DNA of 64,000 bases, taken from Sphingobacteriales bacterium (lineage in GTDB: Bacteria > Bacteroidota > Bacteroidia > Chitinophagales > CAIOSU01). The position numbers and the translations under genes were made by a program. The notes beneath the pieces were generated by a model. The model saw only the letters and a program-made list of their open reading frames with translations. It was not told the origin of the DNA and did no database searches. The stretch is from positions 26,896 to 90,895 of the forward strand of contig JAIXOI010000057.1 in NCBI GenBank assembly GCA_027486795.1, given 5' to 3'. Of this stretch, positions 1 through 64,000 are shown one piece after another (position 1 is the first letter of the stretch; each line of letters opens with the position of its first letter).

Positions 1-458
1 TGGCGCTTTTGCGGCAGGCCGCCTACATAGTACTCAAAGTTATGGATGCGCATTTCTTGATGGTGATGCCCCACCAGCAGGTTGGGCAAACCAGGTGCCA
101 CCCCGCAATCAACTATGGCGGTTACGCCATTTTCTTGGGCTAGTTTGTTTAGCTCAAAAGGATCTTCCTCAAAAAAAGAAATATCCACCAAATTAATACC
201 CGCCTCAATAACTGCTTTTGCCATGGCAAACCCCAAAAAGCCAGGCACTGCGCCTACCACCAAATCAAAACCTTGAATGGCTTTTTTTATGTGGTCGGGC
301 TTGCTTAGGTCGGCAACTACGGTGTTAATACCGCGCTCAGCTAATGGCAGCAAAGCCTTTGTGCTTATATCGGCACTGGTTACGGTGTGCTGTTTCGCCA
401 AATCGAGCGCCATGGCGCTACCCACCATTCCTGCGCCAAGTACTATTATGTTTGCCAT
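1..458 (-). CDS. Saccharopine dehydrogenase-like NAD(P)-binding protein (N-terminal part; rest lies outside the window)
   Basis: Reverse translation from the ATG at 458 reads MANIIVLGAGMVGSAMALDLAK (Rossmann GxGxxG) ...GAVPGFLGFAMAKAVIEAGINLVDISFFEEDP...VDCGVAPG, typical of the Sacchrp_dh_NADP family. It is absent from the ORF track because it runs off the window edge. Confidence 0.65.
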   Translation of the reverse strand, partial: MANIIVLGAGMVGSAMALDLAKQHTVTSADISTKALLPLAERGINTVVADLSKPDHIKKAIQGFDLVVGAVPGFLGFAMAKAVIEAGINLVDISFFEEDPFELNKLAQENGVTAIVDCGVAPGLPNLLVGHHHQEMRIHNFEYYVGGLPQKR

Positions 459-533
459 ACGGCTAAAATAGCAAACCCACCTTTGATAACCTATTTAGTG
501 CCTTACTGATATTTTGTAAGTAAGCATTTCTTT

Positions 534-557
534 ACCTATTTGGATGCGCTTGCAACG
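534..557. repeat. Left copy of a bipartite direct repeat, ACCTATTTGG-N6-TTGCAACG, flanking the MmeI-like gene
   Basis: ACCTATTTGG at 534-543 and TTGCAACG at 550-557. The same two words recur in the same order at 3594-3603 and 3616-3623. A partial extra copy, AACCTATTT, lies at 488-496. Confidence 0.7.
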
Positions 558-635
558 CCACCACAAGAGTTGAATAAGTATGATCGCGCTTTGGAAAATT
601 CACCTCTGCGCTACAATTGGTAAAGGACCCAATGA

Positions 636-3515
636 TTAGGTTATTTGGGTCTTTTTTTCCTTTTTTGGTTTCTCTTTAGTAAACAAGTTAGCGGTATATT
701 TTTCATATAGTTCAAACAAAAAAACCATTCGGTTGGCATCACTAGTAAATGCCTGTGCTCTGTATGCCAAGTCCACAGCCTTATCCAATTCGTTATGTGC
801 TTTTACCAAAGTTGGTGGCATGGTCGTTGGGTCATATAGGTCGGCCAAAGAGCTATTAGGAAACTGCGTCCTTACATCTAATACTTTGTGCGCAGCAGCT
901 TCAATTGCTTTTATTTGTTTTTCGCTTGGGTTTTCGGGCCAAGGGAAGTTGTTGTACACAATATCTTTTGAATAGCGAAAATCACTTTTTAGCCGTCCAC
1001 AAACAGTTTTTACCCATGCCATGTGCAAGCTAGACATTAGCACCCCGAAGTGATACAATTTTCCGTTTGGCATTATTAAATTACCATTAGTTGAAATGGT
1101 ATTTTTATCTATGAAGCCCATTGGAATAAATTTTCTTCTTTCCGAGGAAACTACTGGGATAACTAAGCATCGTTCAGGATTATTTGTTTCTCTAAAAAGA
1201 GTAGGCGGAAGGTTTTGCATACCTTTATCGGTGCTATTTAATCTGTCAATTCTGACACGATTAACTCGTTCCATTACTAAAGGCATTTTTCTTAACTCAT
1301 TTGGTGGACAATCAACCAACCAAAGACAGTGTCGCTTTCTGTTATTGATAAATTCATCAGCACCAATTAATAGTTTTATCCATTTTTCTGCATTTGGCTC
1401 CTTGGATAACAAAAGCGCTAAGTCTTCTTCCTCCACGATTAAGCCTTCACTCTTCGCGTAATAATTTCCCTTTATGATTTCTGGAGCACTACAGATTGGC
1501 TTTTTCTTTTTTTCAACCAACAAATCTTTCGCATCAATCAAATAAGCATTGATATTCTTTGCCTTAATTTCATGGGCCTCGCCTTTAATATCCTCATAAT
1601 CAAAAATAAACTTGTTCATTGTATCATTGTTTGCGAAGCCAACTATGATACAATAAACCGCAGCATTTCCTTTGGCTTCATTATTCCATTTAAAAGTACG
1701 ATGGGCAAAATGAATTTTAATGCCGTATTTGTTTTGTAAAACACCCCAAAGTAAATGAGTCTGTTCACCTTGTACAATAGAATTTGTAGAGACGAATGCA
1801 ACTCTAATTTGGGTACCTTGTATATATTTGGCAGCCTTAATGTACCAACCTGTAACATAGTCGAGCGTGCCTCCACCTCCTACATTTCCATATAGTTTTC
1901 CAATTTGGTCACGTTGATATTGTTTCATTATATTGGACCCAATGAACGGTGGGTTGCCTATTATAAAGTCAAATTTCGTTTCATTTAATGGTTCCGGTTT
2001 ACCTTTATGTACTGAAAAAGATTCTACCTGAACATTTACTTTCCCATACTCTTGAGCAGGTTCGTTGACTATATAAACATTGGCATGCTTTGCTACAACG
2101 TCAATAGTATTAACTGGGTTTAGCAACGTTTGCCACTCAATTTCTAAAGCATCGCCATGCACTATAGTTGCGGCTTTTTTGAGTGGTAACCTTACAAAAT
2201 ATTGCCCAAATTCATTGCTAATTTGCATATTCATTTGGTGGTCAATTAGCCACATAGCTACTTCGGCAATCCGTGCCGGAAACTCTTCATACTCTATGCC
2301 ATAAAACTGATCAACATCCAGCCAAATTATTTCTCTAACGTCAAGAAAACCTTGTCCATCTTTGTTCAGCTTGCGCAATATAGCCAACTCTAGAAGCCTC
2401 AGCTCACGATAAGTTATTATCAGAAAATTGCCACAACCACAAGCAGGGTCAAGAAACTTTAGGGTGCTTAACTTTTTATGAAATTCGGGAAGTTTGTTTT
2501 TGTTGTCTTTTATACTTTCAAATTCTTTCCAGAGATCGTCCAAAAAAAGTGGTTTGATGAGCTTCAAGATATTGGTTTCGCTGGTGTAGTGCGCTCCTAA
2601 GTTTCTGCGCTCTTTGGGGTTCATTACGCTTTGAAACATTGACCCAAAAATTGCTGGTGATATCTTACTCCAGTCAATATAGCAACAATCAAGCAAGGCT
2701 TGACGCATCTTTGTGTCAAAGCTTGCCGTTGGCAGGTTTTCTTGAAAAAGCTTTCCGTTTACATAAGGAAAGTCGGCAAGTTGTTCGTCAAGATTTTTAA
2801 ACCGATTTTCTTGTGGCGTGTTTAACACTTGAAAGAGTTCTTGCAATTTTGATGCAAGGTCGCTACCGTCAATATTGGTTCGTTGTTCAATATATTCTTG
2901 AAACTGTTGCTTGTTGAAAATTGTAGTGTCTTCAGCAAACAAACAGAACAAAATACGAACCAAGTAAACTTCTAAAGGGTGTCCAGTATATCCAATTTCT
3001 TCGAGCCTATCGTGTAATTTACCCATTAACTCAGCCGCCCGGATGTTTGCTGGGTCCTGCTCTTTGTAAACTTTTTTCTGGTAGCCAATTAAGTAACCGA
3101 AATGCTGAACATTATTTACAAGGTCTTTAATTTTAAATTCAACTGTCTTTGATTCTTCCTGGTCATACAATCGGAAGTTTTCAAAGTCAGAAACAAGTAT
3201 GTATTTCGGAAGTTCGTGTTCTTTTAAACCGTGCAAATATTCTTTGGCTTGCTCAAAAGCCTTATCCAGGTTTTTGCCCTTGCTTTTCATCTCAACCAAA
3301 ATCATACCCTTCCACAGCAGGTCAATGTATCCATCTTTTTCACCTAGTTTCTTTACCCTATGCTCAAATGTTGAAACCCTTTTGCTAGTGATATCAAAAA
3401 CTTTGAAAAACTCAACCAAAAACGGTTTGGCGTCAGCCTCTTCATTTGAAGTATCTGCCCATTCATTGGAGAAATTTAATGCTCTACTTTTTATCTCGTT
3501 CCAACTTAAAACCAT
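636..3515 (-). CDS. MmeI-family type IIG/IIL restriction-modification enzyme (fused endonuclease, N6-adenine methyltransferase and target recognition domain)
   Basis: 959 aa. The N-terminus, MVLSWNEIKSRALNFSNEW...AKPFLVEFFKVF, is near-collinear with MmeI as I recall it. It has the PD-(D/E)xK-like D...EMK motif (IDLLWKGMILVEMKSKGK), SAM motif I (FLDPACGCGNFL), catalytic motif IV (NPPF) and a long C-terminal TRD. Confidence 0.9.
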   Translation of the reverse strand: MVLSWNEIKSRALNFSNEWADTSNEEADAKPFLVEFFKVFDITSKRVSTFEHRVKKLGEKDGYIDLLWKGMILVEMKSKGKNLDKAFEQAKEYLHGLKEHELPKYILVSDFENFRLYDQEESKTVEFKIKDLVNNVQHFGYLIGYQKKVYKEQDPANIRAAELMGKLHDRLEEIGYTGHPLEVYLVRILFCLFAEDTTIFNKQQFQEYIEQRTNIDGSDLASKLQELFQVLNTPQENRFKNLDEQLADFPYVNGKLFQENLPTASFDTKMRQALLDCCYIDWSKISPAIFGSMFQSVMNPKERRNLGAHYTSETNILKLIKPLFLDDLWKEFESIKDNKNKLPEFHKKLSTLKFLDPACGCGNFLIITYRELRLLELAILRKLNKDGQGFLDVREIIWLDVDQFYGIEYEEFPARIAEVAMWLIDHQMNMQISNEFGQYFVRLPLKKAATIVHGDALEIEWQTLLNPVNTIDVVAKHANVYIVNEPAQEYGKVNVQVESFSVHKGKPEPLNETKFDFIIGNPPFIGSNIMKQYQRDQIGKLYGNVGGGGTLDYVTGWYIKAAKYIQGTQIRVAFVSTNSIVQGEQTHLLWGVLQNKYGIKIHFAHRTFKWNNEAKGNAAVYCIIVGFANNDTMNKFIFDYEDIKGEAHEIKAKNINAYLIDAKDLLVEKKKKPICSAPEIIKGNYYAKSEGLIVEEEDLALLLSKEPNAEKWIKLLIGADEFINNRKRHCLWLVDCPPNELRKMPLVMERVNRVRIDRLNSTDKGMQNLPPTLFRETNNPERCLVIPVVSSERRKFIPMGFIDKNTISTNGNLIMPNGKLYHFGVLMSSLHMAWVKTVCGRLKSDFRYSKDIVYNNFPWPENPSEKQIKAIEAAAHKVLDVRTQFPNSSLADLYDPTTMPPTLVKAHNELDKAVDLAYRAQAFTSDANRMVFLFELYEKYTANLFTKEKPKKEKKTQIT

Positions 3516-3593
3516 GCTGATTTTTTAACTGTTTTTTATAATTGAATATTGCAAATGCTGATTGCTAGGGATTGCAACTGTAACTAAATTTTA

Positions 3594-3623
3594 ACCTATT
3601 TGGTTAGGTTTTTTATTGCAACG
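3594..3623. repeat. Right copy of the bipartite direct repeat, ACCTATTTGG-N12-TTGCAACG
   Basis: Exact 10-mer and 8-mer matches to 534-543 and 550-557, in the same order and orientation. Confidence 0.7.
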
Positions 3624-3817
3624 AAGAGATTTAAACTACTTCGAACCACCAAGCTACAAAAACTGTTGCAAAACATCATACTCATATACTACCAATGCCG
3701 AATGTTTAGTCGTGTGCAATAACTAATGTTCATTAAAGCAAAAGACTAGGAATGTAGGCAAAGTCATACTAGCAGAATATTCCACCCATCATACGCAAAT
3801 TAAAAGAGCATTTAAAG

Positions 3818-3825
3818 TAGCTTTG
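3818..3825 (+). promoter_or_regulatory. Candidate Bacteroidota -7 promoter box (TAGCTTTG = TAnnTTTG), 4 nt before the ATG at 3830
   Basis: Exact match to the TAnnTTTG consensus. No clear -33 TTTG at the proper spacing. Confidence 0.4.
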
Positions 3826-3829
3826 CACC

Positions 3830-4141
3830 ATGTCTCCAAACCGATTGCGAAATATAATGATTGGCATTACCTTGGCATCGGTGGTGGTGATGGTAGTGGC
3901 ATCGTATGTACTGAAGGATACGCCGCGCCAAGGCGGGTTTGTAAAAACTACCCCAAGTGGCCTAAGCCAACAAAACAAAAAGGAATACTACCCTACAGGC
4001 GAGCTGCGTGCCGAGGGCATGATGGATGGTTACTATAAAGAGGGCGAATGGATATATTATCGCAAAGATGGTAGCGTTGAGTTGGTAGAATATTACCACC
4101 AAGGCAATGTGGTTGATAGCAGCGCATTGGAAAGAAAATGA
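3830..4141 (+). CDS. Small membrane-anchored MORN-variant repeat protein
   Basis: One N-terminal TM segment (IMIGITLASVVVMVVASYVL), then YYPTGELRAEGMMDGYYKEGEWIYYRKDGSVELVEYYHQG, a MORN-variant/YwqK-like repeat pattern. Confidence 0.55.
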   Translation: MSPNRLRNIMIGITLASVVVMVVASYVLKDTPRQGGFVKTTPSGLSQQNKKEYYPTGELRAEGMMDGYYKEGEWIYYRKDGSVELVEYYHQGNVVDSSALERK

Positions 4142-5297
4142 GCGCTTTGATATTTATCACCTGTTTTCTCTCGACCACAGCACGTACTTTTGTGTTGTAT
4201 GGGTGGTACATCGCAAAATAAACATCGTGAACAATCTCCAGCAAAAGTCTAATTCTCAACAATCAGCAGTCGGTATATGGTTGCTCATAGGCGTGTTTAT
4301 GCTATTGATGCAGATTGTTATTGGCGGTGTAACGCGCCTTACGGGCTCGGGTTTAAGTATTACCAAATGGGAAATTGTGACAGGCACTATACCACCAATA
4401 GGTGAGGCGGAGTGGCAAGAGGCATTTGATTTGTACAAAGCATCGCCGCAATATGCCAAAATAAACCAAGGCATGGAGATGGGCGATTTTAAGTTCATCT
4501 TCTTTTGGGAGTATTTCCATCGTCTTTGGGCACGCTTAATGGGGTTTGTGTTCCTGTTTCCGTTTATCTATTTTTTAGCAAAGGGCTATTTGCGCAATAA
4601 GCTAGCCTTGCACCTTATAGGGGTAGTAGCATTGGCTATGGTGGTGGCATCGTTTGGCTGGATAATGGTAGCCAGCGGGTTGGTTAGCCGTCCTTATGTA
4701 AACGCTTATAAGCTCACGCTGCACCTTATGTTGGGCATTAGTTTGTTTGCTTACGTGTTTTGGTTGGCTATCAACTACCTGTGGCCTCGCGATGGGATAG
4801 CCAAACTGCAAGGTTTGAAAGGATGGAGCACAGGGGTAATTGCGGTGGCCGTTATACAACTGATATTGGGTGGCCTCATGAGCGGCATGAAGGCTGGTTT
4901 GTTCTTCCCTACTTGGCCTGATATGAATGGTGCTATGCTTCCCGATGTGCTGCAAGATGGCAGTCAGTGGCATTTAGATGCTTTTAAGCATTATGATACC
5001 AATGCCTTTGCCCCTGCCATAGTTCAGTTTGCGCACCGTGGCGTGGCGTATATACTTACGGCGTTGGTGCTAGTATTTACAGTAAGAGCATTCAAACAGC
5101 AGCCAGTTGGGCCAGCCAAGCTTGGTTTTACCCTGTTGCCAGTTTTATTGCTGGTGCAGGTTACGCTGGGTATTGTCACGGTTTTCAATAGCATTGGCAC
5201 TATACCTGTAAGCTGGGGAGTGCTGCACCAAGCGGGCGGGGTGTTACTGCTGGCCAATTTAATTTTTGTTAGGCACTTCTGTTTATCCAAGGCTTAA
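4107..5297 (+). CDS. ctaA: Heme A synthase (COX15/CtaA family)
   Basis: Polytopic membrane protein with GGVTRLTGSGLSITKWE near the N-terminus and conserved His residues (FHRLWA, HLMLG, FAHRGVAY, VLHQAGG). The start is uncertain. The ORF overlaps the previous gene by 35 nt, and the in-frame GTG at 4203 is an alternative start. Confidence 0.8.
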   Translation: MWLIAAHWKENERFDIYHLFSLDHSTYFCVVWVVHRKINIVNNLQQKSNSQQSAVGIWLLIGVFMLLMQIVIGGVTRLTGSGLSITKWEIVTGTIPPIGEAEWQEAFDLYKASPQYAKINQGMEMGDFKFIFFWEYFHRLWARLMGFVFLFPFIYFLAKGYLRNKLALHLIGVVALAMVVASFGWIMVASGLVSRPYVNAYKLTLHLMLGISLFAYVFWLAINYLWPRDGIAKLQGLKGWSTGVIAVAVIQLILGGLMSGMKAGLFFPTWPDMNGAMLPDVLQDGSQWHLDAFKHYDTNAFAPAIVQFAHRGVAYILTALVLVFTVRAFKQQPVGPAKLGFTLLPVLLLVQVTLGIVTVFNSIGTIPVSWGVLHQAGGVLLLANLIFVRHFCLSKA

Positions 5298-5456
5298 AGC
5301 TTTTGGTAGTCATTGTTATCATATTATTTCCTGCTCTTTGCAACGTCTGGTTATTTGTACCAATCTATTGCCCAAACAGTTTATTTACATCGCGTTTACA
5401 TAGCGGTAATATCTATTTGTGTAATTTAGTGGTTCCTCAAACCCCCTTGGTATATA

Positions 5457-6809
5457 ATGAGATTGCTCATAGTTGCGTTCGCCATTCTGGTTAGCCAGAA
5501 CATTCTATTTGCCGGAGCCGGAAACCGCAAATTAATTTCGGGCCCTATGCAGGGCCACACTACTGCCACCTATACCAATATGTGGATTTTGGTTCAAGAT
5601 GCAGGCATGGCTTCGGTTACGCTTATTGACACTTTAACTGGCGCGCGCTACACTACTATGCTCAAAACAGAGGGCAATGCAGTATATGAAGATTATTTTG
5701 CACTCTTGTTTGAGTTTAACGATTTGCCAACCAACCATGTGTACAGGGCCGAGATAACCGTTGACAGTGAACATTACGAAATTGACCGTATTTACCATAC
5801 CGCTAAGACCAATGTAACCGATACCTATCGTTTTATGGTTACCTCATGTGCACTTACCGTGCCTGTTGGTCTGCGTTGGTTGCACCCAGGAATTGAGGAT
5901 AGAACGTACAAACATGTGGTAAAAACCGAAGCCGATTTTAATCTTTGGATTGGGGATTATTTATATTATTTCCCAAAACACTACAAATCGCCCGAAAATA
6001 TGGCTGCGCATTGGGTATGGAAACGGAAAAGGAGGCTTATCGCCAAATTTACCGAAAGCATGCCCCAATATAGTATTTGGGACGACCATGAGTACGGATG
6101 GAACGATGCCGACGCCAGTTTCATTTTCAAAGAGCAATCGCTCAATTTATTCACTAAATACTGGGCAAATCCGGCCTACGGCACTCCTGAGACACCGGGT
6201 TGTTTCTTTAAGTTCGATTATCTCGATTCAGAGTTTTTTATGCTCGACGACCGATATTATCGCACCCAACCCAGTGATAGCATCCCTACAGTTTTAGGTA
6301 CTGGGCAAATGGCTTGGTTTAAACAGAATCTCAAACAATCAAAGGCCGTATTCAAATTCATTAGCATAGGCAGCCAAGTATTCAATCAACTTTCAGAGCA
6401 TGAATGTTATTGGCAATTCAAAGACGAATTGGGCGATATTATCAAATTCATTAAGGACGAGAATATAAGCGGAGTTATCTTCCTAACCGGAGATAGGCAT
6501 CATAGTGAGGTATTGAAACTGGACGTGGAGGGCAGTTACCCATTGTATGAGTTTACCAGCTCGGGCATTACCAGTTTCCGACGTCGCACCCGCAGAACTG
6601 CTGAAAGTGAAAATCCAAATCGCATTCCGGGTACTTTGGCCGATTACCAAAATTATGGCCGCGTAACTATTGAGGGCGAAACGGGCAACCGTGTTTGTTT
6701 AATGGAGATCTTCGATAACCGTGGCAAGCAGGTTTGGGAGTACCGCATTAATCAAAACGAACTTACTGCCAAACCTAGTAATGGAAATGTGCCAGTGAAG
6801 GTGGAGTAG
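5457..6809 (+). CDS. PhoD-like alkaline phosphatase / metallophosphatase
   Basis: Signal peptide, then WDDHEYGWNDAD and FLTGDRHHSE metallophosphatase motifs in a PhoD-like arrangement. Confidence 0.7.
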   Translation: MRLLIVAFAILVSQNILFAGAGNRKLISGPMQGHTTATYTNMWILVQDAGMASVTLIDTLTGARYTTMLKTEGNAVYEDYFALLFEFNDLPTNHVYRAEITVDSEHYEIDRIYHTAKTNVTDTYRFMVTSCALTVPVGLRWLHPGIEDRTYKHVVKTEADFNLWIGDYLYYFPKHYKSPENMAAHWVWKRKRRLIAKFTESMPQYSIWDDHEYGWNDADASFIFKEQSLNLFTKYWANPAYGTPETPGCFFKFDYLDSEFFMLDDRYYRTQPSDSIPTVLGTGQMAWFKQNLKQSKAVFKFISIGSQVFNQLSEHECYWQFKDELGDIIKFIKDENISGVIFLTGDRHHSEVLKLDVEGSYPLYEFTSSGITSFRRRTRRTAESENPNRIPGTLADYQNYGRVTIEGETGNRVCLMEIFDNRGKQVWEYRINQNELTAKPSNGNVPVKVE

Positions 6810-6911
6810 TCTACTTCAGTTAAATTAAGTTAACCCAAAATATCTTCATATTAGTTTATGGAATAGTTGCCGTTGTAGCATCATACACACAAACAACTAA
6901 ACTATTAGCTT

Positions 6912-7823
6912 ATGAAAACCATCTGGCTCTTAACTCTTACCACCATTTTGTTTATCGGTTGCCATTCCGCCTCAGAATCTTCAGATGCTGAAAGTTACAG
7001 TTACGCTTCCACTGAGGCTGACTTAGTATCCAAAGAAAAGTCTGCACCTGAACCAGCGGCATCTCCATCTGTCAAGGTAACCACGAACGGGTTTACTGAT
7101 GCTAACCTAAGTGGTTCGTTTGCAGTTAACCAGCCTTCTACTCCAACCATTAAAACGCCCGACAAAATCATTAAAACGGGCTACATTGAAATGGAGGTAG
7201 ACAATTATGCCAAAACCCTTTCCGATTTAGCCCAAAGGGTACAAGCCGCCCAAGGGTATATTAGTAGCCAAAATGAGCAGCGCGACAACTACCGCATTAC
7301 CAATACCTTGAGCATCAGGGTAGTGAACCAAAACTTCGATGCCCTAATCAATGGACTTGGTGAAATAGCAAAAAAAGTAGTGAGTAAAAGTGTGAACATG
7401 CAGGATGTAAGTGAAGAATATACTGATGTAGCCGCTCGTTTAAAAACCAAAAAGGAAGTAGCAGCGCGCTATAGCGACATTCTGAAATCAGCCAAAACCA
7501 TAAAGGATATTTTAGCGGTCGAGGAGCAATTGCGTGTCATCCGCGAAGAGATTGAATCTTCGGAAGGGCGATTGAAGTACCTAAACGACCAAGTATCGTA
7601 CAGCACTATTACGTTGCAAATATATGAGGAGCTTGAGTACCATGAGCCTGCCGCCCTGCAAGCTAATTTTGGCCAAAAGCTGCTATCGGCAGTTACCGGT
7701 GGCTGGAACGGTTTGCTTGGTTTTACTATTGGGTTGGTAACCATATGGCCTATGCTAATAGTAATAGTGATATCGGTTGTGCTTTTAGTTCGCAGGGTAA
7801 GGCGCAGAAGGGCAGTGGCCTAA
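6912..7823 (+). CDS. DUF4349-like lipoprotein with a C-terminal TM anchor
   Basis: Lipobox (LFIGC), a central coiled-coil region, and the C-terminal TM plus basic tail (WPMLIVIVISVVLLVRRVRRRR) characteristic of DUF4349 proteins. Confidence 0.55.
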   Translation: MKTIWLLTLTTILFIGCHSASESSDAESYSYASTEADLVSKEKSAPEPAASPSVKVTTNGFTDANLSGSFAVNQPSTPTIKTPDKIIKTGYIEMEVDNYAKTLSDLAQRVQAAQGYISSQNEQRDNYRITNTLSIRVVNQNFDALINGLGEIAKKVVSKSVNMQDVSEEYTDVAARLKTKKEVAARYSDILKSAKTIKDILAVEEQLRVIREEIESSEGRLKYLNDQVSYSTITLQIYEELEYHEPAALQANFGQKLLSAVTGGWNGLLGFTIGLVTIWPMLIVIVISVVLLVRRVRRRRAVA

Positions 7824-7864
7824 ATTCATTACTTGCCAGTATTTTGTTAATTTGCAGGCGTAGC

Positions 7865-8692
7865 ATGAATCAGCCCGCAACTATACCCCATTTTGATGTG
7901 CCTGAAGGCAAAAAAGTGTACTTCATTAGCGATGTGCACCTCGGTACGCCCGATGCCAACAGCAGCCGAGTACGTGAAACGTTGTTGGTTGATTGGCTTA
8001 CTGAGATAAGTATAGATGCCGCAGCATTGTTCATTGTTGGCGATTTGTTCGATTTTTGGTACGAATACCGCAAGGCTGTGCCCAAGGGTTATGTGCGGGT
8101 GTTGGGCAAATTGGCGGAGCTGCGCGACAAGGAATTGCCTATCTATTTTTTTACGGGCAACCACGACCAATGGATGTGGGACTACATGCAGCATGAACTA
8201 GGTATACCCGTTTTCAAAAAAGAGCAGCAGACCATTATCAATGGTAAAAAGTTCTTTATTGCTCACGGTGATGGTCTTGGCCCCGGCGACCACGGCTACA
8301 AGTTCATCAAAAAGATATTTACTAACCCGTTTTTCCAATGGTGCTTTCGTTGGGTGCATCCTGATGTTGGCATTACTATTGCTGAGTTTTGGAGCCGCCG
8401 CAGCAGATATGCTAATGGCCCCGTGCTAGAGCATTACTTAGGCGATGATAAGGAGTGGCTGGTGCAGTTTAGCCAAAGCGTGCTGCAAAAAGAACATTTT
8501 GATTACTTAATTTTTGGCCATCGGCACTTGGCGTTGGATATTACCTTCCCTTCGGGTAGCAGGTACCTAAACCTTGGCGATTGGCTCAATTACTATACTT
8601 ATGCCGTATTCGATGGGCAAGACATACAATTACTTTCGTATCGCGATGCTGACCCTAGCCTTGATGTGCTGGTGCGGAAGCTTGGCAGCTAG
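7865..8692 (+). CDS. lpxH: UDP-2,3-diacylglucosamine diphosphatase (LpxH-like metallophosphoesterase)
   Basis: Motifs DVHLG, GDLFDFW, GNHD, HGD and GHRH in LpxH order. I trimmed the ORF to the ATG at 7865 (MNQPATIPHF) because the longer ORF overlaps the preceding gene. Confidence 0.7.
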   Translation: MNQPATIPHFDVPEGKKVYFISDVHLGTPDANSSRVRETLLVDWLTEISIDAAALFIVGDLFDFWYEYRKAVPKGYVRVLGKLAELRDKELPIYFFTGNHDQWMWDYMQHELGIPVFKKEQQTIINGKKFFIAHGDGLGPGDHGYKFIKKIFTNPFFQWCFRWVHPDVGITIAEFWSRRSRYANGPVLEHYLGDDKEWLVQFSQSVLQKEHFDYLIFGHRHLALDITFPSGSRYLNLGDWLNYYTYAVFDGQDIQLLSYRDADPSLDVLVRKLGS

Positions 8693-9428
8693 CAACTATA
8701 CGTTGGTATATAGCCAGCCTATAAAAGGCACAGTGCTCACCTCCGATAAGTTTGGGGCTGCCTACGTTATTACCAGCAAAAAGGAGTTGTACAAATTCAG
8801 CCCAACGGCCAATGCGTTTGTTACTTATAGTCTCATTAAATATGGGCAGCCTACCCACATTGATGCTAGCAACCCGCTAAAAGTGATGCTGTTTTTCAAT
8901 GATTACGACATCATCGTGTTTTTGGACAATACCCTATCCGAAAAAACAGTGGTGCGGCTGCAAAACTTTGGTCTGCAGCAAGTTGATGTGGTATGTTTAG
9001 CCTTGGACAACAATATTTGGATGTACGATGAGCTCATTTTTAAGCTCCGTAAAGTTGACGAAAATCTTAACGTTATTCGCGAGAGCGACGATTTGAGCCT
9101 GCTGTTCAATGCTATGATTAAGCCTACCTTTTTGTTGGAAGCCGATAATCGCCTATTTGTAAATGTGCCTAATATGGGTGTGCATGTGTTTGATGTGTTC
9201 GGTGCCTTCAGCCAAACCATCGCTCTAAAGGGTTTAGACGATTTTCAGGTGTTTAAGCAACAATTGGTTTATTTTAAAGAGGGTAAGCTTTACAGCTATA
9301 ACCTACAAACTTTCGATACCCGCCAAATACCTTTGCCCGAAGTTAGCGGTACCATATTGGATGTACATATACAGAGCGAACGCTTGGTGGTGTTAACGGA
9401 TACGGAGTTGTTGGTGTATGCTTATTGA
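8646..9428 (+). CDS. Hypothetical secreted protein
   Basis: An ORF with a plausible signal peptide (MLTLALMCWCGSLAAS) if it starts at 8646. No recognisable catalytic motif. Confidence 0.45.
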   Translation: MLTLALMCWCGSLAASNYTLVYSQPIKGTVLTSDKFGAAYVITSKKELYKFSPTANAFVTYSLIKYGQPTHIDASNPLKVMLFFNDYDIIVFLDNTLSEKTVVRLQNFGLQQVDVVCLALDNNIWMYDELIFKLRKVDENLNVIRESDDLSLLFNAMIKPTFLLEADNRLFVNVPNMGVHVFDVFGAFSQTIALKGLDDFQVFKQQLVYFKEGKLYSYNLQTFDTRQIPLPEVSGTILDVHIQSERLVVLTDTELLVYAY

Positions 9429-9454
9429 GGTTCCGAGTTGCGGGTTACATTTTA

Positions 9455-9520
9455 GCCCCTTTAGGGGCGTAAAGTTGGTAACTATTGAAACAACAAATAG
9501 TCCATAATCCCTTTAGGGAT
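9455..9520. repeat. Two REP-like hairpins upstream of the RAYT gene (GCCCC-TTTA-GGGGC and ATCCC-TTTA-GGGAT)
   Basis: Hairpins at 9455-9468 and 9507-9520 share a CCC-TTTA-GGG core. Confidence 0.7.
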
Positions 9521-9565
9521 GATACATACACAACACTTATAAGTGCACTTAAACCAAAATTGCAC

Positions 9566-10027
9566 ATGGCAAATACCTACACTCAAATCCATTTGCAGAT
9601 TGTCTTCGCGGTTAAATACCGAGGTGCTATAATTGACAAGACCTGGAAAGAAAATTTGTACCGTTATATAACTAGAATTGTTCAGGCCAATAACCATAAG
9701 CTTTTGGCTATAAATGGAATGCCTGACCATATTCATTTATTTGTAGGAATGCGACCAACTCAATCCGTTTCTGATCTATTGCAAGATATAAAAGGTAGCT
9801 CCTCAAAATGGATTAACGATAACAAACTGGTAAAAGGTAAGTTTGAATGGCAAGAGGGCTATGGAGCTTTTTCTTACGCAATATCACAAATTGATGATGT
9901 CATTAAGTACATAAACAACCAAGAAGAGCATCATAAAAACAGGTCTTTTCGGGAGGAGTATTTAGCATTTCTGCAGAAATTCAAGGTAGATTATAATGAG
10001 CTGTATATTTTTAAGGATTTGGTTTGA
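9566..10027 (+). CDS. REP-associated tyrosine transposase-like protein (IS200/IS605 Y1_Tnp family)
   Basis: MANTYTQIHLQIVFAVKYR..., HUH motif (PDHIHLFVGM), and a C-terminal Tyr region (WQEGYGAFSY...YINNQEEHH). The start was moved to the ATG at 9566 because the upstream part of the tracked ORF covers the hairpins. Confidence 0.8.
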   Translation: MANTYTQIHLQIVFAVKYRGAIIDKTWKENLYRYITRIVQANNHKLLAINGMPDHIHLFVGMRPTQSVSDLLQDIKGSSSKWINDNKLVKGKFEWQEGYGAFSYAISQIDDVIKYINNQEEHHKNRSFREEYLAFLQKFKVDYNELYIFKDLV

Positions 10028-10077
10028 TTTTAATGCATATCACATCCAGTTATGGTTATGCCCGCAATAAGTGTGTG

Positions 10078-10142
10078 CCGCCCCTACAGGGCGGTGTGTT
10101 ATGGTCATTGACTTTTCTACCAACATTTCGTCCCTGTGGGAC
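10078..10142. repeat. Two REP-like hairpins downstream of the RAYT gene (CCGCCC-CTACA-GGGCGG and GTCCC-TGT-GGGAC)
   Basis: Hairpins at 10078-10094 and 10130-10142, of the same CCC-loop-GGG type as the upstream pair. Confidence 0.7.
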
Positions 10143-10157
10143 TTTTGCATGTTATTT

Positions 10158-10235
10158 CCAACTCGGAATTCGCAACCAGTAACCCGCAACTACATTTTTT
10201 CGAACTCGCAACCCGTAACTCGCAACTCGTAACTA
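10158..10235 (+). repeat. Heptamer-periodic array, G[CT]AACNC family (two blocks of 5 units)
   Basis: CCAACTC GGAATTC GCAACCA GTAACCC GCAACTA (10158-10192), then CGAACTC GCAACCC GTAACTC GCAACTC GTAACTA (10201-10235), ending 10 nt before the prfA ATG. Confidence 0.85.
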
Positions 10236-10241
10236 TCTTTG
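10234..10241 (+). promoter_or_regulatory. Candidate -7 promoter box TATCTTTG, 4 nt before the prfA ATG
   Basis: Exact TAnnTTTG. The same TATCTTTGCCC string is found upstream of rpsL. No -33 TTTG at canonical spacing. Confidence 0.4.
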
Positions 10242-10245
10242 CCCC

Positions 10246-11319
10246 ATGCTAGAGAAACTAGAACAATTAAAGAACAAGTGGGAAGACCTAGAGCAGCGCC
10301 TTTCAGATCCGTCGGTATTGTCTGACCAGAAGCGCTTTAAGCAGGTGAGCAAAGAGTATAAAGACTTAGGTGTAATAGTAGCTGCGTATAGAAAGTACAA
10401 AAACGTAATGGACAATATCCGGAGCAATAAAGAACTACTGCGTACCGAAAAAGATGAAGAGTTTAGGGAAATGGCAAAGCTCGACCTTGCCGAGTTGGAA
10501 ACACAGCAAGAGGAAATGGAGGCAGATATCCGTATGCTTTTGGTGCCGAAAGACCCAGAAGATGAGCGCGATGTGATGGTGGAGATACGCGCCGGAACAG
10601 GTGGCGACGAGGCCGGCATTTTTGCCGCCGATCTTTTTCGCATGTACACCCGCTTTTTCGATTTGCAGGGATGGAAGTATGAAGTGTTGAACGAAAGCCC
10701 AGGAACCTTAGGTGGCTACAAAGAGGTAGTAATGGAAGTAATCGGCGATGAGGTGTATAGCGTTATGAAGTATGAAAGCGGGGTGCACCGTGTGCAGCGT
10801 GTGCCCGCTACTGAGTCGCAAGGCCGCATACACACCTCGGCTGCATCGGTGGCTGTAATGCCAGAGGCTGATGAAGTAGATGTGCACCTCGACCCTAAAG
10901 ACATTAAAGTAGATACTTTCCGCAGTAGCGGTGCAGGTGGCCAGCACGTAAACAAAGTGGAATCGGCAGTGCGGATGACACACATGCCTACCGGTATAGT
11001 AGTGGAGTGCCAAGCAGAGCGCAGCCAGATAAAGAACCGCGAATCGGCAATGAAGAGTCTGCGTACCAAGTTATATGAAGTTGAGTTGGAAAAGCGCAAT
11101 GCCGAAGTGGCAGCAAAGCGCAAAACCCTCGTTTCAACTGGCGACCGTAGTGCCAAAATACGCACCTACAACTACCCGCAGGGGCGCATTACCGACCACC
11201 GAATCGGCTTTACGAGCTACAATTTACCCGATTTTATGGGAGGTAACATCAACGAAATGATACAAGCGCTGCAATTGGCCGAAAATATGGAGAAACTCAA
11301 GGCTGGCGGACTAGCTTAA
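10246..11319 (+). CDS. prfA: Peptide chain release factor 1
   Basis: GGQHVNK motif, an RF1-type PxT tripeptide (RVPATESQGRIHTS), and a length of 357 aa. Confidence 0.95.
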   Translation: MLEKLEQLKNKWEDLEQRLSDPSVLSDQKRFKQVSKEYKDLGVIVAAYRKYKNVMDNIRSNKELLRTEKDEEFREMAKLDLAELETQQEEMEADIRMLLVPKDPEDERDVMVEIRAGTGGDEAGIFAADLFRMYTRFFDLQGWKYEVLNESPGTLGGYKEVVMEVIGDEVYSVMKYESGVHRVQRVPATESQGRIHTSAASVAVMPEADEVDVHLDPKDIKVDTFRSSGAGGQHVNKVESAVRMTHMPTGIVVECQAERSQIKNRESAMKSLRTKLYEVELEKRNAEVAAKRKTLVSTGDRSAKIRTYNYPQGRITDHRIGFTSYNLPDFMGGNINEMIQALQLAENMEKLKAGGLA

Positions 11320-11439
11320 TTTTACCATTGTTACCAATTGAACCTTTCCTTTCATTGCAACCTTATAGAGGTTAACGCGTTCTTATTGAGTATCGTGTTC
11401 TGATTCAGAATCCTTAACTTTATCCTTCCAAAATAGCTT

Positions 11440-12897
11440 ATGATTATCACTCGCATTGTTGTATTTACGCTCTTGGTAGGCTTCATGGCCATACCAGCGC
11501 AAGCCTTAGAAGTGCAAGTGCGCCATTGCCGTTTTTATGCGCCAGAGATAGGCCCGTATGTAGAGACTGATTTACTAGTGCTAGGCAACAGCATTAAATA
11601 TGTGCCTGTTGCCAATGGGCTTTATAGAGGCGCAGTTGAGGTTACGCTCATATATAAGCAAAATGGAGAAGTAAAGGCATTTGATAAATACGTGCTAAAT
11701 ACCGTTGATATTGCCGATACCTTAAACGTAAATGTGGGGTTGGTTGATAAGCAGCGCTTCGTATTGCCTAATGGCACCTATGCACTTGAAGCTACTTTTA
11801 AAGACATTAATTCAGGCAAGATCGAAACCCATCAGGAAGACTTAGTTATTGACTATGATTATAAGCAAATAAAATTTAGCGACATTAGTTTGGTTGATGA
11901 GTATAAGGCTAGCGATGAAAGTAGCGTTTATACAAAGAGCGGATTGTACATGTCGCCATATGTGGTTAACTTTTATCATAACGATGTAAACAAGCTTTCT
12001 TTTTACGTAGAACTTTATAATCCTGGCGTTTTGCCTACTGATGAAGGTTTGCTGGTAACATATGCCATTTATAAGCAAGGTAGGTTTGAGCACGAGGATA
12101 AAATGCTCTCTGTTAAAAAAGTAAAAGCCCAAGAGGTTATCCCAATATTCGCAGAGTTCGACATCAGCAATCTTGTATCGGGCAATTATGAGTTGATGGT
12201 TGAGGTTCGAAACCGCAATAATGAAGTGGTTACCTCTCGAACCGCTTTTTTTCAAAGGATGAAGTTTTTTGAGCCCGTTGCGCTCGACTCTATTGGCACA
12301 CTCAGTATTGAGGGAACCTTTGTGGAGCTTTTTACCAAAGAGGAAATAGAGTATCAACTTCTTTCAATGATGCCGGTTGCCACCATAGGCGAAGTAGCAA
12401 CTATTAAGAGTGTTATAAAAAATGGCGATTTTGAAATCATGAAGCGCATTTTCTTTAATTTTTGGCTGGCTCGCAACGATGTAGACCCACTAAGTGCTTG
12501 GACAGTGCATGCCGATTTAATTAAACAAGTGAACTATAGTTTTGGTACCAATAGCCTATATGGCTTTAACACCGATAGAGGAAGGGTATACTTGCAATAT
12601 GGTGCACCCAACCAAAGGCAAGTGGCCGATAGAGAGCCTGGCAGTTATCCTTACGAAATTTGGCAGTATTATGAGAAAGTAGGTGGCAGGCAGAGTAACT
12701 TAAAGTTTGTTTTCTATAACACTGATTTGGTTACCAACCATTACACTCTTTTGCACTCTAATGCTGTTGGTGAAATTCGTAACGAACAGTGGCAGCAAAT
12801 GCTACAATCTAGCTTTACTGGAGGTAATACGCCTATAAATGAAGATAATAGCCAGAACCATTATGGTGGCCGCTCCAAAGAGCGCTTTGATGAATGA
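11440..12897 (+). CDS. GWxTD domain-containing protein
   Basis: Signal peptide. The C-terminal region, YGFNTDRGRVYLQYGAPNQ...YPYEIWQY, matches the GWxTD domain pattern. Confidence 0.65.
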   Translation: MIITRIVVFTLLVGFMAIPAQALEVQVRHCRFYAPEIGPYVETDLLVLGNSIKYVPVANGLYRGAVEVTLIYKQNGEVKAFDKYVLNTVDIADTLNVNVGLVDKQRFVLPNGTYALEATFKDINSGKIETHQEDLVIDYDYKQIKFSDISLVDEYKASDESSVYTKSGLYMSPYVVNFYHNDVNKLSFYVELYNPGVLPTDEGLLVTYAIYKQGRFEHEDKMLSVKKVKAQEVIPIFAEFDISNLVSGNYELMVEVRNRNNEVVTSRTAFFQRMKFFEPVALDSIGTLSIEGTFVELFTKEEIEYQLLSMMPVATIGEVATIKSVIKNGDFEIMKRIFFNFWLARNDVDPLSAWTVHADLIKQVNYSFGTNSLYGFNTDRGRVYLQYGAPNQRQVADREPGSYPYEIWQYYEKVGGRQSNLKFVFYNTDLVTNHYTLLHSNAVGEIRNEQWQQMLQSSFTGGNTPINEDNSQNHYGGRSKERFDE

Positions 12898-12906
12898 TAC
12901 GCACCT

Positions 12907-13779
12907 ATGGATCGATTGTCTTACTGGCTTGTAATAGGTTTTCTTTACCCGCTATCGAAGTTACCATTCGCAGCGTTGTATTTTCTTTCCGATTTTGCCT
13001 ATTACATAATGTACTACCTAGTGCGCTATCGTCGCAAGGTGGTAACCCAAAATCTGTCCAGAGCATTTCCCGAAAAAACAGAACAAGAGATAACGGCTAT
13101 CGCAAAAAAGTTTTACAGTAGCTTTTGTGATATCATTATCGAGAATGTTAAATTTCTTACAGTCAGTGCCAACGAACTAGAGCAGCGTTTCCAGATAACG
13201 AACCATGAGGTGGTGGATGAGTTATACCAGCAACGCCGCAGTGCTATTACTACCTTGGGCCACATGGGCAATTGGGAAATGGCCGGCCTCAATGCCAGCC
13301 ATACCGTGGGGCATCATTCGTTGGCCATATACAAGCCACTTAAAAACAAACACTTTGATGCGCTGGCTCGTAAAATGCGCGCACGATTTGGTATGGAACT
13401 AGTGGCCCAGAACCGCATGCGCCATTTGCTAACTACCTTGGATAAAGAAGCCTGCCTATTCCATTTTATAACCGACCAGACCCCAGGTGGCAAAGCCCCA
13501 AGCCATTGGATGACCTTCATGAACCAAGAGGCACCTATATACCTTGGTACCGAACGGGTGGCTAAAATGACCAACTTACCCGTTTTCTATTGCCACATTC
13601 TTCGTCAAAAACGCGGCTATTATACGTTAGAGTTAAAAGTAGTAACCGATAACCCTAGCACTTGCGCCCCCAATGAGATTACCGAAAGGCACACCCAATT
13701 GCTGGAAGCCAACATCCGTGAGCAGCCCGAAAGCTGGCTTTGGAGCCATAAAAGGTGGAAGCATAGGAAGCCCAATTAG
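12907..13779 (+). CDS. Lysophospholipid / lipid A biosynthesis acyltransferase (LpxL/HtrB family)
   Basis: N-terminal membrane helix, an HX4(D/E) acyltransferase motif (GHMGNWEM), and about 290 aa, as in the LpxL/LpxM family. Confidence 0.7.
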   Translation: MDRLSYWLVIGFLYPLSKLPFAALYFLSDFAYYIMYYLVRYRRKVVTQNLSRAFPEKTEQEITAIAKKFYSSFCDIIIENVKFLTVSANELEQRFQITNHEVVDELYQQRRSAITTLGHMGNWEMAGLNASHTVGHHSLAIYKPLKNKHFDALARKMRARFGMELVAQNRMRHLLTTLDKEACLFHFITDQTPGGKAPSHWMTFMNQEAPIYLGTERVAKMTNLPVFYCHILRQKRGYYTLELKVVTDNPSTCAPNEITERHTQLLEANIREQPESWLWSHKRWKHRKPN

Positions 13780-13810
13780 GAAATTTGGTAATGTGCTAAT
13801 TTGGAAATTA
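13779..13810. repeat. Octamer-periodic array GGAAATTT GGTAATGT GCTAATTT GGAAATTA
   Basis: Period 8, starting on the last base of the acyltransferase stop codon. AATTTGGAAAT (13798-13808) is the exact inverted partner of 13840-13850. Confidence 0.8.
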
Positions 13811-13841
13811 TCTATTTTATTTGAGTAATGGTTAAACCCAT

Positions 13842-13873
13842 TTCCAAATTTTCAAATTGACTCATTTTCAAAT
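13842..13873. repeat. Octamer-periodic array TTCCAAAT TTTCAAAT TGACTCAT TTTCAAAT (inverted partner of 13779-13810)
   Basis: Period 8. It overlaps the last about 8 codons and the stop codon of the transporter gene at 13852. TTCCAAATTTTCAAATTGA (13842-13860) recurs exactly at 43645-43663. Confidence 0.8.
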
Positions 13874-14892
13874 TGATTGCGACTCGCCAACCGTTGCGCA
13901 ATAATACTAGCTACCAGCAACTGCAAGGCGTGGTAAATCATAATCGGTAGAAGTATAATACCTGTCATACTGCTATCCGCAAAAAGCACTTTACTCATTA
14001 CGGTGCCTTGTACCAGGCTTTTTTTGCTGCCGCAAAACTGCGCGGTAATGGTATCCTCTCTATTAAATTTTAATAGTTTACTCACCAAATGCACTATACC
14101 ATACACGGTAACAAAGAGCCCTAACATGCCCAAGCCAAGCAGTAATAAAGCAGTAGCGCTAAAGCCTACAAATAGGTCCATGGTAAATGAGTGGCAGAAG
14201 GAGGTGTAAATAATAAGGAGGATGATAATTTGATCGAAGTAGCGCAATTTCATGCAATGCTTAGCCGTAAAACCTCCGAAGCGCCTATGTAATAATATAC
14301 CGAGCACAACAGGCACTATAACCTGTACGGTGAGCTTTAGTATCACGTCGCCTATCACATAATCGTCGCTTGTGGCTGCTATTACCAGCCCCATCCATAG
14401 AGGTGTTAAAAACACTCCTATAAGGCTACTGATGCTGGCATTGAATATGGCAGCGGGTATATTGCCCCCTGCAATAGATACCATTACTACCGAGGATGAT
14501 ACGGTAGAGGGTAATGAAGCTAAGAAAAATACCCCCAACCACAAGGTGTTGTTATCGGCATCCGGAAAAAGGAACCGAGTACTATATATAATAGCGGGAA
14601 ACAGAATAAACGTGGTGGTGTGAATGGTAGCGTGCAAACGCCAGTTTTTGAGGCCAGCTTTCATTTTCTCGGGGCTAAGCTTCAAGCCATAGAAGAAGAA
14701 AATAAGCGATACACCATAGGTAGTAAACTTACCCAGCGATACAGGCCCATCATAATTGCCAGGGCCGGGCAAAAGATAAGCCAGTCCAATCATGCCAAGC
14801 AGGGCTAGAATGAACCAGTCAAGACCCGCTTTGGCAGCGGTTGCACGTAGGGTGGCAAACGATAGGATAGAGGGGGCTGGTTTGGTCGTCAT
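13852..14892 (-). CDS. Bile acid:sodium symporter (BASS/SBF-like, YfeH-type) family transporter
   Basis: 346 aa polytopic membrane protein with an SBF-like pattern (GLKLSPEKMKAGLKNWRLH, LPSTVSSSVVM). Confidence 0.75.
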   Translation of the reverse strand: MTTKPAPSILSFATLRATAAKAGLDWFILALLGMIGLAYLLPGPGNYDGPVSLGKFTTYGVSLIFFFYGLKLSPEKMKAGLKNWRLHATIHTTTFILFPAIIYSTRFLFPDADNNTLWLGVFFLASLPSTVSSSVVMVSIAGGNIPAAIFNASISSLIGVFLTPLWMGLVIAATSDDYVIGDVILKLTVQVIVPVVLGILLHRRFGGFTAKHCMKLRYFDQIIILLIIYTSFCHSFTMDLFVGFSATALLLLGLGMLGLFVTVYGIVHLVSKLLKFNREDTITAQFCGSKKSLVQGTVMSKVLFADSSMTGIILLPIMIYHALQLLVASIIAQRLASRNQFENESI

Positions 14893-15152
14893 TTCGGGTG
14901 CTAAGTAGGCAAAGTTTTTTCAGAAATTGCGAAAAATGCCGTTGTTAAATGAGGCCAATACTATGTGGGTTTGTGGATAAACGTAGATTCTGGAAATTTT
15001 TTTCATTTTTTTTGATAGGGCAAAATGCTATGTATAAAGTAAAAAAGATTTCAAAAAACATTGATAATCAGTACAAATATGGCAATTTATTCAAAGAGCG
15101 AGAGGTTGCTTGCGGTGTTGTGCATTTATCTTCAACAAAAATGAAAAAATGA

Positions 15153-15184
15153 TTTGTAAATGAAGAATGGGTTAGCTATCTTTG
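15153..15184 (+). promoter_or_regulatory. Candidate Bacteroidota promoter of the rpsL operon (-33 TTTG at 15153-15156, -7 TATCTTTG at 15177-15184)
   Basis: Both consensus elements are present with a 20-nt spacer, 27 nt upstream of the rpsL ATG. Confidence 0.5.
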
Positions 15185-15211
15185 CCCTTCCAAAAATAGA
15201 ACGAGTAAAGT

Positions 15212-15625
15212 ATGCCTACTATTCAACAATTGGTAAGAAACGGAAGGAAGGTAATAGATACCCCTAGCAAGTCAAGAGCATTAGATTCTTGCCCACAGAA
15301 ACGTGGTGTTTGTACGAGGGTTTATACTACCACCCCTAAGAAGCCTAACTCAGCACTTCGTAAAGTAGCTAAAGTACGTTTGACCAACCAAACCGAGGTA
15401 ATCGCTTACATCGGTGGCGAAGGTCACAACCTACAAGAGCACTCAATCGTGCTTATCCGTGGCGGAAGGGTGAAAGATTTGCCAGGTGTACGTTACCACA
15501 TTGTACGTGGTGCTTTGGATACGTCAGGAGTAAACAACCGTAAGCAGAGTCGTTCTAAATACGGCACCAAACGTCCTAAGCCAGGACAAGTGGCAGCTCC
15601 AACTAAAGGTGGCAAGAAGAAATAA
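15212..15625 (+). CDS. rpsL: 30S ribosomal protein S12
   Basis: [13 protein letters not shown]..., KKPNSALRK, and its position as first gene of the rpsL-rpsG-fusA order. Confidence 0.97.
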
Positions 15626-15654
15626 TTAAGAAACAGGATTAGTATCAATATAGC

Positions 15655-16122
15655 ATGAGAAAGACCGCAGCAAAAAAACGTTTCCTAGAGCCAGATCCGA
15701 AATTCGGTGATACATTGGTTACACGTTTCGTAAATGACCTAATGCAGGACGGCAAGAAAAGTGTTGCTTTCAAGATTTTTTACGATGCGGTAGCGCAAGT
15801 AGAAAAAACCACTGGCGAAAGCGGATTGGAAACTTGGAGGAAAGCCTTGCACAACATTATGCCAGGAGTAGAAGTAAAGTCTCGCCGTATCGGTGGTGCT
15901 AACTTTCAAATCCCAACAGAAGTTCGTCCGGAGCGTAAAGTTTCTGTAGGTATCAAGTGGTTGATTAAATACTCTCGCTTGCGTAAAGGTAAAACCATGG
16001 CCGACAAATTGGCTGCCGAGGTTATTGCTGCTGCAAAAGGCGAAGGTGCAGCAATGAAGAAGAGAGAAGACACGCACCGTATGGCTGATGCCAACAAAGC
16101 ATTCTCACATTTTAGAGCTTAA
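15655..16122 (+). CDS. rpsG: 30S ribosomal protein S7
   Basis: 155 aa with the S7 pattern (KFGDTLVTRFVN, GGANFQIPTEVRPER). It lies between rpsL and fusA. Confidence 0.95.
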   Translation: MRKTAAKKRFLEPDPKFGDTLVTRFVNDLMQDGKKSVAFKIFYDAVAQVEKTTGESGLETWRKALHNIMPGVEVKSRRIGGANFQIPTEVRPERKVSVGIKWLIKYSRLRKGKTMADKLAAEVIAAAKGEGAAMKKREDTHRMADANKAFSHFRA

Positions 16123-16144
16123 TTTTTAGCAGAGGGATATAACA

Positions 16145-18298
16145 ATGGCACGCGATTTAAGATTCACAAGGAACATAGGTATTGCCGCTCACATTGATGC
16201 GGGCAAAACTACTACGTCTGAGCGTATCCTGTATTACACAGGTTTAACGCACAAGATTGGTGAGGTGCACGATGGTGGCGCTACTATGGATTGGATGGAG
16301 CAAGAGAAGGAACGTGGTATCACTATCACTTCGGCGGCTACTACCACTTTCTGGAAATTTCCTACCGAGCAAGGTAAGGCTCTACCAGAAACTAAAGAAT
16401 ACAAGATTAATTTGATTGATACTCCAGGACACGTTGACTTTACCGTAGAGGTTGAGCGCTCATTGCGTGTATTGGATGGCATGGTTGGTTTGTTCTGCGC
16501 CGTTGGTGGTGTTGAGCCTCAATCAGAAACAGTTTGGCGTCAAGCTAACCGCTACAAAGTGCCACGTATCGGTTTCGTAAATAAAATGGACCGCGCTGGT
16601 GCCGACTTCCTTGAAGTAGTTCGCCAGGTTCGTGTTATGTTGGGTGCGAACCCAGTTCCACTTCAGTTGCCTATTGGTGCTGAGGATGATTTTATCGGTA
16701 TCATTGATTTGGTAAAACGTAAGGCTTACTATTTTGACGAGGCCACCCAAGGTATGACCTATAAAGAGGAAGAAGTTCCTGCTGATATGGAAGCCGAAGT
16801 TGACGAATGGCGCGAGAAAATGCTTGAGGCCATCGCCGAATACGACGATACTTTGATGGAGAAATATTTCGAGGACCCTAATTCAATTAGCGACGCCGAA
16901 ATTAATGCTGCTATCCGTAAGGCAGTCATCGACATGAGCATCATCCCGATGTTGTGCGGTTCTGCTTTTAAAAACAAAGGCGTGCAAGCCATGTTGGATG
17001 CAGTTATTAAGTTCCTTCCTTCTCCTATGGATGTTGAAGCCGTAATGGGCATCAACCCTAAGAATGATCTTGAAGAGCCACGCAAACCAGATGCTAAAGA
17101 GCCTTTCGCTGCCCTAGCATTTAAGATTGCTACCGATCCGTTTGTAGGTCGCTTGGCTTTCTTCCGTGTGTATTCTGGTTTCCTTGATGCGGGTTCGTAC
17201 GTATTGAACAGCCGTAGTGGTAAGAAAGAGCGTATCAGTCGTATTTTGCAGATGCACTCTAACAAGCAGAACCCTATCGATCGTATCGAAGCGGGTGACA
17301 TTGGTGCAGCGGTAGGTTTCAAAGAAATCCGCACCGGAGATACGCTATGTGATGAGAAGTTCCCGATTGTGTTGGAGAGCATGACCTTCCCTGAGCCAGT
17401 TATCGGTTTGGCTATTGAGCCTAAAACTCAGGCTGATGCTGATAAGTTGGGTATGGGCTTGAGCAAGCTTGCTGAAGAGGATCCTACCTTCCGTGTGAAC
17501 TTTGATGACGAAACTGGCCAAACCGTTATCAGCGGTATGGGTGAGCTTCACTTGGAAATCATTGTTGACCGTTTGAAACGTGAGTTTAAAGTAGAAGTAA
17601 ACCAAGGTGCTCCACAGGTTGCTTACAAAGAGGCAATTACCAAAACTGTGAAACACCGCGAAACATACAAAAAACAAACTGGTGGTCGTGGTAAGTTTGC
17701 CGACATCCAATTCGAGATTGGCCCTGCCGACGAAGAATGGATGAAAGAGAACCCAACAGGTCTGCAGTTTATCAACGATATTTTTGGTGGTTCAATTCCT
17801 CGTGAATTTGTTCCATCTGTAGAGAAAGGTTTCAAAGAAGCCATGAAAACTGGTGTATTGGCCGGCTACCAAATGGATACAATGAAGATTCGTTTGTTTG
17901 ACGGTTCATATCACGATGTCGATTCAGATGCGTTATCGTTCGAGCTGTGTGCCCGTATCGGTTACCGTGAGTCTGCCCGTAAAGCTGGTGCACAATTGTT
18001 GGAGCCAATCATGAAATTGGAAGTTATCACTCCTGAAGAGAACACAGGTGACGTAGTAGGCGATTTGAACCGCCGTCGCGGTATGATGGAAGGCATGGAA
18101 ATCAAAAACAATGCCCAGTACATCAGAGCTAAGGTGCCTCTAAGCGAGATGTTCGGTTATGTAACCCAGTTGCGTACCCTAACATCAGGACGTGCCACTT
18201 CGATTATGGAGTTTAGCCACTATGCCCCAGCACCAAATAACGTTGCTGAAGCAGTAATGGCGAATGCAAAAGGTAAGAAAGTATCAATAGAAGATTAA
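16145..18298 (+). CDS. fusA: Elongation factor G
   Basis: [32 protein letters not shown] and NKMDR GTPase motifs; 717 aa. Confidence 0.97.
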
Positions 18299-18306
18299 TA
18301 TCTGCC

Positions 18307-18612
18307 ATGACACAAAGGATTCGAATAAAGCTTAAGTCTTACGACCACAATTTGGTAGACAAGTCTGCCGAGAAAATCGTTAAGACGGTAAGAATGTCTG
18401 GTGCTGTAGTTGCCGGCCCCATTCCACTGCCCACCGAGAAGAAAATCTTTACCGTGCTGAAAAGTCCGCACGTAAACAAGACCGCGCGTGAGCAGTTCCA
18501 ATTATGCACTTACAAGCGCCTAATGGATATTTATAGCTCTACTTCTAAAACCATTGATGCCTTAATGAAGCTGGAATTGCCTAGCGGTGTTGAGGTTGAA
18601 ATTAAAGCATAA
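18307..18612 (+). CDS. rpsJ: 30S ribosomal protein S10
   Basis: [21 protein letters not shown]; 101 aa. It follows fusA directly, with no tuf between them. Confidence 0.96.
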
Positions 18613-18617
18613 GCGCG

Positions 18618-19238
18618 ATGAAAGGATTGATCGGCAAGAAGGTCGGAATGACCAGTATATTCGACGAGAAAGGCAATATCGTACCCGTTACGGTTATTGA
18701 GGCAGGTCCAAACGTAGTTACCCAGGTTCGCACCCAGGAAACCGACGGTTACACCGCGCATCAGTTGTCGTACGGCGATCGTAAGGAGAAGAACACTCCT
18801 GCAGGCCTTAAAGGTCACTTTGCAAAGGCGGATACTACGCCTAAGACCAAAGTGGTTGAGTTTCGCGATTTTGAGTTCGCCAAAGAGCTAGGTGAGAGCG
18901 TAACGCTTGAGCAGTTCCAAGAGGGAGACAAAATTAGTGTAATCGGTATCTCAAAAGGTAAAGGTTTCCAAGGCGTAGTTAAACGTCACGGTTTTAGCGG
19001 TGTGGGTATGCAAACTCACGGTCAGCACAACCGTCAACGTCACGCTGGTTCAATCGGTTCTTCTTCATTCCCAAGCCGTGTATTTCCTGGCACAAGGATG
19101 AGTGGTAGAATGGGTACTGACCGTGTGAAAGTACGTAACTTGAAAGTTGTAAAAATATTATCAGATAAGAACCTGATATTGATCAAAGGCGCAGTGCCTG
19201 GTCACAATGGTTCTTATGTAATCATTGAGAAGAAGTAG
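18618..19238 (+). CDS. rplC: 50S ribosomal protein L3
   Basis: [32 protein letters not shown]. Confidence 0.96.
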
Positions 19239-19241
19239 GCC

Positions 19242-19871
19242 ATGAAGATCAAGGTTTTCAATATCGAAGGTAAAGAATCCGGTAAAACGGTTGAGCTACC
19301 AGAAGGTGTGTTCGGCATCGAGCCAAATGAACACGCACTCTATCTTGCTGTAAAGCAGTATATGGCCAACGGCCGTCAAGGTACTCACAAGAGCAAGCAG
19401 CGAAACGAGATTTCTGGTTCAACCAAGAAACTTAAAAAGCAAAAAGGTACAGGTACAGCGCGTGCCGGTAGCATCAAGAGCCCGGTATTCCGCGGTGGTG
19501 GTCGTATTTTTGGTCCACAGCCACGTGATTACAGTTTCAAGCTGAACAAGAAAGTTAAGGACTTAGCACGTAATAGTGCCCTTACCTTGAAGGCACAAAA
19601 CAATGGTATTGTTGTAGTTGAAGATATTACTTTGACTGCTCCAAAATCGAAAGAGTTGATCCGCATTTTGGGCAACTTAGGTGGAACTGGCAAAAAGACC
19701 TTGCTGTGTGTTGCGGAAAACGACAACAACCTCTACCTAAGCAGTCGCAACGTGCCTAAGAGCAAAGTAGCGGTAGCTACCGATATCAATACATATGATA
19801 TCATGAACTCTCAGGTATTGATATTTGCCGAAAGCTCTTTGAAGAATTTAGAAGAAGTATTTACAAAGTAA
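19242..19871 (+). CDS. rplD: 50S ribosomal protein L4
   Basis: 209 aa with KQKGTGTARAGSIKSPVFRGGG, in the S10 operon position. Confidence 0.95.
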   Translation: MKIKVFNIEGKESGKTVELPEGVFGIEPNEHALYLAVKQYMANGRQGTHKSKQRNEISGSTKKLKKQKGTGTARAGSIKSPVFRGGGRIFGPQPRDYSFKLNKKVKDLARNSALTLKAQNNGIVVVEDITLTAPKSKELIRILGNLGGTGKKTLLCVAENDNNLYLSSRNVPKSKVAVATDINTYDIMNSQVLIFAESSLKNLEEVFTK

Positions 19872-19888
19872 TTTAATACCACAAAACG

Positions 19889-20182
19889 ATGGTTGATATA
19901 CTTATAAAACCTATCATCACCGAAAAGATGACGAGTTTGGGCGAAAAGCTCAACCGCTTCGGATTTGTGGTGAACCGTGAGGCCAACAAGGTACAGATTA
20001 AGAAAGCTGTTGAAGCTATGTACGGTGTGAGCGTAAAAGAGGTTAATACCTTAGTTATGCCAGGCAAAGCCAAATCTCGCAACACTAAACGTGGCGTAGT
20101 TAAAGGCATGAAACGTCCGGTGAAAAAAGCCATTGTAACATTGGCTGATGGTGAAACGATTGACTTTTATAGCAACATTTAA
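19889..20182 (+). CDS. rplW: 50S ribosomal protein L23
   Basis: [12 protein letters not shown]...; 97 aa, between rplD and rplB. Confidence 0.94.
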
Positions 20183-20187
20183 GTGAT

Positions 20188-21012
20188 ATGGCACTGAAGA
20201 AATTTAAACCGGTTACTGCGGGTACTCGCCACAAGGTAGGTAACACCTACGCTGAGGTGACAACTGACACTCCTGAGAAGAGCTTGATTGCTCCTATCAA
20301 GAGGACAGGTGGCCGTAATAACCAAGGACGCATGAGCATGCGCTATATCGGTGGTGGCCACAAGCGCCAATATCGTATGGTAGACTTTAAGCGTAATAAG
20401 CACGATGTACCGGCTACTGTAGTATCTATTGAGTACGACCCGAACCGTACGGCATTTATTGCTCTTTTGCATTATGCCGATGGTGAGAAGCGTTACATTT
20501 TGGCTCCTAAAGGCCTAACTGTAGGTGCAACGGTAATGAGCGGCGAGAAGGCTACCCCTGATTTAGGTAATGCAATGTTTCTTCGCGACGTGCCGTTTGG
20601 TACTATCATTTGCAACGTAGAGCTTAACCCAGGACAAGGCGGCACACTAGCTCGCAGTGCTGGCAGCTATGCTCAGTTGGATGCTAAAGACGGTAAGTAC
20701 GCTGTTATTAAATTGCCTTCAGGCGAAACTCGTTTGATTCTGTTGACTTGCTTGGCTACTATCGGTAGCGTTTCAAATCCAGATCACAGTTTGCAGTCGT
20801 ATGGTAAGGCAGGTGCCAAACGTTGGCAAGGTCGTCGTCCGCGTGTTCGTGGTGTAGCCATGAACCCAGTGGATCACCCTATGGGTGGTGGTGAAGGTCG
20901 CTCTTCGGGTGGTCAGCCTAGGTCTCGCAATGGCAGGTATGCAAAAGGTGAGAAAACACGTGATAAGAATAAGGCTTCATCGAAGTTCATCATAAGCAAA
21001 CGTAAGAAATAA
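20188..21012 (+). CDS. rplB: 50S ribosomal protein L2
   Basis: [15 protein letters not shown]..., [18 protein letters not shown]. Confidence 0.97.
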
Positions 21013-21029
21013 GATAAGCGAAAAGCATT

Positions 21030-21296
21030 ATGGCAAGATCAATCAAAAAAGGTCCTTATATAGACCATAAATTGGGCCACAAGGTAGACGTGATGAATGA
21101 CGCGGGTAAAAAAAACGTCATCAAAACATGGTCACGCCGCTCAACTATCAGCCCTGATTTCGTAGGACATACGTTTGCAGTGCACAACGGGAATAAGTTT
21201 ATCCCGGTATATGTAACAGAAAATATGGTGGGTCATAAGTTGGGTGAGTTCGCTCCTACCCGTAACTTCCGTGGTCACACCGCTAAAAAGAAATAA
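21030..21296 (+). CDS. rpsS: 30S ribosomal protein S19
   Basis: [15 protein letters not shown]..., [23 protein letters not shown]. Confidence 0.96.
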
Positions 21297-21299
21297 GGC

Positions 21300-21686
21300 A
21301 TGGAAGCTGTAGCTAAATTGAGAAACTACCCCACTTCGCCGCGCAAGATGCGCTTGGTGGTCGACCTCATCCGTGGTTTGGAGGCCGAGAAGGCGTTGAA
21401 CATTTTGAAGTTCAGCAACAAACACGCATCACGTCCGTTGGAAAAGCTTTTGCTTTCTGCAGTGAGTAACTGGGAACAAAAGAATGATGGCGAGCGTGCT
21501 GAGGATAGCGAGCTTTTTGTAAAGCGTATTTTTGTTGATGAAGGCCGCACGCTTAAGCGCTTCCAGCCAGCACCGCAAGGCCGCGCATACCGTATACGCA
21601 AGCGCTCTAATCATGTAACAGTGATTGTAGACAGTAAGAAGAACATTGGTGTAACGGCTGAAAAAGCTGAAACCGCAAACGCATAA
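21300..21686 (+). CDS. rplV: 50S ribosomal protein L22
   Basis: [22 protein letters not shown]. Confidence 0.95.
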
Positions 21687-21702
21687 TAGAGGATAAAACA
21701 AC

Positions 21703-22494
21703 ATGGGTCAGAAAGTAAATCCAATATCCGCTCGCTTAGGTATCATTCGTGGTTGGGATTCCAACTGGTTTGGCGGAAAAGATTTTGCCGAAAAACTAGT
21801 TGAGGACGAAAAGATTCGCGAGTATCTTAATGCCCGTATCAACAAAGGCGGAATTGCCCGCGTGGTAATTGAGCGTACTTTGAAGCGCGTGACTATTACT
21901 ATTCACACAAGCCGTCCGGGTATTATTATCGGTAAAGGTGGTGGCGAGGTAGACCGTATTAAAGAAGAGTTGAAAAAATTCACTGGTAAGGAAATCGCAA
22001 TTAACATTGCTGAAATCCGTCGCCCGGAATTGGATGCCAACATTGTTGCAGAAACTATTTGCAAGCAGATTGAGGCTCGTATCAGCTACAAGCGTGCTAC
22101 TAAAATGTCAATCGCATCAACCATGCGTATGGGTGCCGAAGGTATCAAAGTAAGGTTGGGTGGTCGTTTGGCCGGTGCCGAGATTGCTCGTAGAGAAGAA
22201 TATAAAGAAGGTCGTACACCTTTGCACACTTTCCGTGCTGACATAGATTATGCATGGAAGGAAGCGCAAACAGTATATGGTAAAATAGGCGTAAAAGTTT
22301 GGATTTGCCGTGGTGAGGTTTTCGGTAAACGTGATCTTACTCCGAATTTAGGCGCAACCAAAGAAGCTACCGGTGGTAGTGGTGGTGGTGGAAACGCACC
22401 TCGTCAACCTCGTCGTGAAGAGGGCGGACGTGGTGGACGTGACCGTGACCGTGGTGGCCGAGGCGGAAACAGCGGTGGCGGAAAACGCAACTGA
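21703..22494 (+). CDS. rpsC: 30S ribosomal protein S3, with a C-terminal Gly/Arg-rich tail
   Basis: [23 protein letters not shown], a KH domain, and a tail of [40 protein letters not shown]. Confidence 0.96.
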
Positions 22495-22541
22495 TAATCC
22501 AAATAGAATTTTTTTTAAAAGAATAGATAAAGCGTAGCACA

Positions 22542-22961
22542 ATGTTACAACCTAAGCGCACCAAATACAGGAGAATGCAGAAAGGCCGCATGAAGGGTGA
22601 TGCCCTGCGTGGCAGCACAATTGCTTTCGGCTCTTTCGCTCTTAAAGCTGTAGAAGGTACTTGGATTACGAATCGCCAAATTGAGGCCGCCCGTATTGCA
22701 GTTACCAGGTTTATGAAAAGGGAAGGACAGGTTTGGATTAGAATTTTTCCTGACAAGCCTATCACCAAGAAGCCAGCCGAAGTAAGGATGGGTAAAGGTA
22801 AAGGTGCGCCAGAAGGTTGGGTGGCTATTGTTAAGCCAGGCCGTATCATATTCGAGGCTGACGGCGTAGCGCTCGAGGTTGCTCAAGAAGCGCTTCGTTT
22901 GGCTGCCCAGAAGCTACCTATTAAAACAAAATTCATAGTTCGTGCGGACTATGTTGCATAA
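22542..22961 (+). CDS. rplP: 50S ribosomal protein L16
   Basis: [19 protein letters not shown]... Confidence 0.96.
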
Positions 22962-22986
22962 CTAACGATTAGAATAAGTTACAGCG

Positions 22987-23199
22987 ATGGCTAAGACTCA
23001 AAAACAAGATTTTAAAGACCTAACTCCGCAAGAATTGCAAGATAAGGTTCAAGAATCGCAGATTGCATATAAAAAGGCTCGTTTCAACCATGCGGTATCA
23101 CCGCTTGACAATCCACTATCTTTGCGTGCTATGCGCCGGGATGTGGCTCGTTTGAAAACAGAGCTTACTGTAAGAACTAAAGCCGAAAAAACGAAGTGA
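22987..23199 (+). CDS. rpmC: 50S ribosomal protein L29
   Basis: 70 aa with [10 protein letters not shown]...[12 protein letters not shown]...[11 protein letters not shown]. Confidence 0.92.
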
Positions 23200-23459
23200 C
23201 CATGGAAGAAAGGAAACTGCGGAAAACCCGAGTAGGGGTGGTTACCAGCAACAAGATGACCAAAACTATAGCTGTTAAAGTAGAGCGTCAGGTGAAACAC
23301 CCGCTTTATGGAAAAGTTATGAAAAAGTCTAAGAAATTTTTGGCACACGATGAGGCAAGCGATTGCAACATAGGTGATGTGGTTAAAATTGAAGAGACTC
23401 GTCCATTGAGCAAGTTGAAAAAATGGCGTTTAGTAGAAATTATCGAAAGAGCTAAGTAA
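23196..23459 (+). CDS. rpsQ: 30S ribosomal protein S17
   Basis: [32 protein letters not shown]. It overlaps the rpmC stop by 4 nt. Confidence 0.95.
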
Positions 23460-23460
23460 G

Positions 23461-23829
23461 ATGATACAACAAGAATCAAGGCTCAAAGTAGCTGACAATA
23501 GTGGTGCAAAGGAAGTACTTTGTATCCGTGTATTGGGTGGAACCCGTCAACGTTATGCCACCGTAGGTGACAAAATAGTGGTGACCGTAAAGGACGCAAT
23601 TCCATCAGGTACGGTAAAGAAAGGACAAGTTTCCAAGGCTGTGGTAGTTCGCACTAGCCGCACTGTTAGGCGCAAGGATGGATCTTATATCCGTTTTGAC
23701 GAAAACGCTGCTGTGTTGTTGAACAACAACGATGAGCCACGTGGAACTCGTATATTTGGCCCAGTGGCCCGCGAACTGCGCGACGCACAATACATGAAAA
23801 TTATTTCACTAGCGCCTGAAGTACTTTAA
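23461..23829 (+). CDS. rplN: 50S ribosomal protein L14
   Basis: [27 protein letters not shown]. Confidence 0.97.
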
Positions 23830-23840
23830 TAGAAAGCGAG

Positions 23841-24188
23841 ATGAAATCAGGAATTCAAAATAACCGTTTCAGCCCAAAGCTGAAAATTAAGAAGAACGAC
23901 AACGTAGTTGTGTTGGCCGGAAACGATAAAGGCAAGAAAGGCCGTGTTATCGAAGTGATGGTTGACGAAGGCCGCGTATTGGTTGAAGGTGTGCACATTA
24001 TTTCGCGCCACACTAAACCGAATGCTGCTAACCCTAACGGTGGTATCGTTAAGAAAGAAGCTCCTATCCACGTAAGCAACGTAGCGTTGGTTGATCCGAA
24101 AACAGGAGCAGCTACCCGCGTAGGACGCAAAGTGGAGAATGGCAAAATTGTTAGAATCGCAAAAAAATCAGGGGAGGTTATTAAGTAA
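23841..24188 (+). CDS. rplX: 50S ribosomal protein L24
   Basis: [25 protein letters not shown] (KOW motif). Confidence 0.94.
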
Positions 24189-24736
24189 TGAGCTATACAC
24201 CCAGGTTAAAGAACTTCTACCGTGAAGAGGTAGTTCAAAAGCTAATGAAAGAGTTTAACTATTCTAGCATTATGCAAGTGCCACGTTTGGTGAAAGTGGT
24301 TGTAAACCAAGGTTTGGGAGATGCTACTCAAGACAAAAAAGTTGTTGACGTAGCTATCGAAGAAATCACACTCATAACTGGTCAGCGTGCGGTGCCTACT
24401 AAGGCTCGCAAATCAGAGTCAAACTTTAAGTTGCGTGAGTTTATGCCTATCGGCGCAAAAGTAACCATGCGTGGCGATCAAATGTTTGAATTTGTTGACC
24501 GTTTGATTTCAGTAGCGCTGCCACGTGTGCGAGATTTTAAAGGTATCAACCCTAAGAGCTTTGATGGTCGTGGTAACTATAGCATGGGTATCACTGAACA
24601 AATCATTTTTCCTGAGTTGAATATAGATAAGGTAAACAAAATCAACGGTATGGATGTAACTTTTGTTACTACCGCCAATACTGATAAAGAAGCGTTTGCC
24701 CTTTTGAAAGAACTAGGTTTACCATTCAGAAAATAA
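24188..24736 (+). CDS. rplE: 50S ribosomal protein L5
   Basis: [40 protein letters not shown]. Confidence 0.96.
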
Positions 24737-24751
24737 GCATAAGCATAAACC

Positions 24752-25021
24752 ATGGCAAAAAAATCAATCATAGCCAGAAACGCGAAGCGTGTACGTTTGG
24801 TAGCTAAATACGCAGTAAGAAGAGCTGAAATGAAAGCCGCTGGCGATTATGAAGGCTTGGATAAGCTACCAAAAAATGCATCACCAGTGCGCTTGCGCAA
24901 CCGTTGCAAACTAACTGGTAGGGCTCGTGGATACAGCAGAATGTTCGGTGTATCTCGTACTCCTTTCCGCGATTTGGCTTCTTATGGCAAAATCCCTGGT
25001 TTGACAAAAGCCAGCTGGTAA
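24752..25021 (+). CDS. rpsN: 30S ribosomal protein S14
   Basis: [13 protein letters not shown]...[13 protein letters not shown]...IPGLTKASW; 89 aa. Confidence 0.95.
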
Positions 25022-25060
25022 TCAATTAATTGAACAAGCGTCAGTGTAATAATAAAGAAC

Positions 25061-25465
25061 ATGATAACAACTGATCCAATAGCAGACTATCTTACTCGGA
25101 TTCGTAACGCGCAATTGGCCCGTCACAAAATCGTTGAGATTCCAGCATCTAACTTGAAAAAGAAGATGACTGAGCTTTTGTATGACCAAGGTTATATCCT
25201 TAAATATAAATTTGAGGATGTACCAGGCCAACAGGGCGCGATTAAAATCGCATTGAAGTACGATAAGAAATCCGGAGAACCGGTTATCCGCTCCCTTCGC
25301 CGTGTAAGCCGTCCAGGTTTGCGTCACTATGCTGGTAGCAATGATCTACCACGTGTATTGAACGGTTTGGGTATTGCCATCGTTTCAACTTCTCAAGGTA
25401 TAATGACCGTGAAAGAAGCGAAACAACGCAATATTGGTGGTGAAGTGTTGTGTGAAATATATTAA
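25061..25465 (+). CDS. rpsH: 30S ribosomal protein S8
   Basis: DPIADYLTRIRNAQLARHKIVEIPAS. Confidence 0.96.
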   Translation: MITTDPIADYLTRIRNAQLARHKIVEIPASNLKKKMTELLYDQGYILKYKFEDVPGQQGAIKIALKYDKKSGEPVIRSLRRVSRPGLRHYAGSNDLPRVLNGLGIAIVSTSQGIMTVKEAKQRNIGGEVLCEIY

Positions 25466-25486
25466 CAAGATTAAAGCATTACTGAA

Positions 25487-26041
25487 ATGTCACGTATAGG
25501 TAAAGCAACCATCAACCTGCCAAAAGGCGTAGAGGTTACTGTTGGTGAAGAAAATGTCATCAAAGTAAAAGGCCCTAAAGGCGAGTTGTTCGAGAAGTTG
25601 GACGAGCGCATTACGCTTTCTGTTGAAGATGGTGTGTTGACAGTAAAACGCCCGAACGATGAGAAAGAGGTTCGTGCATTGCACGGCTTGTATCGTTCAT
25701 TGGTGAACAACATGGTTATTGGCGTATCAGAGGGATACAAGAAGCAATTGGAATTGGTTGGTGTTGGTTACAAAGCCACTGCTACAGGCCAAAACCTTGA
25801 GTTGGCTGTAGGTTACTCTCACCCAATCATTGTCCAGTTCCCTAAAGAAGTTGCGGTATCTGCTACTATGGAGAAAGGTCAGAATCCAAAAGTATTTTTG
25901 GAGTCTATCGACAAGCAATTGCTTGGTCAAGTGGCAGCTAAAGTACGCTCATTGCGCAAACCAGAGCCATATAAAGGCAAAGGTATACGCTACAATAATG
26001 AATTTATTAGGAGAAAAGCCGGTAAGTCGGCCTCAAAATAA
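25487..26041 (+). CDS. rplF: 50S ribosomal protein L6
   Basis: MSRIGKATINLPKGVEVTV...; 184 aa. Confidence 0.95.
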   Translation: MSRIGKATINLPKGVEVTVGEENVIKVKGPKGELFEKLDERITLSVEDGVLTVKRPNDEKEVRALHGLYRSLVNNMVIGVSEGYKKQLELVGVGYKATATGQNLELAVGYSHPIIVQFPKEVAVSATMEKGQNPKVFLESIDKQLLGQVAAKVRSLRKPEPYKGKGIRYNNEFIRRKAGKSASK

Positions 26042-26061
26042 TCAGGTAAAAGTTAACTGAG

Positions 26062-26421
26062 ATGAATACCAGTAAAAAACTTGTTCGCAGAACAAAAATT
26101 CGCTATCGTATCCGCAAGAAAGCATTGGGTACGGCTGAGCGTCCTAGGTTAGCGGTTTTCCGTAGCAATAAGGAAATATATGCTCAGCTTATCGATGATG
26201 TTGCAGGCCACACCTTGGCTGCCGCTTCAAGTCGCGATGCTGCCATTGCAGGTGCTAAAGCCCCTAAAGTGGAAACTAGCAAAAAGGTTGGTGAAGCGTT
26301 GGCCGAGAAAGCTAAAGCTGCTGGCATTGAAACAGTAACTTTTGACCGTGGCGGTTACCTTTATCATGGCCGTGTTAAGGCTTTGGCTGAAGGTGCTCGT
26401 GAAAAAGGTCTCAATTTCTAA
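26062..26421 (+). CDS. rplR: 50S ribosomal protein L18
   Basis: [20 protein letters not shown]...[26 protein letters not shown]. Confidence 0.95.
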
Positions 26422-26445
26422 TAAGAACACTGGAAATAAACAGAT

Positions 26446-26961
26446 ATGTCTGAGAATTTGCATAGAGTAAAAGCCAGCGAGCTTGAATTGAAAGAGAAAG
26501 TGGTTAACATCCGCCGTGTAGCTAAGGTTACTAAAGGCGGCCGTACTTTCAGCTTCTCTGCCATTGTGGTAGTAGGAGACGGTAACGGAATTGTTGGTCA
26601 TGGACTAGGAAAAGCTCGTGAGGTACAAGAAGCCATCGCCAAAGGTATTGACGACGCAAAGAAGAATCTTATCAAGGTTCCTATTCACAAAGGCACCATT
26701 CCTCATGCCGTTAATGGTAAGTTTGGAGCTGGTAAAGTGTTGATTAAACCAGCTTCTGATGGTACAGGTGTACTTGCTGGTGGACCAATGCGTGCCGTGC
26801 TTGAGAGCGCTGGTATTCACAACGTACTTGCAAAATCGCTAGGTACTGGTAATGCGCACAACGTAATTAAGGCGACTATTGCCGGTTTGCAGTTGTTGCG
26901 TGAACCCGCTACCGTTTCGGCCCAGCGCCACATTCCATTAACCAAGGTATTTAAAGGTTAA
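26446..26961 (+). CDS. rpsE: 30S ribosomal protein S5
   Basis: [42 protein letters not shown]. Confidence 0.96.
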
Positions 26962-26965
26962 GATC

Positions 26966-27145
26966 ATGGCAAAAGTTAAAATTACATTGGTAAAGAGCGG
27001 TATTGACCGCCCGAAAGATCAAAAAGCCACCATTGTGGCCTTAGGATTGAAGAAGTTAAATTCTACAGTAGAAGTTGAAAACACCCCGCAGATTGCTGGG
27101 ATGATCAATAAGGTGAATCACCTGTTAAAAGTTGAGGAGATCTAA
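26966..27145 (+). CDS. rpmD: 50S ribosomal protein L30 (59 aa, below the ORF-track cut-off)
   Basis: Hand translation gives [59 protein letters not shown]. It is in the canonical position between rpsE and rplO. Confidence 0.9.
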
Positions 27146-27147
27146 AA

Positions 27148-27594
27148 ATGGATTTGTCAAATTTAAAACCTGCAGAAGGTTCGATAAAAAGCGGTAAACG
27201 TATTGGCCGCGGACAAGGCTCTGGCCGCGGTGGTACTTCAACACGCGGTCACAAAGGTGCTAAATCACGCTCAGGTTACAAAAGTAAACAAGGTTTTGAG
27301 GGCGGTCAAATGCCTATCCAAAGGCGCTTACCTAAATTCGGTTTTACTAATATTAACCGTGTAGAATTTGTACCTTTGAACCTCGATAAGCTTGAATATT
27401 TTGCCGCCGAGTGGAACGTAACTAAAATTGACGTTGAATTACTTCGTGAAAAAGGTATTGTCAGCCGAAATGAAAAAGTTAAAGTTCTAGGTCGTGGTGA
27501 ATTGAAAGCTAAACTAGAAATTGAAGTAAACGCAGCAAGCGACAAGGCTAAGGAAGCTATTGAAAAGGCTGGTGGAAGCGTAAAACTGGTATAA
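27148..27594 (+). CDS. rplO: 50S ribosomal protein L15
   Basis: LSNLKPAEGSIKSGKRIGRGQGSGRGGTSTRGHKGAKSRSG. Confidence 0.95.
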   Translation: MDLSNLKPAEGSIKSGKRIGRGQGSGRGGTSTRGHKGAKSRSGYKSKQGFEGGQMPIQRRLPKFGFTNINRVEFVPLNLDKLEYFAAEWNVTKIDVELLREKGIVSRNEKVKVLGRGELKAKLEIEVNAASDKAKEAIEKAGGSVKLV

Positions 27595-27609
27595 GCACTA
27601 ACAACTAGC

Positions 27610-28959
27610 ATGAAAGGCTTTATAGACACTATTAGAAACATTTGGCATATCGAGGACTTACGTGCTCGCATCCTTACTACTTTAGGGTTTATCCTAATTT
27701 ACAGGGTGGGTTCGTATATAGCGCTACCGGGTATTAACCCAGGGGAGCTGGAGGCTTTGCAACAACAAGGTCAGCAAGGTATGATTGCCATTATTAATAT
27801 TTTTGCAGGTGGTGCCTTTTCAAGGGCATCTATCTTTGCATTAGGTATAATGCCTTACATCTCGGCCTCCATTGTTATTCAACTTCTTACCCTTGCAGTT
27901 CCGTATTTCCAGAAGTTGCAAAAGGAAGGTGAAAGCGGTCGTCGTCAAATCAACCAAATTACTAGGTTCCTAACCGTTATTATCACTTTGTTTCAATCGG
28001 CAGGTTATATTGCAAACCTATATTACACTAGCGGAAGCGCCATTGAGATATCACAAACATTATTTTACCTGTCATCAGCGGTATGCTTGACAGCGGGTAC
28101 CATATTTGTAATGTGGATGGGTGAAAGGATTACAGAGAAAGGTATTGGTAATGGTATATCATTGCTTATAATGATTGGTATAGTGGCCAACTTGCCGCTA
28201 GCACTCGTAAATGAATTGGCTAACCGTACTGAAGGTGGTCAAGGTGGTTTGATTCCGTTTGTGTTGGAGCTTGCTGGCTTGGTTTTCGTGGTTATTGCAG
28301 TTATCTTATTAATACAGGGTACTCGTCGCATACCGGTTCAATATGCAAAGCGCGTGGTAGGAAACCGTCAGTATGGTGGTGTTCGTCAATACATCCCGTT
28401 GAAAATAAATGCAGCAGGCGTAATGCCAATCATTTTTGCGCAAGCATTGATGATGATACCAGCTACATTAGCACAGTTTGCAAACATAGATGCCGGTTCA
28501 TGGTATAATGATCCTACTTCGTTTTGGTACAGCACGCTTAATTTTTTGATGGTAGTATTGTTTACTTACTTCTACACGGCTCTAATCGTTAACCCGGTGC
28601 AGATGGCTGATGAGATGAAGAAAAATGGTGGCTTCATACCGGGTATTAAACCAGGTAGAAAGACCGCTGAGTATATTGACACAATCATGTCTCGTATTAC
28701 ATTGCCTGGTGCTTTGTTTTTAGGCGCTGTTGCTATATTGCCAGGTATCGTAGCGTCATTATTCAAAATGAATATGCAGTTTGCTTACTTCTATGGTGGT
28801 ACATCATTGCTTATCATGGTTGCGGTTATATTAGATACCTTACAACAAATAGAGAGTCACTTATTGATGCGCCATTATGATGGTTTAATGAAGAGTGGCC
28901 GCATAAAAGGACGCGGTACAGCATCGGCTGCTACTGGCGTAAGTGTTCAACAAGGATGA
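27610..28959 (+). CDS. secY: Preprotein translocase subunit SecY
   Basis: 449 aa, about 10 TM segments, with ALGIMPYISASIVIQLL and its position after rplO. Confidence 0.96.
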   Translation: MKGFIDTIRNIWHIEDLRARILTTLGFILIYRVGSYIALPGINPGELEALQQQGQQGMIAIINIFAGGAFSRASIFALGIMPYISASIVIQLLTLAVPYFQKLQKEGESGRRQINQITRFLTVIITLFQSAGYIANLYYTSGSAIEISQTLFYLSSAVCLTAGTIFVMWMGERITEKGIGNGISLLIMIGIVANLPLALVNELANRTEGGQGGLIPFVLELAGLVFVVIAVILLIQGTRRIPVQYAKRVVGNRQYGGVRQYIPLKINAAGVMPIIFAQALMMIPATLAQFANIDAGSWYNDPTSFWYSTLNFLMVVLFTYFYTALIVNPVQMADEMKKNGGFIPGIKPGRKTAEYIDTIMSRITLPGALFLGAVAILPGIVASLFKMNMQFAYFYGGTSLLIMVAVILDTLQQIESHLLMRHYDGLMKSGRIKGRGTASAATGVSVQQG

Positions 28960-29780
28960 TCTATTATAAGTCACAAGAGGAGATAGAGAAGCTGAGGAAA
29001 AGCGCACTGTTGGTTTCCAGGACACTGGCAGAAGTAGCTAAATATATTAAACCTGGAGAAAGTTCTTTGACCTTAGACCGCATAGCGGAAGAATATATTA
29101 GGGATAACGGCGGCAGACCTGCGTTTAAAAATTATAAAGGTTTCCCCTTTTCTCTTTGCATTTCGATGAATGAAACGGTAGTACATGGTTTCCCTAGTAC
29201 CCGCGAGTTGACCGAAACCGATATTATCTCTGTTGATTGCGGTGTTGAAATAGATGGCTATTACGGCGACACTGCTTACACCTTTGCTTTGGCGGGAATA
29301 AACAGTGACACTGAAAAATTGTTGCGCGCTACTAAAACCTCGCTGTATCTTGCAATAGAGCAGGCAGTAGCTGGCAACCGAATAGGAGATATTGGCTTTG
29401 CTATACAAAACTATGTAGAGCGAAACCTTGGACACGGTGTTGTTCGTGAGTTAGTTGGCCACGGTGTTGGTCGCAATTTACACGAAGACCCAGAGGTGCC
29501 CAACTATGGTAAACGTGGCAGCGGATTGAAGTTGCAAGAAGGGTTGGTAATAGCGATAGAGCCGATGGTTAACTTAGGTGTTCGTGGGGTAGTGCAACTG
29601 AAAGATGGTTGGACGATAAACACAGCTGACAGAAAACCATCAGCACACTACGAGTTGATGTTGGCCGTAAGAAAAGGAAGGGCGGATGTGCTTAGCACAT
29701 TTGATTACCTTGAGGCGGAAGAGGAGAAGAATGATAACTTAAGGAAAATTGAAGTAAACCAGGAATTGCTGGTAAGCTAA
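28956..29780 (+). CDS. map: Type I methionine aminopeptidase
   Basis: Metal ligands in context ([26 protein letters not shown]). It overlaps the secY stop by 4 nt, with no adk between. Confidence 0.93.
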
Positions 29781-29781
29781 T

Positions 29782-30000
29782 ATGGCAAAACAGGACTTAA
29801 TAAAATTGGATGGTATCATCGTGGAAGCGCTCTCGAACGCAATGTTCAGGGTACGCTTAGAAAATGACCACGAAGTGATTTCCCATATTTCAGGTAAAAT
29901 GAGGATGAACTACATCAAAATTTTACCCGGAGATAAAGTGGCACTTGAGATGTCGCCATACGATTTGAGTAAAGGAAGAATAACTTACAGATATAAATAA
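29782..30000 (+). CDS. infA: Translation initiation factor IF-1
   Basis: [53 protein letters not shown]. Confidence 0.96.
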
Positions 30001-30019
30001 CCAATAGGAGCGTAAGGAA

Positions 30020-30136
30020 ATGAAAGTAAGAGCATCCATCAAAAAGCGTAGCGTCGACTGCAAAATTGTGCGTCGGAAAGGCAGGCTGTACATCATCAAC
30101 AAGAAGAATCCGAAATTCAAACAACGTCAAGGTTAA
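30020..30136 (+). CDS. rpmJ: 50S ribosomal protein L36 (38 aa, below the ORF-track cut-off)
   Basis: Hand translation gives [38 protein letters not shown]. It lies between infA and rpsM. Confidence 0.9.
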
Positions 30137-30141
30137 TAATT

Positions 30142-30519
30142 ATGGCAAGGATAGCTGGTATTGATCTACCAAGAGAGAAACGTGGCCTCATCGGCCTTAC
30201 ATACATTTACGGAGTAGGTCCTAAAATTTCGCAAGAGGTTTTGGAGCGTGCAGGTGTTGACCCTAATATCCGTATAAAGGACTGGGACGATGAGCAAGTC
30301 GCTGCAATCCGCCAACTGCTTCAAGATGAGTACAAAGTGGAAGGTGCGTTACGTTCAGAAGTACAATTGAACATTAAGCGCCTGATGGACATAGGCTCAT
30401 ACCGTGGTATTCGCCACCGTAAAGGCCTACCTGTTCGTGGACAGCAAACTCGTACCAATGCTCGTACTCGCAAGGGTAAGAAGAAAACGGTTGCTAACAA
30501 GAAGAAAGTAACCAAGTAA
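30142..30519 (+). CDS. rpsM: 30S ribosomal protein S13
   Basis: [15 protein letters not shown]..., [17 protein letters not shown]. Confidence 0.96.
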
Positions 30520-30541
30520 TAGACCATAAGAAATCATAACA

Positions 30542-30934
30542 ATGGCAAAGACTAGTAATACTAAGGTTAAAAAGAGGGTAGTGAAGGTTGAACCTGAAGG
30601 TCAGGTGCACATCCAGGCTACGTTCAACAACATTATCATTTCGATAACCAACAAACAAGGCCAAGTGATTTCTTGGGGTTCTGCTGGTAAGGCTGGTTTC
30701 CGCGGTTCTAAAAAGAACACACCGTATGCTGCCCAAATTGCTGCTGAAACTGCTGCTAAAGTAGCATACGATGCTGGCATGCGTAAAGCAGAAGTGTTTG
30801 TTAAGGGCCCAGGTTCTGGTCGTGAGAGCGCCATCCGTACCGTTGCTAACAGTGGTATTGATGTAACCGTTATCAGGGATATTACCCCTATCCCACACAA
30901 TGGTTGTCGCCCTCCAAAGCGCCGCAGAGTTTAA
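30542..30934 (+). CDS. rpsK: 30S ribosomal protein S11
   Basis: [30 protein letters not shown]...[16 protein letters not shown]. Confidence 0.96.
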
Positions 30935-30971
30935 TCAATTAAAGAACAAGAGTAGCATAAATTAAGATACA

Positions 30972-31577
30972 ATGGCAAGATATATTGGCCCTTCTACTAA
31001 GATTGCTCGTAAATTTGGTGAGCCTATCTTTGGTTTCGACCGCGTGTTGGATAAGAAGAACTACCCACCAGGACAACATGGCAACAACAGGCGCCGCAAA
31101 GCAGCTTCTGAGTATGGCATTCAATTGCGCGAGAAGCAAAAAGCTAAATACACTTACGGTTTGCTGGAGCGCCAGTTTGCTGGTTTGTTTAAAGAGGCTG
31201 CACGTCGCCAAGGTGTAACAGGTGAAATCTTGTTGCAATTGTTGGAGTCAAGGTTAGACAACACAGTGTTCCGTTTGGGCATTGCCCCGACCCGTGCTGC
31301 TGCTCGCCAGTTGGTTTCGCACAAGCACATCATGGTAAACGGTGATTTGGTTAACATTCCAAGTTTCGTAGTACGTGTGGGTGATGTGGTAAGTGTTCGT
31401 GAAAAATCAAAGAACCTTGAGGCCATTACCGATAGTCTTGCTGGAACAAGCAAAAAATACAATTGGCTAGAGTGGGATTCTACTAACCTAAGGGGCCGCT
31501 ACATTGCAGTGCCTAGCCGCGAAGATATTCCTGAGAATATCCAAGAGCAGCTAATAGTAGAATTGTATTCTAAGTAA
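30972..31577 (+). CDS. rpsD: 30S ribosomal protein S4
   Basis: [21 protein letters not shown]...; S4 domain [26 protein letters not shown]. Confidence 0.96.
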
Positions 31578-31600
31578 TCACTTTTAAACAAGAATTATCC

Positions 31601-32602
31601 ATGGGAATCCTTACTTTTCAGAAGCCCGATAAAATTGTTATGCAGAAATCAACAGACTTCGATGGTCTGTTCGAATTTCGCCCTTTAGAGCCAGGCTTCG
31701 GTGTTACTATTGGCAATGCTCTTCGCAGGGTATTGTTGTCATCACTTGAAGGCTGGGCTATCTCAGGTGTAAAGTTTGATGGTATCACCCACGAGTTTTC
31801 TACTATCAAAGGTGTGCTTGAAGATGTTACTGACATCATCTTGAACTTAAAACAAGTTCGTATTAAGCGTGAAATGCGTGACGACGACAACACCATTGAA
31901 GAGAAAATTTATATCTCTTTAAAGGACAAAGAAACATTTACCGCTGGCGACATCGAGAAGCACACTAACGTGTTCCGCGTAATGAATCCAGATTTGGTAA
32001 TTTGCAATTTGGAGCCTTCTGTAAAACTAGAATTGGAATTGACCATCCGTAAAGGACGTGGTTATGTTCCTGCCGATGAGAATACCCCAGAGGATCTTCC
32101 TATTGGTTTGATTCCTATCGATTCTATTCATACGCCTATTAAAAACGTGCGTTATGCCGTTGAAAATACTCGTGTTGAACAGAAGACTGACTTTGAGAAA
32201 TTGGTTATCGAGGTTAACACTGACGGTACCATTCATCCAGAAGAAGCGATTAAGGAAGCTGCCAAGATTTTGATTCAGCACTTGATGCTTATCTCTGACG
32301 AAAACATCACCTTCGATACTTACGACAAGCAAGAAGACGATGTGGTTGATGAGCATATTTTGCACATGCGCAAGATTTTAAAAACACCTTTGGAAGATTT
32401 AGACCTTTCAGTGCGTGCATACAATTGCTTGAAGGCTGCCAAAATTAATACCTTGGCCGACCTCGTGCATTATGACACAAATGAGTTGTTGAAATTCCGC
32501 AACTTCGGTAAGAAGTCGTTGGTAGAAATAGAAGCATTGATTAATGAGAAAGGACTTACCTTCGGTATGGATCTTTCGAAGTACAAGTTAAACGAAGAGT
32601 AA
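31601..32602 (+). CDS. rpoA: DNA-directed RNA polymerase subunit alpha
   Basis: 333 aa with [28 protein letters not shown] and a C-terminal HhH domain ([22 protein letters not shown]). Confidence 0.96.
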
Positions 32603-32610
32603 TCTAAGTC

Positions 32611-33225
32611 ATGAGACACGGGAAGAAAGTAAATCACCTGGGCCGTACCAGCTCGCACCGTAAGGCTTTGCTAATGAACTTGGCTAATGCGCTTATAACA
32701 CACAAGCGCATTAAGACCACAGTAGCCAAAGCTAAATCGCTGCGCATATATGTTGAGCCCCTACTAAACCGCGGTAAAGTGGATACAACCCACAACCGTC
32801 GTATTGTATTCAGCTATTTGCAGCAGAAAGAAGTAATTACCGAGTTGTTCGGTCCTGTAGCTGCTAAAATCGGCGACCGCGCTGGTGGTTATACCCGTAT
32901 CATTCGCCTAGGCGAGCGCTATGGCGATGCTGCCGAAATGGCCATGATTGAATTGGTTGATTTCAACGAATTGTTGCTAGGCGATAAGAAGGAAGCTGGT
33001 GCTAAGAAGAAACGTACTCGCCGCAGTGGTAAGAGTGCTGATACTGCCGCTGCTAAACCTGCTGCCAAGAAAGAGGCTGCCCCAGTAAAAGCGGAAGAAA
33101 CTGCCCCAGAAGAGGTGGTTGACGAAACCCCAGTTGCTGTAGCTGCAGCCGAAACCCCTGCTGTTGAAGAGGCTCAAGCCCCTGAAGCTGCTGAAGAGGA
33201 TACTACCAAAGAAGAACAGGCTTAA
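32611..33225 (+). CDS. rplQ: 50S ribosomal protein L17, with an Ala/Glu/Lys/Pro-rich C-terminal extension
   Basis: [37 protein letters not shown]. About 80 aa of low-complexity tail follows the L17 core. Confidence 0.95.
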
Positions 33226-33250
33226 TAGTCTTTCATTCTTTAACATAACC

Positions 33251-33283
33251 AAAGGCCGTTCCATTAGGGACGGCCTTTTTTAT
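33251..33283 (+). terminator. Rho-independent terminator after rplQ
   Basis: AAAGGCCGT(T)CC-ATTAG-GGACGGCCTTT stem-loop followed by a T-run (TTTTTTATTTTT). Confidence 0.8.
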
Positions 33284-33346
33284 TTTTATTTTTTCTGCTT
33301 TTCGGAGGAACTATTTCAGCTCGGGATGCATTACACTGTTGTAACT

Positions 33347-33364
33347 TTAATGTTTGAACATTAA
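33347..33364. promoter_or_regulatory. Perfect 8-2-8 palindrome TTAATGTT-TG-AACATTAA upstream of the OYE reductase gene (candidate operator)
   Basis: An exact inverted repeat 24 nt upstream of the ATG at 33388. It contains a TTTG. Confidence 0.45.
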
Positions 33365-33387
33365 TTAAAAAACCAAGACCATAAGAA

Positions 33388-34473
33388 ATGAAACTATTTA
33401 GCGAATACCGACTAGGAAGCATTACCCTTAAGAACCGTGTAGTAATGGCACCTATGACCCGAAGCCGCGCCATTGGTAATGTACCAAATGAATTGATGGC
33501 CGAATACTATGCACAACGTGCAGGTGCAGGCCTAATTGTTACCGAAGGAGTTGCTCCATCGCCAAATGGATTGGGATATGCCCGCATACCAGGTATATTT
33601 AGCCAAGAGCAGGTAGCCGGTTGGAAACTGATAACCGATGCCATACATGCAAAAGGCGGTAAAGTCTTTATTCAATTGATGCACACAGGCCGTGTAAGTG
33701 TTGCCGATAATTTACCAGCTGGCGCAGAAGTACTGGCGCCAAGTGCAATACAATTGGATGGAACCATGTGGACCGATGCAAATGGTATGGTGCCATATCC
33801 AACTCCAAAGGAAATGACCGCCGCTGATATTGAAGCAACTATTGAAGAATATGTGACCGCATCAAAAAATGCCATTGCTGCCGGGTTTGACGGTGTAGAA
33901 TTGCATGGTGCCAATGGCTACTTGATTGAGCAGTTTTTGAATACCGCAACCAACAAACGCACCGATGCTTACGGCGGTAGCGCAACCAACCGCAACCGTT
34001 TTGCCATTGAGGTAGCCCAGCGCGTAGCAGCTGCTATTGGTGCCGATAAAACGGCCATGCGCGTATCGCCTTATGGAGTGTTTAATGGTATCGCCATTCA
34101 CGATGGATTGGATGCACAATACACAGAACTGGCTGCAGCCTTAGGTAAGATAGGCTTGGTATACTTGCACAACGTAGACCATAGCAGCCAAGGTGCCCCT
34201 GCCGTGCCAGAAGCTAGCAAAAAGAAACTTCAGGAGGCTTTTGGCGGTACTTTTATCTATAGCGGTGGCTTAGATAAAGCATCTGCTGAAGTAGTATTGG
34301 AAGAAGGCCGTGGCGATTTGGTGACCTTTGGACGTCCATTTATTGCGAATCCTGATTTGGTGGCCCGCTTGCAAAACGACTTAGAATTGGCGCAACCTGA
34401 TTATAACAAGCTGTATACCCCAGGTGCCGATGGCTACAGCGATTATCCTGCTGCTAGCGTAGCCGTGGCTTAA
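33388..34473 (+). CDS. NADH:flavin oxidoreductase, Old Yellow Enzyme family (alkene reductase)
   Basis: LKNRVVMAPMTRSRA, QLMHTGR, GFDGVELHGANGYLIEQFL, FGRPFIANPDL. Confidence 0.85.
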   Translation: MKLFSEYRLGSITLKNRVVMAPMTRSRAIGNVPNELMAEYYAQRAGAGLIVTEGVAPSPNGLGYARIPGIFSQEQVAGWKLITDAIHAKGGKVFIQLMHTGRVSVADNLPAGAEVLAPSAIQLDGTMWTDANGMVPYPTPKEMTAADIEATIEEYVTASKNAIAAGFDGVELHGANGYLIEQFLNTATNKRTDAYGGSATNRNRFAIEVAQRVAAAIGADKTAMRVSPYGVFNGIAIHDGLDAQYTELAAALGKIGLVYLHNVDHSSQGAPAVPEASKKKLQEAFGGTFIYSGGLDKASAEVVLEEGRGDLVTFGRPFIANPDLVARLQNDLELAQPDYNKLYTPGADGYSDYPAASVAVA

Positions 34474-34498
34474 AATAAGATTTTGCCCTTCTTAATCG

Positions 34499-34531
34499 AA
34501 AAGCGCCTGCCGCAAGGTGGGCGCTTTTTTA
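34499..34531. terminator. Stem-loop terminator between convergent genes (T-run on the + strand)
   Basis: AGCGCCTGCC-GCAA-GGTGGGCGCT followed by TTTTTT. It overlaps the stop codon of the minus-strand TPR gene. Confidence 0.7.
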
Positions 34532-35455
34532 TTTGCAGTGCTTTTCAATTAAACTTTCCACCTCAGGGCCATGTTTTGATGAAAAACCTAGGGCCAATGC
34601 TTTATAGAAATATTGGCAGGCCACGTCTTTCTGCTTCATTTTGAGATAGGCCAAGCCTAGGTTGCGGTAGGCGTATGAATTGCTCGGGTCGCCTTCTATG
34701 GCCTCTTTAATATACTTAATACCAACGTCCATTTGGCCCGCTGATACATAAGAGTAGCCGAGGTTGTTTTTTCTGATGTAATTGTTGGGCTCCATTTTTA
34801 CCAGATACTCAAATATAGCAATGGCTTCTTTATGCTTTCCTTGGAGGTTATACACCAAAGCCATATTGTTCAATGCCCTATTATCCTTTCTTACTTCGTT
34901 GGCCAATATTGCATACTTCAATCCTTCTTTGTTATAGCCCGCTACAATCCTGCTATGGCTCATGTCAAGCAAATAGTCAAAGTCTTTAGGGAATTTGGCG
35001 AGGCATTCTAGCAGAAAAGCCTCATTCTCCTCGTACTGCTGTAGCTTAAGTTTTACCTTGGCGTGGTAGTACCTTATGTTGCTGCATTGCGTATCGCCAA
35101 CACACAAGTTGTAGGCTTTATAAAACGCAGTATCGGCCTTGTGTATTTGGTTGAGTTTGTTGAGATAGTCTGCATATTTATAGTACAATTGGGCATTTGG
35201 TGGTGCGGTTTTCAGCATTTCTTCCATTTCGGTAATGCTCTCTTGGGTTATACCCACACAACTAAGGAGTTTAGCCTTTATCAAATATCCTTCGATGTCA
35301 TTAGGATCTATGGCCAATAAGCTATCGGTAAGTACTATTGCGGTATCATATTTTTTTTGATCCTGAAGTTCTTGAATTGTTGTAATGAGCTCTTCATTTT
35401 GGCTATACGAAAGTTGTGAAACGAGCAGTAACAACAGTATTGTGCGAATTTTCAT
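34529..35455 (-). CDS. Tetratricopeptide (TPR) repeat protein, secreted
   Basis: Signal peptide if started at MKIRTILLLLLVSQLSYSQ (35455), plus multiple TPR-like units (AYRNLGLAYLKMKQKDVACQYFYKALALG). Confidence 0.6.
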   Translation of the reverse strand: MKIRTILLLLLVSQLSYSQNEELITTIQELQDQKKYDTAIVLTDSLLAIDPNDIEGYLIKAKLLSCVGITQESITEMEEMLKTAPPNAQLYYKYADYLNKLNQIHKADTAFYKAYNLCVGDTQCSNIRYYHAKVKLKLQQYEENEAFLLECLAKFPKDFDYLLDMSHSRIVAGYNKEGLKYAILANEVRKDNRALNNMALVYNLQGKHKEAIAIFEYLVKMEPNNYIRKNNLGYSYVSAGQMDVGIKYIKEAIEGDPSNSYAYRNLGLAYLKMKQKDVACQYFYKALALGFSSKHGPEVESLIEKHCK

Positions 35456-35500
35456 ACGGTACCCTTTTTGTAAAAGTACAAATAGTAGCCTTGTGCTCAA

Positions 35501-35538
35501 AATAAATGAAAAAGGACCGAGGCCTGCTCCCTCGGTCC
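35501..35538 (-). terminator. Rho-independent terminator of gldM
   Basis: On the minus strand, GGACCGAGG-loop-CCTCGGTCC is followed by TTTTTCATTTATT. Confidence 0.7.
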
Positions 35539-35585
35539 TTAATGCCAGTGCACATGCCGTATGGTGTGCTAGCTAATGCTATTTA

Positions 35586-37214
35586 TCAGTTCAATTCGTA
35601 AATTAGGTTACCGACATCTTCAATGGTTCCGGCAACATTTGCTTTTATATTGTCAAGGTAAACAGTCACCTTTTTGCCGGCTTTAGCTTTGTTTACTATT
35701 TCTCTAATGTCTTGCACCAATACCTTGCTTTTTACGGTTTTACCGTTACCCTGTATTTCTCCATCAACCGAAACCATGTAGGTATATTCAACCACTTCGA
35801 AAGGAACGTTTAACGGAAACTCGTTCATGTCCAAATCAATGGTTTGTGCTACGCTAAATCTGTTCTTTGGCATCCTTGAGCTGCCCTTACCCAATACTAT
35901 GGGTATTGGCTTTGGTATTTTCTTTACCCTGAAGGTCATGTCGCCCATTTTCTTGTTTGTACCGTCAATATTGGCATACACATCAACCGTAACAGTGCCA
36001 GTAGCCGTTACCTTGGCACTATATGAGCCATTGCTGCCGCTTATGGTGCCACTGCTTATGCTTGCGGTTAGTTTATCGGCAGGCACGCCCGGTACCGATA
36101 TGGCCAGCGGGTTGGGCACTCCAATGTATAACACGTTCATCTTCTCGGCCGATACCACGGCTGTTGATTTGGATGATTGGTAGTTGAACTCAAAAGGTAA
36201 ATAGCGAAAGCCCACACCATCGGGCTCGCGCAGTTTTATAACGCCTGTGTGCGAGTTAATGCCCACCTTGTTGCTTAGTTCGCTAAACGAAGCCATTCCG
36301 CCCCTAACTTCAAGCTTTTGGTAGCCATCCTTCAATGGAAAGTCAGCCACTGCTTCCTTCAATTTCTTAGTGCCTTGCTCGTACATGGCGGCTGGGTCTT
36401 TAAAATCGCCTACAAACACTTCCACCTCTTGCGTGCTGCTGGTAGCAGCTACAAATATATCGGCACGGAACTCTTGTTGGCCGGCAAGTACAAAACCGTT
36501 TTCGTTGATGGAGGTGGCAAAAAGCTTGTCGAACTTATACACGCCTACATCTACTTTCTTGTAAATCTCGTTGAGCATCAGGGTTTCGGCATTGCGCACG
36601 TCGCCTTGCAGTTTGCTCAGCAAGGCTATAGTAGCAGCAATGGGTACCTTCTCAAAGTTATAACTTACCCAATCCTTTTTACCCAAGCGCTCTGCTTCGG
36701 TTTTATCGTAGTGGGTGCTTAAGGGCATTTGAAGGTCTAGTTTTTTTAGGTCTTCGTCGTTTAGTACGCCAGATAGAAGCAACTGGCTGCGCAGCTCATT
36801 TACCTTTTGCTGCAGTTCATAGCCTTTCTTTTCGTATACCAGCAACCTTGTACCCACATCTACATCCTTTTTGCCTTTTAGGCCGCCATCTTCGTCAATG
36901 CCGCCGCTTTTGGCTATAATGTTGGCCTTCAGGTCTTCAATATAGGTATAGAAACCCTGGCTCAGGATTTGTACCCTTCGGGCTTCCTTAATAAAGGGCT
37001 CCGTTTTTACGGGGTTGTTGGCATATTTTTGTTCAAATTGGCCCATTAAGGCAGCATTTTTGCTTACCAGGCTTTGGTTGGTGGCTTTTATGCCGTCATC
37101 AATTAGCCGGAAGGAATTGAGCACTTCGGCAGAAACATTCAGGGCTAGCAGGGCTGTTAGCACCAGATACATCATATTGATCATCTGCTGCCGGGGTTCT
37201 TTAGGGATTGACAT
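35586..37214 (-). CDS. gldM: Gliding motility / T9SS protein GldM (PorM family)
   Basis: The N-terminus PRQQMINMMYLVLTALLALNVSAEVLNSF matches the GldM signature TM helix. The C-terminal region has MNVLYIGVPNPLAISVPGV. Length 542 aa. Confidence 0.85.
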   Translation of the reverse strand: MSIPKEPRQQMINMMYLVLTALLALNVSAEVLNSFRLIDDGIKATNQSLVSKNAALMGQFEQKYANNPVKTEPFIKEARRVQILSQGFYTYIEDLKANIIAKSGGIDEDGGLKGKKDVDVGTRLLVYEKKGYELQQKVNELRSQLLLSGVLNDEDLKKLDLQMPLSTHYDKTEAERLGKKDWVSYNFEKVPIAATIALLSKLQGDVRNAETLMLNEIYKKVDVGVYKFDKLFATSINENGFVLAGQQEFRADIFVAATSSTQEVEVFVGDFKDPAAMYEQGTKKLKEAVADFPLKDGYQKLEVRGGMASFSELSNKVGINSHTGVIKLREPDGVGFRYLPFEFNYQSSKSTAVVSAEKMNVLYIGVPNPLAISVPGVPADKLTASISSGTISGSNGSYSAKVTATGTVTVDVYANIDGTNKKMGDMTFRVKKIPKPIPIVLGKGSSRMPKNRFSVAQTIDLDMNEFPLNVPFEVVEYTYMVSVDGEIQGNGKTVKSKVLVQDIREIVNKAKAGKKVTVYLDNIKANVAGTIEDVGNLIYELN

Positions 37215-37435
37215 GCTTGGGAGGATTTTGTTGGTGAAAAAATATTTTCGGATTTATTTCCTTCACAACGCAACCTTCAACTTTTTTATTTCGTCTAAAT
37301 AATTGACTAACAATTGTTTATGGTAAAATGTGCTTGTCTTTTTGACATGCATGTGCGACAGGCAATACCTAGCGCATTACAAAATGTAAAGCGCAGGTAG
37401 CTAAAAATATTTTTAAAATAGTTTTGTTTTGGCGC

Positions 37436-37472
37436 TGCCTACCCAACGCTCCGGATAAATTTTGCCTACCCA
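37436..37472. promoter_or_regulatory. Direct repeat TGCCTACCCA x2 upstream of the XRE regulator gene (candidate operator)
   Basis: Exact 10-mers at 37436-37445 and 37463-37472, 60-97 nt upstream of the ATG at 37533. Confidence 0.3.
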
Positions 37473-37532
37473 TATACTAAAAGCTCCTGCCACATAGTTA
37501 TTCTACTATCCGGCAAAACATAAGGGGCTACT

Positions 37533-37751
37533 ATGATAAACAACCATTTGAAAGTGGAGCGCGCCAAGCGTAATCTTACCCAAGCACAATTGGCTCAACT
37601 AATAGGGGTGAGCCGCCAAACTATCAATGCCATCGAAAAACGAAAGCTAGTGCCCAGCACCATGGTTGCGCTTCGGTTATCGGTTTGTTTTGAAACCTGT
37701 GTAAACAATATTTTTGAGCTGGAAGATGCACAAATAAAGAAAAAATGTTGA
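37533..37751 (+). CDS. XRE-family helix-turn-helix transcriptional regulator (72 aa)
   Basis: LKVERAKRNLTQAQLAQLIGVSRQTINAIEKRK is a classic Cro/C1 HTH. Confidence 0.8.
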   Translation: MINNHLKVERAKRNLTQAQLAQLIGVSRQTINAIEKRKLVPSTMVALRLSVCFETCVNNIFELEDAQIKKKC

Positions 37752-37760
37752 TTGCTTATT

Positions 37761-37784
37761 GAGAATTTCATATCTTAAATTCTC
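37761..37784. promoter_or_regulatory. Inverted repeat GAGAATTT-N8-AAATTCTC between the XRE gene and the CMD-family gene
   Basis: Perfect 8-bp arms, 10 nt after the XRE stop and 17 nt before the next ATG. It could be an operator or a weak hairpin. Confidence 0.35.
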
Positions 37785-37801
37785 AAACCAAAAACAACAA
37801 C

Positions 37802-38338
37802 ATGGCATATATCGATTTACCAAAAGAATTGCCGGGCATTTTAGGCCCAATGACCTTTAGGCCCGAAACAGCAAAACACCTTAATGCCCTGGCAGAAACG
37901 TTGCTGAGAGGACCATCAACACTTACTTCAGGAGAGCGCGAATTGATTGCGGCGTATGTGTCGCATCAAAACAATTGTTTGTTTTGCCACTCATCGCATG
38001 GGGCGGCTGCGGCGCACCACTATGGGCGCAACTATGAGCTGGTAGACCAAGTGAAAAACAATTATCAATCGGCTCCAATATCCGATAAGCTTAAAGCCTT
38101 ATTGGGCGTTGCTGGCAAAGTGCAGAAAGGTGGTAGGCACGTAACCCCAGAAGATATTGAGGCTGCCCGTGCCAAAGGAGCTACCGACCTAGAAATACAT
38201 GATACCGTGCTTATTGCCGCTGCCTTTTGTATGTTTAACAGGTATGTGGATGGCTTGAACACTTGGGCACCGGCCGAAACCCTTGCTTATGATGATATGG
38301 GCAAGCGCCTAGCTGAAGTAGGTTATAACAGTTTCTGA
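37802..38338 (+). CDS. Carboxymuconolactone decarboxylase / AhpD-like (peroxidase-related) family protein
   Basis: GERELIAAYVSHQNNCLFCHSSHG (CxxC-H motif of AhpD-like/CMD proteins); 178 aa. Confidence 0.65.
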   Translation: MAYIDLPKELPGILGPMTFRPETAKHLNALAETLLRGPSTLTSGERELIAAYVSHQNNCLFCHSSHGAAAAHHYGRNYELVDQVKNNYQSAPISDKLKALLGVAGKVQKGGRHVTPEDIEAARAKGATDLEIHDTVLIAAAFCMFNRYVDGLNTWAPAETLAYDDMGKRLAEVGYNSF

Positions 38339-38360
38339 GAATATCGATGATACTTGGTAT

Positions 38361-38394
38361 AGAGGCATTTCGAAAGGGATGCCTCTTTTTATTT
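38361..38394 (+). terminator. Rho-independent terminator after the CMD-family gene
   Basis: AGAGGCAT-loop-ATGCCTCT followed by TTTTTATTT. Confidence 0.75.
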
Positions 38395-38397
38395 GAC

Positions 38398-38697
38398 TTA
38401 CTCTTCAACAATTACGAAAACCTCTTCGTTTTCTTTTTTCATTAAGTACTCTTCCCGTGCAAATTTCTCCAGTTTCTCGGAATTGCTAAACAAGCCTTTT
38501 GCTTCTGCTTCTACCTCTACGGCCTTTACTTGGTAGTATGCTTTTTCCCTTTCAAGGTCGGTAAGCTCTTGCTTGAGCTTAAATTGGGTAACGAGGTTGT
38601 GCCTATCGAAAAACACCAGCCATACCAAGAAAACCAAGGAGGTAAGCACATACTTGTTTCGCAAAAAGGATGGTATGGTGATGTTAGGTATTTGCAT
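38398..38697 (-). CDS. Septum formation initiator (FtsB/DivIC-like) protein
   Basis: 99 aa from MQIPNITIPS: one TM segment (LTSLVFLVWLVFF), then a coiled coil (LKQELTDLEREKAYYQ). The tracked 201-aa ORF was trimmed because its 5' part overlaps eno and the intergenic repeats. Confidence 0.55.
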   Translation of the reverse strand: MQIPNITIPSFLRNKYVLTSLVFLVWLVFFDRHNLVTQFKLKQELTDLEREKAYYQVKAVEVEAEAKGLFSNSEKLEKFAREEYLMKKENEEVFVIVEE

Positions 38698-38720
38698 TGG
38701 TGTAAAGGTAGAAAATATTG

Positions 38721-38752
38721 AGACACAAGACACAAGACATAAGACACAAGAT
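38721..38752. repeat. Heptamer array AGACACA AGACACA AGACATA AGACACA AGAT
   Basis: Period 7. 38721-38738 is the exact reverse complement of 38831-38848 (18 nt). Confidence 0.9.
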
Positions 38753-38785
38753 TTGTTGCGTTGTAGCAAAATTTGTTCAAAGCAA

Positions 38786-38828
38786 CCTAAAACAAAAGAA
38801 TGCCCGAAAACTTGTTTTCGGGCATTCT
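38786..38828 (-). terminator. Rho-independent terminator of eno (15-bp perfect stem)
   Basis: AGAATGCCCGAAAAC / GTTTTCGGGCATTCT (38797-38811 / 38814-38828). On the minus strand it is followed by TTTGTTTTAGG. Confidence 0.8.
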
Positions 38829-38831
38829 TAG

Positions 38832-38863
38832 TCTTGTGTCTTGTGTCTGAAATCTTGTGTCTA

Positions 38864-38866
<3 letters not shown>
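38832..38866. repeat. Heptamer array TCTTGTG TCTTGTG TCTGAAA TCTTGTG TCTATCA (inverted partner of 38721-38752)
   Basis: Period 7. The last unit contains the eno stop codon (38864-38866). Confidence 0.9.
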
Positions 38867-40248
<1,382 letters not shown>

Positions 40249-40250
40249 AA

Positions 40251-41348
40251 CTATAGCATTGCCACAAAATCGTCAAACAAATAGCGGCTATCAATAGGTC
40301 CAGGGCTACTTTCTGGGTGGTATTGTACCGAGAAAGCGTTTTTACCTTTTACTTTGATACCTGCAACGGTATTGTCGTTTAAGTTTACATGGGTTACCTC
40401 AACTTTGCCGCTATTTTGAGCATCTTCAAACTGCACGCTAAAACCGTGGTTTTGCGAAGTAATTTCGCATTTACCGGTTACCAGGTTCTTTACTGGGTGG
40501 TTCAAGCCACGGTGGCCATTGAACATTTTATAGGTACCGATGCCGTTGGCCAAAGCTAATATCTGGTGCCCCAAACAAATGCCAAATGTCGGCTTGTTGG
40601 TATTCAATATTTCTTTAGTGGTTTCAATGGCATAAGGCATAGAAGCCGGATCGCCAGGGCCGTTAGAAATAAAATAGCCATCGGCACCCCAAGCCTGCAG
40701 TTCGGCAAAGGGGGTTTTGGCCGGGAATACTTTGGTATATACTCCGCGCTCATTTAAGCAGCGCAATATGTTTTTCTTGATGCCCAAATCTAAAACAGCT
40801 ACGCGCTTTGGGGCATTTTCGGCACCCGTATAGTACACTTCTTTGGTGCTAACCACCGAGCTTAACTCCAATCCTTCCATTGATGGGGTCTCGGCCAATT
40901 TGGCTTTTAGCACCTCAAGGTCGGTAGTTTCCGATGAGATTATGGCGTTCATGGCGCCAGCGCTGCGAATGTGGCGCACAATTGCTCGGGTATCCAAGTC
41001 GCAAATTGATACCACACCCTCATTTTCCAAATACTCCTGTATACTCAAGGTAGCTTGGTAGCGGCTATACACTTTACCTGAGTAGTTTTTAACAACTAGG
41101 CCAGCTATTTTTACCCCATCGCTTTCAACGTCAATTTCGTTTACGCCATAGTTGCCTATGTGGTCGCCGGTCATTACCAATATTTGGCCGTAGTACGATG
41201 GGTCAGTAAATACTTCCTGATAGCCAGTCATGCCAGTGTTAAAGCAAATTTCGCCAGTTGTTGTACCAATTTTTCCGGCAGATTTGCCATAAAAAGCGGT
41301 TCCATCTGCTAGCAGCAGCACTGCTTGTTTGGGGCCGTTTTCAGTCAT
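40251..41348 (-). CDS. carA: Carbamoyl-phosphate synthase small (glutaminase) subunit
   Basis: AVLLLADGTAFYGKS..., a GATase triad context (PTFGICLGHQ, ...HPE), with the start set at MTENGPKQ (41348). Confidence 0.9.
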   Translation of the reverse strand: MTENGPKQAVLLLADGTAFYGKSAGKIGTTTGEICFNTGMTGYQEVFTDPSYYGQILVMTGDHIGNYGVNEIDVESDGVKIAGLVVKNYSGKVYSRYQATLSIQEYLENEGVVSICDLDTRAIVRHIRSAGAMNAIISSETTDLEVLKAKLAETPSMEGLELSSVVSTKEVYYTGAENAPKRVAVLDLGIKKNILRCLNERGVYTKVFPAKTPFAELQAWGADGYFISNGPGDPASMPYAIETTKEILNTNKPTFGICLGHQILALANGIGTYKMFNGHRGLNHPVKNLVTGKCEITSQNHGFSVQFEDAQNSGKVEVTHVNLNDNTVAGIKVKGKNAFSVQYHPESSPGPIDSRYLFDDFVAML

Positions 41349-41502
41349 GATTTGGGTGGGTTTGAACTGGCCACAAAGGTAAGTCAAAAATGATAAAGGA
41401 GTGCAGCATGATAATGCTAAGCCTTGCTAAAAAGATAAAAAAACAAAGCTGTATTTGGGAATAATTGCCAAAAAGTAACAGTGCAGGATATCTCTTAAAG
41501 GC

Positions 41503-43485
41503 TTAACTATAAAACCGCCAAATCAAACCAACCTTAAATGCTCGTGGTGGGGCGGGATATTTGTAGGCATTAAAGTAGCCATTTTCTTTAAACATGCCTT
41601 GGTTTACATGTTCCATTTTAAGGAAAATAACCAACTCAGATACTTGAACATTGACAAATAAATCCATCACTGGATAGAACTTAAGCGCCTCTGCATTTTG
41701 CACATGAAACTGGCCCGTAAGCGGGAAGTAGCCAAAAGCGTTATAATTGGTGTTGTAAAACACATCGACCCCAACCCGGCCATTTAGGTTATTTTTAAAA
41801 AGCGATTTCTCGTAGTAAAGCGTATTGCGGCCCCAATAAGTAGGTAAAGGCAGCACTTTATCGTTGCTCACAAACTGTACCCTGATTTCGTTTTCAAGGC
41901 CCATGTCCCAGAATGTGAGGGTATGTTTCAATTTAAACACTATAGCTTGTAAGCTGCCATCCATTTGCCCTGGTAATCGGTTCGCATCCATGTAAGCATA
42001 GTTGCTCATGTTGTAAAAGTAGCCACCAAGGGTAAGTCTATATTTGGGCAGTGTATACTCTAGCCCAGCACGGAAGGTTTGGGTTTTGGCTAGGTTTTGC
42101 TGAAGGGTAAAGCCACTAAAGGAAAGGTTATTGTATAGCCAATTTTGCTCAGCGTTTCGCAATGAAGCCACGGCGTTTATTTCGCCAGCTTTTTTTGAGC
42201 GGTAACCCATTCGAGCGCTTACGTATAGGTCGTTGGCATTATACCCTAGCAACTGGTAGTTAGCGGTTCCTTCGTAAGTAAATCGTTTATCGGATAGCGG
42301 GTGGTCGCCAATGCGAATGTTGGCCGATAGACCAGAAAAAGCACTGCTGAGGTTGCCATTGCTCACATCAATAAGTTGTTGCTCGATATGGGCGTCAATC
42401 AAGAAGTTGCGATATTTCGCTCCACTTGAGTCAGCGGAAAGTATTTTGGCGAATTGAATACCTAATCGGTTGCCCCATTGTTTTTGTCGAACATTAAAAC
42501 TTAGGCTGTCAGCATCAACATAAAAGTTGCCATAATAATCGGCATTTGGGTTCTGGTCAGCAAACGCATATTTAAGATTTTTGATTTGCAGTTCGTGGTA
42601 TATTACCCAATCTGCAAAAAAACGTTGTGCTTTGGTGGTGTCATCTAACTGGAACCCAATAATTTTGCCTTGCCTTATCTCTTGGCGCACTACAAACTGA
42701 AAATCGCGCATGAAGGTTTTGGCGCTTTCCAGCTCTACGGCAACTAGCGACGAGGTGGTGTATGAAGAGTCTCTGAAAATATCGGTGCCTTGCGAGCCTC
42801 CGTTGTCTTGTACCCTTACGCTATTGAACAGGAGCATCATGCTCAGGCCATACTTCCCACTAGGGGCTTCGTATCGCGATGTGAGGGCAAGATTGTTGTG
42901 ACTGGTTTCTTGGGCTAGGTAGGAGCCTGGCGAGGCAAACCGGTTAAAATTAAAAGCAAAATTGAAATGCTTGCCAATATTTTGGTTGTGAGTTACCCTG
43001 GCTGATTGCTCACGGTTGGCACCAATAAGCAAAAACAGGTTGGTAAATGGCTGGTCGAGCGTATACCAGCGCAAGTTGTTGCGGTGGAACATGTACAAAT
43101 CATATTGTTCAAGGCCCAGCGTAAATTTAACATCCTGCTTCGGGATGATAGTGAGCGGAATGTGGGCAAGCCCTAGGTTGCCTAAGTTGCGATACCTAAA
43201 GTTATTTTCTTGTTGCCCTGGCTCGTAATATTGCTTGCCATCTAAAGTAGTATCAAGCGGCTGTGGCGCAACAAACTCATCACCTATAGTAAAGTAGGGT
43301 AGGCGTGAGTAAAATCGGCGCTTTAGCGTGTCACCATCTGCCGTTAATATGGGTTTGGTACTGTCCGTTCTAGATACTTCGGTTTCGGCACCCAACCCTT
43401 TTTTTGAAGAATTTTGCGCATACGCTGCTATTGGCAATAGGGTTATTGCCAATAGCAGGGTTAGTATATGGTTGGTTATGCGCAA
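41503..43485 (-). CDS. Outer-membrane beta-barrel protein (putative porin family)
   Basis: Signal peptide (LLLAITLLPIAAYAQ), alternating beta-strand-like composition rich in Y/N/G/F over 660 aa, and an aromatic C-terminal strand (VGLIWRFYS). Confidence 0.5.
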   Translation of the reverse strand: MRITNHILTLLLAITLLPIAAYAQNSSKKGLGAETEVSRTDSTKPILTADGDTLKRRFYSRLPYFTIGDEFVAPQPLDTTLDGKQYYEPGQQENNFRYRNLGNLGLAHIPLTIIPKQDVKFTLGLEQYDLYMFHRNNLRWYTLDQPFTNLFLLIGANREQSARVTHNQNIGKHFNFAFNFNRFASPGSYLAQETSHNNLALTSRYEAPSGKYGLSMMLLFNSVRVQDNGGSQGTDIFRDSSYTTSSLVAVELESAKTFMRDFQFVVRQEIRQGKIIGFQLDDTTKAQRFFADWVIYHELQIKNLKYAFADQNPNADYYGNFYVDADSLSFNVRQKQWGNRLGIQFAKILSADSSGAKYRNFLIDAHIEQQLIDVSNGNLSSAFSGLSANIRIGDHPLSDKRFTYEGTANYQLLGYNANDLYVSARMGYRSKKAGEINAVASLRNAEQNWLYNNLSFSGFTLQQNLAKTQTFRAGLEYTLPKYRLTLGGYFYNMSNYAYMDANRLPGQMDGSLQAIVFKLKHTLTFWDMGLENEIRVQFVSNDKVLPLPTYWGRNTLYYEKSLFKNNLNGRVGVDVFYNTNYNAFGYFPLTGQFHVQNAEALKFYPVMDLFVNVQVSELVIFLKMEHVNQGMFKENGYFNAYKYPAPPRAFKVGLIWRFYS

Positions 43486-43560
43486 ACTTTATTTTTTGTC
43501 TGAACCTTTATTAAAAATGGATATTAGCTCAACTCAAAACAGGCTCCTCACCCTTTTTCA

Positions 43561-43579
43561 GGGGGAGGGTGGGAGGGGG
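43561..43579 (+). other. G-quadruplex-type motif GGGGGAGGGTGGGAGGGGG
   Basis: Four G-runs of 3 or more Gs separated by single-nucleotide loops, in the gap between the PNP stop and the porin start. Confidence 0.6.
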
Positions 43580-43644
43580 TTGTTGATACGACCATTGCAT
43601 TTGATTTGGCCTACATACCCAGTTCGAAACTAAATCTCAATAAC

Positions 43645-43663
43645 TTCCAAATTTTCAAATTGA
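43645..43663. repeat. Copy of an octamer-family element, TTCCAAATTTTCAAATTGA
   Basis: 19-nt exact match to 13842-13860, lying directly 3' of the minus-strand PNP stop codon (43666-43668). Confidence 0.85.
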
Positions 43664-43665
43664 AT

Positions 43666-44490
43666 TTACAAACTCTCAATCAACTCCCTCAATACCGTAG
43701 TTAGTTTTGGTTCAGCCTCGCTGGCTACACGTATTACATCTTCCAGAGAGGTTTCTTTAATGTTTTCTTCTGGGTAGCCCATATCCGTAATTACCGAAAT
43801 GGCGAATACCGGCAACTCCATGTGTTTGGCTACAATAACTTCTGGCACTGTGCTCATACCCACACAATCTCCGCCTATGGTATAGAACATTTTATATTCT
43901 GCTGGGGTCTCCAAAGTAGGCCCTTGCACACCTACATATACGCCAGCGTGAATGCGGTAGCCGTGCTTTAAGCCAATCTCTAAACCTTTTTGTACCAACG
44001 ATTTGTCATACGTTTTAAGCATATCCGGGAAACGTGGACCCAACTCATCGTAGTTTTTGCCACGCAACGGATGCTCAGGTTGCATATTTATATGGTCACG
44101 CAAAATCATTAAGTCACCGTTTTGGTAACTTGGGTTTAAGCCACCTGAGGCGTTGGAGATAAAAAGGGTTTTTATACCCAAGTATTTAAATACTCTTACT
44201 GGGAAGGTAACTTGCTGCATGCTGTATCCTTCGTAGTAGTGAAAACGGCCTTGCATGGCCACTACTTTTTTACCGTTTAGGTTGCCGAAAATCAATCGGC
44301 CCTTGTGGCTCTCCACTGTCGATACAGGGAAGTTTGGTATGTTGCTGTAAGGCAGCTCGGCTACCAATTCAATTTCTTCGGCAAGGTTTCCTAGTCCAGT
44401 GCCTAGTATAATGGCATAGTCGGGTTGGAAGTTAACGGTGGCTTTAATGAATTTTACGGTCTCTTCAATTTTTTCAAGCAAATGCTCCAT
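43666..44490 (-). CDS. Purine nucleoside phosphorylase (trimeric PNP family)
   Basis: GRLIFGNLNGKKVVAMQGRFHYYEGY, SNASGGLN, GPTLETPAE..., VGMSTVPEV. Confidence 0.85.
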   Translation of the reverse strand: MEHLLEKIEETVKFIKATVNFQPDYAIILGTGLGNLAEEIELVAELPYSNIPNFPVSTVESHKGRLIFGNLNGKKVVAMQGRFHYYEGYSMQQVTFPVRVFKYLGIKTLFISNASGGLNPSYQNGDLMILRDHINMQPEHPLRGKNYDELGPRFPDMLKTYDKSLVQKGLEIGLKHGYRIHAGVYVGVQGPTLETPAEYKMFYTIGGDCVGMSTVPEVIVAKHMELPVFAISVITDMGYPEENIKETSLEDVIRVASEAEPKLTTVLRELIESL

Positions 44491-44492
44491 GA

Positions 44493-45581
44493 TTAGGGTT
44501 GTATGGCGTTTCGGTTTTTCAATTCCCTTAAACGGGATAAATAGTTTAATATTTCAGTATCGAACAGGGCTTTGTCTTCCGCGAAGAACTCTACCTGCAT
44601 CGGTTGCACAAAAATCGGTATTTTCCGCTCAATAAACCATTGGCGGTAGGTATGCAGCCGCACAGCATCTTTTTCGGTAGTGATTATGGCTTTCTGCGCC
44701 GACTCTAAGTTGGCAAAGGCCGTCACCATGTGCTCAGCATCATGTGCACTGTAGGCGTGGTGGTCGGGGTATTGCATGGCATGTACCTGCTTAAACTTCG
44801 GGGTTAAATACTCCAACAAGGGTTTAGGGTTGGCTATGCCCGCCAACATTATTATCTCCACATCGGTGCCTTGAGCCAGCTTTTCGGCTGGGTTCATTAG
44901 GTTGTAGGCAGGTGCATATTGTAGGTAACTGAAAAACAGTTTTTGATTGGCCAAAGGCTTTAGCTCCTGCCTTACAGCCGCTTTTTGTTGTGCGGTAAGG
45001 TCGGGCGGGCACTTGGTAACGATGATAAACTGTGCCCTAGCTGCTCCAGCAATTGGTTCCCTAAGGCTGCCGGCAGGTATCAATTCATCGCGGGTATATA
45101 AGTTGTTGTAGTCGGTAAGCAGTATGCTCAGCCCAGCGTCAATGCTTCGGTGCTGAAAGGCATCATCCAACAACAGCACTTCGGTAGCTGGCCAATCGCT
45201 CAACAGTTGCGGCACGGCCATCACCCTATCCTCGCCTACGCTTACGCCCACTTGTGGGTATTTCCATTTTATTAGTTGTGGTTCGTCGCCCACCTGTTCT
45301 GGGGTGGTTTCAGCTGTGGCAGCAAAGTATCCTTTGGTTTTGCGCATATAGCCCCGGCTGAGGGTAGCCACATGAAAGTGCGGGCTAATGAGCCTTATAA
45401 GGTACTCAATATGCGGTGTTTTACCGGTGCCTCCGTAGCTAAGGTTGCCTACGTTTATTACCGGCAGATCAAACTGTATACTTTTGTAATGCCCATTATC
45501 AAACAGCCAGTTTCGGGTGCGCACCACGCTGCCGTATATAAACGTGATGGGCGATAAAAGCATACTGGTAATTGATGGCAT
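44493..45581 (-). CDS. lpxK: Tetraacyldisaccharide 4'-kinase
   Basis: VINVGNLSYGGTGKTPHIEYLI (LpxK P-loop context) and LLDDAFQH; 362 aa. Confidence 0.85.
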   Translation of the reverse strand: MPSITSMLLSPITFIYGSVVRTRNWLFDNGHYKSIQFDLPVINVGNLSYGGTGKTPHIEYLIRLISPHFHVATLSRGYMRKTKGYFAATAETTPEQVGDEPQLIKWKYPQVGVSVGEDRVMAVPQLLSDWPATEVLLLDDAFQHRSIDAGLSILLTDYNNLYTRDELIPAGSLREPIAGAARAQFIIVTKCPPDLTAQQKAAVRQELKPLANQKLFFSYLQYAPAYNLMNPAEKLAQGTDVEIIMLAGIANPKPLLEYLTPKFKQVHAMQYPDHHAYSAHDAEHMVTAFANLESAQKAIITTEKDAVRLHTYRQWFIERKIPIFVQPMQVEFFAEDKALFDTEILNYLSRLRELKNRNAIQP

Positions 45582-45665
45582 GTTGTAAAACTAGTACGTT
45601 TTGCGAATAAGAATACAGCTAATGCTACGTTAAATGGTAAGCATGCCAATTTAGTTCGTATACCG

Positions 45666-45673
45666 TATCTTTG
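45666..45673 (+). promoter_or_regulatory. Candidate -7 promoter box TATCTTTG, 6 nt before the ATG at 45680
   Basis: Exact TAnnTTTG. Confidence 0.35.
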
Positions 45674-45679
45674 TTTATC

Positions 45680-45895
45680 ATGAAATATGCCCTTGTTGCG
45701 CTCTTTTTTGTTGCCTTGTCTTCCTCTTGCAAGAAAACACAATCATGTATTGATACTAGCAAGATTGACTATACCCGATTTTGTGGCAACACCTACGACC
45801 CTGTGTGTGGTTGCGACGACTTCACCTATAACAACGCCTGTGAAGCCGAGCGCAGTGGTGTAGTTTCTTGGATTGGTGGGCCGTGCTTACAATAG
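45680..45895 (+). CDS. Small lipoprotein with a Kazal-type serine protease inhibitor-like domain
   Basis: Lipobox (ALSSSC). FCGNTYDPVCGCDDFTYNNACEAERSGV...GPC matches the Kazal cysteine and PVCG..TY.N.C pattern. Confidence 0.55.
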   Translation: MKYALVALFFVALSSSCKKTQSCIDTSKIDYTRFCGNTYDPVCGCDDFTYNNACEAERSGVVSWIGGPCLQ

Positions 45896-46083
45896 AGATG
45901 GATTAATTGGTTAGAATTATCTTTTAAAGCTATTTTTTTTGCTTAATTTTTAATGATTGCAAAGGCTTAAGATATCCATCTGCAAATTTTCTGGATACTT
46001 GATACGCAATACTAGGTACTAAAAAAACAAATTCCTTATCTTCATAGCATTCAATCCAAATTATCCAAAAATTCTCCTCAACA

Positions 46084-47655
46084 ATGGATACGTCCACTCT
46101 TGCCCGTGTTACGGTTACCAACCCCATTAATCTTAAAGAACTTTATTCGTTTGAAGAGCCAACCACGGCCGAGCTCGATCAAGTGTTTGCCCGTGCTCGT
46201 GCCATGGAGCCTGTGCTGCGTAAAATGAGCGTAAAGGAAAGAGTGGGTCACATGAATAATGTGAGGCAGTATATTATCGACAATCGCGAATGGATACTTG
46301 ACCGTATTATAGAAGAAACAGGCAAGAGCCGCATGGATGCCCTTACTGCTGAGGTGTTTGAGGTAACCGATGTGTTTGATTACTTTGAGAAAGTAACCGA
46401 GAAGCTGCTAAAAGATAAGAGTGTTTATACCCCGCTGCCGTTGTTGGGCAAAAAATCGAAAATATATTGGGAGCCTTTAGGTACAGTATTGATTATCGCT
46501 CCTTGGAATTTTCCATTCTACCAGGGCATTGTGCCAGCCATGTTGGCCTTTTTGGCAGGCAACCCAGTGTTGTTTAAGCCTAGCGAAGTGACCCCGATGA
46601 AGGGCGTGATGGAGAAAGTGTTGGAAGGGGCTGGTTTTCCTAAAGATGCCATACAAGTAGTGTACGGTGCTAAAAACACTGGCGCACAATTGATTGAGCG
46701 CCGCCCCGCTAAAATACACTTTACCGGCAGCGTGAATACGGGCAAGAAGATTATGGCCCTGGCCGCACAACAACTGATACCCGTTGATTTGGAGCTTGGA
46801 GGTAAAGACCCTAGCTTGGTATTTGAAGACGTAGACCTAGAGCGCACTGTGAACGGCATTATGTGGGGCGCTTTTACCAATGCAGGCCAAAGCTGCACTA
46901 GTATCGAGCGTTTGTATATACACGAGAGCATCTATCAGCCGCTCCTGGATATGCTGGTTGAAAAAACCAAGAAGCTTACCGTAAGCCATGCGGGTCGCGA
47001 TTACAAATCGCCAGCCGATGTAGATATGGGCACCGTTACAGCCGAGTTTCAAATAAGAATTATTGAAGACCATATAAAAGACGCTGTGGAGCGTGGCGGC
47101 AAGGTATTGTGCGGTGGTAGCCGCCAGCCAGGGACGCACCATTTTCCGCCAACCATTGTGGCCGACGTAGACCATAGCTTTAAAATAGCCAGTGTGGAAA
47201 CCTTCGGCCCGGTGATAGCGGTAATGAAATTCAAAACCGAAGAAGAGGCCATCCGTTTGGCAAACGACTCGCCATATGGCTTAAGTGCCAGTGTGTGGAG
47301 CAAAGACTTAAAACGCGCCGAGCGTGTAGCCCGAGAGATTATTACCGGCAACGTGAGCATCAATAGCCACATGCTTACCGAGGGCAACCCAGCGTTACCA
47401 TTTGGTGGTATAAAGGATAGCGGCTTTGGTCGCTACAAAGGCGAAGCAGGCATCTACACATTCTGCAACAGCAAATCGGTATTGATTGACGTACAAGGCA
47501 AAAAGATAGAGCCACATTGGTACCCGTTTACCCCTGAGAAATATGCGTTGTTAACCGATTTGATGGTTGCGTTGTTTAGTAAATCGAAGAATTGGGTAAA
47601 ATTTGCCGTTTCAGGATTGAAAATCGACAACATCGGTACGAAACAGAAATTGTAA
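46084..47655 (+). CDS. Aldehyde dehydrogenase family protein
   Basis: PWNFPF, FTGSVNTGKKI, ELGGKDP and GQSCTSIER (catalytic Glu and Cys). 523 aa, with about 60 extra C-terminal residues. Confidence 0.85.
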   Translation: MDTSTLARVTVTNPINLKELYSFEEPTTAELDQVFARARAMEPVLRKMSVKERVGHMNNVRQYIIDNREWILDRIIEETGKSRMDALTAEVFEVTDVFDYFEKVTEKLLKDKSVYTPLPLLGKKSKIYWEPLGTVLIIAPWNFPFYQGIVPAMLAFLAGNPVLFKPSEVTPMKGVMEKVLEGAGFPKDAIQVVYGAKNTGAQLIERRPAKIHFTGSVNTGKKIMALAAQQLIPVDLELGGKDPSLVFEDVDLERTVNGIMWGAFTNAGQSCTSIERLYIHESIYQPLLDMLVEKTKKLTVSHAGRDYKSPADVDMGTVTAEFQIRIIEDHIKDAVERGGKVLCGGSRQPGTHHFPPTIVADVDHSFKIASVETFGPVIAVMKFKTEEEAIRLANDSPYGLSASVWSKDLKRAERVAREIITGNVSINSHMLTEGNPALPFGGIKDSGFGRYKGEAGIYTFCNSKSVLIDVQGKKIEPHWYPFTPEKYALLTDLMVALFSKSKNWVKFAVSGLKIDNIGTKQKL

Positions 47656-47656
47656 C

Positions 47657-47688
47657 TTGGAAATTTGAGCATTTGCTAATTTGGAAAT
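47657..47688. repeat. Octamer array TTGGAAAT TTGAGCAT TTGCTAAT TTGGAAAT
   Basis: Period 8, beginning 2 nt after the ALDH stop codon. Same family as 13779-13810. Confidence 0.85.
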
Positions 47689-47762
47689 GAGGTTTTGTGT
47701 GTAGTGGAGAGATAAATTAGCCTGTTACTTCTATTTTCAAGTTTTTGAAATTGCTACATCCT

Positions 47763-47815
47763 CAAATTGAATTTCCATTTTCACATTTTCAAATTAGCAC
47801 ATTTTCAAATTAGTT
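47763..47815. repeat. Octamer array (CAAATTGA) ATTTCCAT TTTCACAT TTTCAAAT TAGCACAT TTTCAAAT TAGTT, running into the ATG
   Basis: Period 8, an imperfect inverted partner of 47657-47688. CAAATTAGCACATT (47790-47803) is the exact reverse complement of 13790-13803. Confidence 0.85.
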
Positions 47816-49207
47816 ATGTACGACTACATCATTATCGGCACTGGGCCATCGGGCGGAAACATTGCCCACAACTTGTTTAAAGCCGGCGCCAATATCTTGG
47901 TACTTGAAGCTGGAAAGCTAATGAACAAAAAAACCTTTCCGCGCACTGAGGCCGATACCTCGGCAAGGCTCTATTGGGGCGGCGGCATTGAGTTTGATAC
48001 CGATGCTAAAATGGGTTTTTTGCGCACCCGCGTGGTGGGCGGTACTTCCATTGTAAACCAATGCCTGCTCGATCGTTTTGATGATATTGCCTTTAATGAT
48101 TGGAAGGCCGAAAGTGGCGTCAATTGGTTCACCAATGAGCAGTTGGCTAAGCACTACGATACGGTAGAACATGCATTGGCCTTGCACACCTTTACGGCTA
48201 ATGAAATGAACCGCAATGCACAGCTTTTTACTCAAAGCTGCGATAAAATAGGCGTAAAATGGGGATACCTCCGCAAAGGGCAAAGCGATTGTGCCCAGGA
48301 ACGCGGTAATGATTGCATGGCCTGCTTGGGCGGTTGCCACCGCGATAGCAAACAAAGCTCATATGCTGGCTACTTGCGCGACGATATTGCAGCAGGATTG
48401 AATATACAAACCGAGACCGAGGTAACGCAAATTGTAAATAATGGAAACACGGTTACACTGCATGCCTTACAACAAGGTAAACCCTTAACCTTTCAAGCCA
48501 AAAACATAGTGCTGGCTGGTGGTGCTTTTGGCACTACTAAAATGCTCCTGCAATCTGGTTTTAAGAAGCAGTTGCCAGCCTTGGGCAAAAACTTTAGCAC
48601 GCACCCGCAGTTTATGAGTTTCGGCTTGTTTAATGAAGAGATACATGCTTATAAGGGCTATTTCCAAACGGTGGCCTCAAAAGACCCGAACCTTCGCCAA
48701 AAAGGTTATAAGTTAGAGAATGTGTTTGCCCCGCCTATCTCTGCAGCTATGTTGTTCAGCCGCACGGGAGCGTATCACCAAGAGATTATGCGCAACTATA
48801 CTCGCATGACCTGTATAGAAGTGGCCGTGCGCGACGAAAATGCCGGCGAGATAAAAGTGGATAATAAAGGAAAGCTAACCATTGATAAACCCTTTACCGC
48901 CCAAGACCGCCGCCGCCGCGATGAAGGCCGCGAATTGATAGCGAATATACTCACCAATGAAGGTGCTAAAAAGGTATATGCCAGTCCGTTTTCGGTTGGG
49001 TTGCACCTAATGGGAGGCAGCGTTATGGGTACAGACTCTGCCAAATCGGTAGTTGACCCAGAATTTAGGGTGCATGGCTACAAAAACATGTTTGTTGCCG
49101 ATAGCAGTATATACCCCAATGCCCCAGGCATTAACCCATCGTTAACCATTATGGCATTAGCACAAAAATTAAGTGACCAATTAATAGGAGCAAACCATGG
49201 CATCTAA
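47816..49207 (+). CDS. GMC-family FAD-dependent oxidoreductase
   Basis: MYDYIIIGTGPSGG (FAD GxGxxG), a C-terminal GMC signature region (HLMGGSVMG...FVADSSIYPNAPGINPSLTIMALA); 463 aa. Confidence 0.8.
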   Translation: MYDYIIIGTGPSGGNIAHNLFKAGANILVLEAGKLMNKKTFPRTEADTSARLYWGGGIEFDTDAKMGFLRTRVVGGTSIVNQCLLDRFDDIAFNDWKAESGVNWFTNEQLAKHYDTVEHALALHTFTANEMNRNAQLFTQSCDKIGVKWGYLRKGQSDCAQERGNDCMACLGGCHRDSKQSSYAGYLRDDIAAGLNIQTETEVTQIVNNGNTVTLHALQQGKPLTFQAKNIVLAGGAFGTTKMLLQSGFKKQLPALGKNFSTHPQFMSFGLFNEEIHAYKGYFQTVASKDPNLRQKGYKLENVFAPPISAAMLFSRTGAYHQEIMRNYTRMTCIEVAVRDENAGEIKVDNKGKLTIDKPFTAQDRRRRDEGRELIANILTNEGAKKVYASPFSVGLHLMGGSVMGTDSAKSVVDPEFRVHGYKNMFVADSSIYPNAPGINPSLTIMALAQKLSDQLIGANHGI

Positions 49208-49598
49208 TTATCTAAGCAACTCGGCCCTGAAAGCCATTAATCGCATTGGCGATATGATGATACCTCGCAACGGTGAGTTCCCTTCCTTCAGCGAAGTGGG
49301 CGGCATAGCCTATATCGATGACTTGGTATCGTATGCCCCACCAGCGGACATAAAAGACCTAAATCTCTTGCTTACTATACTGGCCTTCATGCCCAACTTT
49401 GTTTTGAGGTGGCTATTAAACAGGATGGAAAACTCCATGGAAAGCAGTGGCCCATTGGCACCTATTTTCCGTATGTTGGATGTTGGCTTACGCGGCCTTA
49501 TTTTCTCATGCTACTACACCGAAAAAATACCCGCCAGCTACACAGGCAAAAAGCCGTTGGATATTATCGGGTTTGATTTGACCAGGGTGGAGGATTAA
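49197..49598 (+). CDS. Hypothetical protein, overlapping the GMC oxidoreductase gene by 11 nt
   Basis: 133-aa ORF overlapping the GMC gene end by 11 nt. No motif recognised. Confidence 0.45.
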   Translation: MASNYLSNSALKAINRIGDMMIPRNGEFPSFSEVGGIAYIDDLVSYAPPADIKDLNLLLTILAFMPNFVLRWLLNRMENSMESSGPLAPIFRMLDVGLRGLIFSCYYTEKIPASYTGKKPLDIIGFDLTRVED

Positions 49599-49669
49599 GG
49601 GGTATGCGTTGCGTACTTCGGCTCCGCTCAGTATGACATAATGGGGGTTTATTGATATTGCTGTAGTAT

Positions 49670-51037
49670 CTAAAACAACCGCTCATACAACTCCTGCACC
49701 TTATTTACGGCTATCACTTCAATATTATACTTCCTTAGGTCGAGGCCTTTTACGCTGGCGCCACTTACAAATATTTTCTTGAAGCCTAGCTTGTCGGCTT
49801 CGCTAATGCGCTGATCGATGCGGTTTACGGCACGTATTTCGCCAGATAGGCCTACCTCGCCACTAAAGCAATAAGTGGGCGGCACCACTTGGTCTTCGAA
49901 AGAAGATAGTAAGGCGCAAACCACTGCCAAATCAATGGCTGGGTCTTCTACGCGCAGGCCACCCGCTATATTCAAAAACACGTCTTTGGTTCCAAATTGA
50001 AACCCAGAGCGTTTCTCTAGTACTGCCAATAGCATCTGCAATCGGCGCAAGTCAAACCCTGTGGCGCTGCGCTGGGGGCTACCATATACGGCGTGGGTTA
50101 CCAATGCTTGGGTCTCAATGAGCATGGGGCGCATGCCTTCAATAGTGCCAGCAATGGTTACACCGCTAAGCACTTCTTCGTGCTGGTTGAGGAGGAATTC
50201 GCTAGGGTTGCTTACTTCGCGCAGGCCACCATTGCCCATTTCGTATATGCCCAGTTCGCTGGTGCTACCAAAGCGGTTTTTGCTGGTGCGCAGTATGCGG
50301 TAGTTGTAATTGCGGTCGCCTTCAAATTGCAATACCGTATCTACTATGTGCTCCAATACCTTTGGGCCAGCTATGCTGCCTTCTTTGGTGATGTGTCCAA
50401 TGAGCATTACGGGTGTGGCGGTTTCTTTGGCGTAGCGTTGCATTTCGCTGGCGCACTCCCGTATTTGCGATACACTGCCGGGTGTAGACTCAATATACTG
50501 CGACTGCAAGGTTTGTATCGAATCAATAATCACCAAACCTGGCTTCAATTCCTTTAGGTGGCGGAAGATTTTGTATGTAGCCGTTTCGGTAAGAATGTAG
50601 CAGTTTTCTGCTTTCAATCCCAACCGCCTAGCGCGCATAGATATTTGCTCAGCACTTTCCTCGCCGCTTACGTACACCACTTTTAGTTTCGGCACACTCA
50701 GCGCCAACTGCAGCATCAGTGTTGATTTGCCGATGCCCGGGTCGCCGGCAATAAGCACCAGTGAGCCTGGCACAATGCCACCGCCCAATACGCGGTTCAG
50801 CTCTTGGTCGGGCATACTGATGCGGTAGGTCTGTTGCTCTTCAATATCCTCCAACAATTGCGGAACGGCCTCTGCCGAGCCAATGTCCTTTTTAAGCTGT
50901 GCCTTTGGTGTATCATCCTTCTCTAAAACTTCTTCTACAAAGGTGTTCCATTGCCCGCACGACGAGCAGCGGCCAATCCACTTGGGCGATTGTGCGCCAC
51001 AATTCTGGCAGCTATAGATGGTGCGTATTTTCGACAT
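49670..51037 (-). CDS. radA: DNA repair protein RadA/Sms
   Basis: Zinc finger CQNCGAQSPKWIGRCSSCGQWNT, Walker A GDPGIGKST, KNRFG motif and a Lon-like C-terminal domain. Confidence 0.93.
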   Translation of the reverse strand: MSKIRTIYSCQNCGAQSPKWIGRCSSCGQWNTFVEEVLEKDDTPKAQLKKDIGSAEAVPQLLEDIEEQQTYRISMPDQELNRVLGGGIVPGSLVLIAGDPGIGKSTLMLQLALSVPKLKVVYVSGEESAEQISMRARRLGLKAENCYILTETATYKIFRHLKELKPGLVIIDSIQTLQSQYIESTPGSVSQIRECASEMQRYAKETATPVMLIGHITKEGSIAGPKVLEHIVDTVLQFEGDRNYNYRILRTSKNRFGSTSELGIYEMGNGGLREVSNPSEFLLNQHEEVLSGVTIAGTIEGMRPMLIETQALVTHAVYGSPQRSATGFDLRRLQMLLAVLEKRSGFQFGTKDVFLNIAGGLRVEDPAIDLAVVCALLSSFEDQVVPPTYCFSGEVGLSGEIRAVNRIDQRISEADKLGFKKIFVSGASVKGLDLRKYNIEVIAVNKVQELYERLF

Positions 51038-51049
51038 GAAACAAATATA

Positions 51050-51084
51050 GTATCAAGTAGTGAGTATCAAGTATCAAGTACTAG
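51050..51084. repeat. Heptamer array GTATCAA GTAGTGA GTATCAA GTATCAA GTACTAG
   Basis: Period 7, starting 13 nt upstream of the radA start codon (51037, minus strand). Confidence 0.85.
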
Positions 51085-51102
51085 ACATGATGAAGATATT
51101 GC

Positions 51103-51270
51103 TTAAGCTTCTGCGTTGAGGCGGGTTCTCCAGTTTACGGTGCGTAGCTTATCGGTAATACGTTGCTTGGTGGCCTCTAAAAACAGAAAGCGCTCAATGT
51201 TCGCTATTTTATCGTTGGTAACTGCAGCAGGGGCTTGTGCTCTTTTACTGCGTTTGCGGTGCTTTATCAT
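51103..51270 (-). CDS. Possible small basic protein (55 aa, below the ORF-track cut-off)
   Basis: Hand translation of the minus strand gives MIKHRKRSKRAQAPAAVTNDKIANIERFLFLEATKQRITDKLRTVNWRTRLNAEA*. It has the same orientation as radA. It competes with a less protein-like 61-aa plus-strand ORF (51116-51301). Confidence 0.25.
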   Translation of the reverse strand: MIKHRKRSKRAQAPAAVTNDKIANIERFLFLEATKQRITDKLRTVNWRTRLNAEA

Positions 51271-51371
51271 AACCTTAGTAATTTTATTAGCACTAAGATA
51301 GTATTTTGCAAATTAAAATAGCAAATAAAAACTAAAAATAATTGCAATAAAATTTAGCTAAGGTTGGTAAA

Positions 51372-52385
51372 TTATTTCAAAAACCTTGTGCCATCAAGGT
51401 TTAGCCACTGCAGTGCGGCACCGCTTAGTAAAGTTAGTTTAGTATCATTGGGGTAAGGCATGGAGTGGATTAAATGCCCTGGCTGCAGCTCACCCAGCGG
51501 AAAAGGATAGTCGGTGCCTAAGCATACTTTATCGGCACCAATCAGGTTAACGATATAGTCGAGCATAGCAGGGTCGTGCACGAGGCTATCCAGCCAAAAC
51601 TTGCCTAAGTATTCTCGCGGGTTTATGGGATTATCAACGGCTACCAAATCGGGTCTAACGTTGAAGCCGTGCTCAATGCGGCCAATAGTTGCTGGGAACG
51701 AACCACCGCCATGCGCAAATGCCACCCGTAGGTTTGGCAAGCGCTCAAATATGCCCCCAAATATCATAGAGCAAATGGCCAGCGAGGTTTCGGCAGGCAT
51801 ACCCACGAGCCACGGCAACCAATATTTATCCATTTTACCTTTGCCCATCATATCCCAAGGGTGCACAAATATGGCGGCGCCTAAGCGGTTGGCAGCTTCA
51901 AAAAAGGGGAATAGCTCTGGGTCGTTCAGGTTCCAATCGTTAACATGCGAACCGATTTGCACGCCTGCCAAACCCAATTCGCCCATGCAGCGCTCCAGTT
52001 CTTGTATTGCTAATTGTGGGTCTTGCAACGGCACGGTGCCCAATGCAACATATCGGGTAGGGTAGCGGCGCGCCACATCGGCAATATGGTCGTTCAAGAA
52101 ACGGGATACTTCTAGCGCATCCTTGCCTTTTGCCCAATAATTGAATAGCACGGGTATGGTGCTGAGTACCTGCACGTGCACCCCTTGGTGGTCGCATTCG
52201 TGCATGCGCACCTCGGGGTCCCAGCAGTTACTTTCCACCTCCCTGAAAAACTTATCATCTACCATCATCCGCGCACAGCATGCCTTGTGATGGTCAAGGC
52301 TCACAAAGCCCCCATAGCCGAATTTATTAGCCCAATTGGGCATTTTTTCGGGCATAATGTGGGTGTGGATGTCGATGGTAAGCAT
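51372..52385 (-). CDS. 2-amino-3-carboxymuconate-6-semialdehyde decarboxylase (ACMSD, amidohydrolase_2 family)
   Basis: From MLTIDIHTHIMPEKMPNWANKFGYGGFVSLDHH through WLPWLVGMPAETSLAICSMIFGG, FAHGGGSFP and GTDYPFPLGE, it is collinear with animal ACMSD as I recall it. The start was trimmed to 52385. Confidence 0.82.
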   Translation of the reverse strand: MLTIDIHTHIMPEKMPNWANKFGYGGFVSLDHHKACCARMMVDDKFFREVESNCWDPEVRMHECDHQGVHVQVLSTIPVLFNYWAKGKDALEVSRFLNDHIADVARRYPTRYVALGTVPLQDPQLAIQELERCMGELGLAGVQIGSHVNDWNLNDPELFPFFEAANRLGAAIFVHPWDMMGKGKMDKYWLPWLVGMPAETSLAICSMIFGGIFERLPNLRVAFAHGGGSFPATIGRIEHGFNVRPDLVAVDNPINPREYLGKFWLDSLVHDPAMLDYIVNLIGADKVCLGTDYPFPLGELQPGHLIHSMPYPNDTKLTLLSGAALQWLNLDGTRFLK

Positions 52386-52425
52386 GGGCAAGTTGTTTAC
52401 ATAATGCTTTGCTAAGATAGCAAAC

Positions 52426-53031
52426 TCAACCTGAGCAAGCAGCATAAACCACCAGCCTGATACCAAAACCTATCATTACCACCCCGATGATGCGGTAAGC
52501 TACTGTTAAGTTTTGGGGCTGGATAAAGGCTTTGATGCGGTGCGCTAAAAGCACTTTGAGGCTATCGAGGGTGAAAATGCCCAGTAGGCAGCCAAGCAAG
52601 TATTGGTACATGCCACCACTATAGCCATATTTGTGGCCTGCATAACCTATTACGGTGAGCCATACTCCAAACACAAACGGGTTAACGAAGTTGACCAAAA
52701 AGCCGCTCACAAATGCGCCCGTTAAGCCACCAGCGCTGGGCTTAGCCTCGGTGTTGTACGAGGGGCTTACGATATACCTGCCGCCAATAGCAAACAGAAT
52801 GGTAGCTCCCACAATGCTCACGTAGGTTGTGTTCTCTACCTTTTGCAAAAAGGCTACCGTGCCCGCAACGCATAGTGCCACTGCAACTATATCGCTAACT
52901 ATAATGCCCAAGGCTACCATAAGGCCAGCGGTGCGGCCCTTTTGTAGGGTGTTTTGCAGTAATGTGAAAAACACCGGCCCCACAAAAACAATCATGGCCA
53001 AACCCCATAAATAGCCTTCTAAAAACGCCAT
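52426..53031 (-). CDS. LysE/RhtB-family amino acid exporter
   Basis: 201 aa with 5-6 TM segments and an N-terminus LWGLAMIVFVGPVFFTLLQNTLQKGR typical of the LysE family. Confidence 0.7.
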   Translation of the reverse strand: MAFLEGYLWGLAMIVFVGPVFFTLLQNTLQKGRTAGLMVALGIIVSDIVAVALCVAGTVAFLQKVENTTYVSIVGATILFAIGGRYIVSPSYNTEAKPSAGGLTGAFVSGFLVNFVNPFVFGVWLTVIGYAGHKYGYSGGMYQYLLGCLLGIFTLDSLKVLLAHRIKAFIQPQNLTVAYRIIGVVMIGFGIRLVVYAACSG

Positions 53032-53050
53032 GGGTGCAAAATAGAAATAT

Positions 53051-54112
53051 TCAATGAGTTATGGTAAATATGGCGGTAGCGGGGCGTTGAGTAGCCATGC
53101 CCGCTATTGTTTCTTTGTTGATTAGTTTTTGGGCATTGGGCTGTGCAAACACTTCCTGCATATTGCGTATGGCTCCTGCTGGCACTTGGGCTTCAAGTAA
53201 CGCAGCTAGAAGCTCGTCTCGTTGCCAAGTGGAGGCTGCTAGCTGTAGCTGGTTCAATAAACTTTCGCGGTTGGTTACCCGTTTGCTATTGGTACTATAC
53301 TTTTCATCGGTAGGCAAAATAGATAGCTTGAGCACGTTGCACAGGTTCTCGAATTGCGCATGGTTGCCCACCGCTAACACAATCTGCCCGCAATCGGCAC
53401 AAGTAAGGGTTTCGCCATAAGGGGCAATGTTGGGGTGCAAGCTGCCAAGGCGCTGCGGTATATGCCCAGCCATAAGCCAGTTGGTGGCTTGGTTGGCTAA
53501 AGATGCTATGGCCGCATCGTATAACGATACGGACACCATGGCTCCCAACCCCGTGCGCTCGCGTTGCAGCAGTGCCAGCAATATGCCTTCTTTTAGTTGA
53601 TGCGCCGCCATCAAATCAATCACTGCCACGGGCCATTTTATGGGTCCGCTTTCGGGTGTGCCGTTCATGTACATTAGCCCAGCTTCGGCTTGCAGCACTA
53701 CATCAAATGCTGTGCGGCTATCGTTTGGTCCAAAGCCAGTGATGTTGGCATATATGAGTTTCGGGTTGAGGGCTTTTAATGTTTCATAATCCAGTCCCAG
53801 TTTAACATCATCGGTGGCCTTAAAGTTAGTGAGCACTATATCGGCATTGGCTATTAGGTCTAGCACCGCTTTTTTGCCTGCTGTGGTTTTCAGGTCGATG
53901 GATTGGTACTCTTTACCATAATTAACCGAACTAAAATAGGCCGAAACCTCGCTTTGGGCATCTTCGGTGGGTAGTTTCCACTGGCGGGTTACGTCGCCGC
54001 CATCGGGGTTTTCAATCTTGATAACCTTGGCACCCAATTCAGCTAAAAACATACCCACGGCTGGCCCCGCCAATACGCTTGCTAGTTCTATTACGGTTAG
54101 GTGCTTGAGCAT
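53051..54112 (-). CDS. Family III CoA-transferase (CaiB/BaiF family)
   Basis: LTVIELASVLAGPAVGMFLAELGAKVIKIENPDGGDVTRQW, ITGFG...; 353 aa. Confidence 0.85.
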   Translation of the reverse strand: MLKHLTVIELASVLAGPAVGMFLAELGAKVIKIENPDGGDVTRQWKLPTEDAQSEVSAYFSSVNYGKEYQSIDLKTTAGKKAVLDLIANADIVLTNFKATDDVKLGLDYETLKALNPKLIYANITGFGPNDSRTAFDVVLQAEAGLMYMNGTPESGPIKWPVAVIDLMAAHQLKEGILLALLQRERTGLGAMVSVSLYDAAIASLANQATNWLMAGHIPQRLGSLHPNIAPYGETLTCADCGQIVLAVGNHAQFENLCNVLKLSILPTDEKYSTNSKRVTNRESLLNQLQLAASTWQRDELLAALLEAQVPAGAIRNMQEVFAQPNAQKLINKETIAGMATQRPATAIFTITH

Positions 54113-54125
54113 GGAGGGGTTTACA

Positions 54126-54146
54126 GGTTGAGGGTTACGAGTTGCG
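54126..54146. repeat. Heptamer array GGTTGAG GGTTACG AGTTGCG (inverted G[CT]AACNC family)
   Basis: GTTACGAGTTGCG (54134-54146) is the exact reverse complement of 10221-10233. The array lies 14 nt upstream of the CoA-transferase ATG and is followed by TTTTCAAATTT (54149-54159), an octamer-family word. Confidence 0.8.
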
Positions 54147-54218
54147 TGTTTTCAAATTTAAAGATTCATAACGAATACTAGTCACTATTCACTAACAACT
54201 ACTTACTTTGTAACAATC

Positions 54219-55103
54219 ATGATAATAACCCGCATAGCACCCACGCCCAGTGGTTACCTGCACCAAGGTAATGCCTTTAACTTTTTGCTCAACTGGCTAT
54301 TGGCCCGTTCGCAGGGAGGTAAGGTGCTATTGCGCATCGATGATTTGGATGCGCCACGTGCGAAACCCGAATTCATTAATGATGTGTTTGAGACATTAGA
54401 TTGGTTGGGTATCTATTGGGATATGGGGCCAACCGGGCCAGATGATTTGGCGGCTGCCTGGAGCCAAAGCCATCGCTTGCCTTTGTACCATGAATTGCTA
54501 GATATCTTAAAAGAACATGACCATCTGTTTGCTTGCGAATGCTCACGGAAGGATTTGGCCGATAGTAGTGGGGTATATCCTGGAACTTGCTTGCACAAAG
54601 GCATTGCCATGGATACGACCGATGTTGCTTGGCGTGTTAAGGTTGAAGCGGATGCCTTCATGCATTTTACGGATGGTTGGCAAGGAGCCATACAATACGC
54701 ATTAGGGCAGGAGATGGGCAGCTTTGTGGTGCGCCGCCGAGACGGAATACCTGCTTACCAAATAGCCTCATTGGCCGATGATGTGCATTTTGGCGTTAAC
54801 TCAATTGCCCGTGGCATGGATTTATTGCCATCAACGGCGGCGCAGCTATATTTGGCCAAGTTGTTGGGCAATAGCTCATTTGTTAAAACCCAGTTTTATC
54901 ACCACCCATTGGTATTGGACAATGCAGGGCAAAAGCTCTCCAAATCAGCAGGAAGTGTATCGCTCAACCATTGGCGCAGCGAGGGCTTACCCGCAAGTGT
55001 TTTGCTGGACAATTTTTGTAAGTGGGCAGGTATTGAGGTTGATGGGGAAGTGCAAAGTGCAAGAGAACTATTGTCTATCACACCTAAATCTTGGAAGTTC
55101 TAA
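54219..55103 (+). CDS. gluQ: tRNA glutamyl-Q(34) synthetase (GluQRS)
   Basis: IITRIAPTPSGYLHQGNAFNF (HIGH-like), a KLSKS motif, and a truncated GluRS catalytic domain of 294 aa. Confidence 0.82.
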   Translation: MIITRIAPTPSGYLHQGNAFNFLLNWLLARSQGGKVLLRIDDLDAPRAKPEFINDVFETLDWLGIYWDMGPTGPDDLAAAWSQSHRLPLYHELLDILKEHDHLFACECSRKDLADSSGVYPGTCLHKGIAMDTTDVAWRVKVEADAFMHFTDGWQGAIQYALGQEMGSFVVRRRDGIPAYQIASLADDVHFGVNSIARGMDLLPSTAAQLYLAKLLGNSSFVKTQFYHHPLVLDNAGQKLSKSAGSVSLNHWRSEGLPASVLLDNFCKWAGIEVDGEVQSARELLSITPKSWKF

Positions 55104-55108
55104 TATTC

Positions 55109-56641
55109 TTACCACCCCATTTTCACTACCCTCACCACTTGCTGGTTGCCACCTTGTTGAATCGTGAGCAAATAAACTCCTTCGGGCAAAGCATCTAGTC
55201 CGTTTATAGTATATCTGTTGCCGTTGTTCTCTGGCGCGGGTAAATTTACTTGCCGACCAGCAATATCTATTAAGCTAAATTGGGGCAAGTTGGTAAGCTT
55301 ACCGCTATGCTCAAATGAAATACTACTGGTAAAAGGGTTAGGCCCTATGCTCCAGTCATTTTTGGCATTTATGGCGTCAATTCCCACAGTACGGTTGTCA
55401 ACTACAATTACTGGTAGGGTTACCTCTTCGCAGCGGCCTTGTGGGCAGGCTGTGTTGCAAACGGTAAGGGTTACACTATATAAGCCGCCTTCGGTGTACC
55501 AGTGGCTAGGGCTTTGGTTTTGGGCATTGTTGGTGGTGCTGTTGGCATCGTCAAAATCCCAAGCAAAGGTATTTGCGTTGAATGATAGGCTGTAAAAATT
55601 TACCTCCACGCTATCGTCGCCATTATTTAGCGTAGCAGGTATTGGTAAGTAGCCAAAGATGGCAATTGGGTCGAAACAACGGATGGTATCCCTAAATTCG
55701 GCGCTTTGGTATATCTCGTCACCGTTTATCAACCAGGCAGTCACTTTTAATACAGGCACACCTTCATCTCTATCAAACCAGCTATATTCAATTACTGTAT
55801 CTGGCACAAACTGATTAGGGATAAAGTCGCCTAAGGTAATAGTGTTGCCAAACACAGTAACACTATCGCGGTTGTGTATTACCGAGCGGTGTTTCAATAC
55901 GCTATCATAAGTAGCATATGGTGTTATCAATGTTCCCCATCCATCAACATAGTTGCTGCGGGTTTGGGCATGCTTGTACGAAAAGGAGAAGTTGATGCCA
56001 GTACCTGGTATTGAATCTAATTTGATGGCGTAACTGCTCACCGAAGTAGTGCTATCGCCGAAGCGCAGCGGAAACCTGTAAATCCTATCGGGGTTGTCGT
56101 AGGCCACCACCAGCGGTACGTTCGATATCCGGGCACCAATGCCATTTTGGTATAGCCCGCTGTTGTCCTTTTCGTAAAGGTTATAAACTTGGGTAAGTGA
56201 GGTAATGCCCAGATTGATACTATCGTTGGTAAGCTCGGCCAAATTGAAGTTGGCGGCCCAACTGGTAAGGCAATTGGTGTTGCATTGGGCGTTGCACAAG
56301 CCAGTGCAAACAAAATCGATGCCACCCGTGCCTAGGCAATCGCTGTAGCAGGAGTTAAAGCAGTTGAATGCGCATGTTAACAAGTAAGAAGGCAGAAAGC
56401 CCGTAGCATTAGGCGTAGTGAAACTGCGGATGCGCTGCGAAAAAGGGTATAGGTTGTTGTGGTCCCATACTGCATTGGCTCCGGTAGGCCTAAAATCTTC
56501 GTTGCCAAGGTCGAAAATACTTACCTGACTCACTAAAAAGCTATCGCCTGTGCCCGCAAAATAGCTTGAGAAGTATGAGTTTTGCGCCGATGCCGTGAGC
56601 AGTATGAGCAAAGAGCAAACAACTAGTATAAAACGGGCCAT
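55109..56641 (-). CDS. T9SS C-terminal sorting domain protein with a PKD-like domain and a Cys-rich segment
   Basis: Signal peptide (MARFILVVCSLLILLTASAQ), Cys-rich CAFNCFNSCYSDCLGTGGIDFVCTGLCNAQCNTNC, a PKD-like stretch (FAWDFDD...GGLYSVTLTV), and a type A sorting domain tail (GPNPFTSS...GVYLLTIQQGGNQQVVRVVK). Confidence 0.7.
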   Translation of the reverse strand: MARFILVVCSLLILLTASAQNSYFSSYFAGTGDSFLVSQVSIFDLGNEDFRPTGANAVWDHNNLYPFSQRIRSFTTPNATGFLPSYLLTCAFNCFNSCYSDCLGTGGIDFVCTGLCNAQCNTNCLTSWAANFNLAELTNDSINLGITSLTQVYNLYEKDNSGLYQNGIGARISNVPLVVAYDNPDRIYRFPLRFGDSTTSVSSYAIKLDSIPGTGINFSFSYKHAQTRSNYVDGWGTLITPYATYDSVLKHRSVIHNRDSVTVFGNTITLGDFIPNQFVPDTVIEYSWFDRDEGVPVLKVTAWLINGDEIYQSAEFRDTIRCFDPIAIFGYLPIPATLNNGDDSVEVNFYSLSFNANTFAWDFDDANSTTNNAQNQSPSHWYTEGGLYSVTLTVCNTACPQGRCEEVTLPVIVVDNRTVGIDAINAKNDWSIGPNPFTSSISFEHSGKLTNLPQFSLIDIAGRQVNLPAPENNGNRYTINGLDALPEGVYLLTIQQGGNQQVVRVVKMGW

Positions 56642-56801
56642 AGTAAGTTGGTTAAAAACCCTCAAAAGATAGCAAAAATGGCTAACGGTAACTAATGCTA
56701 CGCTATTTACTTTAAATTACACCATTAAAATACCCATATCAAGTTGCCAATTGCTATTTTTATAACACGGCAGCAAATGCAGCGGTATTAGGGCAACAAA
56801 T

Positions 56802-58667
56802 ATGAACAGGCTCTTTATTAAATACTTGGTCTCTTTATTGGCCATATCTATTATTCCAGCTTTTCTGGGTGGTATGCTGCTGCTATCGTTTCTTAAGGTA
56901 AATATGAATGGCCTTAAGAGCGAGCTCAATACTCAAGTATCGCAGGTGCTTACTCGCGAAATATCTTATAAAGATGAGGCAATTGCCCAAACCGAGGGCA
57001 TGTATGTACAAGAGGAGATAGACCGCATAGGTAACAAAATAAGTGCTATGGCTATGGCTCCGGGCTTTGTTGACCTCGAGTTGTTGGACATTAGTGCGTT
57101 TGTAGAGAACTTTATTAGCAACGAGCCTGCTGTGCTCGAAATTGCTGTGGTAGATAAGTGGGGCGAAGTGGTTTTTGATAAAGTGAACTCCCTTTCGGTA
57201 ATGAGTGAAGAGTATAGCGACCTAGTTGACGAAGATTTGCTCAAAACCATCCAAGCCAAAGAGTCCTATTTATCTGATGTTAGCATCTCTAGCCGCTCAC
57301 AACTTCCTTATGTTACGTTGGGGCAGCCGATTATTCAGTTTGGCGGAAATTTTGCTGGTGGCATTATCTTAAACCTGAATCTTAGTTTTATTTGGGATAT
57401 AGCAGCTTCTAAGCAAGTGGGCGAGAGTGGCAAACTCTATATTATCTCTTCGGAGGGCCAATTGATTTCACACCCATCTACTCGCGAGTTGTACCAAAAC
57501 TCCGACTACTCTAAATACGAGTACATACGCGAGATTATGGCTACCAAAAACGGCACTATCCAAACCTCAACTAGTTTGGTATCATACTTTACCAATAAAT
57601 ATGGCTGGATAACCATTATCGAGATTCCCGTTGAGCAGGCGCTAGCAACCGTAAACGATAACCAGCTATTGGTTGAATCGTTTATATCTGATACAAACCG
57701 TTCCATGGGTTTTGTAGCCGTGGCCATTCTTGCATTTATTCTTATCCTTACCATTGTCATTTCTATTTATGTTACTCGTTGGCTTATTACTCCAATCGTA
57801 AACCTTACCGAAGCTACCCGAACCGTATCGAGCGGCAACTTAACCATGGTTATCTCAAAAAACTCTAGAGACGAAATTGGGGAGCTTACCGACTCGTTTA
57901 ATTTAATGACCGAACAGTTGCGCTTGAAACAAGAGGAACTACTGAAAAGCAACGCATATATTAAGTTGCAAGCCGAAGAGTTGTTGGATAGGTACAACTC
58001 CGATTTAGAGCAGTTTGCCTATGTTACTACCCATGATTTAATAGAGCCGCTGCGCATGATAACCAGCTATATTCAGCTTTTACAGCGCCGTTACCGGAAT
58101 ATATATGACGATGAGGCCAAAGAGTTTATGCGCTTTGTGGTAGAAGGGGTGGATAGGATGCATAACATTATAAACGATTTGTTTGAGTACTCGCACATAC
58201 GCACCGATGTGAAGGACTTTGAAAAGGTAGATGTAAACGAGGTACTGGCGGCCACCACCAAAAAGCTAAGCAAAGAAATTATTGATTCGGGGGCAACTAT
58301 AACCAGTATTGGCCTGCCCGAGTTGAGGGCCGTGCAGAGCAATTTGGTGCAGGTTTTCCAAAACTTGCTTGGCAATGCCATTAAATTCAGACAAAAGGAA
58401 GTGCCGTTGCAAATAAAAATAACCTGCGACGATCGCGAGCACGATTGGCTGTTTTCGGTTGAAGATAATGGCATGGGTTTCGATCCACAATACAAAGAAA
58501 AAGTGTTCGAGATTTTTAAACGCCTCAACAAACGCGACGATTATCCAGGCTCGGGCATGGGCTTGGCTATTAGCAAAAATATAGTTGAGCGTCATGGCGG
58601 CAAAATCTGGGTCGATTCGCGCTTGGGCATAGGTACCACCTTTTACTTTACCATCAAGAAGTATTAG
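56802..58667 (+). CDS. Sensor histidine kinase (two TM segments, periplasmic Cache-like domain, HAMP, HisKA, HATPase_c)
   Basis: HAMP (ITPIVNLTEATRTVSSGNL...EIGELTDSFNLM), H-box FAYVTTHDLIEPLRMI, N-box LLGNAIKF, G-boxes DNGMGF and GSGMGLAI. Confidence 0.85.
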   Translation: MNRLFIKYLVSLLAISIIPAFLGGMLLLSFLKVNMNGLKSELNTQVSQVLTREISYKDEAIAQTEGMYVQEEIDRIGNKISAMAMAPGFVDLELLDISAFVENFISNEPAVLEIAVVDKWGEVVFDKVNSLSVMSEEYSDLVDEDLLKTIQAKESYLSDVSISSRSQLPYVTLGQPIIQFGGNFAGGIILNLNLSFIWDIAASKQVGESGKLYIISSEGQLISHPSTRELYQNSDYSKYEYIREIMATKNGTIQTSTSLVSYFTNKYGWITIIEIPVEQALATVNDNQLLVESFISDTNRSMGFVAVAILAFILILTIVISIYVTRWLITPIVNLTEATRTVSSGNLTMVISKNSRDEIGELTDSFNLMTEQLRLKQEELLKSNAYIKLQAEELLDRYNSDLEQFAYVTTHDLIEPLRMITSYIQLLQRRYRNIYDDEAKEFMRFVVEGVDRMHNIINDLFEYSHIRTDVKDFEKVDVNEVLAATTKKLSKEIIDSGATITSIGLPELRAVQSNLVQVFQNLLGNAIKFRQKEVPLQIKITCDDREHDWLFSVEDNGMGFDPQYKEKVFEIFKRLNKRDDYPGSGMGLAISKNIVERHGGKIWVDSRLGIGTTFYFTIKKY

Positions 58668-59188
58668 TGTTCGCTGCCCGGTACAGGTCCGCCAGGGCCT
58701 CGGTTTTTGTATTCGCGCAGCACTTCTATCTTAAAATCGCGCTCGGCTTTTTGCAGTAGGGCAATTTTTTTCACGGGCAATATGGTACGCAGTTTCTGTA
58801 GGTTCTCAATCTCCAGATTCGATTCTTTTTGCTTTAGCCATATATGCTCATCCAGCATTTTGTTCATTTCTGCCTCGGTTAGCACATCAAACTTGGTGGC
58901 AAGCGTTTTTGCCAATTTCATTTGTGCGCGGTGCACTTCCATCTTTGCATCTTGGTAAGCATTATATACTGGCCAGAAAACTTGTGCTTCGGCAGTATTA
59001 AGGTTGAGCCTGTTTGTCAAGAAAGCCACTTTTAGGGCTTTAATTTTTTCTTCTGGTATTCTCTCGCCGTGGTGGTTTCCGCCACCAGGGTTGTCGTGGT
59101 GTGGCACTTGGGCCAAAGAGTAAGTGCCACTAACTACCATGAGTATAAACAAAATAGTGGTGTGCAACAGGATGTTTTTCATAACCAA
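58664..59188 (-). CDS. Periplasmic Spy/CpxP-like (LTxxQ-type) protein
   Basis: Signal peptide, a His/Gly-rich stretch, then LNLNTAEAQVFWPVYNAYQD and a helical remainder. Confidence 0.5.
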   Translation of the reverse strand: MVMKNILLHTTILFILMVVSGTYSLAQVPHHDNPGGGNHHGERIPEEKIKALKVAFLTNRLNLNTAEAQVFWPVYNAYQDAKMEVHRAQMKLAKTLATKFDVLTEAEMNKMLDEHIWLKQKESNLEIENLQKLRTILPVKKIALLQKAERDFKIEVLREYKNRGPGGPVPGSEH

Positions 59189-59679
59189 TCCTCCAAAAGT
59201 GTTTCGTCATCAATCATTTCGAGCAGTAATGAGTTATAATCGTCGCTGTTAGCGTTATCATCAAGATACTGAAAGGCAGGATTTGCCGATAGCACCAACA
59301 TTAGGCTATCGTCTTGCATTACATGGTTGTCGAGCAACGCTTCATCTTGCATGGCCAATTGCAGCAAGTCGTCGTTGGATAGCGAATCAAAGGCCAAGCC
59401 GTTGTTGCTTACAGTGCCAATGGGCCAGAGTATAATTGCCAAAGTAATGCTTGCCGCTGCGGCTAAGCCTACTAGGCCAAATGGAATGATCCGAAAGGTG
59501 CGTTTTTTATCGGAAACTGGCTGTGCGGCTTTATGCAATACCTCGGTGACCAGTGTACCAAAGTATGCATCGTTAGGCATAGGCACCACAGGCTTGTGTG
59601 CCGTTGACAGCAATGTGGACAGTTCAGCCAATTCTTCCTTGGCGCTCGGTATAGGTTTGTATGGTTCGTTTGCCTTCAT
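59179..59679 (-). CDS. Hypothetical single-pass membrane protein
   Basis: From MKANEPYKPIPS (59679): a cytoplasmic N-terminus, one TM segment (IIPFGLVGLAAAASITLAIILW) and an acidic C-terminus. It overlaps the downstream Spy-like gene by 10 nt. Confidence 0.45.
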   Translation of the reverse strand: MKANEPYKPIPSAKEELAELSTLLSTAHKPVVPMPNDAYFGTLVTEVLHKAAQPVSDKKRTFRIIPFGLVGLAAAASITLAIILWPIGTVSNNGLAFDSLSNDDLLQLAMQDEALLDNHVMQDDSLMLVLSANPAFQYLDDNANSDDYNSLLLEMIDDETLLEDWL

Positions 59680-59946
59680 TCGTTGGTTTGACAACTTATT
59701 AGCGCAAAGGTTTAATTTATTGCTCAATTTTCTAATTGTTAGAAAGGCAATAGGGTTTTTGTTGGTTTCATACTTCCATAAAAAGTATTTGGATAATAAA
59801 ATATTAGTTGGTACTCTTTGCATATTCCAGTTCTTTGGCATTGCTTTTTATTGCTTACCAGTAGCCTGTGATTATTAGGTTTCATCTTCATTTTCAACCA
59901 ATAGCGTAACAATTTTTGCTCAACAACGTATGAAGGAATATAGCTT

Positions 59947-59976
59947 TTGACCAAGAGTTATAAGTTGACCAAAGAG
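59947..59976 (+). promoter_or_regulatory. Direct repeat TTGACCAAGAG / TTGACCAAAGAG upstream of the T9SS cargo gene
   Basis: Two copies at 59947-59957 and 59965-59976, 12-41 nt before the ATG at 59988. Confidence 0.3.
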
Positions 59977-59987
59977 AGGAACAGAAC

Positions 59988-62291
59988 ATGAAGAGGATGA
60001 CCGAGAGGAGCAAGATGTTTTGCATCTTATTAGTAGTATGCAGTGCTATACTACACTCCGCAACCGCACAAGCAGCAACCATTACCACCTTGTTTGGTGG
60101 GTCGTGGGAGGTAGGTGCCATTTGGGACAGCGGTTTGCAGCCCACATCAACCGACGATGTAGTGATTACGACGGGAAACAACGTGACCCTCACATCGAAT
60201 GTTACGGTTGCAAGCCTTGTTGTTAATTCAGAAGATTTAACAGTATTTACTATCAACTCCGGTTACACCTTAACGGTAACAGGAGATGTTACAATTTACG
60301 GCTCGCCCGATGCAACTTCATCGCAAATTGCCTGCAACGGCAATATTGTAATTGGCGGCAATTTGGTTTTTGAAGGCGATGCATCTAATGCGCAGGCACA
60401 GCTTTCAATGGGCGATGGCAGCACCGCAACCCTTAGCGGCAATATAGTGTTTACTGGTTTTGGCCGTGTTTGGAGCGGGAGTACAGCCAACATTCATACT
60501 TTTACTTTCAACGGTTCGGGCAATCGTGACATTAGATTCACTGGCAACCGTTTCCGTAACATTGTATTCAATACCGGCGGCAATATCACCGCCCAATCAA
60601 ACCTTACCACAACTACCGTTTACGGTAACATTGATATTGTAAGCGGTACTTTCAAAAATGCCGGCTATTCAATGCTAGGTAACAGCGGTCGCACTTTTAC
60701 CATTCGCACCGGAGCAACACTTGAAATTTCGGGCACCGTTGGCTTGCCCAGTACATTTTCAATGGTAATTGAGCCAAGTAGCACTATCCATTATGCGGGC
60801 GGAAGCCAAACCGTGGGCGTACCAAACAATAGCCAAAACTACGCAAACCTTCAAATTTCGGGCACGGGCACGAAAACGCTAGCTGGCAATACCACTGTAA
60901 CGGGTAACGTATCTATCACGGGTTCAACACTTGATGTGCACAGCATAAACAATTACAGCTTGACTATAGCGGGCAACTTTAGTAATGGTGCCACCTTTAA
61001 TGCACGAGCTGGTTCGGTTATACTTAATGGCACCGCTTTAAAGGACATTACCTCTGGCGGAACAACTTTTTACAACGTAACCTTTAACAATGTGGCTGGT
61101 TTTAATTTGAACGACGATATGACCGTGACTAATGTGGCTACACTAACCAACGGTGTAATTTCTACGGGTTCGAACCGACTCATATTGCAAAATACCGATG
61201 CCGCTGCTATAACTGGTTATAGCAGCGTACGCTTCATCAATGGCCGCCTGCGCAGGTATATGACCACCAATACCAGCACCTATGCTTTTCCGGTGGGCAA
61301 TAGCACTGCATCATCTAGCTATCACTTAGCAGAGATTATTAACAATAACATGACTGGCTTAAGCTATATGGACGCTCGCTTTGGGGCATTGACAAACCAT
61401 AACGATGCAGATCTTTCGGTTAGCGATAGTTATATGACTTATTTGTCTATTGCTCCTTGGGGCGTATGGCATTTAACTCCCAACTCGCAACCATCAGGTG
61501 GCAGCTATGATGTGCGCCTGTCGACCGCTAACATGGGTTTACTGAGCAACAACCAGTTTGCAATCGTTAAACGCGATGACGGCTCTACTTCCGGTGCCGA
61601 TTGGGGCGCACCAGGTACCATAAACAATGACAATGGTGCGGGTCGTATGGTAGCCGATGGCTATGCTATTAGGTACGGTTTAAATAGCTTTTCTGAATTT
61701 GGTTTGGGTCGTGCGAGTACCAATGGCAATCCGCTGCCAATTGAATTGGTAAGTTTTGCAGCCAACGTAAACAGCAACAACGAGGTGGTTTTGAATTGGG
61801 TAACCGCGATAGAAATAAACAACGAGTTTTTTACCATTGAGCGCAGTGTCGATGGTGAACATTTTGAAGAAGTAACCCGTGTAGCGGGTGCGGGTAGTAG
61901 CAACGTGAGCAGCACTTACAGTGCCATTGACGGAAACCCTGCAGTGGGCCTTAGCTACTACCGATTGAAACAAACCGATTTTGACGGGGCCTTTGAATAC
62001 TCAAATTTGGCAAGTGTGGTGCTTAATGATGCGGCACAAACTACCGTGCAAATATCGGTTTACCCCAACCCAGCAAATGCGGGTCAACAAATTCAGGTAA
62101 ACATTAGTGCAGCCGTCATTGACTATACTATTGAGGTGTATGAAATGGGCAGTGGCAAATTGATTTACCGCGGTATTTCAATGGGTCAACAGAATCAATT
62201 GGATATGCCCGAAGGCCTTGCCGTTGGCGCATATTTGGTTAGGGTATCGAATGATACGGAGGTACAGAACCAAAAGCTGTTTGTACGATAA
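59988..62291 (+). CDS. Large secreted T9SS cargo protein (repetitive Gly/Thr/Asn-rich, beta-helix-like region plus C-terminal sorting domain)
   Basis: Signal peptide (FCILLVVCSAILHSATAQA), repeated G.T..G/N.T.TGN segments, a LPIELVSF...LNWVT...F.IERSVDG domain, and a type A sorting tail (VYPNPANAG...GAYLVRVSNDTEVQNQKLFV). Confidence 0.7.
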   Translation: MKRMTERSKMFCILLVVCSAILHSATAQAATITTLFGGSWEVGAIWDSGLQPTSTDDVVITTGNNVTLTSNVTVASLVVNSEDLTVFTINSGYTLTVTGDVTIYGSPDATSSQIACNGNIVIGGNLVFEGDASNAQAQLSMGDGSTATLSGNIVFTGFGRVWSGSTANIHTFTFNGSGNRDIRFTGNRFRNIVFNTGGNITAQSNLTTTTVYGNIDIVSGTFKNAGYSMLGNSGRTFTIRTGATLEISGTVGLPSTFSMVIEPSSTIHYAGGSQTVGVPNNSQNYANLQISGTGTKTLAGNTTVTGNVSITGSTLDVHSINNYSLTIAGNFSNGATFNARAGSVILNGTALKDITSGGTTFYNVTFNNVAGFNLNDDMTVTNVATLTNGVISTGSNRLILQNTDAAAITGYSSVRFINGRLRRYMTTNTSTYAFPVGNSTASSSYHLAEIINNNMTGLSYMDARFGALTNHNDADLSVSDSYMTYLSIAPWGVWHLTPNSQPSGGSYDVRLSTANMGLLSNNQFAIVKRDDGSTSGADWGAPGTINNDNGAGRMVADGYAIRYGLNSFSEFGLGRASTNGNPLPIELVSFAANVNSNNEVVLNWVTAIEINNEFFTIERSVDGEHFEEVTRVAGAGSSNVSSTYSAIDGNPAVGLSYYRLKQTDFDGAFEYSNLASVVLNDAAQTTVQISVYPNPANAGQQIQVNISAAVIDYTIEVYEMGSGKLIYRGISMGQQNQLDMPEGLAVGAYLVRVSNDTEVQNQKLFVR

Positions 62292-62332
62292 CAGCACCAA
62301 AAACGATAACAAACTGCTACAAACGGGGCGTT

Positions 62333-62370
62333 TCTTTATGGAAGCGCCTCGTTTTTGTTTTTAGGGAGGA
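62333..62370 (+). terminator. Rho-independent terminator after the T9SS cargo gene
   Basis: ACGGGGCGTTTC-loop-GAAGCGCCTCGT (12 bp including 2 G-U pairs), followed by TTTTTGTTTTT. Confidence 0.75.
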
Positions 62371-62372
62371 AA

Positions 62373-63137
62373 CTATTTGCTAAGAAAGTGGCGCACGGCA
62401 TCCAGAAATTCCTTTGGGGCTTCGGCATGCAACCAATGGCCTGCATTTGCAATGGTTACCACTTCAAGGTTAGTAAAATGTTCTCTGAAATTGACCAAAT
62501 CTTTTTCCTCCACGTACTTCGATTTGCCCCCTCTGATAACTAAGGTAGGGAACTCAAACTTGCCATTCAACTCAATGCCTTTAACTACTTCGTTAAACTG
62601 TTGGTAAAGCACATCAAGGTTCATCTTCCATTCGTATCGGCCATCAGGGTTTCTATCCAGGCTTTTTAATAGAAACTGCAACATGCCTTCCTCTTCTATC
62701 TTTTCACGCAGCATTCGTTCCGCATCGCCGCGTTGCTTCACTTCATCGAGTTTTACATTATAGAGGGCTTCAAAAATAGTATCGTAGTTCCAGGTATATT
62801 GCCTTGCAGCTATATCGGCAATTATTAGCTTTTCAATCATTTCGGGGTAGCGGTTGGCAAACTCCATAACCGTTTTTCCGCCCATGGAGTGGCCTAGCAA
62901 TGATGCCTTTGCTATATCTTGCTCCACCATGAATACTTTTAAATCTTCCGCCATCAGGGCGTAACTGTGCTCAGGGTAATGTGGGCTTCGGCCATGGTTT
63001 CGCTCATCTACTATATACACGGTGGCCATATCGCTGAGGGCACGGGCGTGCGTTTGCCAGTTGTCGAGCGAGCCTATGAAGCCATGTAATATAATAAGCG
63101 GTGAGCCAGTGCCCGATACTTTAAAGTTTAGCGACAT
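62373..63137 (-). CDS. Alpha/beta hydrolase (YbfF-like esterase)
   Basis: PLIILHGF, nucleophile elbow GHSMGG, and a C-terminal GHWLHAE (catalytic His); 254 aa. Confidence 0.8.
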   Translation of the reverse strand: MSLNFKVSGTGSPLIILHGFIGSLDNWQTHARALSDMATVYIVDERNHGRSPHYPEHSYALMAEDLKVFMVEQDIAKASLLGHSMGGKTVMEFANRYPEMIEKLIIADIAARQYTWNYDTIFEALYNVKLDEVKQRGDAERMLREKIEEEGMLQFLLKSLDRNPDGRYEWKMNLDVLYQQFNEVVKGIELNGKFEFPTLVIRGGKSKYVEEKDLVNFREHFTNLEVVTIANAGHWLHAEAPKEFLDAVRHFLSK

Positions 63138-63147
63138 AATTCTGGTT

Positions 63148-63753
63148 TTATTCCCCTTCTTTTTTGGGGGCTAAATCTTGTTTTTGGTCGTGCTGTAGTT
63201 TAATGATTTTGGCTCGGGTATTCTCAATAAAGGTACCGCCCATTTCCATAGCATTTACACTAACTGTTCTGAACCGGTTTTTCATACTCGTTTCTATTGC
63301 ATTCAACTCTGAGAATGGGTCGTTGGGGTTTTTCTGCATGGCCTCGTAGGCAATGTTCAGGCACCAAACGCCCCAAGCATCATTTGAGTTAATTAATGGG
63401 TTTTCTTCGGTAAACTGGGCAATGAACATCAAGGGCCTATCGCGCACAAACTTAAAGGCGTATATGCTTACTATATCCCTAAAGCTCATGGGCTGGCTAA
63501 TTAGCTTGGTAGTGGCAGCAAAATAAAAGCGCAATCTTAATGAGTCTTGAATAAAAAGGCTGTCCAGCATATCCAAGGTTTGGGGCGTTTCGGCTGGTTT
63601 TTTGCCTTGGTAGTATTCTTTAGCTATGGGCAGTATTAGTGGGTCTTTTAAGTAAGTTGCTTCTATACTAGCTTGGCTAGGCTTACTGGCCTCTTTTGGC
63701 TGGCAGCCAAACAATCCAACTATCATCAACAACAGTATTAGGGTATATCTCAT
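63148..63753 (-). CDS. Hypothetical lipoprotein
   Basis: Lipobox (IVGLFGC). No other motif recognised. Confidence 0.45.
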   Translation of the reverse strand: MRYTLILLLMIVGLFGCQPKEASKPSQASIEATYLKDPLILPIAKEYYQGKKPAETPQTLDMLDSLFIQDSLRLRFYFAATTKLISQPMSFRDIVSIYAFKFVRDRPLMFIAQFTEENPLINSNDAWGVWCLNIAYEAMQKNPNDPFSELNAIETSMKNRFRTVSVNAMEMGGTFIENTRAKIIKLQHDQKQDLAPKKEGE

Positions 63754-63816
63754 TTTGAGGTTGGTTTGATTAATTTAGCAACCGTATTTAACAGGTTGAC
63801 GCTAAAATTAACACCA

Positions 63817-64000
63817 ATGGCAGCTAAAAAGAAATTTGGACAAGGAGGAATCGTGTTTTCTACCGATCCTGACTTTAGGCTCGATGCAGATGAACCCGAA
63901 AATGAGGAAACCTTAGCGCCTAAAGACCAACTGCTATACGTATCGCTCGACCGCAAGCAGCGGGGCGGAAAAACCGTTACCATGGTTGAAGGGTTTGTAG
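63817..64000 (+). CDS. SUI1/YciH-family translation initiation factor (N-terminal part; continues beyond the window)
   Basis: Hand translation gives MAAKKKFGQGGIVFSTDPDF...LYVSLDRKQRGGKTVTMVEGFV, matching the YciH/SUI1 pattern. Confidence 0.7.
   Translation, partial: MAAKKKFGQGGIVFSTDPDFRLDADEPENEETLAPKDQLLYVSLDRKQRGGKTVTMVEGFV

Follow-up and report, generated by a model that had tools for sequence, protein, structure and literature searches.

Why does the 166-bp spacer between an enolase gene and a cell-division gene carry two nested inverted repeats, the outer one built from heptamers? The question arises in a stretch of 64,000 nucleotides of Bacteroidota DNA (the window), in a neighbourhood consisting of carA, eno, divIC, a CMD-family gene, an HTH gene and gldM. 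On the minus strand, eno (38864..40147, 427 aa; an open reading frame, with Pfam Enolase_N and Enolase_C on the identical protein) ends in a TGA stop codon at 38864-38866. Beyond the spacer, on the same strand, lies a DivIC/FtsB-like septum-formation gene of 99 aa (38398..38697; Pfam DivIC PF04977, E = 1.9e-10), whose ATG has its A at 38697.

The outer repeat is formed by two arrays, one beside each gene. Sequence AGACACAAGACACAAGAC (38721-38738) is the exact reverse complement of 38831-38848, which verifies the perfect 18-nt inverted repeat of heptamers described in an earlier note on this DNA. The repeat also exceeds that description: its arms extend over 38721-38751 and 38832-38862 (31 nt, 84% complementary) and include an additional perfect 13-nt pair, 38742-38754 / 38850-38862. 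TRF assigns period 7 to both sides, with 4.4 copies at 91% matches for 38721-38751 and 2.6 copies at 100% matches for 38831-38848, and the unit reads CAAG-N3, or CTTG-N3 on the opposite strand. Within the 64-kb window, an arm 14-mer searched with up to two mismatches occurs five times, always inside the two arms; chance predicts 0.26 occurrences, and 0 of 100 shuffles reach five.

The eno-proximal, post-stop array (38831..38863, minus strand) is supported by TRF, the repeat search and the fold of the terminated RNA, in which it is predicted to be unpaired. Its sense strand reads UAG-ACA-CAAG-AUU-UCAG-ACA-CAAG-ACA-CAAG-AC. The eno stop codon had been placed inside this array; in fact TGA lies outside, and the array adjoins it, opening with a second in-frame stop, TAG (38861-38863). 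The divIC-proximal, pre-start array (38721..38751, minus strand), the inverted partner of 38831-38862, has the sense strand UCUUGUG UCUUAUG UCUUGUG UCUUGUG UCU and is unstructured when folded alone (z = -0.31). It ends 23 nt upstream of the ATG, not 24 as previously counted, and a TCTTGYG/TCTTGTR array is likewise found on the divIC side in relatives L087, L088, L097 and L099. Folded as minus-strand RNA, 38698-38870 reaches -65.5 kcal/mol against -29.7 +/- 3.7 kcal/mol for shuffled sequence (z = -9.6), in line with the earlier view of a nested double hairpin larger than a terminator needs; as single-stranded DNA the same segment reaches -42.9 kcal/mol (z = -9.4). The outer helix comprises 27 bp with interruptions, the arm duplex has -39.4 kcal/mol, and only read-through RNA or single-stranded DNA would allow this helix to form. 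An Rfam scan of 38300-40400 at E <= 1 brings no family to its gathering score, and the sub-threshold hits are terminator-like, such as SprX with 31 bits against a gathering score of 80.

The inner repeat has a simpler explanation. Its arms (38796-38811 / 38814-38829; 16 nt, 100% complementary) effectively form a 15-bp stem with six G-C pairs and a 4-nt loop, spanning 38796..38829 on the minus strand, with an energy of -24.1 kcal/mol (z = -5.9). The stem begins 34 nt 3' of the eno TGA and is followed on the eno strand by the U-rich tail UUGUUUUAGG, so the second perfect hairpin with a U-tract is where the earlier note had seen it; the U-tract itself, UUUUGUUUU, occupies 38789..38797, with its first two U inside the stem. 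The proposal that this hairpin is an intrinsic terminator gains support from covariation among six sequences (the window, L099, L097, L086, L091 and L088): 95.6% of cells are paired and 5 of the 15 pairs have changed on both sides, while sliding the partners by 1-3 columns leaves 0 such pairs. The inner hairpin with its U-tract is the predicted Rho-independent terminator of eno, and this comparison of sequences shows it as the sole part of the spacer with apparent structure-preserving selection.

Between the terminator and the divIC-proximal array, alignment with relatives identifies a stretch of about 10-12 nt (38777..38788, minus strand) that includes a TGA stop and matches the 3' end of a PEMT-family methyltransferase gene. 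Gene maps place an intact PEMT gene at the corresponding position in L086, L088, L091 and L097, and the stretch is probably the remnant of a copy deleted in the window's lineage. The conserved block CAAATTTTGCTACA (38762..38775, minus strand) lies directly 3' of the PEMT stop in relatives. It includes AAATTTTG, a 5-of-6 match to the Bacteroidetes -7 box consensus TAnnTTTG (PMC7641319), and is a candidate promoter element. A second conserved block, TACCTTTA (38703..38710, minus strand), sits 5 nt upstream of the divIC-like ATG and is kept in the window, L086, L088, L091, L097 and L099. It too matches the -7 box at five of six positions, in a leaderless-type geometry that recurs with exact -7 boxes at prfA and radA, and may therefore serve as a -7 box. 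These two 5-of-6 matches are all that the eno-divIC spacer contains, with no exact TAnnTTTG found in it; a sigma-70 promoter scan of the spacer returns nothing, the model being inapplicable to Bacteroidetes.

The outer arms belong to a broader class. In about 200 kb of DNA from the window's clade, period-7 arrays number 26 in intergenic sequence and 0 in coding sequence; the runner-up period has 4 intergenic and 2 coding arrays, and shuffles yield none at period 7. Across 80 other Bacteroidota eno loci, TRF again finds period 7 to be the commonest, with 42 arrays in 22 loci. For most arrays (39/66), the nearest stop or start codon is no more than 25 nt away. An inverted partner within 150 nt accompanies 17/66 arrays against 3/256 controls, a direct partner at that distance only 2/66, and all 17 paired arrays are situated between a stop and a start. 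Most inverted pairs come from the window's clade, L019 and L058, and similarly nested builds are seen in L019, L058 and L094 as well as in the window's own carA-eno spacer (40150..40243, minus strand; fold -31.0 kcal/mol), a second instance of the same architecture in which a TGGTTAY-unit post-stop array faces an inverted AACCAAT-unit pre-start array.

Unit sequences differ completely by locus (AACCAAT, AACTCGC, AAATCAT, TGGTTAY and others), and composition follows a strand rule: pre-start arrays contain 10.8% G on the sense strand and post-stop arrays 9.6% C, which implies some selection on arrays in general. One AGTATCA-type element of 33 nt, with the same internal irregularity in its copies, is dispersed over at least six loci of the clade, sense after stops and antisense before starts in 12/12 copies. 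Irregular units also matter for searching, since a strict (CAAG-N3) x 3 pattern misses those of the window, and blastn-short was used instead. A metagenome scan for ACACAAGACACAAGAC returned more than 120 matches on contigs of 31-64% G+C and mixed origin, with an inverted partner within 1.5 kb in 6 of the 80 matches examined. The scan shows that AAGACNN arrays are widespread and is uninformative on the eno-divIC element.

Comparison with relatives, which the earlier note had put forward as a check, gives a divided answer: arrays are present at these positions, yet they have other units, and in L097 and L098 they are not complementary. These two are the closest PEMT-carrying relatives, with a divIC protein identical to the window's (97.3% nt) and the order eno-[AGTATCA array]-terminator-PEMT-[TCTTGYG array]-divIC. 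Their arms form a duplex of only -18.8 kcal/mol, compared with -11 +/- 3 kcal/mol for shuffled arms. In the alignment, the window's AGACACA array stands exactly in register with the relatives' AGTATCA arrays; across this register CAAG is invariant and the 3-nt filler has been switched in all units. L099, with eno DNA 90.3% identical, is the only diverged relative that has the window's allele. Its four arm substitutions all break pairs (4/4) and none is compensated, and its fold is -44.9 versus -65.5 kcal/mol in the window, with an arm duplex of -24.0 versus -39.4 kcal/mol. The arms of the two are 93% identical (4 differences in 54 paired arm positions), which places them above the central spacer in conservation and at least level with eno (90%), so the arrays are not free-drifting junk.

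Other relatives achieve complementarity with other arrays. In the window and L099, array B pairs with B'. In L086 and L091, A pairs with A' over a perfect 27 bp (-50.9 kcal/mol) across the whole PEMT gene, the arms being 0.75 kb apart, and in L088 A pairs with the PEMT-upstream array (-28 kcal/mol). L086 and L091 differ by one compensated pair, at the repeat's inner end (AAGAT/ATCTT versus AAGAC/GTCTT). Turnover sets AGACACA against AGTATCA after eno and TCTTGTG against TCTTGAT before divIC, and the carA-eno spacer of L086 is entirely different. Among the relatives, the repeat family of both arms has changed together on at least three occasions, one of them over a distance of 0.75 kb, and these comparisons point to templated conversion or to a hypothetical RNA-RNA function. 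With regard to the copy-number variation of a phase-variable contingency SSR, the window's arrays recur without any difference in L096 and five Logan assemblies. All five Logan contigs end at window position 38722, the outer end of the left array, and this common stop could be a branch in the assembly graph.

The account that best fits these observations, to which we assign a probability of roughly 0.6, is that the eno-divIC spacer consists of a terminator plus heptamer arrays whose arm pairing is recent and lineage-specific, with a conversion mechanism, promoter positions and an allocation of arms to transcripts that we infer. The outer arms would be two heptanucleotide tandem arrays of an intergenic class that adjoins stops and starts in the window's Chitinophagales clade and, built of different units, in further Bacteroidota. 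The eno-side array would form part of the eno 3' UTR and stay unpaired once the transcript is terminated, and the divIC-side array would lie just upstream of the divIC-like start, within its promoter or leader. Arm complementarity would have arisen together with the loss of the PEMT-family gene between eno and divIC, with AGACACA replacing AGTATCA in every eno-side unit without a change of register; AGACACA is complementary to the older TCTTGTG array on the divIC side. The likeliest route is templated conversion, by strand or template switching, of one array by a neighbour with which it already had the CAAG/CTTG core in common. If the outer helix formed, the spacer would be clamped and the region upstream of divIC buried within it; neither the L099 arm substitutions nor the fold energies give a sign of selection to maintain the helix. 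A one-step inverted duplication was rejected as the origin of the arms because their irregular units, AAGATTTCAG in one arm and TCTTATG in the other, are not mirror images and because CAAGATTT already follows eno in relatives. The arms of L086 do mirror each other in their irregular unit (AGATGTG / CACATCT).

Against this preferred account, the recurrent complementarity in relatives could reflect selection for pairing instead of mutational bias. In one such reading, transcription that passes the eno terminator lets the outer helix form in cis, where it would serve either as a second barrier or for RNase III-type processing, sequestering the region upstream of divIC and insulating that gene from a strongly expressed eno. 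Such a role is unlikely. It draws on the great stability of the fold, on the U-rich stretch CAAUAUUUUCU that comes after the helix, on the stop-array/start-array layout recurring in co-directional spacers (17/17 paired arrays) and on complementarity having been re-established in several lineages. The relatives weigh against it, since the L099 substitutions remain uncompensated, L097 and L098 have no complementarity, and the U-rich tail after the helix is absent from L086 and L097; in L086 and L091, where a whole gene and a terminator separate the arms by 0.75 kb, a cis helix is implausible. Distance would be irrelevant if the arrays acted in trans, with the eno 3' UTR, built like a 3'-UTR-derived small RNA, pairing with leader arrays of divIC and further genes as part of a repeat-based antisense network. 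The complementarity kept over 0.75 kb in L086 and L091, the 31-nt array left unpaired beside a stable terminator hairpin in the predicted fold of terminated eno RNA, and the fixed orientation of the dispersed AGTATCA-type element in 12/12 copies all agree with this. However, at radA and prfA an exact -7 box stands between array and ATG, 4 nt from the latter, and at divIC a 5-of-6 box does so at 5 nt; if these boxes are promoters, the arrays fall outside the radA, prfA and divIC mRNAs. With complementarity also missing in L097 and L098, action in trans appears very improbable. More generally, heptamer arrays at gene boundaries might form a functional pairing system in which selection or an active conversion process keeps the post-stop array complementary to the one preceding the next gene or some other gene. 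This broader proposal is improbable, and what it explains best is the repeated concerted switching of arms, once across 0.75 kb. Were it true, the eno 3' end would pair with the divIC upstream region, in cis as a read-through clamp or in trans as an antisense RNA, and the dispersed AGTATCA family would link the 3' ends of eno or carA to the starts of radA, PEMT, divIC and other genes. Pairing may also be secondary, with the arrays serving as binding sites for one protein per 7 nt: either RNA binders of the cold-shock-domain or S1 type that keep the UTR open, or a DNA factor upstream of the -7 box. The GTCTTGT unit resembles GTCTTTG/T, the sequence preferred by Bacillus CspB. The strict 7-nt period, the invariant CAAG/CTTG core with its variable 3-nt filler, the fixed positions beside start and stop codons and the adjacency to -7 boxes at prfA and radA would suit such binding, and S1, Csp or CsrA binding has been proposed for TAACTGA heptamer arrays (PMC4679880). 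Because unit sequences differ wholly between loci, no single sequence-specific binder fits, and protein binding is decidedly improbable.

The nested layout had also been likened to composite REP/BIME-type elements. In proteobacteria, REP, BIME and REPIN elements are extragenic, transcribed with the upstream gene and arranged as inverted pairs that can form long hairpins after stop codons. The likeness is one of layout only (extragenic, just 3' of a stop codon, inverted pairs), and the comparison fails in its particulars: the arms are not palindromic, each being unstructured alone, GTAG is not found at the unit's 5' end (the window arms read TGATAGACAC... and ...GTGTCTC), the window holds no high-copy identical family, no further AGACACA arm copy recurs in its 64 kb, and the loop is locus-specific and orthologous. 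A wider version, in which the 142-bp unit is a small mobile element (REP/BIME/REPIN or MITE) moved by a Y1 (RAYT, IS200-like) or other transposase, would account for the extragenic position right after a stop codon, the two inverted arms and the related 33-nt array at six or more different clade loci; the window's Y1 transposase (9566-10027) even lies between inverted heptamer arrays. Yet this is the only Y1 protein in the 64-kb window, where no RAYT was found, and it scores 82 bits as IS200/IS605 (cut-off 55) against 30.5 bits for REP_Tyr_transpos (cut-off 80). In addition, the presumed loop consists of the orthologous eno terminator and the PEMT remnant instead of element DNA, the arms are homologous and in register with arrays in place in relatives, and target-site duplication is absent, so that mobility is most improbable. 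A REP/RAYT link through L086 was rejected as well, since the repeats on either side of its Y1 transposase, 125 nt long and with palindromes, are unrelated and do not occur in the window. A MITE finds no support either, given flanks (...AAATATTG and ATCAGAAA...) without a direct repeat, an orthologous interior and in-place homologues of both arms in relatives. Invertons, common in Bacteroidetes (e.g. PMC8748976), resemble the locus in that a short segment, which may hold a promoter, lies between inverted repeats, here of 18-31 bp. They differ in that the repeat here is absent in close relatives and the downstream gene is a core cell-division gene. An inverton was rejected, the enclosed segment having the window's orientation in all eight other allele-carrying sequences from the assemblies, and no recombinase gene lying nearby among the neighbours or in Pfam searches of the relatives' loci. 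That orientation set comprises the NCBI MAG L096, Logan L001-L005 and JGI L099, with two further Logan places reported as similar but unread; Logan L092, which carries PEMT, was left out.

Viewed in isolation, the locus amounts to a standard terminator with simple-sequence repeats around it, and its annotation as REP/BIME, MITE, riboswitch-like RNA or inverton is unwarranted. Its broader interest lies in the period-7 arrays that are abundant where genes begin and end in Chitinophagales and other Bacteroidota, with little G ahead of starts and little C behind stops. Bacteroidota are not known to use Shine-Dalgarno pairing, which makes the arrays relevant to what constitutes a good leader in this phylum. 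Close relatives with in-register arrays, different units and a gene present or absent between the arms constitute a natural experiment, and their contrasts can be used to separate selection from templated mutation as the cause of complementarity. Such repeats also interrupt k-mer assemblies at fixed positions, and genome scans can mistake them for structured RNAs.

Among known systems, the inner hairpin matches the Rho-independent terminator closely, with a G+C-rich stem-loop and U-tract on the same strand after the gene and a structure kept in relatives. The inner hairpin itself is ordinary in this respect, and the difference lies in the outer arrays, which stand outside a canonical terminator. 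Heptamer arrays, including inverted pairs, are already known from Xanthomonas, cyanobacteria, Beggiatoaceae and a few Bacteroidetes. Direct repeats of the heptamer TAACTGA occur in Beggiatoaceae, cyanobacteria and five Bacteroidetes (MacGregor 2015, PMC4679880), and STRR heptamers in Calothrix (as cited in PMC4692102). The TAACTGA study proposed a post-transcriptional role and noted other heptamer repeats in Bacteroidetes spacers (PMC4679880). The present arrays share with TAACTGA and STRR repeats their short extent, two to six or more heptamers, and their location a few nucleotides before starts or just after stops; L094 even has a TAACTGA-like array, AACTGAAAACTGATAACTTATA, 2 nt before a start codon. 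TAACTGA, however, is a single unit sequence that is almost always direct, with one indirect repeat among 170 sets (PMC4679880), whereas many unit families and frequent inverted pairs are found here.

A further parallel comes from the GGGAATC arrays that Rehm et al. (2015, PMC4692102) describe in Xanthomonas, and from the long intergenic heptanucleotide SSRs of Mrazek et al. 2007 (cited in PMC4679880 and PMC4692102). Of 186 arrays in Xanthomonas, 70 are found as convergent pairs, one array on each strand, with the potential to fold into stem-loops or cruciforms (PMC4692102). Common to these systems and the present one are head-to-tail 7-nt units, an almost exclusively intergenic location near the 3' end of the upstream ORF, and extensive turnover of length and sequence among close relatives. 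Unlike the GGGAATC arrays, those of the window belong to another phylum and have a unit that is not G-rich and lacks quadruplex potential. Compared with the long SSRs and the Xanthomonas arrays together, the unit here differs per locus, the arms enclose a separate terminator, and both arms change unit family in concert between relatives.

The genes carA (40251-41348/41387), enolase (eno; 38864-40147) and a 99-residue DivIC/FtsB-like protein (divIC; 38398-38697; Pfam DivIC, E = 1.9e-10) lie on the minus strand, and the 166-bp spacer between eno and divIC holds two inverted heptamer arrays around a hairpin. Sequence inspection found the inverted repeat exactly as an earlier note had described it, and the complementarity extends further, over 31-nt arms at 38721-38751 and 38832-38862 (84%, including perfect stretches of 18 and 13 nt). 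Both arms have period 7 by TRF. Within the 64 kb, an arm 14-mer with up to two mismatches is confined to these two arms (expectation 0.26), a count matched by 0 of 100 shuffles. Inside them lies a perfect hairpin (38796-38811/38814-38829), followed by a U-tract on the eno strand. As RNA, the whole nested structure folds at -65.5 kcal/mol (z = -9.6); as single-stranded DNA it reaches -42.9 kcal/mol (z = -9.4). The inverted arrays are real and non-random. Two details differ from the earlier description: the eno stop, TGA at 38864-38866, lies outside the right array, which starts directly after it and opens with a second in-frame stop, TAG, and 23 nt, not 24 nt, separate the left array from the start codon of divIC.

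The inner hairpin is the intrinsic terminator of eno, and an ordinary one. It passes a terminator consensus scan (15 pairs, a loop of 4, a U-rich tail) and folds alone at -24.1 kcal/mol. With the window and five relatives aligned (A1), 95.6% of cells are paired and both sides have changed in 5 of 15 pairs; sliding the partners by 1-3 columns leaves 0 such pairs. Between the window and L099, a JGI locus, the stem shows a compensated change, from U-A to C-G. More distant relatives have a G+C-rich hairpin and T-tract of unrelated sequence in the same place.

The outer arms are heptamer arrays of a class that sits at gene boundaries. The host is a Chitinophagales bacterium whose best enolase match among species representatives (81%) is an uncultured Chitinophagaceae. 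In about 200 kb of its clade, requiring 12 of 14 matches at lag 7 yields 26 arrays, every one intergenic; no other lag between 4 and 12 yields more than 4 intergenic arrays, and local shuffles give no lag-7 arrays. Lag 7 is also commonest in other Bacteroidota (42 arrays, in 22 of 80 eno loci). A stop or start codon is found no more than 25 nt away from 39 of the 66 arrays. On the sense strand, pre-start arrays are G-poor (10.8% G) and post-stop arrays C-poor (9.6% C), a rule to which the polarity of the eno-divIC pair is opposite. An inverted partner lies within 150 nt of 17/66 arrays, against 3/256 controls, and a direct partner accompanies only 2/66. The inverted pairs are concentrated in the window's clade, the Chitinophagaceae isolate L019, a Spirosoma (L058) and L094, a Chitinophagales relative; L019 has four such spacers, and in one of them the arrays enclose an inner hairpin in just the way seen at eno-divIC.

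Other spacers show related layouts. Between carA and eno (40150-40243), a TGGTTAY array starts 7 nt past the carA stop and an inverted AACCAAT array reaches the eno ATG, a build as in eno-divIC that folds at -31 kcal/mol; the relative L086 has unrelated, non-complementary AGACAYA and ACATCGT arrays there instead. Another spacer (13774-13874) holds two short inverted period-8 arrays, of AATTTGGA units and then ATTTCCAAAT/TTTTCAAA units, so that period 7 is not a strict requirement of the layout.

Graded relatives, recovered via their enolase and DivIC proteins, record the history of the locus. An identical spacer occurs in the window, the NCBI MAG L096 and five Logan assemblies: AGACACA after eno, TCTTGTG before divIC, and between them the terminator and a remnant of a PEMT-family methyltransferase gene (duplex -39.4 kcal/mol; shuffled arms -11 +/- 3 kcal/mol). 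L099 (eno DNA 90.3%) has the same array types and the same PEMT-less allele, at -24.0 kcal/mol. L097 and L098, with an identical DivIC protein (97.3% nt), carry AGTATCA after eno, the terminator, a 202-aa PEMT-family gene and TCTTGYG before divIC, at -18.8 kcal/mol. In L086 (eno DNA 93.9%) and L091 (eno DNA 91.4%), AGTATCA, terminator and PEMT are followed by a divIC-side array that in L086 is the exact complement of the eno-side array, and L091 has the same divIC-side array as L086 (-50.9 and -30.9 kcal/mol); in L086 the perfect 27 bp span 0.75 kb and include the irregular unit AGATGTG/CACATCT. In L088 (eno DNA 81.4%), only the terminator separates AGTATCA from a partner array before PEMT (-28.0 kcal/mol), and a TCTTGTR array before divIC pairs weakly with the eno-side array (-18.4 kcal/mol). 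L089 has AGTATCA and ACAAGAC arrays both after eno, and the eno-side array is absent from L087. The earlier suggestion to compare relatives thus has a divided answer: arrays are present at these positions, the unit types differ, and those of L097/L098 are not complementary.

The PEMT/ICMT-family gene (202 aa; L086 11399-12007; likewise in L088, L091, L097 and L098) is missing from the window, from L096 and from L099. L087 retains about 60 nt of it and lost it independently, and among these very close relatives there appear to have been at least two losses in all. The CMD-family gene that follows divIC is also missing from L099. The Logan contigs (L001-L005; five independent assemblies with identical enolase) all end at the base equivalent to window 38722, the outer end of the divIC-side array, 142 nt past the eno stop. 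A perfect repeat of 18 nt could not collapse 31-mers, so a polymorphism in sequence or copy number may lie just past that array.

In A1, the window's AGACACA array stands in exact register with the relatives' AGTATCA arrays, with CAAG invariant and three filler bases switched in each unit, and the window and L099 both keep some 10 nt from the 3' end of PEMT. Because of this register, the PEMT remnant and the array states in relatives, the ancestor most likely had AGTATCA-type units after eno and TCTTGTG-type units before divIC, and the inverted repeat of the window is derived. At least three times (window/L099, L086/L091 and L088), one arm has been rewritten, in register, to the complement of the other. 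The eno and divIC gene trees disagree on the window's closest relative, so the spacer allele has probably passed between close species by recombination.

The AGTATCA-type array is also dispersed. A 33-nt version with an irregular unit (TAGTATCAAG-WWGTG-AGTATCAAGTATCAAGAT) follows eno, carA in L089 and L093, and an aldehyde dehydrogenase gene in L091, and occurs inversely before divIC (L086, L091), PEMT (L088), a GMC oxidoreductase gene (L091) and, in the window, radA (TAGTATCAAGTAGTGAGTATCAAGTATCAAG, 51048-51083; 33-nt copy cited as 51048-51078). The radA copy is 93.5% identical to the post-eno array of L086, and the TAG end points toward the ORF in 12/12 copies. They are copies of one sequence and did not arise independently by slippage. 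L094 and L006 (eno DNA 92.9% identical) have different inverted pairs after carA and a common AAATCAT array before eno.

Which RNA would carry which arm depends on the promoters. Exact matches to the Bacteroidetes -7 box, TAnnTTTG (PMC7641319), lie 4 nt before the ATG of prfA (TATCTTTG, 10234-10248) and radA (TATATTTG, 51035-51049), where the heptamer arrays end at the box, and of a small ORF (TAGCTTTG, about 3818-3832). Across 183 genes, exact boxes have two preferred distances from the ATG, 4 nt and 25-29 nt. The 4-nt boxes suggest leaderless mRNAs for these three genes. A conserved TACCTTTA lies 5 nt before the divIC ATG. If the predicted boxes are promoters, the pre-start arrays of prfA, radA and divIC would be promoter-upstream DNA, outside those mRNAs. 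A second, 5-of-6 box in the spacer (AAATTTTG, 38762-38775), were it the promoter instead, would place the divIC array within a leader of about 65 nt. In terminated eno RNA the eno-side array folds as single-stranded, and the outer helix is possible only in read-through RNA or single-stranded DNA.

The reading with the best support is composite: two of the fast-evolving gene-boundary arrays flank a selected terminator, and their complementarity in the window is recent and not visibly maintained. The arms might instead clamp read-through RNA in cis or serve a trans RNA-RNA interaction, and the repeated concerted rewriting is the main argument for both. These functions rate lower because all four arm substitutions between L099 and the window break pairs with none compensated (whole fold weakened to -44.9 kcal/mol), the closest PEMT-carrying relatives are non-complementary, and the arrays are probably upstream of promoters. 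The concerted rewriting is consistent with templated conversion between neighbouring arrays that have the CAAG/CTTG core in common. This arm switching and the orientation rule at gene boundaries are worth following.

The spacer lacks defining features of the REP/BIME-type elements to which the earlier note likened it; defining features of MITEs and invertons were likewise not found. Elsewhere in the window, at 9430-10233, an IS200/IS605-family Y1 transposase gene (9566-10027) with hairpin-bearing ends (9457-9480 and 10079-10135) is flanked by inverted heptamer arrays, GTTCCGAGTTGCGGGTTAC right after the upstream gene's stop and AACTCGC/AACCCGT before prfA (the period-7 AACTCGC array, 10160-10234). 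Its left junction directly follows TTAC, and the element looks as if it had inserted into the loop of an array pair already in place. Upstream of a second, distinct Y1 gene in L086 (8146-8637), a palindrome-bearing repeat about 125 nt long occurs twice, at 7790-8100 (GACCCCAAAGGGGTC, GGGGCAACGCCC); the window has no copy of it, and it shows no relation to the heptamer arrays.

The outer arms fit intergenic heptanucleotide SSRs. Among long SSRs in prokaryotes, heptamers are reported to be the commonest class (Mrazek et al. 2007, as cited in PMC4679880 and PMC4692102), and STRR heptamers are cited from Calothrix (in PMC4692102). TAACTGA arrays adjoin start codons in Beggiatoaceae, cyanobacteria and five Bacteroidetes (PMC4679880); in L094 (5833-5854), 2 nt separate a TAACTGA-like array, AACTGAAAACTGATAACTTATA, from the start codon that follows; the array agrees with the unit reported by MacGregor 2015. 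Regulatory effects are reported in a preprint for Nostoc heptamer repeats near recF and recO. Xanthomonas GGGAATC arrays lie on average 28 nt past the upstream ORF, form convergent inverted pairs in 70 of 186 cases and differ between close species (PMC4692102).
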